Sequence record: OR911938.1
From: Escherichia phage vB_EcoS_SD276
DNA: 45,453 bases
Reading direction: 5' to 3' (one strand)
The notes below the pieces were generated by a model. That model was not told the origin of the DNA. It made no database searches and worked only from the letters and a program-made list of their open reading frames with translations. This document shows, one piece after another, positions 1 through 45,453 of the stretch; within the stretch, counting starts at the first letter, position 1, and each line of letters starts with the position of its first letter. Both the position numbers and the translations under genes were made by a program.

Positions 1-76
1 TATAATCCCCCTTAGATGGCAGGGCCGTCTCCTATGTTGCCGATGGTCGGCGCATATGAACAAAAGGGCTTATATC

Positions 77-628
77 ATGGCAGAAATCAAAGTTAAGGGC
101 CGACGCGCCAAACTGGACGGACGAGTAGCAGTAACCCCGCGCCGTAAACCAGGCGAGCAAACCGAGCATACCAATCTCGGACCGGAAATCGAATACGGAA
201 AGCGCCGTAAAGGCGGCAAATGTGGACGCCCTACTGACTACCGTTCCGTTTACTGCGACCAGCTTCGCCGCTATTTTGCCGACGCCGACGCCTGGCAGGT
301 CAACTACTCCGATAAAGGCGCTGCGCAAGTAATCCCTCGCAACAAAATGCCAACCTTCGGACGATTTGCCGCGGAAATCGGCGTGGGCGTAGCCTGCCTG
401 TATCGCTGGGCGCGTGCACATGAGGAGTTTGCCGAGGCGATGGCGGACGCAATGGAGTTACAAAAAACCTTCCTGATGGAAGCTGGCGGTGTGACCATCG
501 CGGCGGGCTTCGCTACATTCCTGCTTAAAGCAAACCACGGCGTCCGCGACGATGTACCGCTGGATGACGACGAAGATGATAACGGCGACGTCGTTGTCGA
601 ACCTTCCGGCAAAGGCCAGGGTGAATAA
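77..628 (+). CDS. terS: terminase small subunit (alternative upstream ATG at 56)
   Basis: ORF immediately upstream of and overlapping (TAATG) the large terminase; HTH-like segment GRFAAEIGVGVACLYRWARAHEEF; acidic C-terminus; AAAGGG RBS 8 nt before ATG 77. Confidence 0.6.
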   Translation: MAEIKVKGRRAKLDGRVAVTPRRKPGEQTEHTNLGPEIEYGKRRKGGKCGRPTDYRSVYCDQLRRYFADADAWQVNYSDKGAAQVIPRNKMPTFGRFAAEIGVGVACLYRWARAHEEFAEAMADAMELQKTFLMEAGGVTIAAGFATFLLKANHGVRDDVPLDDDEDDNGDVVVEPSGKGQGE

Positions 629-2013
629 TGCGTAACTATGCGGCAGAACACCGCGCACTGGAACGCGCGATCGCAAAGCGCAACCGACCACCACGCCCTA
701 CACGCGTTGCGCAGGCTGTCCGCCTTTACCAGCCGGATTGCTTGCCGCACCAGGTTGAACTATTGCGCGACACGAAGACTAAAATCCTCGGCCTGTGTTC
801 CGGCTTCGGCGGTGGCAAGTCATGGGTTGCCGCACGTAAGGTCATCCAGCTTCTGACACTTAACCCTGGTTATGACGGCATCGTGACCGAACCGACTATT
901 CCACTCCTGGTTAAAATCATGTACCCGGAACTGGAGAAGGCATTCGACGAGGCTGGCTTCCGGTGGAAGTTCAATAAGCAGGACAAGATCTACAATGTGC
1001 TGGTGAAAGGCAAATGGACTCGCGTTATCTGTGAGTCAATGGAGAACTATACCCGCCTGATCGGTATCAACGCCGCGTGGATTGTTGCCGACGAGTTCGA
1101 CACCACGAAACAAGACGTTGCTATGGCGGCATACCACAAACTTCTCGGTCGTCTGCGTGCAGGCGTAGTCCGCCAGTTTGTTATAGTGTCCACGCCGGAA
1201 GGCTTCCGGGCGATGTACCAAATATTCGAGGTGGAGAAAGACAATCAGAAACGCTTGATCCGGGCGAAGACCACGGACAACCACCATTTACCGGCAGACT
1301 TTATCGACACGCTGCGTAGTCAATACCCAGCTAACCTGATCGACGCGTACCTGAACGGCCTGTTTGTTAACCTTACGTCGGGCGCGGTGTACAAGATGTT
1401 CAACCGCGAGGAGAACGCAAGCACCGAAGAAGTGCAGCCGGAAGACACGCTGATTATCGGTATGGACTTTAACGTCACGAAAATGGCGGCGGTCGTGTAC
1501 GTCAGACGGCAGCGAGTCACTGAGAACAAGGAGTTCCGCGACGAGATTCACGCGGTGGATGAATTTGTGGACCTGTTTGACACCCCGGCGATGATTGAGG
1601 CGATCGAGGAGCGCTACCCCGAACATTGTGCCGCCGGTCGTGTTGTCGTCTACCCGGACAGCAGTGGCAAGTCACGCAAGACTGTTAACGCTTCGTCGTC
1701 CGATATCGCACAACTGGAAGACGCGGGCTTCGATGTGGAATATGACAGCGTTAACCCGCCTGTTAAAGACCGATTGATCGCGATGAATACGATGATGTGC
1801 AACTCGAAGGGCGTGCGCCAGTATTTTGTCAACCTGGATAAATGCCCTACACTAGCGAAATGTCTGGAACAGCAGGTGTATGACCTGAAGAAAGGCGAAC
1901 CGGATAAGACCGCCGGTGTGGACCACATGAACGACGCCGCGGGCTATCCTGTTGCGCACCTGTTCCCTGTGATTCGACCGATCGCCGTTGTTCCTACCGT
2001 AGACTTCTACTAA
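628..2013 (+). CDS. terL: terminase large subunit
   Basis: 461 aa; Walker A-like GLCSGFGGGKS, Walker B-like WIVADEFD, C-terminal nuclease-like acidic residues; position between terS and portal. Confidence 0.85.
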   Translation: MRNYAAEHRALERAIAKRNRPPRPTRVAQAVRLYQPDCLPHQVELLRDTKTKILGLCSGFGGGKSWVAARKVIQLLTLNPGYDGIVTEPTIPLLVKIMYPELEKAFDEAGFRWKFNKQDKIYNVLVKGKWTRVICESMENYTRLIGINAAWIVADEFDTTKQDVAMAAYHKLLGRLRAGVVRQFVIVSTPEGFRAMYQIFEVEKDNQKRLIRAKTTDNHHLPADFIDTLRSQYPANLIDAYLNGLFVNLTSGAVYKMFNREENASTEEVQPEDTLIIGMDFNVTKMAAVVYVRRQRVTENKEFRDEIHAVDEFVDLFDTPAMIEAIEERYPEHCAAGRVVVYPDSSGKSRKTVNASSSDIAQLEDAGFDVEYDSVNPPVKDRLIAMNTMMCNSKGVRQYFVNLDKCPTLAKCLEQQVYDLKKGEPDKTAGVDHMNDAAGYPVAHLFPVIRPIAVVPTVDFY

Positions 2014-2024
2014 GGAAACCGACC

Positions 2025-3545
2025 ATGACCGTTAACGTTGACAACCAGCACCCGCTCTATGCGCGCATCGCGCCAGAGTGGAAAATGATCCGTGACTGCG
2101 TAGCAGGGGAGCGCGCCGTGAAGGCGTGCGGCCCATTATACCTGCCACACCCAGCAAGCGGCGACACCACCGACCCGAAATCACGGGCACGGTATAAGGC
2201 GTATAAGCAACGTGCTGTCTTCCTGAACGCCACCGCCCGCACACTGAATGCATTGTTAGGCGTTGCCTTCGCCAAGCCGGTGAGTATAGACCTTACTGGG
2301 GCAATGGCGGACCTGATTGATGACGTAGACGGCAGCGGTATGCCTCTGGCGCAACTCCTGCGCGGCGCTATGTCGGAAGTGCTGCAATCAGGCCGTGCCG
2401 GTTTTATGGTGGACTACGACCGCCAGGCTAACTTTGATGAACTTGGTAACGTAGTGCCGCAGACAGCCGCTGAGATGGCGGCACACCGCCCGCTTATCCG
2501 CCTGTATACGGCAGAGCAGATCATCAACTGGCGGCAGACCCACGGTGTCGACACGCTAATCGTGCTGAAGGAAACGGACGAAATCAGCACCGAAGACCCG
2601 GACGACTTCGCAAACCACGAGGTAACCATCTGGACCGAGCTTCGCATGATTGACGGCAAGGCACATGGTCGACGCTGGTTTTACAACGCGGACACGTCAG
2701 ACGTGCAGATGGACTTGCCGCGCGGCTTCACCCGCACCGACTTAGTGCCGCTGGTGGATGCCTCCGGTAATGCGCTTACTCAACTGCCATTTTGCTGGTG
2801 TGGTGCTGTGGACAACAACGCGACGCCGGACGCCGCACCGCTGGCGGATATTGCATCCATCAACATTAAGCACTACAACGCCGAAGCAGACGTCGCCGAG
2901 ATTGCGCACATTGTGGGCCAACCTACACTCATTGCGACCGGTCTGACCCAATCATGGGCCGATAAAAACCTGAAGGGCGGCATCGCACTAGGCGCGACTA
3001 AGGGCGTTATCCTGGGGCAGAACATGGACGCTAAACTTCTTCAGGCGGAGGAGCGCAACTTGTCTGTTGCCCTGTGTGAGCGTCGAGAATTGCAAATGGC
3101 TAAACTGGGCGCTGCCCTGGTTGAGAAAGGGACTGCACCTAAGACGGCAACCGAAGCGGCCTACGATGCGCAGACCGATAACAGTATCCTGTCGCTTATT
3201 GCCGGTAATGTTGAGAAGGCTTTCAACCGTGCGCTGCAAATCGTCCAGCTATTCACGGGAGACACCGCAACCCAGCAAGTCACGTTGAATAAGTTTTACA
3301 CCGAGATCACGGTAGACGCACAGCTTATGACCGCGATGATGGCAGGTGTGCAGACCGGTACTGTCCGACTGGCTGACTTTATCAAGTGGATGATGGCCCA
3401 GGGCGTCATTGATGACTCGCAAACCGTTGAGCAGGTGGAAGACGAATTGCGAAATCAGAATCCATTGCCTCAAATGTCCCCGGATGCGGTAGAATCTACC
3501 GAAGAAGACCCGGACAAGGTAGCGGACAATGGCGAAGACAATTAA
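2025..3545 (+). CDS. portal protein
   Basis: 506 aa ORF directly after terL, acidic C-terminal tail; size and synteny typical of portal. Confidence 0.75.
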   Translation: MTVNVDNQHPLYARIAPEWKMIRDCVAGERAVKACGPLYLPHPASGDTTDPKSRARYKAYKQRAVFLNATARTLNALLGVAFAKPVSIDLTGAMADLIDDVDGSGMPLAQLLRGAMSEVLQSGRAGFMVDYDRQANFDELGNVVPQTAAEMAAHRPLIRLYTAEQIINWRQTHGVDTLIVLKETDEISTEDPDDFANHEVTIWTELRMIDGKAHGRRWFYNADTSDVQMDLPRGFTRTDLVPLVDASGNALTQLPFCWCGAVDNNATPDAAPLADIASINIKHYNAEADVAEIAHIVGQPTLIATGLTQSWADKNLKGGIALGATKGVILGQNMDAKLLQAEERNLSVALCERRELQMAKLGAALVEKGTAPKTATEAAYDAQTDNSILSLIAGNVEKAFNRALQIVQLFTGDTATQQVTLNKFYTEITVDAQLMTAMMAGVQTGTVRLADFIKWMMAQGVIDDSQTVEQVEDELRNQNPLPQMSPDAVESTEEDPDKVADNGEDN

Positions 3546-4632
3546 TCAATATATGGCGGATCGAATGATCCGCCGGCACATCTTCACCCAGCGCCTGAGC
3601 AATGGCCAGGCGCGAAGGGTGCTGGCTATGTGGGAGAAATTCCGGCCTACATTACTGGGGAAGCTGACCGAGTTGCTTGATGGCAAAAAGTCCATGAATA
3701 ATAAGGCACTTTCCACGCTGTTAACGCAACTCGACAAGACCGTTAAAGCAGAATTGCGCACCGAGTTTAAGGTGTTGGCTGAAAGCCTTCAGGAGTTTGC
3801 CGACACGGAGGCTGATTATCTCGCCGACACATTAACGGCAGCGATCCAGCCGGTGGTCGCCGTACCTGCGGTCGAGGTGGTTGGCGTAGTGACCGGTGCG
3901 CAGATCGCAGCGACGGCTATGAAAAACCCGTTCCAGGGAAATACCATGATGCAATGGCCTGATTCATTGTCTGAGTGGGCCAGGACGCAGATCAGGAATC
4001 AGGTGCGCGCTGGATTCATCCAGGGCAAGCCAACTATGGAAATTATAGCGGACGTGAGGCGCGCGCTCGGCGGTCGTAGTGCGCAAGCCATCTCGAGCGT
4101 TGTTAAGTCCGCAGTCAACCACTATGCGGCGACAGCCCGCGAACTAATGGTAAAAGCAAATGACGATATTCTCGAAGGTCGCCAATGGTTATCTACATTG
4201 GACACGCATACTTCTCCCATGTGCCAGCTACGCGATCGCCTGTTTTATCCGGTTGATGTTACTCCCGACACCAAAGGAAAGCGCGGCGGGAAAGTGGTGG
4301 CTGGGTCACAATATGGCGCTGGTCCGGGCAAGTTGCATTACTGTTGCCGGTCGACGGAGACGTGGAAGGTTAAAGGCATGGAAGATTGGCCCAGTGGTAA
4401 GCGTCCGGCACTGAAGGCTGACGCGGGTCGATTGCTGAGTGAGCAGGTCGACGCGCAGACTGATTTCTTCTCATGGGTGCAGCGCCAGCCGCGCCATATC
4501 CTGGAAGAATTATACGGAGTGCAACGCGCCGACCAGATTATGCGCGGCGTGAAAGTGCCAAAGATGTTCACCGATTCCGGCGAACTGATGACTATTGCAC
4601 AGCTTAAAAACCGGGGGTTGTGGCGTGATTAA
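3529..4632 (+). CDS. minor head / head morphogenesis protein (Mu F / SPP1 gp7-like)
   Basis: 367 aa after portal; C-terminal motif LSTLDTHTSPMCQLRDRLFYPVD resembles the Mu F-family domain. Confidence 0.6.
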   Translation: MAKTINQYMADRMIRRHIFTQRLSNGQARRVLAMWEKFRPTLLGKLTELLDGKKSMNNKALSTLLTQLDKTVKAELRTEFKVLAESLQEFADTEADYLADTLTAAIQPVVAVPAVEVVGVVTGAQIAATAMKNPFQGNTMMQWPDSLSEWARTQIRNQVRAGFIQGKPTMEIIADVRRALGGRSAQAISSVVKSAVNHYAATARELMVKANDDILEGRQWLSTLDTHTSPMCQLRDRLFYPVDVTPDTKGKRGGKVVAGSQYGAGPGKLHYCCRSTETWKVKGMEDWPSGKRPALKADAGRLLSEQVDAQTDFFSWVQRQPRHILEELYGVQRADQIMRGVKVPKMFTDSGELMTIAQLKNRGLWRD

Positions 4633-4954
4633 ATATGCAGCGATTGGACTGGTTATCGGTCTGGCGGTAGGATTCTGGCTAGGCGACTCCTATCGCGCTG
4701 GCGTAGTGGCGGGGGCGGCGCAAGAAGCGCAAGCCCAAGCCCAACGGCAGCAAACTAAAGTTGTTGAGCGCTCCGTGCAGGCCGAACAAGCCCGCGACGT
4801 AGAATACCGGACTATCACGAAAGAGGTTGTTAAATATGTTACGCGCCCTAACCGCCCTGATTGTAGTTTTGATGCTGAGCGCGTGCGGATCAAGCAACGC
4901 GCCGTTGATGCCGCTAACGGAGTCGGCACTGCGACCGCCGTGCAAGTTCGATAG
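4595..4954 (+). CDS. i-spanin (Rz-like); start may be GTG at 4625
   Basis: N-terminal transmembrane helix IKYAAIGLVIGLAVGFWLG followed by Q/A-rich coiled-coil segment; contains an out-of-frame lipoprotein ORF. Confidence 0.5.
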   Translation: MHSLKTGGCGVIKYAAIGLVIGLAVGFWLGDSYRAGVVAGAAQEAQAQAQRQQTKVVERSVQAEQARDVEYRTITKEVVKYVTRPNRPDCSFDAERVRIKQRAVDAANGVGTATAVQVR

Positions 4955-5066
4955 ACCGTCCGCAGACCCCGACGAAGATTTGATGATTGACGTGAAAAAT
5001 ATGGAATGCGGGGCGAAGCTAAGGGCGCAGGTGCTGGAGTTGCAGCAAATAATTAAGGGGCCATAA
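4827..5066 (+). CDS. o-spanin (Rz1-like outer-membrane lipoprotein), overlapping the Rz-like gene in another frame
   Basis: Signal peptide with lipobox LSAC-G, short Pro-containing mature part, embedded in and extending past the i-spanin ORF. Confidence 0.5.
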   Translation: MLNMLRALTALIVVLMLSACGSSNAPLMPLTESALRPPCKFDRPSADPDEDLMIDVKNMECGAKLRAQVLELQQIIKGP

Positions 5067-5079
5067 TGGCCCCTTTTTC
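5057..5079. terminator. bidirectional intrinsic terminator (GGGGCC-ATAAT-GGCCCC + T5)
   Basis: Perfect 6-bp GC stem with T-run; sits between convergent genes. Confidence 0.65.
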
Positions 5080-5080
5080 G

Positions 5081-5845
5081 TTAGCGCGGAATGCCGCAAA
5101 TCTCGTTGAGTGTTTTCACATCCAGCGCCACCGCCGTGGATTTTGGCTTGTCCGGGTATGGGATGAATTGCTCAACTTCAGGCCATGCCTTAATCAGCTT
5201 CTTGTCAGTGTTGTGCAGGTCCAGCACACCGGTAACGGTGAGTTTGAACGCATCATACTTCGCGCGCAACTCGCGACGGGCCTTGTCGTTGCGGTCCAGG
5301 CGCTTACAGAAGTCATGGTCCGCCGGGTAATCAACGCGACCGCGTGGGAGATATATCGGCAGCGCTTTCCCATCCTCGTCCACTTCGCACACTGACGCGA
5401 GCATAACTGTCTCGAACCCCGGAACGATATCGCCGAGATCAGGCGCGAGCTTATTCATATATTTCTCTTCCCAGTATCCGCGATGTACGCGGTATTGGCG
5501 ACCGTCACCGCTCAAGGACAAGGTGCGAACATTTCCGCCTGCGTTGATTTCGAAAGTGGCGTCGTAAACGCTGCCGATACCTTTCGGGCGGTCGGTGTTA
5601 TAACTATACGTCGCCTTGTTGGTGTATACGCTGACGCCGTACATCTGCGACTGGTCATCGCGGATTGACAGGATATGCTCGCGTAGCGAGGCGAATGTGC
5701 GAATGCCGTCCGGCATACAGTCCAGCGTGATTGCGTACGCCAGGTCGCGAGAGTCCATCATGATTGTTTTGGCTACGGTAGCGATTTCGTGGTCGCGCAG
5801 GATGTTAGCCAGGATCTGATTTTTAATGTCTTTTGTCAGTCTCAT
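5081..5845 (-). CDS. hypothetical protein (254 aa), antisense cassette gene 2
   Basis: Long ORF on opposite strand to flanking late genes, RBS GAGGACACAAAA-ATG, ends at bidirectional terminator 5057-5079. Confidence 0.6.
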   Translation of the reverse strand: MRLTKDIKNQILANILRDHEIATVAKTIMMDSRDLAYAITLDCMPDGIRTFASLREHILSIRDDQSQMYGVSVYTNKATYSYNTDRPKGIGSVYDATFEINAGGNVRTLSLSGDGRQYRVHRGYWEEKYMNKLAPDLGDIVPGFETVMLASVCEVDEDGKALPIYLPRGRVDYPADHDFCKRLDRNDKARRELRAKYDAFKLTVTGVLDLHNTDKKLIKAWPEVEQFIPYPDKPKSTAVALDVKTLNEICGIPR

Positions 5846-5884
5846 TTTTGTGTCCTCATTATTGGGGCTTTCGCCCCGATTGGT

Positions 5885-6199
5885 TTAGTTGAATTTGATG
5901 TTGCCACCGGTGGAAGTTAAGCGGGCACATACAGCTTCAACGGCATCGACGCACATGAAATCGTTAAAGGCTTCGACCAGGGAGTTTATGAAAGATGCCG
6001 GAACCAGGCCGCAAGCCGGATTATCGAATATCGCGGAGTTGATCGCCGCTTTTGCCGCTTCAGAAGCATTCATGCTCTGGCACAGATTCAGCGCTTCAGC
6101 GTTACGCATTGCGTGAAAGGTAAAGGTATTCGCTACGGTAGCTTTATTGAAACGGGCCATTGCGGCGTCTACTGGAGTTGCTACGGTCATGTTAGTCAT
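5885..6199 (-). CDS. hypothetical protein (~105 aa), antisense cassette gene 1
   Basis: ORF with RBS AAGGAAGACAAA-ATG downstream of a sigma70-like promoter (6235-6264, minus). Confidence 0.5.
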   Translation of the reverse strand: MTNMTVATPVDAAMARFNKATVANTFTFHAMRNAEALNLCQSMNASEAAKAAINSAIFDNPACGLVPASFINSLVEAFNDFMCVDAVEAVCARLTSTGGNIKFN

Positions 6200-6234
6200 T
6201 TTGTCTTCCTTCATATCTCTGTTGGTGTGCAACC

Positions 6235-6264
6235 AATATACCGCAACCAACATTCGCAATGCAA
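6235..6264 (-). promoter_or_regulatory. sigma70-like promoter for antisense cassette (TTGCAT-N18-TATATT)
   Basis: Hexamers read on minus strand; followed by GGTTGCACACCAAC and RBS. Confidence 0.5.
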
Positions 6265-6271
6265 GCGAATT

Positions 6272-6299
6272 TTGCGATTATTTTTATCGCTGATAATAT
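6272..6299 (+). promoter_or_regulatory. possible promoter upstream of scaffold gene (TTGCGA-N16-TAATAT)
   Basis: Hexamer match by eye, divergent from the antisense cassette promoter. Confidence 0.3.
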
Positions 6300-6353
6300 T
6301 AAGGCGTGAAGTCAAGCGGGTGGCCCGCTTTGCCACAATCCCAGGGGGATAGC

Positions 6354-7058
6354 ATGAAACTTACTAAAGCAGAATATGACGCGTTGCCAGAAGGCATGAA
6401 GGCTTTATTTGTTGCCGATGGCGATGGGTATAAATCCACGTTCATGACCGCCGAAGAAGTACAGGCGGAGATCAAGGGTCTGAAAGACAACAACGCGAAG
6501 CTGGTTAGCGAGAAGAAAGCAGAAGCCGAACGTCGCGCCGAAGCCGAGCGCCTTGCGAAAGAGAAAGAGGAAGCCGCCGCGCGCAAAAATGGCGACCTCG
6601 AAGCGATCGATAAGTCCTGGAAAGATAAGTTCGCAAAACATGAAGCGGACACATCTGGGAAGATCGAAGCCTACCGCAAGCAGATCCACGACCTAACCAT
6701 CGGCAGCGCTGCCAAAGATTTGGCCTCGAAGCTGTTCGGTAAGAATGCAGGCATCATGCAACGCCACGTTATGGACCGCCTCACGCTGGAAGACGGCGAA
6801 GACGGCAGCCTGAAGGTGCGGGTACTGAAGGACGGCAAACCATCCGCGCTGACTATGGAAGAACTGGAGAAAGAATTCCGTAGTAACGCCGATTTTGCAT
6901 CCGTCCTGGCGGGCACGCCAGCCGGCGGTGCGCCGAGCAAACCGACGCAGGTCGTAGAAGATGTGAAGTCGAAAATCACTATGGGCCACAGCTTCGGTAT
7001 CGCTGACTTGACGAAACAGGCAGGGGATATCATCGCTAAAATGGGCGACGACGAGTAA
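6354..7058 (+). CDS. head scaffolding protein
   Basis: Charged coiled-coil-like protein (KKAEAERRAEAERLAKEKEEAAARK) immediately upstream of major capsid gene; RBS AGGGGGA. Confidence 0.6.
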   Translation: MKLTKAEYDALPEGMKALFVADGDGYKSTFMTAEEVQAEIKGLKDNNAKLVSEKKAEAERRAEAERLAKEKEEAAARKNGDLEAIDKSWKDKFAKHEADTSGKIEAYRKQIHDLTIGSAAKDLASKLFGKNAGIMQRHVMDRLTLEDGEDGSLKVRVLKDGKPSALTMEELEKEFRSNADFASVLAGTPAGGAPSKPTQVVEDVKSKITMGHSFGIADLTKQAGDIIAKMGDDE

Positions 7059-7062
7059 GCAG

Positions 7063-7087
7063 ATCGCCCGCGAAAGCGGGCGATTTT
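7063..7087 (+). terminator. intrinsic terminator/attenuator after scaffold gene
   Basis: ATCGCCCGC-GAAA-GCGGGCGAT followed by TTTTG. Confidence 0.5.
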
Positions 7088-7155
7088 GCGAGCGCGTAAA
7101 TCTAAGGTAACATTAACGACACTGAGCGAATGCTCACAACTCAAAGGATTCTAAT

Positions 7156-8256
7156 ATGTCTTTAACAGTGTTCCAGCGTAAACTCGTCACCGCGGTTACG
7201 CAAATGATTCCCGATAACCTGAACGTGTTCAACGCTGCCGCTAACGGCGCTGTTGTTCTCGGCACGGGTGAAGTGCTGAAGGACGTTGTAGAAAAAATGT
7301 CCGTAGGCTTGATCGCCAACCTCGTTACCGACCGTAACGCCTACGCCCCTGTCGGTACTCCGGCGACCGCAAAAGTTCTGGCGCGTATGCTGACCAACTC
7401 GGTTAACCTTTCCGCGAAAGTGGGTCCGGTAGCAATCACTAAGGCCATGATGGCTAAGATTGAAACCAACGTTAACAGCGTTGCGGCTGAGATTGCGGCA
7501 CAGGCTACTCAAGCGATTATGCTGCATTACCTGAAGGCCGGTATTGGCGCGAGTAAAGCAGCGATCGAAAGCAACGAAGCGGCAAAATACACCCAACCGG
7601 CGCGCGTTGACGGCGTTGGTGGTCGTACCTTCCCGACCCTGGCAGACTTCCCGCTGGCGGCTTCCAAGTTCGGCGATCAGGCGTCTTTGATTAAATCCTG
7701 GTTTATGGACGGCGTTACCTGGGCAAACTTCATCGCTTACCAGGCGCTTCCATCTGCCGAGCAGGTATTCGCGATCGGCGATCTGCAGGTAATGGGCGAT
7801 GGCCTGGGCCGCCGTTTCATTATCTCCGATGCCGCTGCCGATGCAATGGGTGCGGGTAAAATGCTGGGTCTGGTCCCTGGCGCGGTTGCAGTTACCACCA
7901 ACGGCCTTGATATGCTGGCGCAGGAAAAAGGCGGTAACGAGAACATTGAGCGCTGGTGGCAGGGTGAGTTCGACTTCAACGTGGCTGTTAAAGGCTATCG
8001 TCTGAAGGCGTCCGCTCGCACTCCGATCGAAGGTGTGCGCTCGTTCAAACTGGGCGATATCACCACTTCCGCTAACTGGGAACTGGACCAGGGCCAGGTA
8101 GACAACGCACCGGCAACCGTTCAGGATGTTGGCGCTGTTGGTGACGGCGATACTAAAGGCCGTCGTAAGACCCAGGCTGCGCAGGAAGTGCCGACCCGTC
8201 ACATCAAGGAAACGGCGGGCGTACTGGTTACGCTGACCCCGACCAAAGCGTCCTGA
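7156..8256 (+). CDS. major capsid protein
   Basis: 366 aa ORF after scaffold with strong RBS AAAGGA and followed by a strong terminator; position and size. Confidence 0.7.
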   Translation: MSLTVFQRKLVTAVTQMIPDNLNVFNAAANGAVVLGTGEVLKDVVEKMSVGLIANLVTDRNAYAPVGTPATAKVLARMLTNSVNLSAKVGPVAITKAMMAKIETNVNSVAAEIAAQATQAIMLHYLKAGIGASKAAIESNEAAKYTQPARVDGVGGRTFPTLADFPLAASKFGDQASLIKSWFMDGVTWANFIAYQALPSAEQVFAIGDLQVMGDGLGRRFIISDAAADAMGAGKMLGLVPGAVAVTTNGLDMLAQEKGGNENIERWWQGEFDFNVAVKGYRLKASARTPIEGVRSFKLGDITTSANWELDQGQVDNAPATVQDVGAVGDGDTKGRRKTQAAQEVPTRHIKETAGVLVTLTPTKAS

Positions 8257-8274
8257 TCTACGCACATCCCAAAT

Positions 8275-8299
8275 GGGCGGGCTTATGCCCGCCTTTTTT
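8275..8299 (+). terminator. intrinsic terminator after major capsid gene
   Basis: GGGCGGGC-TTAT-GCCCGCC followed by TTTTTT. Confidence 0.7.
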
Positions 8300-8314
8300 A
8301 TAGGAGTGAATACA

Positions 8315-8815
8315 ATGTATGGCGACCCGCAAACCTTTGTTGATTATGCCGCAACGCGAGGCGTTGAAGTCACGCTGAGCGATGCAACGCGACACCTCAC
8401 CGTCGTTAATGACTTCCTTAACGGCATCAACTGGATCGGCGAACCCGCAGACCAGACCGGCATCGACGCATGGCCCCGCCTTAATTACCAGTCGGACGGT
8501 AAGCCGGTGCGCGACACGCTCACTGAAGTTTTGGCAGTAGTGCCTGCAGGGCAAATCGTAGACTTCGCATCAATCCCCGTTGCCGTTGAGCAAGCCGTTT
8601 ACAGGTTGGCGATGTTAGTGGCGGACGAGGTCGATATTTCTCCGGTTGGCAGTGGTAAGGAGACTATCCGCGAAACTGTTGGCCCGATCACGATGGAATA
8701 TGACCCTGCGACGATTGGTAGCGGTGTTTCGTTCCCGTGGTGGGATGGCTTGCTGGGGCACTGGATTGACGCAGACGGCAACGCAGCGGGTAATTTTGAC
8801 GTATTCCGGGGGTGA
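8315..8815 (+). CDS. head-tail connector / adaptor protein (putative)
   Basis: Position after capsid gene; RBS GGAG; track ORF start at 8273 lies inside the upstream terminator hairpin so start moved to ATG 8315. Confidence 0.4.
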   Translation: MYGDPQTFVDYAATRGVEVTLSDATRHLTVVNDFLNGINWIGEPADQTGIDAWPRLNYQSDGKPVRDTLTEVLAVVPAGQIVDFASIPVAVEQAVYRLAMLVADEVDISPVGSGKETIRETVGPITMEYDPATIGSGVSFPWWDGLLGHWIDADGNAAGNFDVFRG

Positions 8816-8816
8816 T

Positions 8817-8933
8817 ATGAATCCTGCATTACTGGCGGCTATTATCGCCGCAAATACTAAACGCCAACCAGAACCGGAACCAGCGCCAGAACCGGAACCA
8901 CCGGTACAGGAGGATGATAATGGCGGGCTTTAA
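8817..8933 (+). CDS. small hypothetical protein (38 aa, Pro/Glu-rich)
   Basis: Short ORF MNPALLAAIIAANTKRQPEPEPAPEPEPP between connector genes; no other support. Confidence 0.25.
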   Translation: MNPALLAAIIAANTKRQPEPEPAPEPEPPVQEDDNGGL

Positions 8934-9273
8934 TTACGCTGGCTTGAAGCGGAAAGTCAATCCGCTGATTAAAAAGTTCGGAATGACGGCTACGGTGACG
9001 CGTCCTGGTACAGTCGACCGCGTAGACGGCGACGAAGTTGTCATCCCTCCGACCTCGTTTGACGTCATCGGACTTCGCGAGGAGTACAAGCCAAGCGAGA
9101 TCGACGGGACGCGTATCGTTGCCGGGGATGTGAAGTTTTTGTGCCAGGCAGTAAAGCCGGTGCAGGTCGGGGATTTGGTTAGCCTGAACAATACAGACTA
9201 CAGGGTCATCAATCCAAACCCACTGCAACCGGCTGGAACAACCATGCTGTTTCAACTACAGCTAAGGGGTTAA
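8920..9273 (+). CDS. head-tail joining / head closure protein (putative)
   Basis: ATG 8920 is 6 nt after AGGAGG; small protein in neck-gene position. Confidence 0.45.
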   Translation: MAGFNYAGLKRKVNPLIKKFGMTATVTRPGTVDRVDGDEVVIPPTSFDVIGLREEYKPSEIDGTRIVAGDVKFLCQAVKPVQVGDLVSLNNTDYRVINPNPLQPAGTTMLFQLQLRG

Positions 9274-9274
9274 C

Positions 9275-9868
9275 GTGGCTGAGGTCTACTCATTCGCCGC
9301 CACTATTGCAACGTGGGTGGATAAGACGAAGGAGAACAACGACAAGGCGGTGCGTGCGTACGGTATGCAAATACTTGGACGCCTGATCGAGATCTCCCCG
9401 GTGGGCGACCCCCGCCGGTGGAAAATTAACAGGGCTTACGCGCTGGCCCGCCAGCACGCGAACAAGGTGAACGCCGCACAGCGTCGCAAGAATGGTGGCA
9501 AACTGAAGCGCGGGCAGAAGAAGCACGCCAGCGTGCTGGTATCATTCAAGACTAAAAACGGCAACGTCACGTTCCGCCAGCGTGGCTGGGCCGCGAAGAA
9601 TTACACCGGCGGACGCTTCCGTGGAAACTGGCAGGTGACGTTCGACCGCCCGGCTGTCGGAGCTATTGATCGCGTGGATAAGGCAGGAACGGCAACATTA
9701 GCAGCGGGGCGTGAAGTGCTGGCGCACTACGATTCGAGTGAATACGGGTCTATCTGGTTTACTAACAACGTGCCGTACGCGCAGCGCCTGGAGTATGGCT
9801 GGAGTAAACAAGCGCCCGCTGGGATTGTTCGCGTAGTAGCGGCAGAAATTAATTCGAAGGTGAAATAA
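9275..9868 (+). CDS. neck / tail completion protein (putative)
   Basis: GTG start preceded by AAGGGG; synteny between head closure and tail genes. Confidence 0.4.
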   Translation: MAEVYSFAATIATWVDKTKENNDKAVRAYGMQILGRLIEISPVGDPRRWKINRAYALARQHANKVNAAQRRKNGGKLKRGQKKHASVLVSFKTKNGNVTFRQRGWAAKNYTGGRFRGNWQVTFDRPAVGAIDRVDKAGTATLAAGREVLAHYDSSEYGSIWFTNNVPYAQRLEYGWSKQAPAGIVRVVAAEINSKVK

Positions 9869-10290
9869 TGAGCAATACTCTAATACGCAAGGCGCTTAAC
9901 CGCGTGGTGGAAGATTTATCAGTAAGCCTGAGCACCAGCCAGCGACCGATCCTTGTTAACTGGGAGAACGTGCAAGGGGGCCACGCAAACGGTAGTGGTG
10001 TCTACCTAGAGCCGTACCTACTACCGGCACCGACCCAGTTTGTGGGCTTCCAGCAAAAGGGGCGAATCTATGCTGGCGTTTATCAGGTTGCCGTGGTGTT
10101 CCCCGCGGGTACGGGCACACAGTACGCGAGCGAACTGGCGGACGCCATCGCTACGTCGGATAAGTGGCTGGCGGTAAAGATTTCCGGCGCTGCATTCCAG
10201 CTTCAGGACGCGCCATACACCAGTTCAGTGGTTGAGGACGTTGACCGCGCCCGCATCGTGGTTACAGTCCCCTACACATGTTGCGCCTGA
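9868..10290 (+). CDS. tail terminator / tail completion protein (putative)
   Basis: Overlapping start (TAATG) with previous gene, directly upstream of major tail protein. Confidence 0.4.
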   Translation: MSNTLIRKALNRVVEDLSVSLSTSQRPILVNWENVQGGHANGSGVYLEPYLLPAPTQFVGFQQKGRIYAGVYQVAVVFPAGTGTQYASELADAIATSDKWLAVKISGAAFQLQDAPYTSSVVEDVDRARIVVTVPYTCCA

Positions 10291-10351
10291 TTTGGCGCTA
10301 TTCTGCGCGTGCTGTATCATTGAACCGTATATCTAAACAGGAGCGTTCATT

Positions 10352-11077
10352 ATGGGTTATCAACTTCCTAACGGGTCTAGCGTCCAGATTGGGTCCGTAC
10401 TGGGCAACGGTATCGCTGTTACGGCAGCTACCAACGCCGCCGCGTCGATCTCTGATCTTACGAAAGGGTGCGTTATCACCTGCGCGGCTTCTCATGGCTT
10501 GAGAGTTGGTGACGTGGTTATGTTCACTAAAACCCCATGGGTCCGTGCGCTGAACCGCGCGTTCATCGTTGGTAAAGTGGCGACTAACGACGTTACGCTG
10601 GCGCGCTTCGACACCTCGGACGTCACCAAATATCCTGCCGGTGCTTTTGGGGCGGGAACCCCAGGCGAAGTGGTGAAAGTGTCGAATTTTATCGACTTCC
10701 CGTATATCACTAACGTTGCCGTGTCGGGTGGCGACCAGCAGACCACCACCTTCCAGCCGTTGCAGGTGAATACCGCGATCAGTCTGAACACCACGAAAAA
10801 CCCGTTGGTCCAGACCTACACTTTCACCCACGACGAAGAAGACCCGATCCGCCCGATTCTGGAAGACCTGGACGACACACAGAAAACCACTGTGATTAAG
10901 TTCACCAACCCGGCAGCGGCAAGCGGCAAAGGTGAGATCCGCATTTACCCGGCTAAGGTGTCTTTCCAGAAGATTCCATCGGCTGAAGTAAACAACGTGG
11001 AGACGGTGGAGTCCACCCTCACTATGCAGTCCGATATGGTTATTTACCGTAAGGACCTGGTTGAAGCGCTGTCGTAA
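10352..11077 (+). CDS. major tail (tube) protein
   Basis: 241 aa; position directly upstream of G/GT chaperone and tape measure; followed by strong terminator. Confidence 0.65.
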   Translation: MGYQLPNGSSVQIGSVLGNGIAVTAATNAAASISDLTKGCVITCAASHGLRVGDVVMFTKTPWVRALNRAFIVGKVATNDVTLARFDTSDVTKYPAGAFGAGTPGEVVKVSNFIDFPYITNVAVSGGDQQTTTFQPLQVNTAISLNTTKNPLVQTYTFTHDEEDPIRPILEDLDDTQKTTVIKFTNPAAASGKGEIRIYPAKVSFQKIPSAEVNNVETVESTLTMQSDMVIYRKDLVEALS

Positions 11078-11107
11078 TTTGGTCGCTTAAATAGCGGGTG
11101 ATAATAT

Positions 11108-11131
11108 GGGGCCAGTACGGCCCCTTTTTTT
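11108..11131 (+). terminator. intrinsic terminator after major tail gene
   Basis: GGGGCC-AGTAC-GGCCCC followed by TTTTTTT. Confidence 0.7.
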
Positions 11132-11147
11132 ATTGGAGAATACGACA

Positions 11148-11510
11148 ATGGCTAAAGCACCACTCTTTACACTCGACCCTAAGCCGACTTTTAAGCTGCC
11201 GATTGAAATCCCGCGCCCCGGCGAAAACGAACCGGGCAAAATGACGTTTACCGTGCGCCACCGCCCTATAGACGAATTTTCGCAGACCATGCAGGATACG
11301 GAGCGCAAGTTGTCGGAATATGACGACAATGATCCTGACGGCTTTAACGTTATGGTCGAGGCCATCATGCACGTCGCAGAAGGCTGGAATCTGCCGGACG
11401 AATTTAACGCGGAGAACGTCCGCCGCCTGGTGGTCAACTATCCGCGCGCGTTCGGCGTGTTCCACACTTCGTACTATCTCGAACTGATGGGATTGCGTGA
11501 AAAAAACTAA
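11148..11510 (+). CDS. tail assembly chaperone (G-like)
   Basis: Small acidic protein upstream of tape measure, ends LREKN* on slippery A_AAA_AAC; track start 11106 lies in terminator hairpin. Confidence 0.65.
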   Translation: MAKAPLFTLDPKPTFKLPIEIPRPGENEPGKMTFTVRHRPIDEFSQTMQDTERKLSEYDDNDPDGFNVMVEAIMHVAEGWNLPDEFNAENVRRLVVNYPRAFGVFHTSYYLELMGLREKN

Positions 11511-11824
11511 TTGAGGCGGCGCGACGCTTTTATGGCCCGCCGCCACCCTCCGAAGATTTAGCCGCGAGTTTATGGGGGGCGGCCCCGGAAGACGTTTGCC
11601 CTCCTGTTGCACTATGGCCCGACAACGCGAAGGTAGTCGCCGTCTTTACAGATTGCTCCACGCAATGGCGCACCGGATTCGGTGGCGCATACGGCATCGA
11701 CTACGGCGTACTGGAATGGCTTTTTAAGATGCACGGCATCGAAAACGCGCAGCGTGCGTTTAAAGATATCAAGCTAATGGAACGCGTTGCGCTGGATGAA
11801 ATGGCGCGGCAGAACCCAGCATAA
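11148..11824 (+). CDS. tail assembly chaperone GT-like fusion via programmed -1 frameshift at A_AAA_AAC (11501-11507)
   Basis: -1 frame is open for 105 codons (LIEAARRFYGPPPPSEDL...MARQNPA*) from the slip site to TAA at 11822-11824 without any in-frame ATG ORF call. Confidence 0.5.
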
Positions 11825-11828
11825 CGGA

Positions 11829-12142
11829 GCGGGACAAGCGGGACGTCCCGCTTGTCCCGCACCTCTAAAAACTGCATATTTACCCGCCAACATTGCATAA
11901 ATTAAAAGCGGGACAGGGTGCTGTCCCGATCTGTCCCGCCCACAAAATGTGAATATCTATTCAGTTTTCGTGCATAAAACAAACGGGACAAAAAGCGGGA
12001 CAGAATGGGGTGGGACAGATCGGGACAGCACCCTGTCCCCGCCAGTGCTGCCGCGGGTTTTAGCCGATCGGGACAGGCGGGACAAAGCCCAGTCTTTCAG
12101 ACTAGACGGGGGTCATTGGCCCCCCTCGTCTGAGACTGAATA
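11829..12142. repeat. GGGACA-rich non-coding element, copy A (32-bp perfect palindrome + repeat array + 53-bp hairpin module)
   Basis: At least 12 GGGACA/TGTCCC hexamers; palindrome GCGGGACAAGCGGGAC|GTCCCGCTTGTCCCGC at 11829-11860; module 12090-12142 identical to 40286-40338. Confidence 0.7.
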
Positions 12143-12206
12143 AGGTTTGTTTTAAATTCGCTGATACAATTAACGACGGCAACTGCATAAAAAGGGGGAC
12201 TGCATA

Positions 12207-14849
12207 ATGGCAGATCAGGCAGCGGGCATCACGCTAAAGGCGGACGTCGCGCAAATTAAAACGGCTAATACTGTGCTGGACACATTTGCGCAGAAATCCG
12301 AGAACACAGAACAGAAAGTAAAGAAATTAAACGACACCCTCGGCAAGTCGAAAAAGGTTACTGGCGACGCCGCGGGCGGAATGGAAAAGTTAGCGACTGA
12401 ATCGCAGCGTGCCGCCGATGGCATGACGAAACAGGAGCGACTCGCCAGCCGATTAGGCATGTCGACCAAAAACCTGGGATTCGCATCGCGGAACGCCGCA
12501 TTCCAGTTACAGGATATTGCGGTGACGCTTGAGATGGGTATGCCGGTGCACCGCGTTATGCTTCAGCAGTTACCGCAGCTTACTGGGGCGTTTGGCGGAC
12601 TGGGTAACACGCTGCGATATGTTGCGGGCTTTCTCGGCCCAGTGGGGATCGGCCTTTCGGCATTAACGGCGACGTTAGGCGTAGGGGTGGCAATTACGAC
12701 CCGCGCAGAGAACCAAGTGGCGGCGCTTAATAAGACGCTGGCGCTGTCCGGTAATATTTCAGGCCTCACAGCTAACCAGATCCTTGTGCTGTCCGAGAAC
12801 GCCGAGCGCATGGGCGGGTCATTTCGCAAGACGCGTGACACAATCCAGGCGCTGGCGGCGGCGGGGGTGAAAGCGGGTGGTGACTTCGGCGCATTGGCTA
12901 AGGTAGTTAATGACTTTGCGAAGGTGTCCAGCCAGCCGATCGAGGATGTGGTAGCGGCGGTAGCGAAGCTGTCAACCGACCCCGTTGGCGGACTGCGTGC
13001 GCTGGCGGATAAGTATCACGTCGTAAACGAAGCGCAGATCCAGCAGGTACAGTCGCTCGTTGATGCGGGTCGTGAGACAGACGCAGTTGCGTTGGCTAAC
13101 AAAACAGCCGCTGCGTCGTTCACCAGCATGACCAATGAGATCAAGGCGAACATGGGTACGCTTGAGCGATCTATGAACGTCGTCACATCGGCAGCCAAAT
13201 CAATGTGGGACGCCATCCTGGATGTGGGCCGCGCGCAGTCCTCCAATGAGTCCGAGATGAAAGCGCGCGAATCACTACAGCGCATGACCACGGCTTACTA
13301 TGCCGAGATGAAAGCGGTAAACGCTGCCGGTGGGGTAATGACTGAAGCGCAGAAAGCACGTATTAACATGCTTTACAGCGAACTGGTCGCCCAGGAAAAG
13401 GTAGTGGCGTCGCTCACCCTGCGTAACCGTGCCGAGCGAGACAACGCCCGCGCCGCAGACGAATCCGCAAAGGCGAACGAGGAGGCCAACCGCACCGCCC
13501 GCGACCGTGCCGCGTTTGAAAAGGAGTACGCAACTAACGCTAAGAAGCGCGCCGACGAGATCGCCCGCCTCAATTTGCTGAATAAGCGCGGCGTTATTGA
13601 TGAGAAAGAGCTTGCCGAGGCGGTGAAGCAGGTAAACGAGCGTTACAAAGACCCCGCACCGAAGAAGGCCGCCGCGGTACGAGTCGATGCCGGTATGAAA
13701 ATGCTGGAAGTCGCACGGAGCGAACTGGCCCAGCTTCGAGAATCCAGCAAGCAGATCGAAGCCAACGCATCTACGCAGACCCGCACGCAACGCGCTCAAG
13801 CGGCCTTAAACAAGCTGATCGCCGACAATGAGCAGTTAATCGCTGCGAGCAAAGAAAGAGCGCTAACGGCAGCAGAAAAGCAGCAGATGGTCGAATTCGG
13901 ACGCGTGAAGGAAGTGCGCGAGCAGATCGTCGAAGAAGCCAAATTGCTGGACGCGAAAGAGAAGCAGGTTAAGGCGCACGCGCAGATCGAGGCCTTCGTT
14001 AAGAACCAGAACGCCGAACTAAAAGCCACAGCCGCTGGCTATGCGCTTTCCACTCGCGAAGCGGCAAACCTGCGCGAAGAATTGCAGCTAATCGATCGTC
14101 TGAAGCGGGTTGGCGCTAACGATACCGATATTGGCAAGGCGGTGTCTAAGCTGCGGGAAGTGCAGGAGGCGCAGACCGGCGCTAACGCCTCGCTATGGGA
14201 TGGATTCAGTCGCGGGCTTAAGGATAGCGTGGATGAAATGGGTAACGGATATACGCAGATGGCGTCGCTCACGAAATTCACATTCAGCGCTATGCAAGAC
14301 ACGATGAACGAGTTTTTCGAGACTGGCAAGCTGAACGCAAAGGATATGGTTAAATCCATCCTAAGCGAGTTAATCAAGCTGGCTACCTCGCAGGCGTTCA
14401 AGTCGATCGTTAGCGCTTTCGGTGGTGACGGCGGCAAAAACGGATTGTTCGGCGCTATCTTCTCCGGCCTCACTAAGAATGCGGACGGCGGAGCGTACGC
14501 AGGAGGCAATCTCGCGGCCTATTCCGGTCAGGTAGTAAGCCAGCCCACCTTTTTCAGTTATGGCGTCCAGGCGTTCGCTAAGGGCGCAGGATTGATGGGT
14601 GAGGCTGGCCCCGAGGCCATCATGCCTCTGAAGCGCGGGCCGGACGGGAAACTGGGCGTTGCCGCTTCTGGCGCAGGCGGGGGTATGATCGTGACGACTA
14701 ACGTTTACACTGGGACCGGTAAAACAGACACCAGTGTGAGCGGCCCAGACCCACGCACCGCGCAGGCGTTCGGCAAGCAAATCACCGAGGCGGTGAAGGC
14801 CGAGATCGTGAAAGCGACGAAACCGGGTGGTGTACTTTACAAACGATGA
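12207..14849 (+). CDS. tail tape measure protein
   Basis: 880 aa, long Ala/Gln/Lys/Glu-rich helical protein with hydrophobic glycine-rich segments, downstream of G/GT. Confidence 0.85.
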   Translation: MADQAAGITLKADVAQIKTANTVLDTFAQKSENTEQKVKKLNDTLGKSKKVTGDAAGGMEKLATESQRAADGMTKQERLASRLGMSTKNLGFASRNAAFQLQDIAVTLEMGMPVHRVMLQQLPQLTGAFGGLGNTLRYVAGFLGPVGIGLSALTATLGVGVAITTRAENQVAALNKTLALSGNISGLTANQILVLSENAERMGGSFRKTRDTIQALAAAGVKAGGDFGALAKVVNDFAKVSSQPIEDVVAAVAKLSTDPVGGLRALADKYHVVNEAQIQQVQSLVDAGRETDAVALANKTAAASFTSMTNEIKANMGTLERSMNVVTSAAKSMWDAILDVGRAQSSNESEMKARESLQRMTTAYYAEMKAVNAAGGVMTEAQKARINMLYSELVAQEKVVASLTLRNRAERDNARAADESAKANEEANRTARDRAAFEKEYATNAKKRADEIARLNLLNKRGVIDEKELAEAVKQVNERYKDPAPKKAAAVRVDAGMKMLEVARSELAQLRESSKQIEANASTQTRTQRAQAALNKLIADNEQLIAASKERALTAAEKQQMVEFGRVKEVREQIVEEAKLLDAKEKQVKAHAQIEAFVKNQNAELKATAAGYALSTREAANLREELQLIDRLKRVGANDTDIGKAVSKLREVQEAQTGANASLWDGFSRGLKDSVDEMGNGYTQMASLTKFTFSAMQDTMNEFFETGKLNAKDMVKSILSELIKLATSQAFKSIVSAFGGDGGKNGLFGAIFSGLTKNADGGAYAGGNLAAYSGQVVSQPTFFSYGVQAFAKGAGLMGEAGPEAIMPLKRGPDGKLGVAASGAGGGMIVTTNVYTGTGKTDTSVSGPDPRTAQAFGKQITEAVKAEIVKATKPGGVLYKR

Positions 14850-14856
14850 TAAAATG

Positions 14857-14885
14857 GCCCTCACATTCATCGTGGGGGCTTTTTT
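14857..14885 (+). terminator. terminator-like hairpin after tape measure gene, abutting next start codon
   Basis: GCCCTCAC-loop-GTGGGGGC followed by TTTTTT then ATG. Confidence 0.5.
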
Positions 14886-15485
14886 ATGTCACAAGGTACG
14901 ATCACATTAACTAAGGGTAGTAAGACCGTTACAGGCGCGGGGACGGCGTTCCTTAGCGAGATCGGGAAGGTACTCGTATTCGCCCGCATCGACGGCAACG
15001 ACTACACCGGCAAAATTGCGGCGTTCAACTCGAACACGGTCATTACACTGAAAGATAACTGGGCCGGTCCAACGAAATCCGGGGCGGTATATGAGCTAAT
15101 CGAAGCGCACGACCCTCGATCAAACGAATGGCCCTATTACTGGCACATGCAATTGCAAGGCGGTGGAGACGTGCAGTTGGCTTTCCGGTCGGAGGAATTG
15201 CAATTCGGTAACGGTTACGGTCAGAACATCGCGGACGGCCCGAACGCCGAAACGAAACAATTTCCCGTGCAATTCGTCGGACTGACTACCGACAAGTGGT
15301 GTAATCCTAAACTGGTTTACAACTTCCTTCGCGGTCACTTCGTAAAACCGTTTGTCGTCACAGCACCGGATGGCGAAACAGGTTTATTCGTTGTCGAGCG
15401 TTCGAGCTTGTCGTACACGGACAACGGGCACTACACGGCAACGGTATCAGCCACCCTTAAAACAGCTATTGGATTCGTGAGATGA
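14886..15485 (+). CDS. minor tail protein (lambda M-like) with N-terminal fibre-like domain
   Basis: C-terminal half shows the FGxGYxQ pattern of M-type proteins; N-terminal ~50 aa resembles N-terminus of the lateral fibre ORF. Confidence 0.55.
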   Translation: MSQGTITLTKGSKTVTGAGTAFLSEIGKVLVFARIDGNDYTGKIAAFNSNTVITLKDNWAGPTKSGAVYELIEAHDPRSNEWPYYWHMQLQGGGDVQLAFRSEELQFGNGYGQNIADGPNAETKQFPVQFVGLTTDKWCNPKLVYNFLRGHFVKPFVVTAPDGETGLFVVERSSLSYTDNGHYTATVSATLKTAIGFVR

Positions 15486-16270
15486 ATAAACTATATCGTG
15501 AGGCGACGCGCTTTGACCCATCGGGTCGCGTTCGCCTGATTCACATTGACGCGCAGGACGTGGAACCAGGCGACGGTGCGATCGGCGCGGGCCATCACTA
15601 TTTCCACTATTGCTTTATTCCGCACACTGCCGAGGATATTGCTGCCGCTGGGGGTGACGAGGATAAGCTGAAGCCAAAATCCATCTTCTTCGACGGGCAG
15701 GAGTTCGAATTCTGGCCCTTCGAGCTGTCCGGCCTTAACTTCTCCACATCGACGGCAGCAGAACCGCAACTAACAATCGTCGATATTGGCGGCATAATAA
15801 CCCGGCTGTCGCTGAACCACGACCAGCTACTGGGCGCGAAGGTTGAGATCATTGATACGTTCGCGAAGTTCCTGGACAACGGGACAGATCCAGACCCGAC
15901 GCAGAAACGAGTTCAGGAGTATTACATCGACTCGCAGGTCGGGCGCAATCCGGGCAAGCAAATCACCTTCGCACTATCCTCACCTGCGGATATGGAAGGG
16001 CAGGTCGTCCCCCGTCGCCAAATCATGAATATGTGCGAATGGGCGCTCAACGGGAAGTACGCCAGCGGGGACGGGTGTACGTGGAACCTTGCGAAGCCTG
16101 GGATCAAGTATTACGACGAGCGTGGTAATGAAGTCATTGCGATGAATATGGACCGATGCGGCGGCTGTTTGTCCGACTGCTATCTTCGTTTTGGGCAAGG
16201 GCTTGCGGATCCTAAAGCTGCGGTGTTGGACTTCGGTGGTTTTCCTGGATCCAAATTGATTAAGGGGTAG
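15482..16270 (+). CDS. minor tail protein L-like
   Basis: Synteny M-L-K-I-J; Cys cluster DRCGGCLSDC near C-terminus as in L-type Fe-S tail tip proteins. Confidence 0.65.
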   Translation: MNKLYREATRFDPSGRVRLIHIDAQDVEPGDGAIGAGHHYFHYCFIPHTAEDIAAAGGDEDKLKPKSIFFDGQEFEFWPFELSGLNFSTSTAAEPQLTIVDIGGIITRLSLNHDQLLGAKVEIIDTFAKFLDNGTDPDPTQKRVQEYYIDSQVGRNPGKQITFALSSPADMEGQVVPRRQIMNMCEWALNGKYASGDGCTWNLAKPGIKYYDERGNEVIAMNMDRCGGCLSDCYLRFGQGLADPKAAVLDFGGFPGSKLIKG

Positions 16271-16272
16271 CC

Positions 16273-17013
16273 ATGTTAACGAAAAAGGTTAAAAGCGATA
16301 TCGCCGCACACGTTGCGGCGTGTCTGCCGGAAGAAGCCTGCGGGTTGGTCGTCATGGTTGGTCGTAAGCAAGTATTCGTCCCATGTCTGAACGTATTCGA
16401 AGATCCGACCGGCGTGCGCTCGCGTAAAGACGCGTTTACTATTAGTGATATGGCCTGGATGGATGCCGAGGATATGGGCGACGTCGTGCGCGTAGTCCAC
16501 TCGCATCCGGGCCAGCGAGAGCTTACCCCCTCACTGGGCGACGTTAACGGATGCAACGGCAGCGGCGTAGTCTGGACCATCACTAACGAATATGGCGACT
16601 TTATCGAGATCGACCCTGAAGACCCTCCGCTGGTGGGGCGTCGATTTGTTCTCGGAATTACGGATTGTTACGGCCTAGTCATGGACTGGCACAAAAAGCA
16701 GGGTGTAAACCTGCCAGACTTCCGCGTGCCGTATAACTGGTGGGAGACAGGCGAAAATCTGTATATGGATAATTGGTACGGCGCGGGCTTCAGGGAGTGT
16801 GAGGAAAATACGCCGGGGGCAATGGTCATCATGCAGATTAGCGCGCCAGTGCCTAACCACGCTGGGATATTCCTTCCGGGCAACCAACTACTACACCATA
16901 TCTACGGCAGTCTGTCGAGCGTAGTCCCCTTCCGGGCAGGATTTTTCCGCGACAATGTGGTTAAATGGGTCCGTCATAAAGACCTACCGGGGAATATCAC
17001 AGAATGGCAATGA
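16273..17013 (+). CDS. tail tip assembly protein K-like (MPN/JAB + NlpC/P60-type)
   Basis: Metalloprotease-like motif VVHSHPG...S.GD and downstream Cys/His region; synteny. Confidence 0.65.
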   Translation: MLTKKVKSDIAAHVAACLPEEACGLVVMVGRKQVFVPCLNVFEDPTGVRSRKDAFTISDMAWMDAEDMGDVVRVVHSHPGQRELTPSLGDVNGCNGSGVVWTITNEYGDFIEIDPEDPPLVGRRFVLGITDCYGLVMDWHKKQGVNLPDFRVPYNWWETGENLYMDNWYGAGFRECEENTPGAMVIMQISAPVPNHAGIFLPGNQLLHHIYGSLSSVVPFRAGFFRDNVVKWVRHKDLPGNITEWQ

Positions 17014-17621
17014 CAACGTTTAAATTGTACGGCGTTTTAGGGCGTCGATTCGGTAAAGTGCATAAGCTGGACTGCTTCACACCGGGCGAAGGAATCACCG
17101 GCTTGTGTGTGAAGTTGCCAGGGTTACAAGACTTTTTAATGTCGGCCCACCTGGACAACATGATGTTCAAGGTGCGCAAAGGCGACCACATAATGACCGG
17201 TTATGATGAGCTTGGCGAGTTCCACGGCAACCGCGTCGTCACCATCGCGCCGGTTATGACTGGCGCAAAAAGAGGATTGGGCCAATTGCTGGCGGGTGTC
17301 GCGATCGTAGTGGCGTCGTTCTATACGGGCGGACTTGCTACTGCCGCTTTCGGGGCTTCGGCGGCAACCGCTGCCGCTATCGGTACGGCTACGTTTTCGT
17401 TCGGCGTGTCGATGGCGCTGGGTGGCGTTATGCAATTGCTGTCGCCTCAACCGAAAGGATTGCAGACACGGCAGGACGTGGATAACAAGGCTTCGTATGC
17501 GTTCGGGGGGCCGGTAAACACGACCGCGCAAGGGACCGCACTTGGTGTATTATGGGGCGAGCGTGAGATCGGCGGCGCTATTATTTCAGCCGGAATCGTA
17601 ACCGAGGATTTGAACGAATGA
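17004..17621 (+). CDS. tail assembly protein I-like
   Basis: 205 aa, hydrophobic Gly/Ala-rich C-terminal half; between K-like and J-like genes. Confidence 0.6.
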   Translation: MAMTTFKLYGVLGRRFGKVHKLDCFTPGEGITGLCVKLPGLQDFLMSAHLDNMMFKVRKGDHIMTGYDELGEFHGNRVVTIAPVMTGAKRGLGQLLAGVAIVVASFYTGGLATAAFGASAATAAAIGTATFSFGVSMALGGVMQLLSPQPKGLQTRQDVDNKASYAFGGPVNTTAQGTALGVLWGEREIGGAIISAGIVTEDLNE

Positions 17622-20600
17622 CGATTATTTACGACGTCACGGGCCATAAAGGCGGCGGCGGCAAACAGCACACCCCACAGGAGACGCCAGATAGCCTGCA
17701 TTCGCTGGCTAAAATCCGCATCTTGCTTGCGCTGGGAGAAGGTGAGTTCGAAGGTATTCCAGACCCTAACGAATTACGGCGGCGCGTATATCTGGACGGA
17801 ACACCGATCCAGAACGCAGACCTGTCAGAAAACTTCCCCGGAGCGCGTGTGGAGTTCCGCCCAGGCACACAGCACCAGGATGTGATCCACGGATTTTCAG
17901 CGGTGGAAAGTGAGCAATCTGTCGGCGTAAAACTGGAAAACGGCACGCCGTGGGTGCGCCAGATTAACGATACCAGTCTGGACGCCGTTCGCATTCGCAT
18001 CGGCATTCCGGCCCTGTACACTAACGAAGATAATGGCGACCTGGTGGGCGGGCGCATCGACTATAAGATCGTTGTGTATACGGATAACGCCGACCCGCGT
18101 GAGTTCAGATTCGCCGCCGTTGGTAAAACAATGTCGCTATATGAGCGCGACCACCGCATCGAATTACCGCCGAACGTGAATACCGGCTGGCGAGTGGAGG
18201 TGCACCGCATAACGGCAGACTCCACATCTGCGAAAGTGGTTAATGATATCCGTGTGCAATCCATCACGGAGATTATCGACGCCCGCCTGCGTTACCCGCT
18301 AACCGCGCTGTTGTTTGTGGAGTTCGACGCTAAAGCGTTCCAGAACATCCCGCGCGTATCCATTAAGTGCAAAGGTCGCAAGGTGTTGATCCCGAACAAC
18401 TACGACCCGATTAATCATACCTATTCCGGTGACTGGGACGGCACGTTTAAACGCGCATGGACGGATAACCCTGCGTGGCACTGGTATGATATTTGTATTA
18501 CTGAGCGCTTCGGCCTCGGTCGGCGTATCAAACCGCAAATGCTAAACCGATACGCGCTCTACCAGATTGCGCAGCGCTGCGATCAGTTGGTCAGCGACGG
18601 CAACGGTGGTCGAGAAATCCGCTTTAAGAATGATATGTACATTCAGTCACAGACGGATGCCTGGACCGTGCTTAAGGATTTAGCCGCCATCTTCGCCGGA
18701 ATGACCTGGTGGGGCAACCAGATGTTGAATATCGTCAGTGACCAACCGGTCGCAGCAGTGTCGCACACTATCACCAACGCATCTGTTATTGATGGGCGAT
18801 TCGACTACGCATCTGGCAGCCAGAAAACTCGCTATTCCACATTCGCGGTAGCATACGGCAATCCGAAAAACCACTACGATGACGCCATCGCAACGGGCCA
18901 GCGCGTCGAACTGGTGCGCCGCCATAAGATTAACCGTCTTGATATTACGGCGATCGGCTGTACGCGCGAGTCAGAAGCGCAACGCCGGGGGCACTGGGCG
19001 CTAATCTCAAACCAGCTTGACCAGCAAGTTAGTTTTAAGGTTGGCATGGAGGGGTTATTCTTTATCCCAGGTAGCGTAGTCGCGATCGCAGATACAAACA
19101 TTTCTGGCGGATTCGAGACTCGCGGCGGTCGGCTGTTGTCGGACCCTGGAACGCGTACCGTGCTGAACACGGACAGCGAAATCACGTTCCGCCCTGGCGA
19201 TAAGTTCCTGGTGCGCACCGATAGCGGTAATGTGGAGACTCGCGAAATCGCCAGCGTCAACGGCAACAAGGTCACTCTAAAAACCGCACTGGATGCCGAC
19301 CCGATTCCAGACCAACCGTTTTGCGTTGATGGCGACGATATCCAGTTGCAGAAATTCCGCATCACCGATCTGGAGTATGACGACTCTACGAGCACTTTCT
19401 CGGTGCGCGGGATTGAGTACAACGATAGCAAGTATGATGCCGTTGATAATGGCGCGCGCCTTGACCCAGGCATCTTTACGCAAGTACCAGACGGGGTAAT
19501 GAAGGGGCCGGAATCCGTGACCATCACCCCGTCGCAGATTTCATCGCAAGGACAGCTAATCACCAACGTGGATATTGTTTTCCCGCCGGTGAAGGACGCC
19601 GTGGTGTATGAAATCCAGTGGAGGCGTACTAGCCTGCAGAATATGGAGATCCAGTGGGGTAACGACTGGGTGAATATCCCTCGCACGGCGTCGAATGGGG
19701 CGCACATCCCTAACGTGTTCTCCGGTAACTATCAGGCACGCGTCCGCGCAATTGGTATGGGCGAAATCTCGTCCCCGTGGGTGTCTTCCGAGATCACGCC
19801 GGTGGAAGGTCGCCTCGGTGGGCTTAACGCACCAATCATCACCAACGCGATTTCGGGTCTGCACCAAATTTTGTGGAAGTGGAACCACAACAACGCCGCG
19901 ACGGATATCTCTTACACCGAGCTTGAAGTGCGCAAGACGGGTGCGGAGGAATGGAAGTTCCTAACCAACGTCCCATACCCGGGGGCGGAGTATGCGCAAA
20001 CGTCACTGGAGTTCGGGATCTATCAGCAGTTGCGCGCCCGTGTAGCGGATAAAATTGGCAACCTGTCGGACTGGTCGGCCCCGTTTGAAGGGCAGGTGAG
20101 CGACAAAGTTGACGAGTACATGAAGGGGCTTGATAACGAGTTCTTGACTTCCGAGGATGGTAAACACTTCCAGGAAGCTATTAACACGATCCCGCAAGGT
20201 ATCTATGAGTCTATGCTTACGGACGCCCAGCAGCTATTCAATGCCCGCGCCGAGTATAAAGGGATTTACGCGGAAATCACGGTGGCGTATAACGTGGCGG
20301 CGGACGCGCATAAAGCAGTAGCGCAACTGGAAACGTTGATCGGCACGCGCCTGGATGACGCCGAAGCATCAATCCACACGTTGCAGACTGCGCAAAGCAC
20401 ACATGAACAAGCGTTCGCCCAGTACCAGCAAACTGTTGCCGCTAAGTTTTCGGAACAGGAAGCAGCCATCCAGCAGGTACAAACGGCAACGGCGGACGTG
20501 GCTGGCGCGCTGGCGGAGTATAAGACCCAGGTCGCGGCGCAGTTCGGTCAGCAGTCCGCCGCGATCGAGCAGAAGATGACGTCTTCGTTTAACCATGCGG

Positions 20601-21064
20601 GTGGCAGCGCCACGTACAGTCTTAAGGCTGGCGTGACGTATAACGGGACTTACTATGACGCCGGTATGCAGCTTTCAGTTGTGACGTCTGGCAACGCAGT
20701 TAAATCGCGTATTGCGTTCAAAGCAGACCAGTTCTATATCATGCACCCATCTAATGGGTCGCTTTCGTCCGCGTTTATCGTTGACGGCGGGCAGGTGTAC
20801 ATCGACACGGCACGCATCAAGGATGCGTCAATCAACTTTGCACAGATCACGGACACGCTTCAATCAAATAACTTCGCTTCCGGGTCACGCGGCTGGCGTA
20901 TCCAGAAAGGCGGCGCTGCGGAGTTTAACGAGGTAACGGTCCGCGGCAACCTGTACGCCACATCCGGTAACTTCGGATTCTCTGGTGGGACCGTGACGAT
21001 TGACAAGACAGGAGTAAACGTGCCGTTACCTGGCGGGGGAAGGGTGAAAGTCGGGACGTGGTAA
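17618..21064 (+). CDS. central tail fibre / host specificity protein J-like
   Basis: 1148 aa, largest tail tip ORF after I-like gene; followed by terminator hairpin. Confidence 0.8.
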   Translation: MTIIYDVTGHKGGGGKQHTPQETPDSLHSLAKIRILLALGEGEFEGIPDPNELRRRVYLDGTPIQNADLSENFPGARVEFRPGTQHQDVIHGFSAVESEQSVGVKLENGTPWVRQINDTSLDAVRIRIGIPALYTNEDNGDLVGGRIDYKIVVYTDNADPREFRFAAVGKTMSLYERDHRIELPPNVNTGWRVEVHRITADSTSAKVVNDIRVQSITEIIDARLRYPLTALLFVEFDAKAFQNIPRVSIKCKGRKVLIPNNYDPINHTYSGDWDGTFKRAWTDNPAWHWYDICITERFGLGRRIKPQMLNRYALYQIAQRCDQLVSDGNGGREIRFKNDMYIQSQTDAWTVLKDLAAIFAGMTWWGNQMLNIVSDQPVAAVSHTITNASVIDGRFDYASGSQKTRYSTFAVAYGNPKNHYDDAIATGQRVELVRRHKINRLDITAIGCTRESEAQRRGHWALISNQLDQQVSFKVGMEGLFFIPGSVVAIADTNISGGFETRGGRLLSDPGTRTVLNTDSEITFRPGDKFLVRTDSGNVETREIASVNGNKVTLKTALDADPIPDQPFCVDGDDIQLQKFRITDLEYDDSTSTFSVRGIEYNDSKYDAVDNGARLDPGIFTQVPDGVMKGPESVTITPSQISSQGQLITNVDIVFPPVKDAVVYEIQWRRTSLQNMEIQWGNDWVNIPRTASNGAHIPNVFSGNYQARVRAIGMGEISSPWVSSEITPVEGRLGGLNAPIITNAISGLHQILWKWNHNNAATDISYTELEVRKTGAEEWKFLTNVPYPGAEYAQTSLEFGIYQQLRARVADKIGNLSDWSAPFEGQVSDKVDEYMKGLDNEFLTSEDGKHFQEAINTIPQGIYESMLTDAQQLFNARAEYKGIYAEITVAYNVAADAHKAVAQLETLIGTRLDDAEASIHTLQTAQSTHEQAFAQYQQTVAAKFSEQEAAIQQVQTATADVAGALAEYKTQVAAQFGQQSAAIEQKMTSSFNHAGGSATYSLKAGVTYNGTYYDAGMQLSVVTSGNAVKSRIAFKADQFYIMHPSNGSLSSAFIVDGGQVYIDTARIKDASINFAQITDTLQSNNFASGSRGWRIQKGGAAEFNEVTVRGNLYATSGNFGFSGGTVTIDKTGVNVPLPGGGRVKVGTW

Positions 21065-21069
21065 ATGCG

Positions 21070-21093
21070 ATGGGGCCATCTGGCCCCATTTTC
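21070..21093. terminator. terminator hairpin between convergent J-like and antisense genes
   Basis: ATGGGGCC-ATCT-GGCCCCAT followed by TTTTC. Confidence 0.55.
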
Positions 21094-22057
21094 AATACAT
21101 ATTCGGGATGACGAGTAGCGGTGTTGGTACTGCAATATTTTTACCTGGCATCTGGAATTGCTGCCGCGAGTAGTTGCCGATGACGCGGTTTTTAGCGACG
21201 CGCACATTATTACCCGCCATGCGTATGCCGTTCATGCGGACGTGGTTATAGCCACCGTTGTTCTGAATCAGTGCTCCGGTGTATGAAAGCTGGATCAGGC
21301 GGTTTCCAATATTCTGGTCGCCCGTTCCGATGTTAATAGTGCGGTCATATACGAACGGCTTGTTCACCGTCGAGAACGTGACCTGATTCTGGTTATTCGT
21401 CATGGTGATCCCTGCCCCTGGCGTGGGTGGTGTGTTGTTGAATATCACCAAATCCATGTCCACCGAAGCCGCCACATCGTCGATGCCACCGTAGGACGCG
21501 TTGCGGACGATAATACTGCCGCCATCGAAGCCTACTGATACGTTGCCATCATCCCATCGGGCGAACGGAACACCGCCAACCGGCAAGGCCATACTACCGT
21601 TGACGCGCACGCGCTGTGCGTATCGGCAGGTCATTAGCTTAGACACGTTGGATATGGCGGTGAAGTCCGTCGAGTTGGCCACCAGTAAACCTGCGTTGCG
21701 CGACCCAACCGGCAGCACTTCCATTATGACGCCAGCCCATTGTGGTAAACCGGAGTACGCGCCATACGCATCCTCCCCGCGCAGGGTGATACCACTATTA
21801 CCGTTGCGAGTAACCGACGTAACGTAAAACGGGTCGGGAATTACCAGGGTCTGGTCAAACACCTCAATCACCTCTACCGGGCGAGTTAGCGCTACGATTA
21901 CCCGCGACCCATCCGTAAGCGGGGTGTTAATGGTTAGCGTCTTGTTGGACTGTGCCCGCTGGTTAAAGCTGGTGCAGAATGACGGCGCGCGGAGTCCAGC
22001 GGTTATCTCCATTACCGGCCTGCCATCGTTATAGTCGATAAGTATTCCAGCGCCCAT
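21092..22057 (-). CDS. hypothetical beta-rich protein, candidate receptor-binding protein (start could be GTG 22066)
   Basis: Antisense ORF downstream of J-like gene, translationally coupled to an upstream lipoprotein gene (TAATAATG overlap); Asn/Gly/Thr/Val-rich. Confidence 0.45.
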   Translation of the reverse strand: MGAGILIDYNDGRPVMEITAGLRAPSFCTSFNQRAQSNKTLTINTPLTDGSRVIVALTRPVEVIEVFDQTLVIPDPFYVTSVTRNGNSGITLRGEDAYGAYSGLPQWAGVIMEVLPVGSRNAGLLVANSTDFTAISNVSKLMTCRYAQRVRVNGSMALPVGGVPFARWDDGNVSVGFDGGSIIVRNASYGGIDDVAASVDMDLVIFNNTPPTPGAGITMTNNQNQVTFSTVNKPFVYDRTINIGTGDQNIGNRLIQLSYTGALIQNNGGYNHVRMNGIRMAGNNVRVAKNRVIGNYSRQQFQMPGKNIAVPTPLLVIPNMY

Positions 22058-22059
22058 TA

Positions 22060-22281
22060 TTACCACTCCCGTGATTTAACTGATACTGTGCCTGAGAAGT
22101 TGCCGTCGCTATCGGAGGACAGCCCAGTGAATCGCATGTCTACATCTCCTGCCGGTACTTTTTGCCCGTCAACGTAGCGCAACATGCAGCTACCGTAAGC
22201 AACCGTAACGCAATCTCCGTTGTTGCGTTCTACGGCGCAACCGGACAAAAGGACCGCACAAATCATAATTAAAGTTTTCAT
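22060..22281 (-). CDS. small lipoprotein, candidate superinfection-exclusion (Cor/Llp-like) protein
   Basis: 73 aa; signal peptide MKTLIMICAVLLSGC with lipobox; own promoter-like element upstream; located next to tail fibre genes. Confidence 0.55.
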   Translation of the reverse strand: MKTLIMICAVLLSGCAVERNNGDCVTVAYGSCMLRYVDGQKVPAGDVDMRFTGLSSDSDGNFSGTVSVKSREW

Positions 22282-22312
22282 GGTATCATCTCCTATATTT
22301 GGTTGAGTTTTA

Positions 22313-22340
22313 GTATTACACCGCTCAACCAGGATTGCAA
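22313..22340 (-). promoter_or_regulatory. promoter-like element upstream of lipoprotein gene (TTGCAA-N16-TAATAC)
   Basis: Hexamers on minus strand with TTGGTTGCAA motif. Confidence 0.35.
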
Positions 22341-22360
22341 CCAATTAAGAGGATTTAGCT

Positions 22361-24787
22361 ATGGCAGCGGGTACGCTATCCGTAACGAACAACAGCAAGG
22401 CGGTAGTAGGGGTTGGCACAACGTTTACCGCGTTTAAAGCAGGCGACTTTTTAACGCTGGTGGTAGGACAAGTCCCCTACACCGTAGCGATCGCGTCCAT
22501 TGAAAGCGCAACCGCGCTCACGCTGGTGTTACCGTTCGACGGCCCAACGGCAACCGGCCTTGCGTGGGACGGCGTTAAACGCGATACCATGTCACTGGCA
22601 ACGATGGGCGTTACCGTACAGGCACAGAAAGCGTTGCGATTGATGATCGCAGATGAAAACAACTGGCGCGCTATCTTCGGCGAAGAAGAAGAAATCTCGG
22701 TCACGCTACCGAACGGTCAAGTGGTGCAGGGTATGTCGTGGGGCTACCTGTCAAAACTGCTTAAAGACGTAGATCCTGTTGAATTGCAGGCTATCGCGGA
22801 CCGGACCATCACGGCTAAAAACCAGGCGCAAGGATTCCGTAACGAGGCGGAAGGCTTCAAGAACACCGCGAATACCGCGAAAGATGCCGCAGTAGCTGCG
22901 AAGACCGCGGCTGAAACGGCGCAGGGTAAAGCCGAGACAGCTAAAACGGCAGCAGAGTCCGCGAAGACTGCCGCCGAAACAGCTAAATCGCAGGCCGTAA
23001 CCGCTAAAGACCAGGCCAAAGGATTTCGCGACGAGGCTGAAGGCTTCGCAAACAGCGCGGACGCGTCAAAGAAAGTGCCGTATGCTGGCGTGGATATTGG
23101 AACGCCTGCTGGCATTAGGGATATGCTCAAGACGCTACGTGATACGGTCAAAGGTGGCTTTTGGCGGGTAACGAACTCGACGCAGTTCCCGGCTGGCGAA
23201 CTGACCCCCGGTAGCTATGGGCCTGGTGTGTGTGGTGGGGCGGGCGATACTTTCTTTGCAATCAACGTTGACTATCAAACCTCTCGCGTCAAAGTTTACG
23301 CTGGAAACAATGCCGCGATTAACGGCTCTTCGGGGAATGTGAGCGCCGTCGAACTAGCAAGGCTGGGTGCTAACGGGGACGTGGCGTTAGCGGACGGCGG
23401 GACCGGTGCATCGAACGACCAGGACGCGAGAAAAAACCTTCAGGCAATGCACGAGCGACAGGCATCGTTGGGTACTGAAGATCTTAACGAATTGAAAGGG
23501 GATAAGGCTGGATTTTACTTTCAGTCCATGTCGGCGAACGCCACCCCTGAGCGTAACTATCCAGTCGCCACGGCTGGTTGCTTGCTGGTGCAGCGTACTG
23601 GTGCTAACGTCGCGACAAGCTGCGTGCAGACTTTCACATCATACTTAGACGGGCGTCGGTGGATGCGCTGGATTAGCAACGGGGCAACTGGCACCTGGTC
23701 GCAGTGGTACGAACTGTATAACGCGGGGTCGTCGCCGACTTTTTCTGGGGTGGTCGCTGGCTCTTCGGTGGAGGCTAGAGGGAACGAAAAGCGCGCAGTT
23801 CTTCGCACCTGGCCTAATGATGTATCTGTTTCCAACTCGGCATCTAATAAATTCTTGCAATTAAGGGACAATGGTGAGCTTGCATATGACAACAAGCTGA
23901 TCGCGTATAATGGCCTTGTAGCAAGCGGCTCATTTTATATGCAAGTTCCGAGCATTAAGGTTAATACCGCTAATGGTGGCTTCCGTATCGACGGAACAAC
24001 GGCAACAAACGACCAACCACTGCACGTAACAGGCTACAACTCCGCAGGTACGCGTCTTTGGTTTTTAGGGAAGGACACTGGGGCGAACGCGCTATTCCTG
24101 AACGATGTTACATCGTCTAAGGTTGATCTGATCACAGACGGCGTTGTGCTTGGTACAAAGAATTTTGCGGGCAAGGCATACGTCCAGGCCGCAAGTTTGG
24201 AGATCGACCGTCCGAGCGGAAAGTATTTCAAAATGATGAACAACGGCGACTCGTCGCACCCCGCAACCTTCAAATTGTGGGGTAACGGGTCAGATCGCCC
24301 GGCGGTTATTGAGTTTGGGTTTGACGATGGTCCGGGGTGGCTTTTTTACGCCCAGTATAATAGCAACGGCACGCGTCAGATGAACGTTAACGGAACGGTA
24401 AACTGTACGACGGTAAACCAGTCTTCTGACCGCGAGTTGAAGGATAACATCAAGCCGATCGAGAACGCCCGCGCGGGCCTTGCTAAGATGGGTGGTTATA
24501 CCTACACCCTGAAAAAAGACGGTATGCCGTACGCCGGGGTGATTGCACAGGAAGTAATGGACGTTGTGCCGGAAGCCGTGAGCACGTTTGAGGACTACGA
24601 ATACCTTGCGGGGCCAACGCAAGACGGCGAGGAACTGGTAGGGCGTCAGCGCTTCTTCCAGGTGGATTATGGTGCTATTGCTGCATACGCGGTGCAAGTG
24701 TGTAAAGAGCAGGAAGAGGAACTGGTGTCTTTGCGTAGCGAACTGGAGGAATTGAAAGCTGCCGTAGCGGCACTGACTAAAGCATAA
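22361..24787 (+). CDS. lateral (L-shaped-type) tail fibre with C-terminal intramolecular chaperone (peptidase S74-like) domain
   Basis: 808 aa; internal Ala/Lys/Thr repeats (AKTAAETAK...); C-terminal region with conserved S...K motif and terminal coiled coil EEELVSLRSELEELKAAVAAL typical of autoproteolytic chaperone domains. Confidence 0.7.
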   Translation: MAAGTLSVTNNSKAVVGVGTTFTAFKAGDFLTLVVGQVPYTVAIASIESATALTLVLPFDGPTATGLAWDGVKRDTMSLATMGVTVQAQKALRLMIADENNWRAIFGEEEEISVTLPNGQVVQGMSWGYLSKLLKDVDPVELQAIADRTITAKNQAQGFRNEAEGFKNTANTAKDAAVAAKTAAETAQGKAETAKTAAESAKTAAETAKSQAVTAKDQAKGFRDEAEGFANSADASKKVPYAGVDIGTPAGIRDMLKTLRDTVKGGFWRVTNSTQFPAGELTPGSYGPGVCGGAGDTFFAINVDYQTSRVKVYAGNNAAINGSSGNVSAVELARLGANGDVALADGGTGASNDQDARKNLQAMHERQASLGTEDLNELKGDKAGFYFQSMSANATPERNYPVATAGCLLVQRTGANVATSCVQTFTSYLDGRRWMRWISNGATGTWSQWYELYNAGSSPTFSGVVAGSSVEARGNEKRAVLRTWPNDVSVSNSASNKFLQLRDNGELAYDNKLIAYNGLVASGSFYMQVPSIKVNTANGGFRIDGTTATNDQPLHVTGYNSAGTRLWFLGKDTGANALFLNDVTSSKVDLITDGVVLGTKNFAGKAYVQAASLEIDRPSGKYFKMMNNGDSSHPATFKLWGNGSDRPAVIEFGFDDGPGWLFYAQYNSNGTRQMNVNGTVNCTTVNQSSDRELKDNIKPIENARAGLAKMGGYTYTLKKDGMPYAGVIAQEVMDVVPEAVSTFEDYEYLAGPTQDGEELVGRQRFFQVDYGAIAAYAVQVCKEQEEELVSLRSELEELKAAVAALTKA

Positions 24788-24793
24788 CGAAAA

Positions 24794-24815
24794 GGGGCCG
24801 TATGGCCCCTTTTTT
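24794..24815. terminator. bidirectional intrinsic terminator between lateral fibre and leftward operon
   Basis: GGGGCC-GTAT-GGCCCC flanked by A-run and T-run. Confidence 0.7.
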
Positions 24816-25390
24816 CAGTTTGCGTTTTCCCAGTCCATTTTGCGCCTCACCAGCGGGCTTTCGTAGTATTCCTTACCTTCGACTTCCACTAAAGGCCAAT
24901 CGTTCACGATCACGTATGGCTCTGCTATATCCTCAATCACACCGTGCGCGCTATGCTGCCCGAACGACACACCGACCAGAATAACACCGGCAACGCGACG
25001 GGTCAGATACTCGCGAGCGCAACGGGCCTCTACCAGTCCGCGACGTATGCCGCTGGTGGCTTTAACCTCGTATGTCCATACGGCATCGATCGTATGTTCG
25101 CGGAAGTCAGGGCCGGACTTAACCTTGCGCTTGCCTACCATGATAATATCGCCGCGGTCAATGGTATTAGCGCTAAACAGGCCGGTACGCATTAGCAAAC
25201 CTTGCGGGATACAGCTACGCCCGCCCGCCTGCCCTTCGAGGTACATGCCTGCAAACATTTCGCCCAGCACACCGACGAGTCTGCTTTGCTTGCACGCGTC
25301 GGACTTTAAGCGCCACTGTTCAAACTCGATGCTTGCAATCATTGCCGCCAGGTGGAATTGTTTACCGGTTATTTCATATTCGCCGTACAT
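24815..25390 (-). CDS. hypothetical protein, possible PD-(D/E)xK-type nuclease fold
   Basis: 191 aa; motif D-x5-E-V-K (DAVWTYEVK); last gene of the leftward operon, ends at bidirectional terminator. Confidence 0.4.
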   Translation of the reverse strand: MYGEYEITGKQFHLAAMIASIEFEQWRLKSDACKQSRLVGVLGEMFAGMYLEGQAGGRSCIPQGLLMRTGLFSANTIDRGDIIMVGKRKVKSGPDFREHTIDAVWTYEVKATSGIRRGLVEARCAREYLTRRVAGVILVGVSFGQHSAHGVIEDIAEPYVIVNDWPLVEVEGKEYYESPLVRRKMDWENAN

Positions 25391-25432
25391 TATGAATCCC
25401 TCATTGATGCGGGCCGAAGCCCGCGATTAGAA

Positions 25433-25987
25433 TTATTTCAGTGCACCAGTCACCAGTGTTTTTTCCATGTTACGGAAATCTTCCTGCGTCATGCAGATTT
25501 TCGATCCGTCTTCGCCGGTGAGCACGACCATAGGCTGGACGTCCTGGGCTACAACTCCAAAATTGGCGGCCCTAACAGTCTTGCCGAACGAGGCCACCGT
25601 GTCCTCTGCAACGCGAATTGCGCTGTTATACGCATTAATCTCGCCGTCCAGGCGCACTGACAGGCCTTTGAGGCTATCGTATTGCGCTGCCGTTGTATCG
25701 ATCTGAATCTCGTCATGCACGGTCATGTAAGACTCGCCCAGCAGGGCGGCATACGCCACCAGATCCACGATGTTATCTTCCTGGTGCTTACGGTGCTGGC
25801 GCACCAGCTTCAGGCAGATCAGGAAAGTCCAGGCTTCTTGCTCGGTAAGGTCGCGCCCGGTAAGCGCGTTAAACACGGCGGCGACCTGTTTAGCGCTGCG
25901 TTCTTCTTTCGCGTTGTCATAGCCGTTTTCTTTTCCGCGCTGTTCCATAGTGGTGGCGGCGTTTTTGCAGTATTCGTATGCTTTCAC
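25433..25987 (-). CDS. hypothetical protein (184 aa; GTG start)
   Basis: ORF preceded by sigma70-like promoter (26034-26063) and leader hairpin. Confidence 0.5.
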   Translation of the reverse strand: MKAYEYCKNAATTMEQRGKENGYDNAKEERSAKQVAAVFNALTGRDLTEQEAWTFLICLKLVRQHRKHQEDNIVDLVAYAALLGESYMTVHDEIQIDTTAAQYDSLKGLSVRLDGEINAYNSAIRVAEDTVASFGKTVRAANFGVVAQDVQPMVVLTGEDGSKICMTQEDFRNMEKTLVTGALK

Positions 25988-26033
25988 AGTATTACCCTTT
26001 TAGCGAGGGGGCGGTATTGCCCCCGACACGTTT

Positions 26034-26063
26034 ACTATAGTGCAACCAACCTATTGGTTGCAA
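26034..26063 (-). promoter_or_regulatory. sigma70-like promoter (TTGCAA-N18-TATAGT)
   Basis: Hexamers on minus strand, GGTTGC boxes in spacer, followed by leader hairpin. Confidence 0.5.
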
Positions 26064-26521
26064 GTGAATTTTGCAACGTTTATTGCGTAAATTTTCGGGA
26101 CCAAATCACCACACGCCCGACGAATCGCCGCGATGTTCTTCTCGCAATCTTCAATGATGACCAGTTCCGATACGTCCGCGTAACAGACCATTTTGAACAC
26201 GGCGCACGCCTTAAACTCAGGCGGCGGGGTGTCGTCCAGCATGTGGCGCATAAACAACCGGCCTACTGGGAAGACCTCCAATTGCTCCGCGGTGGTGTCC
26301 CAACATTCTCGCTGCCGGTTGGTCAGATACGCGATCTCGAAGCCTTGCTCTTTATACATGCGCAACAACGGCAGCATATCCATGTTCAGGTCTTCGCGGA
26401 CGTGTGCTTTGTGCCACTTCGCCCAAAAGGTGGATTTAGTTTTTATGCCCGGCACCAGATCGGCACGCGCATCGCTTGAACCGTTAATAACGCCATCCAA
26501 ATCGCAAATCAATAATTTCAT
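26051..26521 (-). CDS. HAD-superfamily hydrolase (phosphatase-like)
   Basis: N-terminal HAD motif I LICDLDGVI and downstream acidic motif IIEDC. Confidence 0.55.
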   Translation of the reverse strand: MKLLICDLDGVINGSSDARADLVPGIKTKSTFWAKWHKAHVREDLNMDMLPLLRMYKEQGFEIAYLTNRQRECWDTTAEQLEVFPVGRLFMRHMLDDTPPPEFKACAVFKMVCYADVSELVIIEDCEKNIAAIRRACGDLVPKIYAINVAKFTCNQ

Positions 26522-26742
26522 TTTAAACTCTCAATAAGGGTGTAACGGGCGCTTCGCGCAGTAAAGGAGTTGCACACGAAATGGCAACGCTGAGTCATGA
26601 CAAGCCAACCGGTGAGGTCAAGGCCCATGATGTATTCGTGGCGAGACGCGCGCACCACACGATTGCGTCGCGGGTCAATACCGTAGTCTTTTTGCATTTG
26701 GTCTACTACCGCGGGGTCGCGGTCAACGATTAAGATATTCAA
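26518..26742 (-). CDS. hypothetical protein (74 aa)
   Basis: Overlapping start/stop with flanking genes in operon. Confidence 0.35.
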   Translation of the reverse strand: MNILIVDRDPAVVDQMQKDYGIDPRRNRVVRASRHEYIMGLDLTGWLVMTQRCHFVCNSFTARSARYTLIESLK

Positions 26743-27208
26743 GGAGTTCTCCTTCGCTCATTATTTCAATTTGTGCGCCGCCGAAGGGTGGCGCTTCGTC
26801 GAAGATTATCAATTGCTGGCACTTGTTATTGCTAGGCCCGACTTCGCCGGTGACGGCGTGTATAAATCTAATCCGCCAGTCCAGAAGAATTATCAGGTTT
26901 GCAGTCTTCCTGGCCAGCTTCGCCCACTTCGTCGACGTGTCCTGATTCAGTAGCATGACCGTCCGGCGTCCGTGCGCTGCGCACTTTACCCACGGCAGCG
27001 GATCGGAGTACGGCGGATTGCACCACTTCCACCCTTTCAACTCGGACCAGTCCACATCAAGCGCGCTGTGTTCTGCAGTGAAGTAACGCGGTAGCAGGTG
27101 GTTTGCATCGCTTGCCGCCATATCGTAACGGAATCGGTACTTCCGGCGAAGCGGTTTAAATAAAGCTGGTGGCGTGCGCCAGCTATCTTTTTGCTCACTC
27201 TTCAGCAT
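26723..27208 (-). CDS. DNA N6-adenine (or N4-cytosine) methyltransferase, phage Dam-like
   Basis: Catalytic tetrapeptide NPPY within WCNPPYSD; small size typical of phage Dam-family enzymes. Confidence 0.65.
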   Translation of the reverse strand: MLKSEQKDSWRTPPALFKPLRRKYRFRYDMAASDANHLLPRYFTAEHSALDVDWSELKGWKWCNPPYSDPLPWVKCAAHGRRTVMLLNQDTSTKWAKLARKTANLIILLDWRIRFIHAVTGEVGPSNNKCQQLIIFDEAPPFGGAQIEIMSEGELLEYLNR

Positions 27209-27659
27209 GGTCGGGATCTATCGCATACAGGGCAATCTTGTCACCTTTTTTCAGGATTCGCTGCAATCGCTGCGTCTCCGACACACCTAAAGGGCGCGCG
27301 TCCGGGTAGAAGTTGCCGTTTGTGGGGTTGCGCCACGCCATAAGCACCAGATCTTTCCGGTCGATCTTAGACTGGCGGCCCTTCGGTCGCACGTACTCCT
27401 CGGCCCGTTTGCAATGCTCGCGCAGACCTTCGGCGGTGACGCGGTTTAGTGCAACGCTGGTGGTGTATCCGGTGCGCTGCATAATCCCCATCAGTTCGAA
27501 AAGCAGTTCGAAGCGCTCCTCTAACTCTATGCGACGCTTTTCTTCCGTTTCATAGCTTAACAGGTAGGTATCCGCCAGCGCGTTCGCACGTTCGGCCTGT
27601 TCGCGGGCTTCGAGGCATTGCGCGGCCCAGTAATTTTTCTCTTCTTGTAAAATTTTCAT
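27195..27659 (-). CDS. hypothetical protein (154 aa)
   Basis: ORF downstream of promoter 27706-27734 (minus) and leader hairpin; start chosen at MKILQEE. Confidence 0.45.
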   Translation of the reverse strand: MKILQEEKNYWAAQCLEAREQAERANALADTYLLSYETEEKRRIELEERFELLFELMGIMQRTGYTTSVALNRVTAEGLREHCKRAEEYVRPKGRQSKIDRKDLVLMAWRNPTNGNFYPDARPLGVSETQRLQRILKKGDKIALYAIDPDHAEE

Positions 27660-27705
27660 CGTGTTGTCTCCAGGTATTAAAAAGGGCGTCCAACCGGACA
27701 CCCTA

Positions 27706-27734
27706 AATATAATGCAACCAATATGATTATGCAA
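27706..27734 (-). promoter_or_regulatory. sigma70-like promoter (TTGCAT-N17-TATATT)
   Basis: Hexamers on minus strand, TTGGTTGCAT repeated twice. Confidence 0.55.
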
Positions 27735-27739
27735 CCAAT

Positions 27740-28063
27740 TTACGCATAAAAGTTAGGATCGCGCGCTACGTCTACCAGATACAGGTTACTAATGCGGTTG
27801 CCGTAATGGCCTGGCGTGCGCTGACGGCACACAACGGCGAAGCCTGGGGGGATTGTATTGCCGGTCGCGATAATCCACGCCACGCGTGCGCCAGACAGCG
27901 TCTTGCCGTTGCATTCGATACGAGTACCGCCATCGGCAGTATTGAGGTTGCCAATCTTGCAGCCTGTTGACTTAAGGCGGATAACGCCGGTCTTGCTGTC
28001 GTAGGAAAAAAGCTGATTGGTCATTGCCACTGAAAAGTCGATGGCGTCGAATGCAGTATTCAT
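27740..28063 (-). CDS. HNH-like homing endonuclease-like protein (degenerate)
   Basis: 107 aa; overall pattern of small phage HNH/NUMOD4-like proteins (Gly-rich beta hairpin region, C-terminal H/N residues) but catalytic motif not clean. Confidence 0.35.
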   Translation of the reverse strand: MNTAFDAIDFSVAMTNQLFSYDSKTGVIRLKSTGCKIGNLNTADGGTRIECNGKTLSGARVAWIIATGNTIPPGFAVVCRQRTPGHYGNRISNLYLVDVARDPNFYA

Positions 28064-28755
28064 TTTAAATTTTCCTCGTTAACCGCTATCGCGAAGCCGC
28101 GCGGGGTGAGCGACCTGATTAATTTGGTGCGGGCAGATTTGCCTCCGAGGCGACTATACTGCTTCGAGTAACCTTTTTCAACGAAAACAGGTTTCTTCTC
28201 TGGCATACGGAAGCCGTTGCCGGTCCATAAGCAGGTCAACTTCGGATATGAATCGCGGGCGTTGATGTATTCAGGGAATAACGGGTGTACGTCATCCTCT
28301 GGCAAATAGCCTCCATACTCCCACGGGTCAAACGAGTGGTCCGGTTTACGCCATTGAGTGGAAAGCACACTGCGCGGATTCTCAATCATATACGGCACTT
28401 CGAAGAAATCACCCAGGTAAGCGGCGATCTTCGCGGTGCGCACCGCCTTAAGCTGGAAGGCAGGGTCTTTTGCACGCTTACGCGGGAACGCTGGCGCACC
28501 ACTAACCGCCAGATCCGTACACGGCGGGAATGCATAGATGATATCCGGCGTGCCGAAATCACCATTCATCGCGCGGTCCACGAAGTCCAGATCGATAAAC
28601 TCATTACGATATCGGATACCGCGCCCATAGATCCGGTAGTCCAGGTACGACCCGTGATCGGCTTCGGAGTAGTTGAAGCAATAACACTTATGCCCCATCT
28701 CGGCAGCACGCTCAATCATCAAGCCGCTGCCGTCAAACAATGACCAAATTATCAT
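28060..28755 (-). CDS. compact DNA cytosine-C5 methyltransferase-like protein
   Basis: Motif I SLFDGSG (FxGxG), motif IV FPPC (PC), motif VI ENP (ENV-like), QWRK after it; only 231 aa so variable/target-recognition region is very short. Confidence 0.5.
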   Translation of the reverse strand: MIIWSLFDGSGLMIERAAEMGHKCYCFNYSEADHGSYLDYRIYGRGIRYRNEFIDLDFVDRAMNGDFGTPDIIYAFPPCTDLAVSGAPAFPRKRAKDPAFQLKAVRTAKIAAYLGDFFEVPYMIENPRSVLSTQWRKPDHSFDPWEYGGYLPEDDVHPLFPEYINARDSYPKLTCLWTGNGFRMPEKKPVFVEKGYSKQYSRLGGKSARTKLIRSLTPRGFAIAVNEENLK

Positions 28756-30176
28756 TTGCGCGCCTTTTTAGCTTTCATGTATTCCATCAAGTCGTCCTGG
28801 ATATCGCGCTTACTGTCGCGACGCTCGGCGACCAGTTCATCCAGTGTGCCGCGCGCCTGGATAATGTAGACGAATACCGGACGAGGGTGTCCGGCTTGCA
28901 TCTGGCGGACAGGCCCGATACGCTCCACGATCTGCGCAAAGTGCTCATAGTTCCAGGTGTCTGAGAAGATAGCAAGGTGGTGCCCGCCATCCTGCAAGTT
29001 AAGGCCGTGACCCGCCGATGCCGGGTGTGCGAACATGATGGGGATCTCGCCCCTGTTCCACGCTTCCATATCCTTATTGCCTTGCTTACCCTTACCCATA
29101 GCGACGCCGTGTGGGAATTTCTTCTTAAGACGTGCCAGATCATGCTTGTACTGGTATGCGACGAGCAACGGTGCTCCGTTCAACTCCTCCACGATACTTT
29201 CCAGCGCGTCCAGTTTAGCGTCGTGAATTTTCACCCATTCGTCGGTGCGCTCGCCGTCTTCGTCGACTTTATATACGGCCCCGGAAGCAAGCTGAAGGCA
29301 CTTAATAGTCTTCGACGCGGCGTTAGCCGCCTCCACTGTTCCGCTTTCCAGTTCCGCAAATAGCTCCGCTTCGAACTGGTCATAAATCTTGCGGGCTTTC
29401 TTCGGCAGGTCCACAACAACCGGCGTATAGATTGGCTTGTCACATCCGAAGTATTCAGCCGCGTCAACGGTGAGCGATACGTCAGACAGGCGTTGTTGTA
29501 TTTCTTTCTCGGAGTTCTTTAGCGGGGCGTGCTGCATAGTGAAGCTGCCAGGCTTAACAGGCTTGCTAATAAACCAGCGGTCTGTGAATGCCTTATAACT
29601 ACTGCCGAGGCGTTCGCCACCGTCGACAAACCACGTCTGACCCCATAGGTCTTTCAGTCCGTTTGGTGCGGGTGTGCCGGTAAGGTTAATCCAGCGCTTG
29701 ACGCGCTTATGTGCGATCGCCGCCAGGGCGCGGGCGCGCTTACTTCCCTGCTTGCTGCGGTAGCCTTTCAGCTTAGTGGATTCATCGGCAACAACGACCG
29801 TAAAGGGCCACTCGTCGCCGCAATAGTCAACCAGCCACTCAACCACATCATAGTTAACACAAACCACGTTAGCGTCGCTCTCAAGCGCGGCGATGCGGTC
29901 CTTCTCTGACCCGGTGCCGTCTACTACCAGCAGGGCGGGGAAGCGCCATTTTTCTTGTTCCGGGGGCCATGTGCCCGATGCAACGCGCAGCGGGGCAAGC
30001 ACCAGTACGCGGTCCTCCTGGTTTGACAGGATGCCGGTCTGGAACATTTTATTCAGCGCCCACATGGTCGCGCCGGTTTTACCCGACCCCATTGTCGCCC
30101 AAATATTGCAGCGCTTATGCTTGAGGATGAACGCGGTTATCAACTTCTGATATTCGCGACGTCGGAAACGTGCCAT
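28752..30176 (-). CDS. ATP-dependent helicase (SF2, DEAD/SNF2-like)
   Basis: Walker A ATMGSGKTG, motif II VVADESTKLK, C-terminal helicase domain; start taken at MARF with SD AGGCGGA. Confidence 0.75.
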   Translation of the reverse strand: MARFRRREYQKLITAFILKHKRCNIWATMGSGKTGATMWALNKMFQTGILSNQEDRVLVLAPLRVASGTWPPEQEKWRFPALLVVDGTGSEKDRIAALESDANVVCVNYDVVEWLVDYCGDEWPFTVVVADESTKLKGYRSKQGSKRARALAAIAHKRVKRWINLTGTPAPNGLKDLWGQTWFVDGGERLGSSYKAFTDRWFISKPVKPGSFTMQHAPLKNSEKEIQQRLSDVSLTVDAAEYFGCDKPIYTPVVVDLPKKARKIYDQFEAELFAELESGTVEAANAASKTIKCLQLASGAVYKVDEDGERTDEWVKIHDAKLDALESIVEELNGAPLLVAYQYKHDLARLKKKFPHGVAMGKGKQGNKDMEAWNRGEIPIMFAHPASAGHGLNLQDGGHHLAIFSDTWNYEHFAQIVERIGPVRQMQAGHPRPVFVYIIQARGTLDELVAERRDSKRDIQDDLMEYMKAKKARK

Positions 30177-30180
30177 ATCT

Positions 30181-30405
30181 TTATTCCGCCTTTTTCCAGA
30201 CTTCGGTTTCACTGTTCCAGTTCCTTTTTGTGGCGTCGTAGTTGGTGCGGTGCCCGATGTGCACACCCGTCGCCCGGAAGCGCTTAAATTTTTGCCAGCA
30301 TACCGTCAACGGCAGCGGGTCATTTATGCCCGCAATAAACCATACGCGATCGCCTGGTTTGCATTCGCCCAGCTTGGTGAGTCGGTAATGTTCTTTCATC
30401 GTCAT
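30181..30405 (-). CDS. hypothetical protein (74 aa)
   Basis: ORF between helicase and zinc-ribbon genes. Confidence 0.35.
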   Translation of the reverse strand: MTMKEHYRLTKLGECKPGDRVWFIAGINDPLPLTVCWQKFKRFRATGVHIGHRTNYDATKRNWNSETEVWKKAE

Positions 30406-30441
30406 GCCCCCAAAAATGGCGGGGCAAGCCCGCCGTATTAA

Positions 30442-30615
30442 TTATTTTTGCTCTGCGCGGTAGCGGCGCTGCCGTTCGCGCTCTTTTTTATTGCGGCACG
30501 ATTTGCACTCTGCCCGATACCCGTCCGGGCTTCGCGCAGTCTTACCGGTGTATTTATGGAACTGGGATAGCGGTTTAACGCAGCCGCAATTACTGCAACG
30601 TTTTTCTTCAATCAT
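30442..30615 (-). CDS. small zinc-ribbon protein
   Basis: CSNCGC...CKSC four-Cys pattern, basic C-terminus; downstream of promoter 30647-30675 (minus). Confidence 0.4.
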   Translation of the reverse strand: MIEEKRCSNCGCVKPLSQFHKYTGKTARSPDGYRAECKSCRNKKERERQRRYRAEQK

Positions 30616-30646
30616 CTCTAAAACCCTCGATATGGCTAACCGGCAC

Positions 30647-30675
30647 ACTATACCGCTATGCGACCAATTCAGCAA
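30647..30675 (-). promoter_or_regulatory. sigma70-like promoter (TTGCTG-N17-TATAGT)
   Basis: Hexamers on minus strand upstream of zinc-ribbon gene. Confidence 0.45.
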
Positions 30676-30934
30676 CCAATAAATCACAGTCGGCAATGTT
30701 GTCTATAACGCGAACGTCAGCGCCGCGGCGGGCCATCCGCTCGTGTTCTCGTACCTGGTGCGGCTTAGGTTTGCCGCCTGGGCGCTTCACTTCGACGAAC
30801 ACTATTTTGCCGTTGATGATGATAATCAGATCGGGCGCACCCGAGCGCCCCTCCCATGCCACTTTGCGGCAGAATCCGCCGACGGCTTTCACCCGTCCCA
30901 TCAAGTGACTTTGAATCTTGCCTTCTGGTGTCAT
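30656..30934 (-). CDS. VRR-NUC domain nuclease
   Basis: Motif PDLIIIINGKIVFVEVKRPGGKPKPHQ (D...E-V-K...Q) typical of VRR-NUC; overlaps polymerase stop. Confidence 0.55.
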   Translation of the reverse strand: MTPEGKIQSHLMGRVKAVGGFCRKVAWEGRSGAPDLIIIINGKIVFVEVKRPGGKPKPHQVREHERMARRGADVRVIDNIADCDLLVAELVA

Positions 30935-33225
30935 TATTTCCTGTACCTGTACATAATGTCGCCTTCCGCTGCAAGCGGGAAGCCTTTCGCCCAAACCGGC
31001 AGGTCGCACATCAGCGCGCACAACTCCTCGGTTGTGTAGTCGTCGGTATCCGGCACTTCGGTTATCAGTTCATCGTGTACGGACAGTACGATCTCATACC
31101 CCGCAGCTTCAACGCCCGGCATGGACCATGCGAGGATATCGCGGCACAGCGCCTGCACGATGTTTTCCGTCAGTTTACCGCCGTAGGTGTACTGGAATCC
31201 CCACTGGCGCGTCGTCTGATTCTCACCCTGATATTTAATGCGGGTGCTGGTGCGCTTCTTGCCGGTGTCTTCGTCGATCTCGGTCGTGACAGACAGCGCG
31301 ATGCCGGGGTAGCTCATGATGCGCCCCGACGGTAACTCAATTTTCAACCACCACCCCGCGGCGTTCGGGTCGTCGCGCTCCTCGTCGAAGGTTGGGTCGT
31401 GCTTCGCCTTCGTGCGGACTATCTTGAGCGCTTTCCTACCATCCGGGCGAACGTTCGCGCCAGCCCAGTACGCTTTGCCAGGATTGCGGATCGCGCAGAG
31501 CACCGCGTCTTCCAGTTCAGCCCAAAATGCTACCGTCTTCGGGTGCGACTCACGCCACATACGTTTGATCGCATCACACGTCAGCCATACGTTTTTCGGC
31601 AGTATATAAGTTGGGCGCTCGTCTTTCTTGCCAGGCTTCGGCGGGCGCTTAGCTTCGTTAATGCGGGCGTATTCATATCCACGTTTCGCCGCTGCCCAAA
31701 TGTGATCGGGGAATGTGCCCTTCATGACGTCCGCCATCGCGTAAAGGTCGAGGCCCAGGTTTTTAGCGAACTGCAAGAACGCGGCAACGCCACCTCCATA
31801 GCCCAACCCCAATTCGCACGCCTTACCAATCTGGCGCAAGTCTTTGCGGTTGGCTTTAATGTATTCCGGGTCGAGGCCGAACATTTTACCGGCAGTCTCA
31901 CAATAAATATCGCGACCGGCCCTAAATACCATTAGCGCGGTTTTCTCGCCAGCGATCCAGGCGAGGCCACGCCCTTCCACGTTGGAGTAGTCCGCTACGA
32001 CAAACTTCTTGCCCTTCGCCGGAATAATGCACCCGCGAACGGTAGAGGCCGTTAGCTTCGATATGTCATATGCCCAGTGCGCTGTCCCGCGTAACAGGGA
32101 GTTGATGCCGTTGGTGAGCATGTGCGACCGCACCCAAAAGGATATATCGCTCTCGCCTTCACGGCGTTTAATCTTCCCTTCGTGGTCGTCGCTATACTCG
32201 CCGCGTGCCAGGTTTTGAGGCTGGAATCCTTTACCGGCCCAACGCAGTGTGCGCTTTGCCCCGCCATACTGGAGACACCCACGGCGGCGACCATCTGCGG
32301 ATAGGCCATTAACGAGCGGATTGTACTTAGTCGACGCCGTGGATGACGCACCGAGGCGCATCTCAATAAGAACTTTGCCTTCGTCGGGGAAGTCTGGATC
32401 TTCCAGCAGGTCGTTAAGCGTGGATTTCTGCGCGTTGTGGATTGTGAACGCAGGAGCGAGGTCGCGCAGCGCTGGCAGGAAGTCATTGCCTGTCAGCTTA
32501 CCGCCGAAGCGCTCCCAGGCTTCTTCCTTCAACTCTTCTTTATGCGCCTGTACCGCCTTGATCGCAGCGCGCGCCAGGTCAACGTCCACATAGAAGCCGC
32601 GGTCATTGATCAACTGGTCAATAAGCAGGATTTCGTCTTCCTTCGGCGTATTACCCCAGTCCGGTATGCGCCAATAGACTTCCCTCATCGCGATGATATC
32701 CAGCGCGGCATAGCGCAGGAATTTAGCCCATTCTTCAGGGTGAGTCTCGCGGGTGTAGCGGCGGATTTTGTAGGTCTTAGGGGTAGGCTTACAGAATCGT
32801 TTGATCAGCGCCTTGCCCGCCTTATCCTTCGCGTGATCTGCGTCAACTCCCAGCACCTGGCACTGCATATCGAGGCTACCAGGCAGCGCGTGCCGAAAGG
32901 CCATAATCATGGTATCTTCGATCTGACCTACCGGCAGGTCAATACCCCACTTCTCGCGAATAACCAGGCGGTCAAACAGGAGGCCGTTAGCCATCACGAT
33001 TTTTGCTTTCTTGCGCGATACCCGGCGGAGCGCCTTGCGCAGTTCACGCGGCATTGTGGGGGACTCGGTGCAATCCCATGTCTGCACGCGGCCCTCGTCG
33101 ATGGCGTATGTGCAAATCATAATCTCGGTAGTTGGGTGTTCCGCGTAGGCGTATGCGCCCACTTTCTTCAGATCCACCCCGCTAAATGTCTCGGTATCGA
33201 GAAACAGGCGTTCGAAGTCTTTCAT
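30934..33225 (-). CDS. DNA polymerase I-type (family A) with N-terminal 3'-5' exonuclease
   Basis: 763 aa; Exo I motif FLDTETF, polymerase motifs (R...GK...LG.GYGG motif A/B region, YGG, VHDE motif C). Confidence 0.9.
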   Translation of the reverse strand: MKDFERLFLDTETFSGVDLKKVGAYAYAEHPTTEIMICTYAIDEGRVQTWDCTESPTMPRELRKALRRVSRKKAKIVMANGLLFDRLVIREKWGIDLPVGQIEDTMIMAFRHALPGSLDMQCQVLGVDADHAKDKAGKALIKRFCKPTPKTYKIRRYTRETHPEEWAKFLRYAALDIIAMREVYWRIPDWGNTPKEDEILLIDQLINDRGFYVDVDLARAAIKAVQAHKEELKEEAWERFGGKLTGNDFLPALRDLAPAFTIHNAQKSTLNDLLEDPDFPDEGKVLIEMRLGASSTASTKYNPLVNGLSADGRRRGCLQYGGAKRTLRWAGKGFQPQNLARGEYSDDHEGKIKRREGESDISFWVRSHMLTNGINSLLRGTAHWAYDISKLTASTVRGCIIPAKGKKFVVADYSNVEGRGLAWIAGEKTALMVFRAGRDIYCETAGKMFGLDPEYIKANRKDLRQIGKACELGLGYGGGVAAFLQFAKNLGLDLYAMADVMKGTFPDHIWAAAKRGYEYARINEAKRPPKPGKKDERPTYILPKNVWLTCDAIKRMWRESHPKTVAFWAELEDAVLCAIRNPGKAYWAGANVRPDGRKALKIVRTKAKHDPTFDEERDDPNAAGWWLKIELPSGRIMSYPGIALSVTTEIDEDTGKKRTSTRIKYQGENQTTRQWGFQYTYGGKLTENIVQALCRDILAWSMPGVEAAGYEIVLSVHDELITEVPDTDDYTTEELCALMCDLPVWAKGFPLAAEGDIMYRYRK

Positions 33226-33398
33226 TGCTTAATCCTCACTACGGCGTCGGCGCTGCCGATCATGGAGAAGATACCATCGGAAAGGGTAATCTCCTCGCCG
33301 TTGTTGCGAATCTCGGCAACTGTGAAATATTCGCCCAGCATTTTGGACCATACTTGCATTCCGACTTTTACTTCGCTGGCTTTAATACGCATTTTCAT
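33222..33398 (-). CDS. small hypothetical protein (58 aa)
   Basis: RBS AGGACA before ATG, stop overlaps polymerase start (ATGA); below 60 aa so absent from track. Confidence 0.35.
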   Translation of the reverse strand: MKMRIKASEVKVGMQVWSKMLGEYFTVAEIRNNGEEITLSDGIFSMIGSADAVVRIKQ

Positions 33399-33403
33399 TG
33401 TCC

Positions 33404-33431
33404 TATTAAAAAGCCCGCATTAAGCGGGCTT
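33404..33431 (-). terminator. terminator-like hairpin (minus strand) after SSB-like gene
   Basis: AAGCCCGC-TTAAT-GCGGGCTT followed by TTTAAT on minus strand. Confidence 0.45.
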
Positions 33432-33449
33432 GAATAGTGGGCTTTGCCC

Positions 33450-34229
33450 TTAACGGCGGCGACGTTTACGTGGTGCTTCGTCTTCGTCGTCTTCGTCCTC
33501 ATCTTCATCGTCGCGCGGCTTACGACGTTTACGAGGTTTCTCATCTTCGTCGTCTTCGTCGTCATCGCGGCGCTTGGACTTTTTGGACTTGCGCGGCTTG
33601 TCGTCTTCGTCATCACGACGTTTTGACTTTTTGGACTTGCGCGGGCTTTCATCTTCGTCATCGTTGTCCAGGTCTTCGTCGGAGCAAGAAGACCCGCCAC
33701 CGCCGAAGGCTTCGCCGTCATCACGGAAGCGCAGACCTAAAAGACCAGCACCGAGTCCCTTGCCGTTGGTATTGTTCCACGCCCAAATATCCAGGGACAC
33801 GTTGCAATAACAACCGGAGTAGATCTCCTGGCCTTCGATCTCGTCGCCTTCTACGGTCAGACCTTGTTCAGTCTGCTTCTCGCCGAGTGACGTTTGAATG
33901 ATCGGCTGTTTGAACGATTTGGCGTTGATGTACAACATGCCTTCGAATTCTTCGGTTACTTCGTCGCGCTCGTCACCGTCGCGAACTGCGCATTCCTTAG
34001 AATCCTGTGCGTAGTGGCGGTCCATCCACTTATCGGCGTTCTTCTCGGATTTCAGCTTGTCGGTGAGCACTGCGCGCGCTGCCGCTTCCACTTTGTCCAC
34101 CTGCGGATCTTCTTTATCCAGAAGAATCACGGCACGGTATGCCGGTTTTTGTCCATCCTGTTTAGGGGTATCACGTTCCCAAATTTTCAGGAAACATACG
34201 CGCACATTTTTCAGGTTGACTTTAGCCAT
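33450..34229 (-). CDS. ssDNA-binding-like protein (gp2.5/DUF2815-like) with repetitive charged C-terminal tail
   Basis: N-terminus MAKVNLKNVRV and segment YSGCYCNVSLDIWAWNNTNGKGLGAGLLGLRF resemble phage SSB-like proteins; C-terminal PRKSKKSKRRDDEDD repeats. Confidence 0.5.
   Translation of the reverse strand: MAKVNLKNVRVCFLKIWERDTPKQDGQKPAYRAVILLDKEDPQVDKVEAAARAVLTDKLKSEKNADKWMDRHYAQDSKECAVRDGDERDEVTEEFEGMLYINAKSFKQPIIQTSLGEKQTEQGLTVEGDEIEGQEIYSGCYCNVSLDIWAWNNTNGKGLGAGLLGLRFRDDGEAFGGGGSSCSDEDLDNDDEDESPRKSKKSKRRDDEDDKPRKSKKSKRRDDDEDDEDEKPRKRRKPRDDEDEDEDDEDEAPRKRRRR
33555..33655. repeat. ~48-bp tandem repeat (2 units) inside SSB-like gene
   Basis: Near-identical DNA units encoding (S/K)PRKSKKSKRRDDEDD. 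Confidence 0.6.
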
Positions 34230-34294
34230 TTTCCAATTCCTCATTTTCACATGTATCGGGGTTATTGTGAGCCACCCCGTTCGGCTTGGTTGCT

Positions 34295-34323
34295 AATCTA
34301 CTTGGTTGCGCCTAAGCGGTCAA
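34295..34323 (-). promoter_or_regulatory. sigma70-like promoter (TTGACC-N17-TAGATT)
   Basis: Hexamers on minus strand upstream of SSB-like gene, GCAACCAAG boxes. Confidence 0.5.
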
Positions 34324-34562
34324 GCACTTTCATTAAAAAGATTTCTGGTCACGTAGTTGGTAGCGTTCTCGATCCAGCTTAACGGCGGTCGGTCGATGTT
34401 CTTCTCCACCCAGTCGACGGCAGCGTCACTATATCCGTCATCCAGCCAGCGGGTCGGATGGCGAATCATCCACGCCACCATTAACACGCCTTGCACGCAA
34501 TGCAGGATAAAGCCCAGCGCGCCGAGCAAAAACATCAATAAGATCGCAAATACTTTATTCAT
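34320..34562 (-). CDS. small membrane protein
   Basis: N-terminal hydrophobic helices (FAILLMFLLGALGFIL, VLMVAWMI). Confidence 0.4.
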   Translation of the reverse strand: MNKVFAILLMFLLGALGFILHCVQGVLMVAWMIRHPTRWLDDGYSDAAVDWVEKNIDRPPLSWIENATNYVTRNLFNESA

Positions 34563-35985
34563 TGCTTAAGTCCTCGTCAGTGGCCTCCGACCACGCAGGG
34601 CGCGGGTCGTCGATTGGTGCTAACACCGGTTTAGCCGGTGCGCGCGTGATTTTATCACATAATTTCGCCCACACTTTCGGCTTCTCGTCCTTCAATACCT
34701 TCTCGGCATCCGTAGGACTGAGCAATGTTTCTTTGTACATCACATCGCGCTTGATCCGGGCCTTCGTGAAGATTTCAATCACTTCGCTCTCGTCCGCCCA
34801 CTTACGGATCCCTTCCTTACCGGCAACCATCTTGAGGCCTAGCGATTCGCCATCGCCCGCCATGACCGCCTTGAATACCGCGTACTCGATAGCCTTGATG
34901 TGCTGGCGCATCGCATCAAGGCCTTCATAAGCCTTGCGCAGTTCCGCCGCGCTCATAGCGCCGGGGGCCGCTTCTTTCTTGCCACGCTTCGCACGTCGTG
35001 CCGCCTTGCGGGCTTCGCGGGCCATATTGCGGTCGTGATTGGCGCATTCTTCCTCGGTCGCCACGCTCACGTCGTCGCCCAGGTCTTCGTCGGTTGCCGT
35101 TGGTGGTGTCATCGTGTCAATTGCGGCCTTAGCGCGGGCACTACACTGATCCGCAAATCGGCACCACTGGCACGCATCAACGCTGGGCCGGAAGTCAGCG
35201 CGGGTTAATCCCTTCTTGCCGCGGGCGTATGCCTCGAGCGCGGCGATAGCACGCTTGGACGCAAACTTCGCGAATATCTCCAGGGCTTCTACCGAAATAT
35301 CCCACTCTGACGCCCCGCCGCAATACGGCTGGAAGATGACCAGGCGCACGGTCGTAATGTCGTACATGGTTTGCAGCTTGCGCAGCAGGCCCAGTGCGTA
35401 CAACATAAGCTGTTTGTTTTCTTTCGCCTCGACCTTATGTCGCCCGGTCTTCAGGTCGCCGACGATCAGCATGTACGTGCCGTCGGTCTTCTTCATGACC
35501 ATGACCATATCGGCAGTACCGAACGTTTTAATCCTGTTGCCGTCGATCTCGAAGCCTGAGTGAAGGACGCGGGTCAGATCGGTGCGCATCTCAAGCTGGA
35601 CAAACTCCGCCACCTCAAGGAGCGGTCGCCAGTGGTCGATGTATGCATCGCACTGTTTCACCATATCGTCGTTGACCAGTACGCCGCCTTTCGGTGCTTT
35701 TGGGTGGGCCTTTACCGGTCCCTTGCCTTCGTTCTCGACGTAGCACCCTTTATACGTCTTAGCGGTTATTTTCTTCTCACCGGCGATAATGCGGTTTAGC
35801 ACCACCTCCGATACGGTGTGCATACTCGTACCGTTAATCGCCGCCTGACCGGATTCGTTCGGGATATCTTTTTCGACCACCAGGGCGGCGGGACACCCCA
35901 TCCATTTTTTGGCACCGGATGGGCCAAGTAATGAGTGTTCCGTATTACTACCGGATTGCGTTTTACGTTTTGGTTTAATCGCCAT
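34555..35985 (-). CDS. Cas4/RecB-like PD-(D/E)xK exonuclease with Fe-S-type Cys cluster
   Basis: N-terminal SLLGPSGAKKWMGCP plus C-x2-C-x5-C (CQWCRFADQC) arrangement characteristic of Cas4/AddB-type nucleases. Confidence 0.65.
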   Translation of the reverse strand: MAIKPKRKTQSGSNTEHSLLGPSGAKKWMGCPAALVVEKDIPNESGQAAINGTSMHTVSEVVLNRIIAGEKKITAKTYKGCYVENEGKGPVKAHPKAPKGGVLVNDDMVKQCDAYIDHWRPLLEVAEFVQLEMRTDLTRVLHSGFEIDGNRIKTFGTADMVMVMKKTDGTYMLIVGDLKTGRHKVEAKENKQLMLYALGLLRKLQTMYDITTVRLVIFQPYCGGASEWDISVEALEIFAKFASKRAIAALEAYARGKKGLTRADFRPSVDACQWCRFADQCSARAKAAIDTMTPPTATDEDLGDDVSVATEEECANHDRNMAREARKAARRAKRGKKEAAPGAMSAAELRKAYEGLDAMRQHIKAIEYAVFKAVMAGDGESLGLKMVAGKEGIRKWADESEVIEIFTKARIKRDVMYKETLLSPTDAEKVLKDEKPKVWAKLCDKITRAPAKPVLAPIDDPRPAWSEATDEDLSNE

Positions 35986-36173
35986 TATTCCACCCTTGAA
36001 AACTGAGCAATGTAATATTCATGTTTAACACCGGCCCGCTTCGCGGCTTCGTTCATGGTAGCCGCCAAACCTCGGGCTTGAGTCCAGCAGCAATTCCAGT
36101 TCTGATTCATAACAATTTCTGGTTGCTCATCGCCGGTAATACGGCAACGAAATAAAACAAAGAATATAGCCAT
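35985..36173 (-). CDS. hypothetical protein (62 aa)
   Basis: ORF tightly packed between neighbouring genes. Confidence 0.3.
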   Translation of the reverse strand: MAIFFVLFRCRITGDEQPEIVMNQNWNCCWTQARGLAATMNEAAKRAGVKHEYYIAQFSRVE

Positions 36174-36425
36174 TTATTTTGTCTCCCAGCGGTCAATTGT
36201 TTTTGCTTCGGATGCAACTGCGAAGCGAATATATTCCAGATTGGAATCCGCCCAAATATAAAAGTCGGGGTTAGTAAAAGTGGTGCGCTTAATTTGCGCG
36301 GGGGTGTTGCGGCGTTTATCAATTACAGCAACGCGTGACTGAAAGCTGCCGATGCGTTCGAATAGCCAATAATATGGGCGCTGGTCGCGGGAATCCACCG
36401 CCTCGATTAGCGTGAAGCGTGCCAT
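36174..36425 (-). CDS. hypothetical protein (83 aa)
   Basis: RBS GAGGACGAGACA-ATG after terminator-like hairpin. Confidence 0.4.
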   Translation of the reverse strand: MARFTLIEAVDSRDQRPYYWLFERIGSFQSRVAVIDKRRNTPAQIKRTTFTNPDFYIWADSNLEYIRFAVASEAKTIDRWETK

Positions 36426-36437
36426 TGTCTCGTCCTC

Positions 36438-36465
36438 TAAAAAGAGGCCCGCAGATTGGCGGGCC
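36438..36465 (-). terminator. terminator-like hairpin (minus strand) after charged early protein gene
   Basis: GGCCCGC-CAATCT-GCGGGCC followed by TCTTTTT on minus strand. Confidence 0.5.
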
Positions 36466-36473
36466 GGATAATA

Positions 36474-37013
36474 TTAGTCTTCCAGTTCGAAATAAGTTTC
36501 GACGATTTCTTTTAGCTCGGTGTGGAAGTCTTCGACGTCGTCATCTTCCAGCTTGGCGATTGATTTGATCTCGAACGATTCCAGCAGGTCGTCAAATTCG
36601 TCGTTCGCATCGTCATCATCACCGCCCGCGATAATCGCGGCATACTGTTTGATCTCGTCGCGCATCTCTGCCAGCGGATCGGCATCTTTCTTACCTTTGC
36701 CTTTCGCTGGTGCTTTTTTACCCTTCGCCGGTTTTTCGTCTTCGGCTTCATCCTCGTCGTCATCCTCTACGACTTCTTTTTTGGCCTTACCTTTAGACTT
36801 GGTTTCTTTTGCCGCGCCTTTTTTCGCTTTGGGCGTATCTTCGACTTCGTCCTGATCGTCGTCTTCGACTTCGTTCTCCGGCTTGGCCTTGCCTTTCTTA
36901 GCGGTGCCGTTTGTTTTTGGGTCTACGGCAGCGCCAACGGTTTCATAATGCTTAGCGATGATTTCCAGTGCTACTACGCCGCGAGTGATCAGGTTTACGA
37001 TTTGCTCAAACAT
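36474..37013 (-). CDS. highly charged low-complexity early protein (179 aa)
   Basis: First gene of leftward operon; RBS GGAGATATACC-ATG; alternating Lys-rich and Asp/Glu-rich blocks. Confidence 0.5.
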   Translation of the reverse strand: MFEQIVNLITRGVVALEIIAKHYETVGAAVDPKTNGTAKKGKAKPENEVEDDDQDEVEDTPKAKKGAAKETKSKGKAKKEVVEDDDEDEAEDEKPAKGKKAPAKGKGKKDADPLAEMRDEIKQYAAIIAGGDDDDANDEFDDLLESFEIKSIAKLEDDDVEDFHTELKEIVETYFELED

Positions 37014-37208
37014 GGTATATCTCCGATTGGTTAAGTTTAGGTGTCGACCATTAACTTCGTCGGTGGCCTTAACATAGTGCCCGGTTGCGCGTTCTCCCTT
37101 TCGGGTAGTGGACCGGGTTATATAATCACGGTTGGGAATCCTGACACTTCGATCCGGCCCCTGCGTTGCCCCTCTCCAGTTTGCTTCCTGCATCCTGTCG
37201 ACGAGGTG

Positions 37209-37237
37209 AATATTAGATTGGTTGCAGAAGGGAGTCA
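37209..37237 (-). promoter_or_regulatory. leftward early promoter (TTGACT-N17-TAATAT)
   Basis: Hexamers on minus strand in the divergent control region, GCAACCAATC box in spacer. Confidence 0.55.
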
Positions 37238-37352
37238 ACAACTAATTTAAAAAAAAGCGCCGAAGCAAAATGCGACGGCGCTAACCAATAAGAGACAATG
37301 AGACGGGAATTATTATTACACGCGTGCGCGCCCGTTTCAATATCCAAAGGAT

Positions 37353-37381
37353 TTGACACCGTGCAGTTTTGGGTGTAGTTT
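37353..37381 (+). promoter_or_regulatory. rightward early promoter (TTGACA-N17-TAGTTT)
   Basis: Hexamers on plus strand ~30 nt upstream of HTH gene RBS. Confidence 0.5.
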
Positions 37382-37412
37382 CGTTGGTCATTAGCCAACA
37401 GGAGACTGAATT

Positions 37413-37742
37413 ATGAATATCAAAGAAGCAATTGAAGTGTTATCTAATGCAATCCGCGGCGAAGCGGGTAAATCCTGGTATTACACAAATGCGGTGGATA
37501 CTCTGTTATTTGAAGTGTCCAGATTATCGCGTGCTGAGAAGGAGCTTACCGCGAAGCTGGAATTACTCAACGGCACGGCAGCAAGCAAGCTGCAAAAGCA
37601 CAATGAAGAAATGGAAGAATACAAAAAACAGGTTATCCGTTTGCGCGCCGAGGGCAAATCCTGGGCAATGATCGCTGAGTTGACAGGAATTAATCAGAGC
37701 ACCGTGCGCTCCTGGGTACGCAATAATAAAACTTCGAAGTAA
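37413..37742 (+). CDS. HTH DNA-binding protein, putative transcriptional regulator
   Basis: C-terminal helix-turn-helix-like segment GKSWAMIAELTGINQSTVRSWVRN; first gene after rightward promoter. Confidence 0.5.
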   Translation: MNIKEAIEVLSNAIRGEAGKSWYYTNAVDTLLFEVSRLSRAEKELTAKLELLNGTAASKLQKHNEEMEEYKKQVIRLRAEGKSWAMIAELTGINQSTVRSWVRNNKTSK

Positions 37743-37752
37743 GGCAACGGCA

Positions 37753-40017
37753 ATGAGCTTAATTAAATTCGCGGTAACACGACCCGCTAAAAAAGGCGAA
37801 AAAGCCAGGGCGGAAAACTTCCAGATGACCACCGATGAATTTTTCGAATTTATCAATGACGCGAAAGAAATCTCCTCGGTGCATATCAACAAGACGGAAG
37901 ATAAAGCCGAGTATGCGCGCCGCAAGCGTAAGGCCGATGGCATCGTGGCATATACCAGTGACGGCTTACGCCGCAAGACCAGTGCGGTGGACCGCTCGAT
38001 CCTGTTCTTCGATATTGACCGTACCGACACCCGCACCCTACGCCGCTGCCGTAAGGCTTTCATCGACGCGGGGCTGGAGCATGTATTCCACACAACCACC
38101 GGCGACCGCCACCCACTGAAAGGCGGAACGCGTTGCGCTCGCTTCCTGGTACTCACTGACAAGCCTGTCCCGGCTGAAGACCTGGGCCGTGTCCAGTATG
38201 CGCTATTACACCAACTTGGTCTGTCAGATGTGGACTTCGACGATTGTACGAAGGACACAAACCGTCTTATGTACCTGCCTCACCAGCAGTCTGTCATTAA
38301 GTGCCACCACGGCAAGCGCGCCAATGTGCGGCGTCTGCTCCGCCTGGCGGACAAGCTGGGGGTGGAGAAAGAGGAAGTACGCCGCGAGCTTACCCAGGGC
38401 GACGACGCAGTGGCGGACGGTATTCTGGACTGGTGCTTCCAGGCAGGATTCGAGGAGTTATCTTCCGGTCGCGGTTATGAAGTTCCGTGCCCGAACGAGC
38501 ATCTGCACAGCGGCGAAGGGTCGACGGCTATCATGGTTAAGGATGGCGAGATCCGTTTCAAATGTATGCACACCGGCAACGAGTGTTGCTCGGAGCTAAA
38601 TAGACACCAGCACCTTGCGCTACGTCTTATCGGGATACCGGACCACCTGAACGTCGAGCCGCACAACATGTCCCGTAAGCAAATCGCCGCCATCCTCCCA
38701 GGGCTGGACGACGAGGAAGTCGAATCCTTATATGAACATATTGTTGATGCGGTTGGCGACGGCGAAGAATACGGCGTGTGCACCGATGCGGATCTGGATA
38801 ACGAGCCGGTTGCGCTGTTCAGTAAGCACGACCCGATCATCGAGGGGTTGATTAACTTTAAATCGACCTGGTATATGGCGGGTGAGTCGAATATCGGCAA
38901 GTCCTTCTACGTGCTGGGGCAGATGGGCGCGGTTGCCGCGGGGATCCCGTTTGGTGGTGCGAAGGTAGTCCAGTCGCATTGCTTCTATTTTGATGCGGAA
39001 GGCGGCGAAGCCTCCAACCAGCGCAAAGAAGCATTGCAGATTAAATATGAGCACGACCTGGACAAGCTGCACATTATAGACCTGCAATCCCGCGGCTGGG
39101 ATATCACCAGCAAGTCCGGTTTGCGCGAAGTTATCAGCTTTATCAACCGCACTGCTAACGGCGAACCGGTTGGCCTGGTGGCGTTCGACTCACTCAACCA
39201 GACTGTTGCGCTGCGGTCCGCCGATGCTAAACCGTTTGACGAGAACAACGCCAGCGATATGGGTGAAGTGGTCAAAGCGCTGAAAGCCATTGCGGAAAAT
39301 ACAGGTGGCAGTGCGGGCGTCATCCACCACCCGGCGAAGGGTGCAAACGGCAGCAGATCTCCCCGTGGGTCCGGCGCACTGCATGGCGCTGTCGATTCTG
39401 CGTTCTTCCTGGAACAGCCGGACGACAACCAGCCGGGACAACTTAACCTGTACCACGAAAAATCACGTAACGGCATCAAGCAAGCGCCGCGTGGCTTCGT
39501 CCTGCTCAAGTGCAAGGTGGAGGTGGATCTCCGCAAGTCAGAAGCGTTCGCGTCGCACCAGTCCACCAGCACCGGGCCGGACTTCGGAGACGTCGTTGCC
39601 GGTTGGGACGTCAAACCAATTGCGTCCACCCCGCGCGATGAGACTCTATACCTCGTACCGGTCGCCCTGGAACCGTTCGCTATAGAACAGGCGAAGGCGG
39701 CGGGCAAAGCCGCAGTTAAGGAAGAAAACGCCGCCGGTCCGCGCAACGAAAAAGAGAAAGTGCTTTATGCGGCCCTGGAAAAACTGATGGAAGATAACCC
39801 GAACCATACCGGCTTCAGTAAATCGGCAATTGTCCGCCAGGCTGGACTCGCGAAGGGTGGTACTTCGACGAAGGCAATCGACGATATGGTCGAGCGCGGC
39901 GTGATTGGTTTCTATTCAGATCCGCACACCGGGGCCATCTATGGGTCGTCGAATTTAGTCATCAAATCGGATATCCCCATAACGCTTTCGGCGACCGATG
40001 ATGACCTGAACGATTAA
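37753..40017 (+). CDS. primase-polymerase (AEP-like) / helicase-ATPase fusion protein
   Basis: N-terminal DxD motif ILFFDIDRTD, central Cys/His zinc-binding region, C-terminal RecA-like ATPase with Walker A GESNIGKS and Walker B LVAFDSLNQ. Confidence 0.7.
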   Translation: MSLIKFAVTRPAKKGEKARAENFQMTTDEFFEFINDAKEISSVHINKTEDKAEYARRKRKADGIVAYTSDGLRRKTSAVDRSILFFDIDRTDTRTLRRCRKAFIDAGLEHVFHTTTGDRHPLKGGTRCARFLVLTDKPVPAEDLGRVQYALLHQLGLSDVDFDDCTKDTNRLMYLPHQQSVIKCHHGKRANVRRLLRLADKLGVEKEEVRRELTQGDDAVADGILDWCFQAGFEELSSGRGYEVPCPNEHLHSGEGSTAIMVKDGEIRFKCMHTGNECCSELNRHQHLALRLIGIPDHLNVEPHNMSRKQIAAILPGLDDEEVESLYEHIVDAVGDGEEYGVCTDADLDNEPVALFSKHDPIIEGLINFKSTWYMAGESNIGKSFYVLGQMGAVAAGIPFGGAKVVQSHCFYFDAEGGEASNQRKEALQIKYEHDLDKLHIIDLQSRGWDITSKSGLREVISFINRTANGEPVGLVAFDSLNQTVALRSADAKPFDENNASDMGEVVKALKAIAENTGGSAGVIHHPAKGANGSRSPRGSGALHGAVDSAFFLEQPDDNQPGQLNLYHEKSRNGIKQAPRGFVLLKCKVEVDLRKSEAFASHQSTSTGPDFGDVVAGWDVKPIASTPRDETLYLVPVALEPFAIEQAKAAGKAAVKEENAAGPRNEKEKVLYAALEKLMEDNPNHTGFSKSAIVRQAGLAKGGTSTKAIDDMVERGVIGFYSDPHTGAIYGSSNLVIKSDIPITLSATDDDLND

Positions 40018-40127
40018 AATTTGCGCGCATTGGTTGCCGATATGGGAATTCCCATATCGCTAAAAGACTAAAATTTGCGCGCATTGGTTGCCATTTTGAG
40101 TGTTTTTAGCTGGTCGCATTGGTTGCC
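40016..40127. repeat. GCATTGGTTGCC iteron-like direct repeats (3 copies) with inverted copy at 40398-40409
   Basis: AAAATTTGCGCGCATTGGTTGCC at 40016-40038 and 40070-40092, GCATTGGTTGCC at 40116-40127; flanks 20-bp perfect palindrome GATATGGGAATTCCCATATC (40039-40058). Confidence 0.6.
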
Positions 40128-40153
40128 GTGTAGTGTAAATATAATGAATAGTT

Positions 40154-40338
40154 ATGCAGTTTTATTGCATAAAGTAAGCGGGACAAAAAGAGGGACAGAC
40201 CAGGGGCGGGACAAAGCGGGACAGCACCCCCGTCCCGCCCCGGATGACGCGGCCTGGCGGGGAGCGGGACAGGCGGGACAAACCCCAGTCTTTCAGACTA
40301 GACGGGGGTCATTGGCCCCCCTCGTCTGAGACTGAATA
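40154..40338. repeat. GGGACA-rich non-coding element, copy B
   Basis: TTGCATAAA-N-GCGGGACA array ending in the same 53-bp module as copy A (identical by eye). Confidence 0.7.
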
Positions 40339-40493
40339 AAATCCGGGATTGCAAAATACACGGCAGCACATTGGAAATCGCGGTCGTCGACGAACTAGGC
40401 AACCAATGCGAGATGCGGAATGGTGGGTGGAAAATGCAGTTTGCATTTGCAACGGATAGCGATCGACTTTTTCATACGCGTGATTAATATTGG

Positions 40494-40522
40494 TTGCATT
40501 CGTGCCCGCACCCTGCTAGATT
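40494..40522 (+). promoter_or_regulatory. sigma70-like promoter (TTGCAT-N17-TAGATT)
   Basis: Followed by GGTTGCACACCAAC, the same motif that follows the -10 of promoter 6235-6264. Confidence 0.5.
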
Positions 40523-40550
40523 GGTTGCACACCAACATGAGGACCGAACA

Positions 40551-40877
40551 ATGAAAGCGATTATCTGGAATTACGCAATGGCGATGGCGAAGGCACAAGA
40601 AGCGGCGGAGTTCGCCGGTGAGGGGGCGGAAGCAGTAGAAAGACTATCGGCCGCGTGGGCTGTTGTGCGGGTAACGCAGCAGGCCATCGCCGTTATGCTT
40701 GAGCGCCGCTTCGACACGATGGATGAGATCCAGCCACTGGCGAACGCCATCCAGGACTACGCGCTAGCATTCTCCCGCGAGCGCCTGGCATATCGCTTCG
40801 GGATCGGTGAGACGGCAGCGACAAACATCGCCAGGATTAAAGCCCAGCGCGAACTATTCGCCCAGCTTGCGAAATAA
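40551..40877 (+). CDS. hypothetical protein (108 aa)
   Basis: ORF with promoter 40494-40522 and RBS GAGGA upstream. Confidence 0.45.
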   Translation: MKAIIWNYAMAMAKAQEAAEFAGEGAEAVERLSAAWAVVRVTQQAIAVMLERRFDTMDEIQPLANAIQDYALAFSRERLAYRFGIGETAATNIARIKAQRELFAQLAK

Positions 40878-40886
40878 GGGGCCAAA

Positions 40887-41156
40887 ATGGACCGCAGACG
40901 AGCTAAACAGCTTTCGTGGCATATTCCACTGCATTGCATACGAATATGGGCTAAGAATGCGATTGAGGGCGATTCTGTGTTCTGGAGCTATCGCGACGAT
41001 GTGAAGCCATTAACGCAGACTCGCTATCTGCACCAGTTCGCCAGGGAGCATGGGCTTGCCATAAAAACGTCCTTGCGACCAATTGGCATCCGTATTACAT
41101 TACGCCGGAAGCCCGCAGTCGAGCGGGTAGGCAAACACTGGAGACTGAGCAAATGA
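40887..41156 (+). CDS. hypothetical protein (89 aa)
   Basis: RBS AAGGGG before ATG. Confidence 0.4.
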   Translation: MDRRRAKQLSWHIPLHCIRIWAKNAIEGDSVFWSYRDDVKPLTQTRYLHQFAREHGLAIKTSLRPIGIRITLRRKPAVERVGKHWRLSK

Positions 41157-41296
41157 CACCGGCACTAATGGCAGGATTCTCGCAGAAGTTTATTTCTGTT
41201 GATGCCTGCATAGCAGATTATGAGATGGACGGCATCGCTACTGTGTGCGATGGCGACACGAAAACTGCCGATGAGATTGAGGAGACAGCGCAATGA
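41153..41296 (+). CDS. small hypothetical protein (47 aa)
   Basis: Start and stop overlap neighbours (ATGA junctions), suggesting translational coupling. Confidence 0.3.
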   Translation: MTPALMAGFSQKFISVDACIADYEMDGIATVCDGDTKTADEIEETAQ

Positions 41297-41823
41297 AATT
41301 ACTATTCCGCCGCAAATCAGACGGCAAAATCCTGAGGCCAATACAGACCCTTGAGGCACACGTCCGCTTGCATCACGCCGCGAGTGATCTGGTTTGGTGG
41401 GCGAATAAGGCTAAGCTGCCGGAGAAATACGAAATCCTCACGCATGATATCGAGCGCGGCGATGTGCTGCGTGATATTCGCGACGGTAGTATGTGGATCG
41501 TTGAATATGTCGGTCTTCATGGCCTGCGTATGCAGAACCGCAAGGATGGCGTGGCTGGTATGACTTACTTCGGCCTTGTCAACTACGAACGAGTGGGCCG
41601 CAACTACAGCCTACGCGACCGCAAGTCGCAGCCCGCCTACGCAACCTACGACTCCCACCAGGTGCAGGCGAAGATGGGCCGCGCCGTACACGAAATCATC
41701 AATCGCTTTGATGCCGTGACGAATGCACAGCGCCATGCGCAGGAATACGGCGTTGGATTCATCCAGGTGGAGCGAGACGGCAGCATGAAAGCCATCGACC
41801 CGCGCTCGGTGATTCTGAAATGA
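41293..41823 (+). CDS. hypothetical protein (176 aa)
   Basis: ORF in operon with overlapping junctions. Confidence 0.45.
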   Translation: MKLLFRRKSDGKILRPIQTLEAHVRLHHAASDLVWWANKAKLPEKYEILTHDIERGDVLRDIRDGSMWIVEYVGLHGLRMQNRKDGVAGMTYFGLVNYERVGRNYSLRDRKSQPAYATYDSHQVQAKMGRAVHEIINRFDAVTNAQRHAQEYGVGFIQVERDGSMKAIDPRSVILK

Positions 41824-41966
41824 GTGCGACGATCCGTGATATGCTTCAGTACAACCGCTTTGAGATAGGCGGTCGGGTATTTCGCAATTACTTCGTGGCG
41901 CGTGCATGGGCGCGCCATATTGGCAAACCTGAAGGGGCAATTCGATGCTATACGTCTTCGCGGTAG
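41820..41966 (+). CDS. small hypothetical protein (48 aa)
   Basis: ATGA-coupled ORF. Confidence 0.3.
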   Translation: MSATIRDMLQYNRFEIGGRVFRNYFVARAWARHIGKPEGAIRCYTSSR

Positions 41967-42042
41967 TATGTGGCGGTAGTCTGGCGGCCCTGGTGCTGTT
42001 GGCGTCGGTTATTAGTCTGGTTAAATACCTATGGGGCAGATT

Positions 42043-42330
42043 ATGATTCATGATGTGATTTATTGGTTTGGTTTGATCTGCGGGTTGTGCCTGCTTACCG
42101 CGGTGTTGTTGGGCGTCCTGATGTTCGTAGTCTGGCCCGCCGTGGAAGCCGCCAGCATTACCCGCATGACGTTCGAGGTATACAAGCGCCGTGGAATCAC
42201 GGAGCACCCGACCAGGTTGCGCATGTGGTGGCTGTGGTATCGGGATATGATAGGCGGGCGAACATTCGAGGCCGTCAGGTCGAGTGGATGGGAGTGGAAA
42301 GGCGTCGGCAAGTGGTCCATTTTCGATTAA
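42043..42330 (+). CDS. membrane protein (alternative start 42031)
   Basis: N-terminal hydrophobic helices WFGLICGLCLLTAVLLGVLMFVVW. Confidence 0.4.
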   Translation: MIHDVIYWFGLICGLCLLTAVLLGVLMFVVWPAVEAASITRMTFEVYKRRGITEHPTRLRMWWLWYRDMIGGRTFEAVRSSGWEWKGVGKWSIFD

Positions 42331-42347
42331 TTATGCAAGCGTGATAT

Positions 42348-42382
42348 AGTCCCAGTGAGCTAAAACTTACTGGGACTTTTTT
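42348..42382 (+). terminator. terminator-like hairpin immediately upstream of holin-like gene
   Basis: AGTCCCAGT-12 nt loop-ACTGGGACT followed by TTTTTT then ATG. Confidence 0.5.
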
Positions 42383-42673
42383 ATGGATAAGCTAAACGAG
42401 TGGCTATTCGCCCTGGCATGTCTGGCGGGTGGCTTCGTAGGCGCACGCATTCATGGCGAGGCCACGAAAGGGCCACTAAACTTCGTTTTGTATGTTGTAG
42501 TTGGCTTCCTGTGTGCCATATTTGGCGCACCGGCTATTGCCGAGTGGGCTGGTTTGTCGGGCGAGCGCACTGTCGCCGGTTTAGGCTTCGTAACCGCAAT
42601 CTTCTGGATGCCAATCGCCGACCGGATCCGGGAGACTATTGCGTCGTTCCGACTTCCGGGGGGTGCAAAATGA
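42383..42673 (+). CDS. holin-like membrane protein
   Basis: 96 aa with three predicted hydrophobic segments, immediately upstream of lysozyme gene. Confidence 0.5.
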   Translation: MDKLNEWLFALACLAGGFVGARIHGEATKGPLNFVLYVVVGFLCAIFGAPAIAEWAGLSGERTVAGLGFVTAIFWMPIADRIRETIASFRLPGGAK

Positions 42674-42915
42674 TTATCTCCGTCCTGTTGTTTGTTATCA
42701 TAGGGGCTTCGTCCCTGTTTAACGTGTATGCGCCGTCCGTCCAGGATGGCATTTTCGGTCGGGTGCTGTATCTGTTAACGGCAATGGTCTGTATTATCGG
42801 ATTGTTGCAAACAGGAGACGTATCTGATACCACCTGGACCGCGTTAATCTGGCTGTTTGCATTGCGCACACTGCGTAATGCTGTTTTGAATGGGGTAAAA
42901 CATGCGATTCAGTGA
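42670..42915 (+). CDS. second small membrane protein (holin/antiholin candidate)
   Basis: 81 aa, hydrophobic segments; overlaps both neighbours. Confidence 0.4.
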   Translation: MIISVLLFVIIGASSLFNVYAPSVQDGIFGRVLYLLTAMVCIIGLLQTGDVSDTTWTALIWLFALRTLRNAVLNGVKHAIQ

Positions 42916-43393
42916 CAACGGTCTACGATTTACGGCAGCATGGGAGGCTTTCAGCCCGGTGCCGTATTTCGCGACCAAGAAAGAGCAGGCCCGCGGCCTG
43001 TACACCTGGGGTTATGGTCATACCGGCACTAACCCGCCGCGAAGCATTACCCGAGCGGAAGCGCTGGATCTGCTTAAGCGCGATGTGGCGTACGCTGAGG
43101 ACTGGGTGAACAAATACGCACATCCGAGCATTAACCAGGCGCAATTCGACGCGCTGGTGGACCTGGTAATCAACGCCGGTCCTGGTCCGATCGTACCGGA
43201 TGACGTCGCGAATGATTTCGATGATGCGGTGCGACTGGGCGACTGGGCGAAGGTCCGGGCTATACTGCCGCAGTTCCGCAAGCAAGGCGGGTCGGTGCTC
43301 TTAGGTCTGGTACGTCGCGCAATCGGCAGACAGGCGCTATTCGATGGTAAGCAGTGGGACGTTGCCGAGAAAATCGGGCGTAACGCAGCATAA
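42902..43393 (+). CDS. endolysin, lysozyme-like (GH24-type)
   Basis: N-terminal catalytic region with WEAF...YTWGYGHTG resembling phage lysozymes. Confidence 0.65.
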   Translation: MRFSDNGLRFTAAWEAFSPVPYFATKKEQARGLYTWGYGHTGTNPPRSITRAEALDLLKRDVAYAEDWVNKYAHPSINQAQFDALVDLVINAGPGPIVPDDVANDFDDAVRLGDWAKVRAILPQFRKQGGSVLLGLVRRAIGRQALFDGKQWDVAEKIGRNAA

Positions 43394-43409
43394 TACGAGG
43401 TAACACAGT

Positions 43410-43823
43410 ATGTTAAAAAGCATTCTTGATCATAACGCTGACGCGCTCGCCGCGCTGGCTAAAACCGAAGACCCTGGCGCACGCGCTATCATCGCGGACA
43501 CTATCAGCCATGCAGGCGTCTTTGACGCGAAGCTGCCGAGTGTGCCGGAAAGTAAGCCGGTGGCAAGTGCGACCGTAACCATCACCCCAGTGTCAGCCGC
43601 AGTTGGTGCGAAGGCCGCCGCTTCAGTTGCCGTCCTGCCATCCGACGCAACTAACAAGGCTGGGTCGTGGGTGTCTGCAAACCCTGACTGCGCGGCAATC
43701 GATCAGGCTACCGGCGAAATCACAGCAAAATCGGAGGGTAGCGTCCACATCTTTTGGGTGGCGTCCGATGGAGGCGGGGCGCTGGCGTCCGCCATCTTCA
43801 CCGTAACGGGAGCCGCGGAATAA
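43410..43823 (+). CDS. hypothetical protein with bacterial Ig-like (Big_2-like) C-terminal domain
   Basis: Pattern VTITPVSAAV...AIDQATGEITAKSEGSVHIFW typical of Ig-like domains. Confidence 0.45.
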   Translation: MLKSILDHNADALAALAKTEDPGARAIIADTISHAGVFDAKLPSVPESKPVASATVTITPVSAAVGAKAAASVAVLPSDATNKAGSWVSANPDCAAIDQATGEITAKSEGSVHIFWVASDGGGALASAIFTVTGAAE

Positions 43824-43830
43824 AACCACA

Positions 43831-43857
43831 AGCCCGGAATCGACCGGGCTTTTTATT
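43831..43857 (+). terminator. intrinsic terminator after Ig-like protein gene
   Basis: AGCCCGG-AATCGA-CCGGGCT followed by TTTTTATT. Confidence 0.6.
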
Positions 43858-43859
43858 GC

Positions 43860-43889
43860 TTGACTTGCAACCAACATAGACGCCATACT
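43860..43889 (+). promoter_or_regulatory. possible promoter (TTGACT-N18-CATACT)
   Basis: Weak -10; lies after terminator 43831-43857 and before phosphoesterase gene. Confidence 0.3.
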
Positions 43890-44060
43890 GCGACCAACCA
43901 AGAAGAGGAGTAATCAAGATGGCACGTAAAGACGTTTGGGTATTGGCAATCTGGACCGCCGCGGCTTTTATCGGCATGGTTATTTGCGAATTGAGATAGC
44001 CCGCCGCCATATGGACCGTGGTATATTGTCCACGGTCCAATAATCAGGAAGTAATTAAAT

Positions 44061-45203
44061 ATGCACCCGCAAACCAAAATTACCGACGAGCAATTGATCG
44101 CAGAAATTCAGGCAGGGACTACGGTTAAAGAGATTGCGAAGAAATACGGCATTGCACTTCGTAACGTCTACATGCGCAAAGCCCGCCTGTCTAAAAAAGG
44201 GATTGGTCACGGCAATGATGCAGTGATCCGTAAGCGCGTTGCAGATGGGTTTGGAGTTAAGCGCGTGTCTGCCCTGGTGCGCGGCAATGGCGAAGAGGTC
44301 ATGTCGTGGGTCATCACTGAGCAGGACAAGGAGCGCCAACTCGAAGCCATGCGCGCTGTTGTCGAGGGTATGAACAGCGAAATCACACCGGCAGCGCCAG
44401 TAAACGCCCCGCCAGTACCGGTCCATGCGCTCGACTTGCTCAACCTGTACACCGTGTCAGACTTTCACCTGGGAATGCTGGCATGGGGTGAGGAGACTGG
44501 CGAAGACTGGGATATGGCGATTGCTGAAGACCTGTTCTACCGCTGGTTTGTCGAAGCCTTCGCCCGCGCACCGGACGCAGGAACTGCCGTTATCAATATC
44601 CTCGGGGATATGGCCCACTTTGACAGCCTTGATGCCGTCACACCAGCAAGCGGTCACGTACTGGACGCCGACACACGATACCAGAAACTTGTCCGCTATA
44701 TGATTCGCATGGTGCGCAACGTCGTCGAACTTGCCCTGCAAAAACACCACAAAGTCAAACTGCTAATCGTCCAGGGTAATCATGACGAGTCAGGCATGAT
44801 TTGGCTTGCTGAGATGTTCAACACGCTGTACGAGAACGAGCCGCGCGTCGATGTGGATACGTCCCCGGACGTCTACAAAATGGTGCAGCACGGTAAGACC
44901 ACGCTGTTTTTCCACCACGGGCACAAAGCGCGATTCGATGCTATCGAGCAGGTTATGATCGCCAAATTCAGACAGGCGTTCGGGTCGAGCGAATACAGCT
45001 ACGCGCACGTAGGCCATTTGCACCACCAGAAGATTGTTGAATCCCGCAACATGATTGTTGAACAGCACCGGACGCTCGCAGCGAAAGACGCCTACGCCAG
45101 TCGTGGCGGTTGGATGTCCGGTCGCAGCGCAAACGTCATCACCTATAGCGCCAACTACGGAGAAGTAGCGCGCTTAACCATTAGCCCGGAAATGTTGAAA
45201 TGA
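44061..45203 (+). CDS. calcineurin-like metallophosphoesterase with N-terminal HTH
   Basis: Phosphoesterase motifs DFHLG, GDMAHFD, GNHDE, HHGH, GHLHH; N-terminal TVKEIAKKYGIALRNVYMRKAR. Confidence 0.6.
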   Translation: MHPQTKITDEQLIAEIQAGTTVKEIAKKYGIALRNVYMRKARLSKKGIGHGNDAVIRKRVADGFGVKRVSALVRGNGEEVMSWVITEQDKERQLEAMRAVVEGMNSEITPAAPVNAPPVPVHALDLLNLYTVSDFHLGMLAWGEETGEDWDMAIAEDLFYRWFVEAFARAPDAGTAVINILGDMAHFDSLDAVTPASGHVLDADTRYQKLVRYMIRMVRNVVELALQKHHKVKLLIVQGNHDESGMIWLAEMFNTLYENEPRVDVDTSPDVYKMVQHGKTTLFFHHGHKARFDAIEQVMIAKFRQAFGSSEYSYAHVGHLHHQKIVESRNMIVEQHRTLAAKDAYASRGGWMSGRSANVITYSANYGEVARLTISPEMLK

Positions 45204-45412
45204 TCAGACAAGTATTCATGAGCACGCAGGCCACCCGCCTGAAAGAGCTACGCAAACAACTCGAAGGCTTGCGCCGATTCGAACGAACGGCAGCGGCAAT
45301 AGGCATGTCTATCAGCGAGCGGATCGAGATACTATCTCAAATACGCTACACAGAAGGCGCAATACGCGAAGTAGAAAGCATGTTAACCCGATACTACGGT
45401 CGCGCCGTTTAA
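45200..45412 (+). CDS. hypothetical protein (70 aa)
   Basis: Overlapping start with previous gene. Confidence 0.4.
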   Translation: MIRQVFMSTQATRLKELRKQLEGLRRFERTAAAIGMSISERIEILSQIRYTEGAIREVESMLTRYYGRAV

Positions 45413-45417
45413 CCCTC

Positions 45418-45447
45418 CCAGCCTGCCGATTTGGTGGGCTTTTTTGT
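45418..45447 (+). terminator. possible weak terminator at end of window
   Basis: Imperfect GC-rich stem followed by TTTTTTG. Confidence 0.3.
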
Positions 45448-45453
45448 GCCTGT

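Follow-up and report, generated by a model that had tools for sequence, protein, structure and literature searches.

The conserved core at approximately 40128-40370, which follows the helicase-primase gene, is read here as the replication origin of the phage, or at least as an essential cis-acting replication site, for its helicase-primase; the arrangement and conservation of its parts suggest a probability of roughly 0.55 for this reading. Positions are those of the window, the whole 45,453-nucleotide stretch of DNA that was analysed, which is a complete genome of a Dhillonvirus (HK578-like coliphage). The helicase-primase ORF (754 aa, plus strand, 37753-40017) ends with TAA at 40015-40017 and the ATG of the next gene lies at 40551, leaving a gap of 533 bp, in agreement with the figure of about 530 bp in the preliminary description. 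All repeats lie 3' of this stop codon and none inside coding sequence. Small ORFs in the gap (40075-40329, 40420-40554 and those annotated in PS2/HK578) were rejected as genes because their frames are broken by single-base indels among close relatives. Downstream of the gap lies the lysis-packaging-structural gene block, with the lysis genes first, followed by cos, terminase, head and tail. A strict consensus scan for promoters and terminators, covering the gap region and a second copy of the element at 11.8-12.2 kb (copy A), called no promoter, and the promoter assignments given below therefore rest on manual reading. Its sole terminator-like calls, both for the minus strand, were one within the downstream gene (40603-40617) and one in copy A (11909-11928). 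A tRNA scan gave nothing relevant.

The core begins with an AT-rich segment (40128-40179) that carries the tandem boxes TGAATAGTTATGCA (40145-40158; 13 of 14 positions invariant) and TGCATAAAGTAAGC (40166-40179), and that is a candidate DNA-unwinding element or conserved binding site. The AT-rich stretch noticed previously is confirmed in that 40128-40177, with a GC content of 0.24, is the most AT-rich of all 45,403 50-mers in the window. Next comes an array of hexamer iterons, GGGAC(A), on the plus strand (40180-40279), comprising direct copies at 40180, 40192, 40208 and 40218, one inverted copy at 40232-40236, and direct copies at 40266 and 40275; the spacer between the two iteron sets is GC-rich. 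The GGGACA element is thus confirmed; it has six direct copies and one inverted here, and a second copy of the array lies elsewhere. No hexamer in the genome clusters more strongly than GGGACA, whose two clusters hold 12 (copy A) and 6 copies, whereas shuffled sequence gives at most 4 per 300 bp. A 'cluster' of CATACG at 24.85 kb was discarded, being scattered and within coding sequence. Beyond the array lies a conserved 49-nt hairpin (40286-40334; DNA fold -13.4 kcal/mol, z -3.6 to -4.5), which can be folded as one long or three hairpins and is a candidate priming signal on unwound DNA, and then the ACACGGCAGCA box (40358-40368, plus strand), which is kept in all lineages and holds the genome's most over-represented 8-mer. 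This 8-mer, ACGGCA(G/A)C, occurs once beside the hairpin of each element and about once per kb genome-wide, mainly on one strand.

Across 15 Dhillonviruses there is almost no variation in the boxes, hexamers and hairpin arms, in contrast to free variation in the spacers and the hairpin loop, a pattern that fits binding-site footprints. In the hexamer array, 29 of 35 pentamer columns are invariant compared with 30 of 65 spacer columns; in the hairpin, the corresponding values are 40 of 42 for the arms and 0 of 7 for the loop.

Lineages whose helicase-primase is 37-68% identical share the layout directly after its stop codon, in the order AT box, three to four direct hexamers, one to two inverted, spacer, two direct, hairpin and ACGGCAGC. 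That distant lineages repeat this layout after their own version of the gene is comparative support for a cis-acting replication element of origin-like character. An array lies directly downstream of the helicase gene in the Dhillonviruses, phiEap-2 and lineages L149, L158, L024, L025, L028, L150, L151 and L089, and the hexamer itself is in most cases particular to the lineage: GGGACA in the window, L016, L149 and L158, CGGACA in phiEap-2, CCGACA in L024, GGGATA in L025, GGGGAT in L028, GGGGATC in L150 and TCGCAA in L151. The AT-box 14-mer TGAATAGTTATGCA is kept in the 37-68%-identical lineages and also in L089, an unrelated 55-kb phage. There, the element accompanies an AAA_25 helicase encoded as a stand-alone protein (24% identical, E 5e-12; Pfam 1.9e-36), whose gene has its end within the TGAATAGTTATGCA box and is followed by YGGACA repeats and then by a gene with a weak, sub-threshold match to the DnaG zinc ribbon; the element thus goes with the helicase. 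The origin-like layout proposed in the preliminary description is therefore strengthened by comparison, but the role that it gave to the GCATTGGTTGCC repeats is not: the GGGACA hexamers, for it a side feature, are the better iteron candidates. An exact-14-mer scan of viral contigs returned 120 loci, mostly chance matches, 6 of which have a helicase gene directly upstream. No iteron array was found within 3 kb after the helicase-primase gene at six related loci (L019-L023 and L026), where only a terminator-like hairpin or other genes follow. At L027 the gene is followed only by GCAACCAAC repeats, and the TTGGTTGC-type motif described below might therefore itself be the origin repeat in some lineages.

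The hairpin equivalent in other lineages differs in sequence and shows compensatory changes, and it was considered whether the core encodes or acts as a structured RNA (for example a put/nut-like antitermination element, the precursor of a primer or a small regulatory RNA), of which Dhillonviruses would have two copies. A stable hairpin (z -3.1 to -5.1) is found at the equivalent position in eight lineages, three of five pairs of the first stem show compensatory changes, and the transcribed strand carries the element in both copies. As DNA, however, either strand folds into the stems equally well, and the short hexamer repeats in both orientations are typical of protein sites rather than RNA helices. 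L158 has the AT box in inverted orientation with the other parts unchanged, and L149 has inverted TTGGTTGC sites; such flips fit DNA-level binding sites, not RNA. Neither a conserved promoter before the element nor a terminator behind it was seen. In Rfam 15 the window had no match at gathering scores, the copy beside the helicase-primase gene (copy B, 39950-40600) had none at E<=1, and copy A gave only sub-threshold generic hairpin (miRNA) models, on both strands. A structured RNA is accordingly considered improbable as an account of the core.

Copy A (11829-12183, plus strand) lies after the tail-chaperone frameshift product and before the tape-measure gene. Within it is a paralogue of about 200 bp (about 11945-12145) that is 84% identical over its whole length and almost unchanged in its last 77 nt. 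Its parts include a 32-bp GGGAC palindrome (11829-11860), a 24-nt inverted repeat (11914-11937 and 12012-12035) flanking the AT box, 15 GGGAC pentamers, an identical hairpin at 12090-12138 and ACGGCAAC at 12176. Copy A is present in all seven full Dhillonvirus genomes examined, with both copies fixed at the same sites, and is lacking before the tail genes of phiEap-2. Signs of gene conversion between the two copies were also observed.

A repeated element of this kind could be a MITE-like mobile or selfish repeat inserted twice, with the perfect inverted repeat TCGCATTGGTTGCC / GGCAACCAATGCGA as its ends. This is highly improbable, even though a 14-nt perfect inverted repeat, formed by 40114-40127 and the copy at 40398-40410, brackets 270 nt around the element, and a second copy showing signs of gene conversion lies 28 kb away. 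Copy A is without those inverted repeats, and the supposed ends are a genome-wide promoter motif. The same two sites are occupied in 7/7 genomes, a diverged version stands at the same position in distant lineages, and no match to the element was found in plasmids and E. coli genomes. Related phages with empty sites and target-site duplications, or with copies at new sites, were not seen.

The GCATTGGTTGCC repeats had been put forward as origin iterons, in three direct copies and one inverted. All four 13-mers were located: CGCATTGGTTGCC is direct, on the plus strand, at 40026-40038, 40080-40092 and 40115-40127; the inverted copy, on the minus strand at 40398-40410, has 12 of 13 columns invariant. 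Two more core copies, ATTGGTTGCA, lie at 40489-40498 and 40520-40529, beyond the region first delimited. The first two direct copies are inside a 54-bp tandem duplication (a 33-nt repeat at 40006-40038 and 40060-40092), together with the palindrome containing GAATTC, CGATATGGGAATTCCCATATCG (40038-40059; hairpin -8.2 kcal/mol, z -3.7), which is perfect, as had been reported, but 22 bp rather than 20 bp long. Among the direct copies, the third alone is kept in 15 of 15 relatives (12 of 13 columns invariant). The expectation that the repeats would be kept in close relatives failed for the first direct copy and for the palindrome, each present in 6 of 15; EP23 retains a single direct copy, and many close relatives lack the palindrome along with two of the three direct copies. 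The palindrome, judging by this distribution, is dispensable in relatives.

The core of these repeats, TTGGTTGC, occurs 19 times in the genome compared with 1.9 +/- 1.4 in dinucleotide shuffles, and six copies fall in one 550-bp stretch (shuffle maximum 2); neither this motif nor the GGGACA clustering can be put down to chance. Eighteen of the 19 lie between genes or at gene boundaries, mostly on sigma-70-like promoters, in recurrent layouts such as TTGCAT-N9-TTGGTTGC-N2-TATAnT and TAGATTGGTTGCA, and in LM40P1 AAATTGGTTGCA-N8-TTGGTTGCAnTATATT. The fixed spacing to -35 and -10 elements at many loci is that expected of a sigma-70 promoter/operator motif, with promoter activity predicted from sequence; the strict consensus scanner called none of these layouts. 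Since the core of the GCATTGGTTGCC repeats is shared with this genome-wide promoter motif, their proposed role as origin iterons was not upheld. The special 13-mer subclass of the motif was found only around the origin-like element. Rather than origin-specific iterons, the GCATTGGTTGCC/TTGGTTGCA sites would be operators at which a transcription regulator of the phage acts on most of its early and middle promoters; in this region they would flank the putative origin on both sides and overlap the promoter of the lysis-packaging-structural block downstream. That sigma-70-like promoter (40489-40529, plus strand) has -35 TTGCAT at 40494-40499, a 17-nt spacer and -10 TAGATT at 40517-40522, and is overlapped by the two ATTGGTTGCA sites, in which 18 of 20 positions are invariant compared with 3 of 17 in the spacer.

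One point against the origin reading is that the transcribed strand carries the element ahead of a large operon, with the second copy within the tail operon, and a role in transcription or as RNA is therefore possible. In a purely transcriptional account, the GGGACA arrays would bind a lineage-specific activator or anti-terminator loader for the lysis-packaging-structural block, copy A would switch on the tape-measure gene and the distal tail genes, the hairpin would act in RNA as an attenuator or stabiliser, and TTGGTTGC would be the operator of a second regulator. The region does occupy the place that pR' has in lambda, preceding the lysis genes and then cos, terminase, head and tail, and ends in a promoter covered by TTGGTTGCA sites; copy A is just upstream of the tape-measure gene in the same orientation, and TTGGTTGC is clearly promoter-associated genome-wide. 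Comparable intergenic repeat families of T1-like relatives have been read as regulatory (PMC11447400). The hexamers, however, cluster at one or two loci only and not at several promoters, the element always adjoins the helicase gene, and phiEap-2 has no copy before its tail genes. In L089, the box and GGACA repeats lie between the helicase and the weak primase-like zinc-ribbon gene, not before late genes, and neither hairpin is followed by a T-run. Transcription control as the sole function is thus possible but unlikely.

The same region was considered as a physical genome end or packaging signal, since a cut between window positions 40449 and 40450 is seen in at least one GenBank record (WFI) and the Pandora71, SP1 and BMA1 records end within a few bases of that cut. 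Most records are cut elsewhere, and the WFI paper gives no terminus determination for WFI. A Dhillonvirus cos with the 5' overhang ATCTTAAGGG has been reported with PhageTerm (PMC10673088), and the cos-matching sequence is at 8-17 of the window, just upstream of the small terminase gene. A genome end or packaging signal in this region is therefore extremely improbable.

In the helicase-primase, an AEP/PrimPol-type primase at the N-terminus is followed by a putative zinc-binding segment rich in Cys and His and by a RepA-like helicase of the AAA_25 family; the C-terminal part consists of a winged helix and an acidic tail. The primase has a RepB'-like fold, with matches that include RepB' alone and RepB' in complex with ssiA DNA, and RSF1010 RepA is the best PDB sequence match of the AAA_25 part. 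Beyond the helicase core, the predicted winged helix supplies a domain of the type that binds double-stranded DNA. A recognition-helix-to-hexamer code was sought in this domain and no consistent code emerged: near-identical predicted recognition helices go with different hexamers (RRRPAIQSL with GGGACA in L158; KRRPAIQSL with GGGGATC in L150). The GGGACA hexamer recurs in a 46%-identical lineage. Directly upstream of the helicase-primase gene lies the gene for a 109-aa HTH protein (37413-37742, plus strand) resembling sigma-70 region 4 (Pfam HTH_23 3e-7, Sigma70_r4_2 7e-7). An attempt to rule out this protein by its divergence in HK578 failed, as the HTH motif itself is conserved despite 45% overall protein identity. 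It is a candidate binder of TTGGTTGC, and possibly of the iterons. The best lead for the hexamer binder is the helicase-primase, through its winged helix, with the upstream HTH protein as the alternative candidate.

For the origin reading, the following sequence of events is proposed. The initiator would bind the GGGACA hexamers, four direct, one inverted and two direct, and the adjacent conserved AT-rich boxes would then melt. The RepA-like hexameric helicase would self-load on the opened DNA, and the exposed strand would fold into the conserved hairpin, which with the ACGGCAGC box would form a start signal for the fused AEP primase, much as RSF1010 RepB' uses ssiA and ssiB. The Pol I-type polymerase of the phage would extend the primer, and the element at 11.8-12.2 kb could serve as a second origin or partner site. 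A broader model, which is speculative and improbable as a whole, takes the helicase-primase of Dhillonvirus, Guernseyvirinae and unclassified relatives to be a single-polypeptide initiator, helicase and primase that would recognise DNA in two ways, using lineage-specific hexamers for the origin and the universal 8-mer ACGGCA(G/A)C as the lagging-strand priming signal, with a second origin in the tail operon of Dhillonviruses.

GC skew had been suggested as a check on the position of the origin. Cumulative skew turns at 24.8 kb and about 37 kb, not at 40.2 kb; the turns of both GC and AT skew coincide with switches in gene orientation, and skew is therefore uninformative on 40.2 kb. The divergent promoter region at 37013-37412 was rejected as an alternative origin, being without repeat arrays.

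No mapped or predicted replication origin or iterons were found in the literature searched on Dhillonvirus, HK578, Guernseyvirinae/Jerseyvirus and T1-like phages, and a recent paper describing a T1-like genome reports finding no iterons in it (PMC11447400). If the origin reading is true, the element offers a compact setting in which to study origin choice by a self-loading phage helicase, with swappable hexamers and an AEP primase, RepA helicase and winged helix in one fusion. It would also aid the annotation of hundreds of coliphage and Salmonella phage genomes in therapy collections, and show phage engineers a region to keep intact or to use for phage-dependent plasmid replication. Side leads are the promoter-operator motif with its candidate sigma-region-4-like regulator, and the genome-wide strand-biased 8-mer.

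With regard to known systems, TTGGTTGC is similar to the 21-nt intergenic repeats of T1-like phages (TLS/T1) and to operator or 'stoperator' motifs in being short and having many intergenic sites upstream of genes, but differs from the T1-like repeats in sequence and in overlapping the -35, spacer or +1 of sigma-70-like promoters. The origins of SaPI and SCCmec elements lie directly downstream of the rep helicase gene, with short iterons bound by the C-terminal domain of the helicase (PMC7581432). The element described here is like SaPI pri-rep/ori and SCCmec Cch2 in having its array immediately 3' of the helicase gene, short (5-6 nt) putative iterons that vary between lineages, a helicase with a C-terminal domain of DNA-binding type, and an AEP primase that is fused or adjacent. 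It differs from SaPI in that the helicase is RepA/DnaB-like AAA_25 (SF4) and not of the SaPI/D5 type, and from both SaPI and SCCmec in the conserved AT box, hairpin and 8-mer box beside the iterons and in its GC-rich inter-iteron spacer. The pairing of a RepA-type helicase with a RepB'-type AEP primase is shared with IncQ RSF1010. Unlike in RSF1010, primase and helicase are fused, the iterons are hexamers as opposed to 20-mers, and each element has one hairpin complex, compared with the paired ssiA and ssiB hairpins that RSF1010 carries on opposite strands. No homologue of RepC was found among the genes around the helicase-primase. In a lambda-type origin the iterons are inside the initiator gene, whereas the repeats here are outside coding sequence. 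The P4 alpha protein is a primase-helicase with a C-terminal winged-helix origin-binding domain, and both P4 (ori, crr) and Bacillus phage SPP1 (G38P; oriL, oriR) have two separated copies of the initiator repeats per genome, one of which in SPP1 is in the late-gene region. The two separated repeat copies found here, one of them in the tail operon, resemble this arrangement. Taken with these comparisons, the element is probably best read as an origin of the iteron type adjoining a helicase that loads itself, on the pattern of the SaPI, P4 and IncQ replicons.

A BLAST query with positions 39900-40700 matched 158 phage records, 138 of them with at least 80% query coverage and mostly at 80-95% identity; nearly all were Escherichia or Shigella phages of the genus Dhillonvirus (HK578-like siphophages). 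A gene map was derived from collinearity with phage PS2: terminase, portal, head and tail genes lie on the + strand from position 56 to about 24.8 kb, replication and recombination genes (Pol I, a gp2.5-like SSB, an SNF2 helicase and a nuclease) on the - strand at 24.8-37.2 kb, and, on the + strand, a small HTH gene from 37413, the helicase-primase gene (37753-40017) and then small ORFs, holins, endolysin and phosphoesterase. A 10-nt 5' cos overhang has been reported for Dhillonvirus EE09 (PMC10673088), and a sequence resembling it is found at the window start, near position 10. The WFI GenBank record (MK373791) is linearised at 40449/40450, within the gap downstream of the helicase-primase gene, and the Pandora71, SP1 and BMA1 records end a few bases at most from this cut; with cos near position 10, the shared ends are probably a copied convention.

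The preliminary description had placed a candidate replication origin or control region in an intergenic stretch of roughly 530 bp after the helicase-primase gene. The gap measures 533 bp, from the TAA at 40015-40017 to the ATG at 40551. Three direct copies (40026, 40080 and 40115) and one inverted copy (40398) of CGCATTGGTTGCC were located as described, and the palindrome given as 20 bp is indeed perfect but 22 bp long (40038-40059). No other 50-mer in the genome is as AT-rich as the stretch noted (40128-40177, GC 0.24). The GGGACA element, noted as a second copy, comprises six direct and one inverted GGGAC(A) at 40180-40279; a paralogue spanning about 200 bp (11945-12145) belongs to a second element, copy A. 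A 49-nt hairpin is found 3' of the array (40286-40334), both strands of which fold significantly better than shuffles, and shuffle controls ruled out chance for both repeat families (GCATTGGTTGCC-type and GGGACA). Invariant columns were then counted in an alignment of 15 Dhillonviruses. The box TGAATAGTTATGCA was invariant at 13 of 14 columns and a second box at 11 of 14, the GGGAC pentamers at 29 of 35 and the spacers between them at 30 of 65, the hairpin arms at 40 of 42 and the loop at 0 of 7, and ACACGGCAGCA at 8 of 11.

Distant relatives were drawn from loci fetched with the helicase-primase protein and from contigs encoding homologues. In lineages whose helicase-primase is 37-68% identical, the parts occur in the same order immediately 3' of the stop codon, and this retained layout is, as judged from sequence, the decisive pattern. 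The hexamer is lineage-specific in most of them: GGGACA in L016, L149 and L158, CGGACA in Enterobacter phage phiEap-2 (Guernseyvirinae), CCGACA in L024, GGGATA in L025 and GGGGAT in L028, with the repeats GGGGATC in L150 and TCGCAA in L151. Eight lineages fold a hairpin at the equivalent place despite different sequence (z -3.1 to -5.1), and three of the first stem's five pairs carry compensatory changes. The lineages have the AT box and ACGGCAGC in common; inversion of the AT box in L158, and of the TTGGTTGC sites in L149, argues for DNA-level sites. The gene downstream of the element in L158 (12650-12945) consists of tandem 15-nt repeats (GGGGCTGACTTGTCC / GGGGCCAACTTGTCC), and its sequence suggests a pentapeptide-repeat-like protein. 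The element was looked for after the helicase-primase gene at six further loci (L019-L023 and L026) and was not found.

The element may have a transcriptional role, since the region is placed where lambda has pR' and copy A lies ahead of the tape-measure gene. L089 is an unrelated 55-kb phage whose stand-alone AAA_25 helicase gene terminates within the same 14-mer (the TGAATAGTTATGCA box), with YGGACA downstream in five direct and three inverted copies, and the gene after these repeats has a weak, sub-threshold DnaG zinc-ribbon match. The element therefore accompanies the helicase gene, not late genes.

The GCATTGGTTGCC repeats had been proposed as origin iterons but are not specific to the origin; their 8-nt core, TTGGTTGC, is spread genome-wide: 19 copies were counted on both strands, against 1.9 expected from shuffles, and 18 of the 19 are intergenic or at gene boundaries. 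Placement relative to sigma-70-like hexamers recurs at multiple loci. TTGCAT-N9-TTGGTTGC-N2-TATAnT occurs at 6250, 26049 and 27721; the motif provides a TTGCAx -35 with a 16-17-nt spacer at 22344, 27738, 30679 and 40490; TAnATTGGTTGCA overlaps the -10 and +1 positions at 6236, 37218 and 40521; and inverted copies lie within promoter spacers at 34286/34302 and 43874. The pattern is plain in LM40P1, the most divergent Dhillonvirus, with AAATTGGTTGCA-N8-TTGGTTGCAnTATATT at three loci. This intergenic siting and these recurrent layouts point to a promoter-linked operator or promoter element. TTGGTTGC(A) is seen at nearly every candidate early/middle promoter, on both strands and usually paired 12-17 bp apart (6229-6250, 22337, 26042-26061, 27714-27738, 30660-30679, 34286-34309, 37218 and 43867). 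The 13-mer form with CGCA...C flanks is restricted to the region after the helicase-primase gene. Absence of the repeats from close relatives, raised in the preliminary description as counting against an origin, applies in part to the 15 Dhillonviruses: only six of them have the first 54-bp unit (copy 1 and the palindrome), and EP23 has one direct CGCATTGGTTGCC copy, but the copies at 40115 and 40398 are invariant, as is the promoter pair of TTGGTTGC-type sites. Only GCAACCAAC repeats lie 3' of the gene in L027, so the repeats of the preliminary description might serve the origin in certain lineages. That locus (5260-5700) is without a hexamer array; seven GCAACCAAC/GTTGGTTGC copies fall within about 300 bp, and there is a 23-nt inverted repeat with arms spaced by about 200 nt. 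The C-terminal domain of its helicase-primase is unlike the others. Motifs related to TTGGTTGC in distant lineages are GTTGGCTG, GTTGGCAGC and GTTGGCCGC, and two lineages with such a motif (L150 and L151) carry an HTH gene of another type, HTH_3. A candidate binder of the TTGGTTGC motif is, by inference, the 109-aa product of 37413-37742, whose HTH is like region 4 of sigma-70, with which sigma reads -35 elements.

The most over-represented 8-mer of the genome is ACGGCAGC, with + strand examples at 1506, 2329, 3835, 13866, 22946, 40360 and 45287. Chance would give only a handful of ACGGCA[GA]C sites, but there are 36 on the + strand and 15 on the - strand, in all three reading frames and at about one per kb; from 40.2 kb through the end and position 1 to 24.8 kb, the ratio is 28+:6-. 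A ACGGCAGC-type 8-mer ranks top or near-top in HK578, LM40P1, phiEap-2 (19+/9-), L150, L151 and L025, and each origin-like hairpin has one copy alongside. ACGGCA[GA]C could be a priming, recombination or nicking signal. The whole window has eight copies of E. coli Chi (GCTGGTGG) on the + strand and one on the - strand.

AAA_25 was the sole Pfam match of the helicase-primase, labelled replicative helicase-primase in PHROGs, and RSF1010 RepA the only PDB sequence match, a weak one, of the helicase part of this protein. Its last residues, TDDDLND (748-754; 39994-40014), form an acidic tail in which the D and L do not vary among 32 homologues. This tail is similar to the acidic C-termini with which T7 gp4 and gp2.5 contact polymerase. 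A mechanism was inferred from the anatomy and from SaPI/SCCmec (PMC7581432), P4 and IncQ precedents. The hexamers would be bound by an initiator, the AT boxes would then melt and the helicase would self-load; the hairpin and ACGGCAGC would direct first priming, and the primer would be extended by the phage polymerase. Through the TTGGTTGC sites, which cover the downstream operon's promoter, the element would be tied to the transcription programme. GC skew, suggested previously as an origin check, tracks gene orientation only. The 109-aa HTH protein may be an alternative hexamer binder to the helicase-primase winged helix, whose recognition helix reads RRRPAIQSL with GGGACA, yet KRRPAIQSL with GGGGATC, giving no consistent code. 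An iteron origin beside a self-loading helicase is a well-known kind of system; literature searches turned up no description of one for these phages, and no counterparts of the element were found in Rfam, plasmids or E. coli. The modular layout shared across lineages, and the 8-mer found genome-wide, make the element somewhat more noteworthy.

Copy A (11829-12183) lies in a 380-bp non-coding gap of the tail operon that separates the frameshift product of the tail chaperone from the tape-measure gene. The tail assembly chaperone ORF (11106-11510) ends at a seven-A run (GTGAAAAAAACTAA, 11495-11510) that looks like the usual -1 frameshift site producing a G/GT pair, and the open frame beyond runs to about 11825. 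Copy A is richer than copy B, the element after the helicase-primase gene: its GGGAC pentamers number 15, its AT box is flanked by a 24-nt inverted repeat, and there is a perfect palindrome of 32 bp, GCGGGACAAGCGGGAC-GTCCCGCTTGTCCCGC (DNA hairpin -20.9 kcal/mol, z -7.3), labelled a rho-independent terminator by the HK578 annotators. Each of the seven full Dhillonvirus genomes examined retains copy A, phiEap-2 lacks it, and there are signs of gene conversion between copies A and B. By analogy, copy A may be a second origin, and the two copies can be likened to the SPP1 oriL/oriR and P4 ori/crr pairs, which offer parallels for a second origin.

Follow-up and report, generated by a model that had tools for sequence, protein, structure and literature searches.

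Between the origin-like repeat region and the lysis genes of vB_EcoS_SD276, a phage of the genus Dhillonvirus, lies a block of short open reading frames (ORFs) that raises a threefold question: whether these ORFs are independent genes, whether they belong together and what they may do for the phage. The window analysed here is the whole stretch of 45,453 nucleotides (record OR911938.1), of which the block takes up positions 40551-42330. In the public Dhillonvirus records, amounting to ~156 genomes, the genes of the block are annotated singly, as hypothetical proteins. We find that they are real genes, that they are conserved and that they form one organised unit; when they are expressed, what their products bind and which biological role the block plays are inferred.

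Layout of the block and reality of its genes

A preliminary description of this locus, made from the sequence alone, had reported six to seven ORFs of 47-176 aa, with the origin-like repeat region on one side and the lysis genes on the other. The location is borne out, and the count settles at seven ORFs, all on the + strand and here called A-G; their sizes range from 33 to 176 aa, the smallest being 33 aa and not 47. The genes and the two elements that border them are as follows.

40494-40522 (element 40489-40528), + strand: putative sigma70-like promoter of the block, read by eye
40551-40877, + strand: gene A, 108 aa
40887-41156, + strand: gene B, 89 aa
41153-41296, + strand: gene C, 47 aa
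41293-41823, + strand: gene D, 176 aa
41820-41966, + strand: gene E, 48 aa
41945-42046, + strand: gene F, 33 aa
42043-42330, + strand: gene G, 95 aa (99 aa if the ATG at 42031 is used)
42348-42382, + strand: intrinsic terminator-like hairpin with a T-run, 12-bp stem and 6-nt loop

Consecutive genes are tightly packed. The ATGA joins that had been noted between several ORFs number exactly four (B/C, C/D, D/E and F/G), and E and F overlap by 22 nt. A, B, C, D, F and the G start at 42043 each have a Shine-Dalgarno sequence upstream, that of E is weak, and the alternative G start at 42031 has no ribosome-binding site. An upstream ORF (40420-40554), joined to A by a further ATGA overlap, was considered as an eighth gene and rejected, as no constraint specific to its frame was seen and the promoter lies within it.

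Orthologs are intact in 12 related loci, with the exception of one truncated B (locus L009); C is detected in 10 of these loci and F in seven. Across the 12 relatives, the dN/dS values of the block genes lie between 0.12 and 0.50 (A 0.50, B 0.18, C 0.21, D 0.24, E 0.12, G 0.21), indicating purifying selection on all seven, and those of the flanking helicase, holin and endolysin genes lie between 0.05 and 0.11. The shortness of the ORFs, their spread over three frames and the presence of a 198-aa antisense ORF (41611-42207) that overlaps D-G could nevertheless suggest that they are not independent at all, but pieces of one frameshifted gene, as the preliminary description had itself considered, or chance ORFs, or shadows of the opposite strand. 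Against this, all seven ORFs recur in the relatives with matching starts, stops and overlaps, selection is purifying in the frames as annotated, the models of A and of D's N-terminal domain are confident, independent folds, and the antisense ORF, rejected as a real gene, is interrupted by stops in 11 of the 12 relatives. Boundaries, start sites and overlaps are all conserved, and the ORFs are separate genes, not pieces of a single one; these comparative data already refute the fragment or shadow reading, which we consider next to impossible.

The absence of recognisable motifs, also noted earlier, is confirmed by searches with A-G against Pfam, NCBIfam and PADLOC, which returned no significant match; in Pfam and NCBIfam, no enzymatic or other family matched any product of the block. 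In PHROG, six of the seven proteins match families of unknown function only (A phrog_9839, B phrog_12533, C phrog_15977, D phrog_10243 and phrog_27442, E phrog_13628, G phrog_2531 and phrog_31127), and F matches none. PDB profile searches started from A, B, E and G returned either no match or noise (noise only for B), and no hit was obtained when the whole window was scanned with Rfam and for tRNAs.

Borders, conservation and natural deletions

The putative promoter consists of a -35 hexamer TTGCAT (40494-40499), a spacer of 17 nt and a -10 hexamer TAGATT (40517-40522), the latter reading TATATT in most relatives, and the element is conserved in the 12 relatives. Two copies of ATTGGTTGC (40489-40497 and 40520-40528) flank and overlap it; this phage-wide motif occurs 13 times without mismatch in the window, where 0.46 exact copies would be expected, and several other sites have it in the same register relative to a -10-like hexamer. 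The promoter is nonetheless a reading by eye, because the consensus promoter scanner, which reported no promoter-like site on the + strand between 37000 and 43860, did not list it. At the other end of the block, the hairpin is the top-ranked terminator-like site in the scan, with a folding energy of -24.8 kcal/mol (z -4.9), and directly adjoins the holin ATG at 42383. The intergenic region that contains it (42331-42382) is essentially invariant in the 12 relatives, two loop positions excepted; the other changes are one upstream substitution (L011) and one added T (L008).

Within the genus, A, B, D, E and G form a nearly universal core (151-156 of ~156 records), and C and F are optional. The tblastn counts are 156 of 156 records for A and for B, 156 for G, 155 for D, 151 for E, 104 for C and 51 for F, the last corresponding to about one-third of the genomes, all with copies that are at least 90% identical. 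Two natural variants show how much of the block can be lost. In Teewinot, a plaque-forming isolate, deletions destroy D-G and truncate C, and in PNS1, a viable isolate, residues 70-176 of D are missing together with E and F; A and B are kept in both. Since both phages are viable despite these natural deletions, D-G, and with them the truncated C, are dispensable in culture. The block is also a site of gene flux, encompassing the insertion of F, an extra 59-aa gene that follows the promoter in three of the 12 relatives, insertions in the linker of D and zinc-ribbon tails on some D variants.

Features of the seven products

Structure prediction, which had been proposed as a check on the earlier description, yielded two confident models, those of A and of the N-terminal domain of D. 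The AF2 model of A is a four-helix bundle (pLDDT 94.7, pTM 0.86), for which a Foldseek search of the PDB returned generic helical bundles only (E >= 0.35). Conservation in A is confined to the N-terminus (residues 1-17) and to helices 3-4 (60-108), the C-terminal half being almost invariant, while helix 2 (~18-60) is hypervariable in the alignments and exists in several allelic forms. A was examined as a sigma-region-4-like or helix-turn-helix (HTH) DNA binder, an identity that is not supported by its four-helix bundle, which has no informative structural neighbour, or by the PDB sequence search, which gave no match; the sole HTH match in the Pfam search, HTH_Tnp_4, scored 14.5 bits against a cut-off of 27, far below threshold. 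B and C form a coupled gene pair that encodes a basic and an acidic mini-protein: B is very basic (net charge +13, pI 11.4) and 82-94% conserved among the 12 compared loci, and C is very acidic (net charge -8, pI 4.1) and variable in both sequence and length.

The N-terminal domain of D (residues 1-105) is modelled as all-beta, with what resembles a pair of small five-stranded barrels of the tandem SH3/KOW/Tudor type (AF2 pLDDT ~90), and is followed by a linker that is variable in the alignment, with insertions of 0-29 aa, and by a conserved C-terminal module that carries the invariant motif NRFDAVTNAQRHAQEYG.GFI.VE.DGS. This C-terminal part, modelled at pLDDT < 50, may fold as a helix-hairpin. 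The best Foldseek matches of the barrel pair in the PDB are Spt5 KOW pairs, the N-terminal domain of RapA, TraI and tandem Tudor domains, all of them weak (E 6e-3 to 0.1, TM <= 0.46, 7-13% identity); SH3-like barrels are ubiquitous. The likeness to the tandem modules of Spt5, RapA and TraI would lie in the predicted barrel pair, and these proteins have no counterpart of the C-terminal module of D. None of 35 D-family members matches the KOW or Tudor Pfam models at E <= 10. The D family as a whole comprises 439 clusters at 90% identity, with no Pfam domain among the 120 clusters listed. The next product, E, is basic and 91-98% identical across relatives, and has no match in Pfam. By eye, its 'TIRDML' and 'ARHIGKPEGAIRCY' segments had suggested a truncated NinH-like HTH protein; this candidate was rejected, as hhalign against a NinH alignment, the family being that of lambda NinH and of the 'NinH family' protein encoded ahead of the G homolog in Jerseyvirus, gave a probability of 0.3% over 10 aligned columns.

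The small hydrophobic peptides mentioned in the preliminary description are identified as F and G, whose maximum Kyte-Doolittle values over a 19-residue window are 2.45 and 2.85, respectively. F is a single-pass peptide created by a 99-bp insertion, as seen in the nucleotide alignment; in phages that lack it, G is initiated directly from that same ribosome-binding site and ATG. F shows a weak similarity to the transmembrane segment of G (35% over 26 aa, E 0.02 within the window). G itself has one N-terminal transmembrane segment, followed by the juxtamembrane motif WPAVEAASITRMT, which is invariant, and by a C-terminal domain of ~60 aa that is basic and rich in Trp and Arg; the PHROG alignment begins at residue 5 of its 99-aa form. 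A word-indexed search for G found Dhillonvirus relatives only, and an exhaustive profile search of 1.8 billion proteins gave a small family of free-standing proteins with just 30 cluster representatives, nearly all of ~90-130 aa aside from a few fragments and with no obvious domain fusions. Its homologs outside Dhillonvirus occur in Jerseyvirus, in Peatvirus, in phage ORH_001 and in a Serratia Ackermannviridae phage.

The genomic context of G varies among these phages. In Dhillonvirus, it is immediately upstream of the holin/holin/endolysin cassette, whose holins belong to the families phrog_2359 and phrog_2508; in ORH_001, the G homolog is one gene upstream of a homologous cassette, and in Jerseyvirus, it is ~0.9 kb downstream of one. 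In Pectobacterium phage PEAT2, by contrast, it is found among replication and recombination genes, and in Serratia phage 3M, among unrelated hypothetical genes, so that the linkage of G to lysis is not universal. As described by Kongari et al. (2018, PMC6139136), the lysis genes of the Jersey family are two holins, an endolysin and overlapped spanins. Homologous versions of these holins, endolysin and spanins are common to Dhillonvirus and Jerseyvirus, as is the G family, and in both genera, as in ORH_001, G lies no more than ~1 kb from the two holin genes and the endolysin gene, but it is itself no holin, endolysin or spanin. In PHROG and Pfam, G is similar to no holin or antiholin family and F is unmatched in PHROG. 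An i-spanin combines an N-terminal transmembrane domain with a long helical domain in the periplasm, an o-spanin carries a lipoprotein signal with a lipobox cysteine, and the two genes usually adjoin or overlap. Unlike spanins, G has neither a lipobox nor a long periplasmic coiled coil. F and G were rejected as spanins, since a six-frame scan of 40551-42330 revealed no lipobox and the spanins are encoded elsewhere: the SD276 i-spanin (4595-4954) and o-spanin (4836-5066) match HK578_005 of Kongari et al.

Candidate roles of the block

On balance, we lean towards the reading that the block is a single transcription unit, running from its own sigma70-type promoter to the invariant terminator, and that it encodes conditional modulators of host interaction or fitness. 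The putative promoter, at the right-hand end of the origin-like repeats, would drive A-G, most of the seven genes would be translationally coupled through their ATGA overlaps, and the strong, invariant hairpin would separate them from the holin/holin/endolysin cassette. The products resemble small binding or membrane proteins: A-E, including D with its predicted tandem SH3-like beta barrels and conserved helix-hairpin, may bind host or phage macromolecules, and F and G would act at the inner membrane, as two inner-membrane proteins. Such modulators would be conditionally useful, improving infection in natural hosts, and their range of roles would extend over host takeover, counter-defence, exclusion and lysis timing, to the exclusion of essential replication, transcription and morphogenesis. 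The genes are tiny, non-enzymatic and genus-restricted, and nearly all genomes keep them although two viable isolates have lost or truncated some; this is the profile expected of host-interaction or fitness genes. The suggestion that the block is a source of host-takeover or anti-defence functions is partly supported by this profile, but sits less well with the absence of a PADLOC match and with the near-universality of A, B, D, E and G. For A-G, presumed to be expressed early, the literature search yielded neither expression or phenotype data nor a transcriptome, and A-G are not listed in the one published Dhillonvirus proteome, which covers infected cells and lysate.

The lambda nin region, the T7 class I 0.x genes and the early 'ORFan' clusters of T4 consist of small genes that are mostly non-essential in the laboratory; the nin region lies between the replication genes and the Q/lysis genes, and these small-gene regions of model coliphages encode many small binders of host proteins and are hot spots for insertions and deletions. 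The block resembles them in having tightly packed, often overlapping small genes between replication and lysis. No sequence or profile similarity to its proteins was found there and, unlike these regions, it has what appear to be its own promoter and terminator, and five of the seven genes belong to the core of the genus. The block is a typical phage fitness/host-interaction cassette and not a system of a new kind. Among E. coli phages, Dhillonviruses are common; they are present in the BASEL collection, used in defence-system studies and considered as therapy candidates. For work on them, seven 'hypothetical proteins' become a defined experimental unit with one putative promoter, seven coupled genes and one terminator, in which core and optional genes are sorted, the naturally deletable D-G are identified and two structural models can be used. 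The genes provide a short list for host-takeover, counter-defence, exclusion and lysis-timing screens, and the naturally deleted region marks a safe site for phage engineering payloads.

Other readings assign a more specific role to single members of the block. As A and B survive in both deletion variants, either or both are possibly essential regulators, for example DNA-binding proteins that act at ATTGGTTGC or at the origin-like repeats and switch late or lysis transcription, with the downstream genes as auxiliaries. The presence of both in every Dhillonvirus record, the extreme basicity and high conservation of B, the almost invariant C-terminal half of A and the repeated motifs directly upstream of the block, two copies of which overlap its promoter, all agree with such a role; we nevertheless judge it rather improbable, since A models as a plain four-helix bundle with no HTH domain, its HTH_Tnp_4 match falls well short of the cut-off and B has no relative in the PDB or Pfam. 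Much less probable still is that D docks on the host RNA polymerase, with its predicted KOW/Tudor-like barrels, which resemble the polymerase-binding modules of Spt5/NusG and RapA, as binding module and its invariant C-terminal NRFDAVTNAQRHAQEYG helix as an imitation of the conserved helix of E. coli omega, so that D would compete for the omega/beta-prime site, where ppGpp site 1 is also formed, or extend it. In the PDB, the sole match of the D profile is E. coli omega (residues 4-32, 13 of 29 identical), over a segment that spans the invariant NRFDAVTNAQRHAQEYGVG of D, and a direct hhalign comparison with omega (P 5.5e-4, probability 30%, 48% identity over 27 columns) points the same way, although it is not independent, having been run after the database match was seen; the Spt5 KOW pairs and the RapA domain among the top Foldseek matches and a weak match in BFVD to the 'host shutoff protein' of a Bacillus phage would also be in keeping with it. 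However, the PDB E-values against omega (0.5-1) are at noise level and the B profile yields equally 'good' unrelated matches, D has no nucleotide similarity to E. coli genomes, its C-terminal model is of low confidence, barrels of the SH3 type are ubiquitous and the Pfam omega/Rpb6 model PF01192 is matched by none of the 35 D-family members, even at E <= 10. The D C-terminus as an omega homolog was retained as no more than a low-probability lead. To our knowledge, takeover of host transcription by an omega mimic has been described for no phage, and the literature search found no phage-encoded one; if true, the mimicry would be a new mode of host transcription takeover.

Two further readings, each somewhat unlikely but to be taken more seriously than these, concern lysis and defence. 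G, together with F where present, may be an antiholin-like membrane regulator of lysis timing that is made before the holins owing to the terminator, which puts G on the upstream transcript. Its homologs near homologous holin/holin/endolysin cassettes in three lineages and its single transmembrane segment with a conserved juxtamembrane motif are consistent with this, and among the genes of the block, G is the one most likely tied to the lysis module; on the other hand, the homologs in PEAT2 and Serratia phage 3M are not annotated beside lysis genes, similarity to holin or antiholin families is lacking, Teewinot lyses and forms plaques without G, and superinfection exclusion or some other function at the membrane is compatible with these data too. 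The block, or part of it, could instead be a counter-defence cassette, in which A would be an inhibitor or decoy that tracks a variable immune protein, C an acidic inhibitor of the DNA-mimic type and the others directed against further systems. The several allelic forms of A, with hypervariable helix 2 between conserved flanks, the small, strongly acidic and variable C and the dispensability of C-G in culture are in line with this possibility, which has to be set against the lack of any PADLOC defence-family match of A-G at E <= 1, the lack of any escape-mutant study mapping to A-G in the literature search and the status of A, B, D, E and G as core and not patchy genes of the genus. Anti-defence accessory genes are typically patchy, near-universal retention being less typical. 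Small anti-defence and immune-trigger proteins are indeed known in Dhillonviruses, the two whose immune roles have been established by experiment being Ksap1, a trigger of KpAvs2 (PMC11564622), and anti-Tmn, which is ORF35 of SM_S22 and belongs to the minus-strand replication/modification region (PMC11846954). Their genes map to that minus-strand region, outside the block: in SM_S22, CDS0033-0035 are located at 25.2-26.4 kb on the opposite strand, and the block corresponds to CDS0058-0064, so that by position and size, according to these papers and the SM_S22 annotation, none of A-G is Ksap1 or anti-Tmn. Like the products of the block, both are small, genus-restricted and devoid of detectable homologs of known function, and their natural sequence variation alters the interaction with host immunity.

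Seven small genes of the block

The block at 40551-42330 consists of seven real, small genes, mostly translationally coupled, which are referred to here as A to G.

Genes of the block
40551-40877, + strand: A, 108 aa
40887-41156, + strand: B, 89 aa
41153-41296, + strand: C, 47 aa
41293-41823, + strand: D, 176 aa
41820-41966, + strand: E, 48 aa
41945-42046, + strand: F, 33 aa
42043-42330, + strand: G, 95 aa

ATGA overlaps are found at the B/C, C/D, D/E and F/G junctions, E and F overlap by 22 nt, and ribosome-binding sites are recognisable for A, B, C, D, F and G (42043 start). The start of G was placed at 42043 because the PHROG alignment of a longer, 99-aa reading begins only at residue 5 and the alternative ATG at 42031 is without a Shine-Dalgarno sequence. 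The products of F and G are strongly hydrophobic, while those of B and C are very basic (net charge +13) and very acidic (-8), respectively. The preliminary description of the ORFs is correct overall, apart from its minimum size of 47 aa, as the smallest product, F, has 33 aa.

A 2.3-kb stretch around the block has 80-95% nucleotide identity to 156 phage records, almost all of them from Escherichia/Shigella Dhillonvirus, and public records of this genus annotate the ORFs individually as hypothetical proteins with identical overlaps. Orthologs and selection were assessed in 12 related loci, where C was detected in 10 and F in seven, and all orthologs detected are intact except one truncated B (L009). 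The dN/dS values, obtained by the Nei-Gojobori method, are 0.50 for A, 0.18 for B, 0.21 for C, 0.24 for D, 0.12 for E, 0.31 for F (from few substitutions) and 0.21 for G; those of the flanking genes are 0.06 for the primase-helicase, 0.05 and 0.11 for the holins and 0.07 for the endolysin. Confident AlphaFold models were obtained for A and the N-terminal domain of D. One-by-one annotation, intact orthologs, dN/dS and folds together exclude that the ORFs are fragments of a single frameshifted gene, the alternative that the preliminary description had named.

Two other ORFs were rejected as genes. The antisense ORF 41611-42207 (198 aa) is interrupted by stop codons in 11 of the 12 relatives. The upstream ORF 40420-40554, annotated in some relatives, spans the promoter and has an ATGA overlap with A; it displays no frame-specific constraint (pN/pS 0.66 in frame versus 0.43 and 0.86 in the other frames).

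Boundaries of the block and its surroundings

With a conserved putative promoter upstream and an essentially invariant terminator-like hairpin downstream, the block is best read as one promoter-to-terminator operon, insulated from the lysis cassette.

Features around the block
6229, 22337, 26053, 27714, 27731, 30672, 37217, 40029, 40083, 40118, 40399, 40489, 40520: copies of ATTGGTTGC
40494-40499, + strand: TTGCAT, -35 of the putative block promoter, with a ATTGGTTGC copy at 40489
40517-40522, + strand: TAGATT, -10 of the putative block promoter, after a 17-nt spacer
42383-42673: holin 1
42670-42915: holin 2
42902-43393: endolysin

The 530-nt non-coding stretch 5′ of the block (40018-40550) is conserved and highly repetitive, and harbours six of the 13 exact copies of the 9-mer ATTGGTTGC present in the window, where 0.46 would be expected by chance. 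Judged by eye, several genomic copies overlap a TTGCAx -35 hexamer, 16-18 nt from a TATAtT-like -10, and the motif has the appearance of a promoter or operator element used across the phage genome. About 22 nt separate the putative block promoter from the A ribosome-binding site downstream, its -10 reads TATATT in most relatives, and a second ATTGGTTGC copy overlaps its -10/start region. We infer this promoter, since a generic promoter scan did not include it among the sites reported.

At the other end, G and the first holin are separated by a gap of 52 nt that carries the strongest terminator-like hairpin of the region, with a T-run behind its 12-bp stem (folding energy -24.8 kcal/mol, z -4.9). 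The gap is essentially invariant in the 12 relatives, with adjacent coding DNA at a dS of ~0.3, the exceptions being two variable loop positions, a single upstream substitution and an additional T.

Several observations concern the surroundings of the operon. Within the gap (42331-42385), the 5′ arm of the terminator hairpin partly coincides with an extended -10-like TGATATAGT (42342-42350). The 3′ arm and T-run adjoin the holin ATG, which places the holin ribosome-binding site inside the stem; a transcript initiated within the hairpin would evade both termination and sequestration of this site. An analogous hairpin surrounds the holin Shine-Dalgarno sequence of E. coli phage ORH_001 (L018 ~4165-4205). 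A longer string, ATTGGTTGCACACCAACA, occurs both in the block promoter (40520) and in the head-gene region, in the leader of a gene on the minus strand that begins near 6191. An extra 59-aa gene (MKTEMVNKREIKIGDTVVHNGELRTV...) sits between the block promoter and A (window 40545/40551), with the leader in common, in three of the 12 relatives: L001 (3540-3926), L011 and L012. The origin-like region includes a 195-nt element (40145-40339) of GGGACA iterons and a long GC-rich hairpin, duplicated at 11950-12143 with 83% identity in the non-coding gap that immediately precedes the tape-measure gene; this array, with two copies per 45-kb genome, may be origin-like or protein-binding.

On the lysis side, the overlapped i-spanin (4595-4954) and o-spanin (4836-5066) genes of the Jersey family lie outside the block, after the head-morphogenesis genes, ~7 kb beyond the endolysin on the permuted map and remote from the holin/endolysin cassette; spanins of Dhillonvirus have been catalogued by Kongari et al. 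(PMC6139136). The ORF 43410-43823 (137 aa), 3′ of the endolysin, combines a conserved 48-aa N-terminus with a variable Big_2 Ig-like domain and is only ~55 aa long in certain relatives; the ortholog in EE09 was found in phage lysates as well as in infected cells (PMC10673088). ORH_001 (L018 3838-4131) and Jerseyvirus (L014 630-995) encode homologous basic proteins of 97-121 aa (...LGEFKTQERAAIANRLF...) one or two genes ahead of the holins, AP2-like by eye, which could be lysis or late-gene regulators; the Dhillonvirus block showed no counterpart.

Core genes and natural deletions

The genus core comprises five of the block genes, and the other two are optional. In a tblastn search of 50,697 phage records, matches were found in 156 Dhillonvirus records for A, 156 for B, 155 for D, 151 for E and 156 for G (full length), with the less widespread C and F in 104 and 51 records; A-F were found in Dhillonvirus alone.

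Two viable phages carry natural deletions. Teewinot (41.8 kb; L020 2431-2820) keeps A, B and the terminator/holin junction, while a fusion of D codon ~71 to G codon ~53, plus a second deletion of 61 nt, has destroyed D, E, F and G and shortened C. PNS1 (L021 1501-1762) keeps A, B, C, a 69-aa D stump and G, having lost E, F and the remainder of D. Plaque formation under laboratory conditions thus does not require the genes lost in these isolates, although they are kept almost universally and are under purifying selection; the 3′ half of the operon is dispensable in culture. A and B are the sole candidates in the block for an essential regulatory role. Teewinot and PNS1 provide ready-made mutants for phenotype tests.

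Products and possible roles

None of the seven products has a significant match in Pfam, NCBIfam or PADLOC; in PHROG, six fall into families of unknown function, and F has no match. Their appearance is that of small binding and membrane proteins, and no enzyme family was matched. A is modelled as a four-helix bundle (pLDDT 94.7, pTM 0.86), for which Foldseek returned generic bundles only (E >= 0.35). Residues 1-17 and 60-108 are almost invariant, and helix 2 (~18-60) is hypervariable with several allelic forms, which makes A the block member most suggestive of an arms race. B, with 82-94% conservation across the 12 loci, matched nothing above noise in the PDB. A by-eye resemblance of E to NinH was rejected (hhalign 0.3%).

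The N-terminal domain of D (1-105) has a confident all-beta model (pLDDT ~90), whose best PDB structural matches, the Spt5 tandem KOW, RapA N-terminal, TraI signal and tandem Tudor domains, reach probabilities of 0.9-1.0 but E values of only 6e-3 to 0.1 and TM <=0.46. A linker with insertions of 0-29 aa and an invariant, poorly modelled C-terminal motif complete the protein. D might dock on RNA polymerase via an omega-like helix, given that E. coli RNA polymerase omega is the only PDB match to its profile, sharing 13 of 29 residues along the invariant helix of D. We regard this lead as very improbable, however: the E value of 0.5 is at noise level, the B profile scores similarly against unrelated proteins, no D-family member matches the Pfam omega model, no DNA similarity to E. 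coli genomes was found, and the hhalign probability of 30% was obtained post hoc, after the database match had been seen.

A-G are probably modulators of host or phage processes that confer a conditional advantage, with possible roles in host takeover, counter-defence, exclusion or lysis timing, and the general idea of host-takeover or anti-defence functions put forward in the preliminary description is reasonable but unproven. The known Dhillonvirus immune-interaction genes are located outside the block. Anti-Tmn is ORF35 of SM_S22 (PMC11846954), in whose record CDS0033-0035 lie at 25-26 kb on the opposite strand and CDS0058-0064 are the block equivalent; in SECphi18, escape-mutant studies point to the genes for the portal, SSB and DNA polymerase. 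None of the block proteins is listed in the EE09 proteome (PMC10673088), which does include the endolysin and Ig-domain protein, and no phage transcriptome was found in the literature. The block is an ordinary, though well-delimited, phage ORFan cassette.

A link to the lysis module is most plausible for G, whose single transmembrane segment is accompanied by the invariant motif WPAVEAASITRMT and by a tail that is basic and rich in Trp/Arg. An exhaustive profile search found only 30 relatives among 1.8 billion representatives, mostly of ~90-130 aa with a few fragments, and none with an obvious domain fusion. The homolog in ORH_001 is placed one gene ahead of a homologous holin/holin/endolysin set, whereas that in Jerseyvirus follows such a set by ~0.9 kb, just upstream of the terminase; those in Pectobacterium phage PEAT2 and a Serratia Ackermannviridae phage are found amid replication and recombination genes and amid hypothetical genes, respectively. 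F is a 99-bp insertion with at least 90% identity wherever present, whose sole, faint similarity is to the transmembrane segment of G itself; in genomes without F, G starts directly from the ribosome-binding site and ATG at 41945 (SD276 numbering).

Elsewhere in the window, between the central and side tail fibre genes, a 73-aa ORF (22281-22060, - strand) has a classic lipoprotein signal (MKTLIMICAVLLSGC...) and is a candidate Cor/Llp-type receptor-blocking exclusion lipoprotein.

Follow-up and report, generated by a model that had tools for sequence, protein, structure and literature searches.

Gene organization around the two hairpins

The window, meaning here the whole analysed stretch of 45,453 nucleotides from Escherichia phage vB_EcoS_SD276 (OR911938.1), is a complete or nearly complete 45.4-kb genome of a Dhillonvirus (HK578/JL1/EP23-like virulent E. 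coli siphovirus) and is about 95% identical, over the regions tested, to phages B2, PC2, JL1 and Oekolampad. Its gene map was obtained by projecting the curated annotation of Oekolampad onto it with tblastn. Structural genes are read rightward from 77 to about 24 kb, and between about 37.2 and 24.8 kb the replication genes are read leftward. From 37.4 kb, rightward genes resume with an HTH protein, a helicase and small ORFs; downstream of this second rightward block come two holin genes and an endolysin gene (42383-43393), then an Ig-domain ORF, an exonuclease gene and finally a 70-aa ORF. The right end continues directly into the terminase genes in permuted relatives.

Two hairpins in this map are followed by T-runs that abut a start codon, one ahead of the first holin gene (site 1) and the other between the tape measure gene and a minor tail protein gene (site 2). 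The features at site 1 are:

42031-42330, + strand: 99-aa ORF of unknown function (phrog_2531), the final gene of the rightward helicase/small-ORF block; TAA stop at 42328-42330
42340-42344, + strand: CGTGA, 5' strand of a weak outer helix; its partner, UUAUG at 42381-42385, includes the holin start codon
42342-42350, + strand: TGATATAGT, candidate extended -10-like box (TGnTATAAT), adjoining and overlapping the 5' arm
42348-42377, + strand: terminator hairpin with a 12-bp stem and a 6-nt loop, -19.8 kcal/mol
42348-42359, + strand: 5' arm, AGTCCCAGTGAG
42360-42365, + strand: loop, CTAAAA
42366-42377, + strand: 3' arm, CTTACTGGGACT
42372-42375, + strand: GGGA, weak Shine-Dalgarno (SD)-like element inside the 3' arm, 7 nt before the ATG
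42377-42382, + strand: T6 run, serving as terminator U-tract and SD-to-AUG spacer; holin ATG at 42383
42383-42673, + strand: holin gene (96 aa, phrog_2359)
42670-42915, + strand: second holin gene (phrog_2508), with a strong G-run SD and an ATGA overlap
42902-43393, + strand: endolysin gene (Phage_lysozyme)

Those at site 2 are:

12207-14849, + strand: tail tape measure gene; stop TGA at 14847-14849, then TAA
14847-14855, + strand: TGATAAAAT, double stop TGA TAA plus an A-tract pairing with the U-run; the weaker promoter candidate
14856-14880, + strand: terminator hairpin with a 9-bp stem and a 7-nt loop, -15.5 kcal/mol
14856-14864, + strand: 5' arm, GGCCCTCAC
Between the arms, + strand: loop, ATTCATC
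14872-14880, + strand: 3' arm, GTGGGGGCT
14874-14878, + strand: GGGGG, SD-like run inside the 3' arm, 7 nt before the ATG
14880-14885, + strand: T6 run, serving as U-tract and SD-to-AUG spacer; M-like ATG at 14886
14886-15485, + strand: minor tail protein gene (199 aa), with a Phage_min_tail (lambda M-like) domain at residues 86-187

The intergenic gaps measure 52 nt at site 1 and 36 nt at site 2. The minor tail protein begins with a 70-aa N-terminal domain common to tail-fibre N-termini, and the 199-aa protein is detected by proteomics of the Dhillonvirus EE09 (PMC10673088).

The preliminary description of this DNA had placed a hairpin with a T-run ending one base before an ATG at both 42383 and 14886, and folding confirmed the arrangement at each. 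The site 1 stem consists of 12 pairs, of which six are G-C and one is G-U, and its fold has a z-score of -7.7; the site 2 stem consists of nine pairs, six of them G-C, with a z-score of -4.4. At neither site did any of 200 shuffled sequences fold equally well. Inclusion of the outer helices brings the folds to -24.8 kcal/mol at site 1 and -18.0 kcal/mol at site 2, where UAAAA pairs with UUUUA and the helix reaches the start codon. The sequences of the two hairpins are unrelated, and a shared repeat family was accordingly rejected. A terminator role on the minus strand was also rejected: no leftward gene lies near either hairpin, site 1 is without a minus-strand T-run, and site 2 offers only ATTTTAT there.

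Both hairpins have the anatomy of intrinsic terminators

Intrinsic (Rho-independent) terminators were recognized by a GC-rich stem of about 5-14 bp, a loop of 3-8 nt and a U run of at least 5-6 right after the stem, together with a position past a stop codon, in an intergenic gap and on the transcribed strand. Both hairpins show these stem, loop, U-run and position features. The stem starts 17 nt past the stop at 42330 in site 1 and 6 nt past the stop at 14849 in site 2, and all flanking genes are on the plus strand. The d-score is positive at both sites (19.1 and 24.0), as it is at the other terminators of the window. The earlier view that these elements act in some way "rather than" by simple termination is unjustified: both display every sequence feature of an intrinsic terminator.

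Eleven strong hairpins with a T-run occur on the transcribed strand of the genome, and nine of them are intra-operon:

8275: after the major capsid gene
11108: after the major tail gene
14856: after the tape-measure gene
42348: before the holin gene
43830: after the Ig-domain ORF
Four further sites: in the leftward replication operon

The distances from the end of the stem to the next start codon in these nine are 5, 6, 12, 19, 20, 20, 23, 23 and 209 nt. The two sites discussed here are the most closely packed (5 and 6 nt), and the distances across all nine show that they represent the tight end of a continuum. The other seven have a normal SD (TAGGAG, TGGAG, AGAGGA and others) between the T-run and the ATG. 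Sites 1 and 2 thus resemble the intra-operon intrinsic terminators of phages in their GC-rich stem, short loop, U-tract of six and position just past a stop codon, but differ in where the ribosome site falls: usually the SD follows the U-tract, whereas here the U-tract ends at -1 and the SD-like run lies in the descending arm.

An Rfam search with the two hairpins returned no family at its gathering score. The sub-threshold matches to Thr_leader (28 bits, against a threshold of 55) and NsiR1 (29 against 39) reflect generic terminator shape alone. A literature search found no 3'-end, 5'-end or transcription map of a Dhillonvirus, and the one "transcriptome" paper that it returned reports no phage transcripts.

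Start codons and computed burial of the ribosome-binding sites

It had been suggested that the arrangement would dissolve if the two genes started further downstream. Both ATGs are upheld by upstream stops, by annotation and by conserved N-termini. The holin ATG at 42383 is the first possible start after an in-frame TGA at 42356-58, and the M-like ATG at 14886 is the first after an in-frame TAA at 14850-52. In the holin gene, the next in-frame ATG, GTG or TTG lies about 35 codons downstream. The same two ATGs were annotated independently in phages Oekolampad, JL1, rolling and Zar3M, and, in alignment, the MDK... N-terminus of the holin falls on the single start of its Kagunavirus homologue. 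Mis-called starts were rejected on these grounds (in-frame stops just upstream, no nearby alternatives and conserved N-termini), and are further ruled out by diverged relatives in which the ATG also stands directly behind the T-run.

The statement that the hairpins leave no spacer for a Shine-Dalgarno sequence proved wrong. At both sites the 3' arm contains an SD-like G-run that ends 7 nt ahead of the ATG, with the T-run itself as the spacer. Pairing with the anti-SD was scored for 62 mapped genes, with a median of -6.0 kcal/mol. The GGGGG run of the M-like gene forms a duplex of -8.4 kcal/mol, stronger than the genome median, while the GGGA element of the holin gene (-3.9 kcal/mol) falls in the weakest quarter. 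G-run SDs are common in this phage and precede at least five other genes (4625, 6354, 8817, 12207 and 42670). An SD located upstream of the hairpin and brought to the AUG by the stem, in the style of T4 genes 25 and 38, was discarded, as no purine-rich run lies 5' of either stem.

On read-through RNA, these SD-like runs are computed to be among the least accessible in the genome. To open the region from -14 to -5, the M-like gene requires 17.6 kcal/mol and the holin gene 13.1 kcal/mol, against a median of 4.0, which places them first and second among the 62 genes; for the whole -18 to +13 region they rank first and third. In the holin AUG-proximal region (-4 to +13), the cost equals the genome median (4.8 vs 4.8 kcal/mol). 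A ribosome reaches about +11 to +13 from its P site. The possibility that a ribosome at the tape-measure stop melts the site 2 stem was judged unlikely, the stop being 6 nt away, from where it would touch only the first pair.

Conservation within Dhillonvirus and in Kagunavirus

Conservation of both hairpins extends to every Dhillonvirus examined. For site 1, the comparison covered 51 loci in GenBank, IMG/VR and metagenomes, which represent 30 distinct Dhillonvirus sequences; phage Oekolampad (Bas18) is identical to the window at this site. All 30 agree in the T-run, in the 5' flank GCGTGATAT and in CGTGA (42340-42344), and all but the two of the LM40P1 lineage agree in the stem. The loop and the codons nearby differ from one sequence to another. 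The loop of site 2 is likewise free to vary, and substitutions in its stem preserve pairing (U-G, C-G, U-A), the only exception being a single terminal pair in two phages. The T-run of relatives comprises 5-7 T. In four relatives the site 2 T-run is broken by C (TTTTCT, TCTTCT) and the hairpin persists; where this tract is interrupted, the hairpin may outweigh termination in importance.

Within the genus, no pair was found to have changed on both sides, and scans of metagenomes and IMG/VR for covariation yielded only near-identical Dhillonvirus and Kagunavirus copies. What suggests selection on the structure is the contrast between stem and loop, together with two diverged lineages. The LM40P1-type holin is 71% identical and begins MEVFHKL...; in its stem a C-G pair replaces a U-A pair of the window, and the ATG is still right behind T6. 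The M-like protein of the IMG/VR contig L039 is 52% identical and is without the entire N-terminal domain; its stem differs in sequence (AACCCCC/GGGGGTT), and the order of TGA-TAA, hairpin, T6 and ATG is unchanged. Since both the stems and the N-termini have diverged with the ATG still behind T6, the juxtaposition itself is maintained, beyond mere inheritance. The LM40P1 lineage also has SD-like runs with better anti-SD complementarity, namely GGGG before the holin gene and GAGGG before the tail gene. The hairpin at the tape-measure junction is absent in contig L040 and in Kagunavirus K1G.

Kagunaviruses (K1G, RP180, LSPA1) carry a homologue of the holin with 46% identity, which likewise precedes a second holin and the endolysin. 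Its leader contains a conserved hairpin, ATCCUCCAG...CUGGAGGAU, whose 3' arm holds the SD 6 nt before the start, and in an LSPA1-like variant the stem is lengthened to 13 bp. The Kagunavirus leader differs from site 1 in its canonical GGAGGA SD, TTG start and long loop and in having no U-tract, so that its hairpin is a pure translational sequester and no terminator. Kagunaviruses also have no terminator between the tape-measure gene and the next gene. Structure-limited initiation is supported as a selected property by the fact that, in two genera, different hairpins cover the ribosome site of this one holin. The suggestion of structure-dependent translation initiation made in the preliminary description is thus a reasonable reading, chiefly for the holin gene, given the computed burial of its SD and the Kagunavirus hairpin.

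Probable terminators compressed onto the next ribosome-binding site

We consider it probable, with moderate confidence, that both elements are ordinary intrinsic terminators that have been compressed onto the next ribosome site and probably limit the translation of read-through RNA. Each part of the element would do double duty, with the G-rich descending arm acting as terminator and as the SD-like sequence of the next gene, and the U-tract acting as terminator tract and as the 7-nt spacer to the AUG. From the terminator anatomy, we infer that a sizeable fraction of polymerases would stop at both hairpins. The stop at 42348 would close the rightward helicase/small-ORF unit ahead of the lysis cassette, and the stop at 14856 would lower transcription of the tail-tip genes relative to the upstream tail genes. 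RNA from polymerases that pass would refold the hairpin, locking the SD in a stem of -15 to -20 kcal/mol and the AUG in a weak outer helix, and the holin and the M-like protein would then be poorly translated from it. Low translation would suit both a dose-sensitive lysis timer, such as the holin, and a low-copy tail-tip protein, such as the M-like protein. Residual initiation may proceed through breathing of the hairpin, through the single-stranded U-rich tract, or through both. Holin output could be too low if it came solely from read-through of a strong terminator and a weak, buried SD, which hints at a second route, a promoter.

A possible promoter inside the hairpin

Such a promoter is the core of the alternative that survives best, which we regard as unlikely overall though deserving real weight. 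By the logic of T4 gene e, a promoter would lie within the hairpin and the holin would be gated by the origin of the transcript. RNA from upstream promoters would be terminated or have its ribosome site buried, whereas RNA from the hairpin promoter would be without the 5' arm, escape termination and leave the ribosome site open. The candidate promoter at TGATATAGT has a predicted start near 42357, inside the 5' arm. TGATAAAAT at 14847-14855 also matches an extended -10 box, with a candidate start about 7 nt downstream, again inside the 5' arm. In RNA begun at 42357 or 14862, the computed cost of opening the SD falls from 13.1 to 1.9 and from 17.6 to 5.0 kcal/mol, respectively. Moreover, the terminator and the holin ATG leave no space between them for any other promoter.

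The motif TGNTATANT occurs only three times in 45 kb, and two of the three copies are intergenic, on the plus strand and just before a gene (42342 and 44019); the -10 motif was picked after the sites had been seen, which biases the enrichment computed for it. The -10-like boxes beside both stems do not vary. With an approximate sigma-70 matrix, the two sites rank 34th and 71st of 90,796 positions, but many matches of equal score fall inside genes. Two other terminators have better-defined promoter sequences in the same position. TTGGTC-17-TGnTAATAT at 11078-11107 lies directly 5' of the stem at 11108, and phages differ there in the free "n" alone. On the minus strand, TTGCAT-17-TATATT lies directly 5' of the stem at 27704, with conserved hexamers and a variable spacer. 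The hairpin that sequesters the SD in Kagunaviruses shares part of its 5' arm with TG[G/C]TATCCT, in which the "n" alone varies.

Several observations weigh against promoters at sites 1 and 2. AT-rich 5' flanks are usual at terminators, where an A-tract matches the U-tract, and the TGATAA of site 2 is simply two stop codons. A conserved -35 element is found at neither site, and the recurrent promoter/operator motif TTGGTTGCA, which marks the well-conserved promoters of this phage, is absent from both. The outer helix involving the AUG would account equally well for the constancy of CGTGA.

The precedent for this alternative is phage T4, in which genes e, soc, 49 and I-TevI have hairpins that sequester the ribosome-binding site and carry a late promoter in the 5' arm (PMC3014915, PMC2988022). 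The likeness to gene e is that the SD and AUG of a lysis gene are enclosed in a stable helix on upstream RNA, that the DNA encoding the 5' arm has a -10-like box, and that the computed opening cost collapses if RNA starts there. The T4 hairpins, however, are not terminators, and the T4 late promoters (TATAAATA, gp55-dependent) have been mapped, whereas at the Dhillonvirus sites the hairpin doubles as a canonical terminator, the promoter is a sequence match alone and no phage sigma factor is known.

A wider form of the promoter reading is more tentative still: Dhillonviruses and, in related form, Kagunaviruses may use overlapping terminator-promoter modules in which a -10 box adjoins the ascending arm. 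Equally doubtful is the function that such modules might have, in which the hairpin would insulate a transcription unit and silence the downstream ribosome site, and the embedded promoter would yield a transcript that is termination-proof and translatable. On this speculative view, the arrangement would recur at no fewer than four sites (11099/11108, 14847/14856, 27711/27704 and 42342/42348).

Less likely alternatives: pure compaction and regulated read-through

An improbable alternative is pure compaction, in which the hairpins would only terminate transcription and stabilise upstream 3' ends and downstream translation would be normal. Initiation might then need nothing beyond an open U-rich tract and an AUG (protein S1, A/U-rich leader), or ribosomes from the upstream ORF might re-initiate. 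The unremarkable structure of the holin -4 to +13 region fits this view, as does the ready detection of the 199-aa tail protein in virions or infected cells, and the seven other terminators with a normal SD after the T-run indicate that termination alone explains the existence of such hairpins. Against it, the SD-like runs stand at the optimal 7-nt spacing and improve in the LM40P1 lineage, which suggests that they are used, and the Kagunavirus homologue buries a perfect SD without a terminator. Re-initiation is further opposed by the upstream stops, which are 52 and 36 nt away and behind a stable hairpin.

Regulated read-through, which the preliminary description had also proposed, is highly improbable. 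A Q- or N-type antitermination factor, or attenuation, would open the terminators late and so switch on the lysis and tail-tip genes. The layout does recall lambda pR'-tR'-S: on the circularised genome, the terminase and structural genes come right after the lysis cassette, and a strong terminator stands directly ahead of that cassette. Nevertheless, no Q-, N- or other antiterminator-like domain was found with Pfam and PHROGs in nine rightward ORFs, a weak negative because most of these ORFs are of unknown function. As long as transcription has yet to reach the 3' arm, UGGGA at 42287-42291 is a potential partner of the 5' arm, but this alternative UGGGA/UCCCA helix has only 5 bp and cannot compete with the 12-bp stem; moreover, it sits in translated sequence encoding a conserved GWEWKG motif. 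A leader peptide and a known riboswitch are likewise absent. With no antiterminator protein, no convincing alternative structure and no Rfam family at gathering score, the claim is not supported.

Comparison with lambda S and implications

In phage lambda, the sdi structure of the holin gene S selects between two starts (Met1-Lys2-Met3), giving rise to antiholin and holin. Like the sdi stem, the hairpin at site 1 is an RNA stem-loop that covers part of the ribosome-binding site at the start of a holin gene and could set the level of initiation. The dual start of lambda S is absent, however: the holin examined here has a single ATG (MDKLNEW...) and no second start nearby.

The principle of a terminator or a hairpin sequestering the ribosome-binding site ahead of a lysis gene is already known, and the gain is incremental. 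For genome annotation, start codons that lie behind a T-run without a visible SD should not be "corrected". For the engineering of Dhillonviruses (BASEL Bas15-18-type) or the reuse of their terminators, it should be considered that these terminators carry the ribosome-binding site of the next gene. Site 1 is chiefly of value because it offers a clean test of whether a promoter within a terminator can gate a holin. Were the terminator-promoter module to prove true, the holin would be under a lysis switch set by transcript origin, in which a bona fide intrinsic terminator is joined to the principle known from T4 gene e. If instead the favoured reading of a terminator compressed onto the ribosome site is right, the holin hairpin would be a double lock, which halts most transcription from the helicase/small-ORF block and buries the ribosome site on the RNA that passes, and it would help to explain how premature lysis is avoided in a virulent siphovirus without a recognisable late regulator.

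Promoter-like elements beside terminator hairpins

Two sigma-70-like promoters adjoin terminator stems in the window:

11078-11131, plus strand, TTGGTC-17-TGaTAATAT, adjoining stem 11108 (after the major tail gene)
27740-27680, minus strand, TTGCAT-17-TATATT, adjoining stem 27704

Each lies immediately 5' of its stem and is predicted to start transcription within the hairpin. The hexamers are kept in the Dhillonvirus relatives Oekolampad, rolling and LM40P1, among which changes are confined to the spacer or the free 'n'.

Gene starts and protein variants

The gene corresponding to Oekolampad bas18_0038 (start region 30405-30397, minus strand) also begins close to a terminator: its SD-like GGGGG(C) comes after a T-run and is separated from the annotated ATG by 1 nt. 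Because another ATG, two codons further 3' (ATGACGATG), has the proper spacing to the SD, the true start probably lies two codons after the annotated one.

The second holin gene (42670-42915) overlaps the first through ATGA. Its SD, GGGGGG, is among the strongest in the genome (-10.7 kcal/mol), yet its opening cost of 9.2 kcal/mol is the third-highest; together with the overlap, this suggests that the second holin is translationally coupled to the first. Another ORF in this part of the window is followed by a terminator and then a promoter:

43410-43823, 137-aa product with a Big_2 Ig-like domain

Residues 1-48 match a 55-aa Oekolampad protein (phrog_11068), and the remainder constitutes the Big_2 domain. 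Proteomics of the Dhillonvirus EE09 detected a hypothetical protein of 137 aa (13.6 kDa), and the long form is therefore a real variant.

The N-terminal domain of the M-like tail protein (70 aa, 14886-15100) is also found N-terminally in the tail-fibre proteins phrog_1980, phrog_28473 and phrog_2712. A 52% identical homologue in the IMG/VR contig L039 (1324-1701) has none of this domain.

Doubtful database records

Three GenBank records (OQ221563.1, MG065648.1 and PQ843332.1) raise questions of labelling or assembly. Those titled 'Acinetobacter phage NJ01' and 'Campylobacter phage A144' share 94-99% identity with the E. coli Dhillonvirus of the window, so that these host labels are probably wrong or due to contamination. 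The 88.6-kb P-GXEC-L2P5 record contains the region twice and in pieces, suggesting an assembly artefact.

A recurrent promoter- or operator-like motif

The motif TTGGTTGCA is enriched in the window, with 25 matches at up to one mismatch (11.9 expected); none of 100 shuffles reached 25. Most often it is found as pairs within intergenic promoter regions, and it overlaps -35-like TTGCAT boxes:

6228-6250, 22336, 26041-26062, 27713-27738 and 30659-30679, sites up to 30679
34286-34310, 37218, 40030-40127, 40490-40529 and 43866-43897, sites from 34286 onward

The rightward block opens with a possible regulatory gene:

37413-37739, plus strand, 109-aa protein with HTH_23 and Sigma70_r4_2

Both Pfam matches exceed their cut-offs, and the product is a candidate transcription regulator. 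GenBank labels for its relatives differ (transposase or Gam-like protein). TTGGTTGCA probably represents an early/middle-gene promoter or operator consensus, to which this HTH protein perhaps binds.
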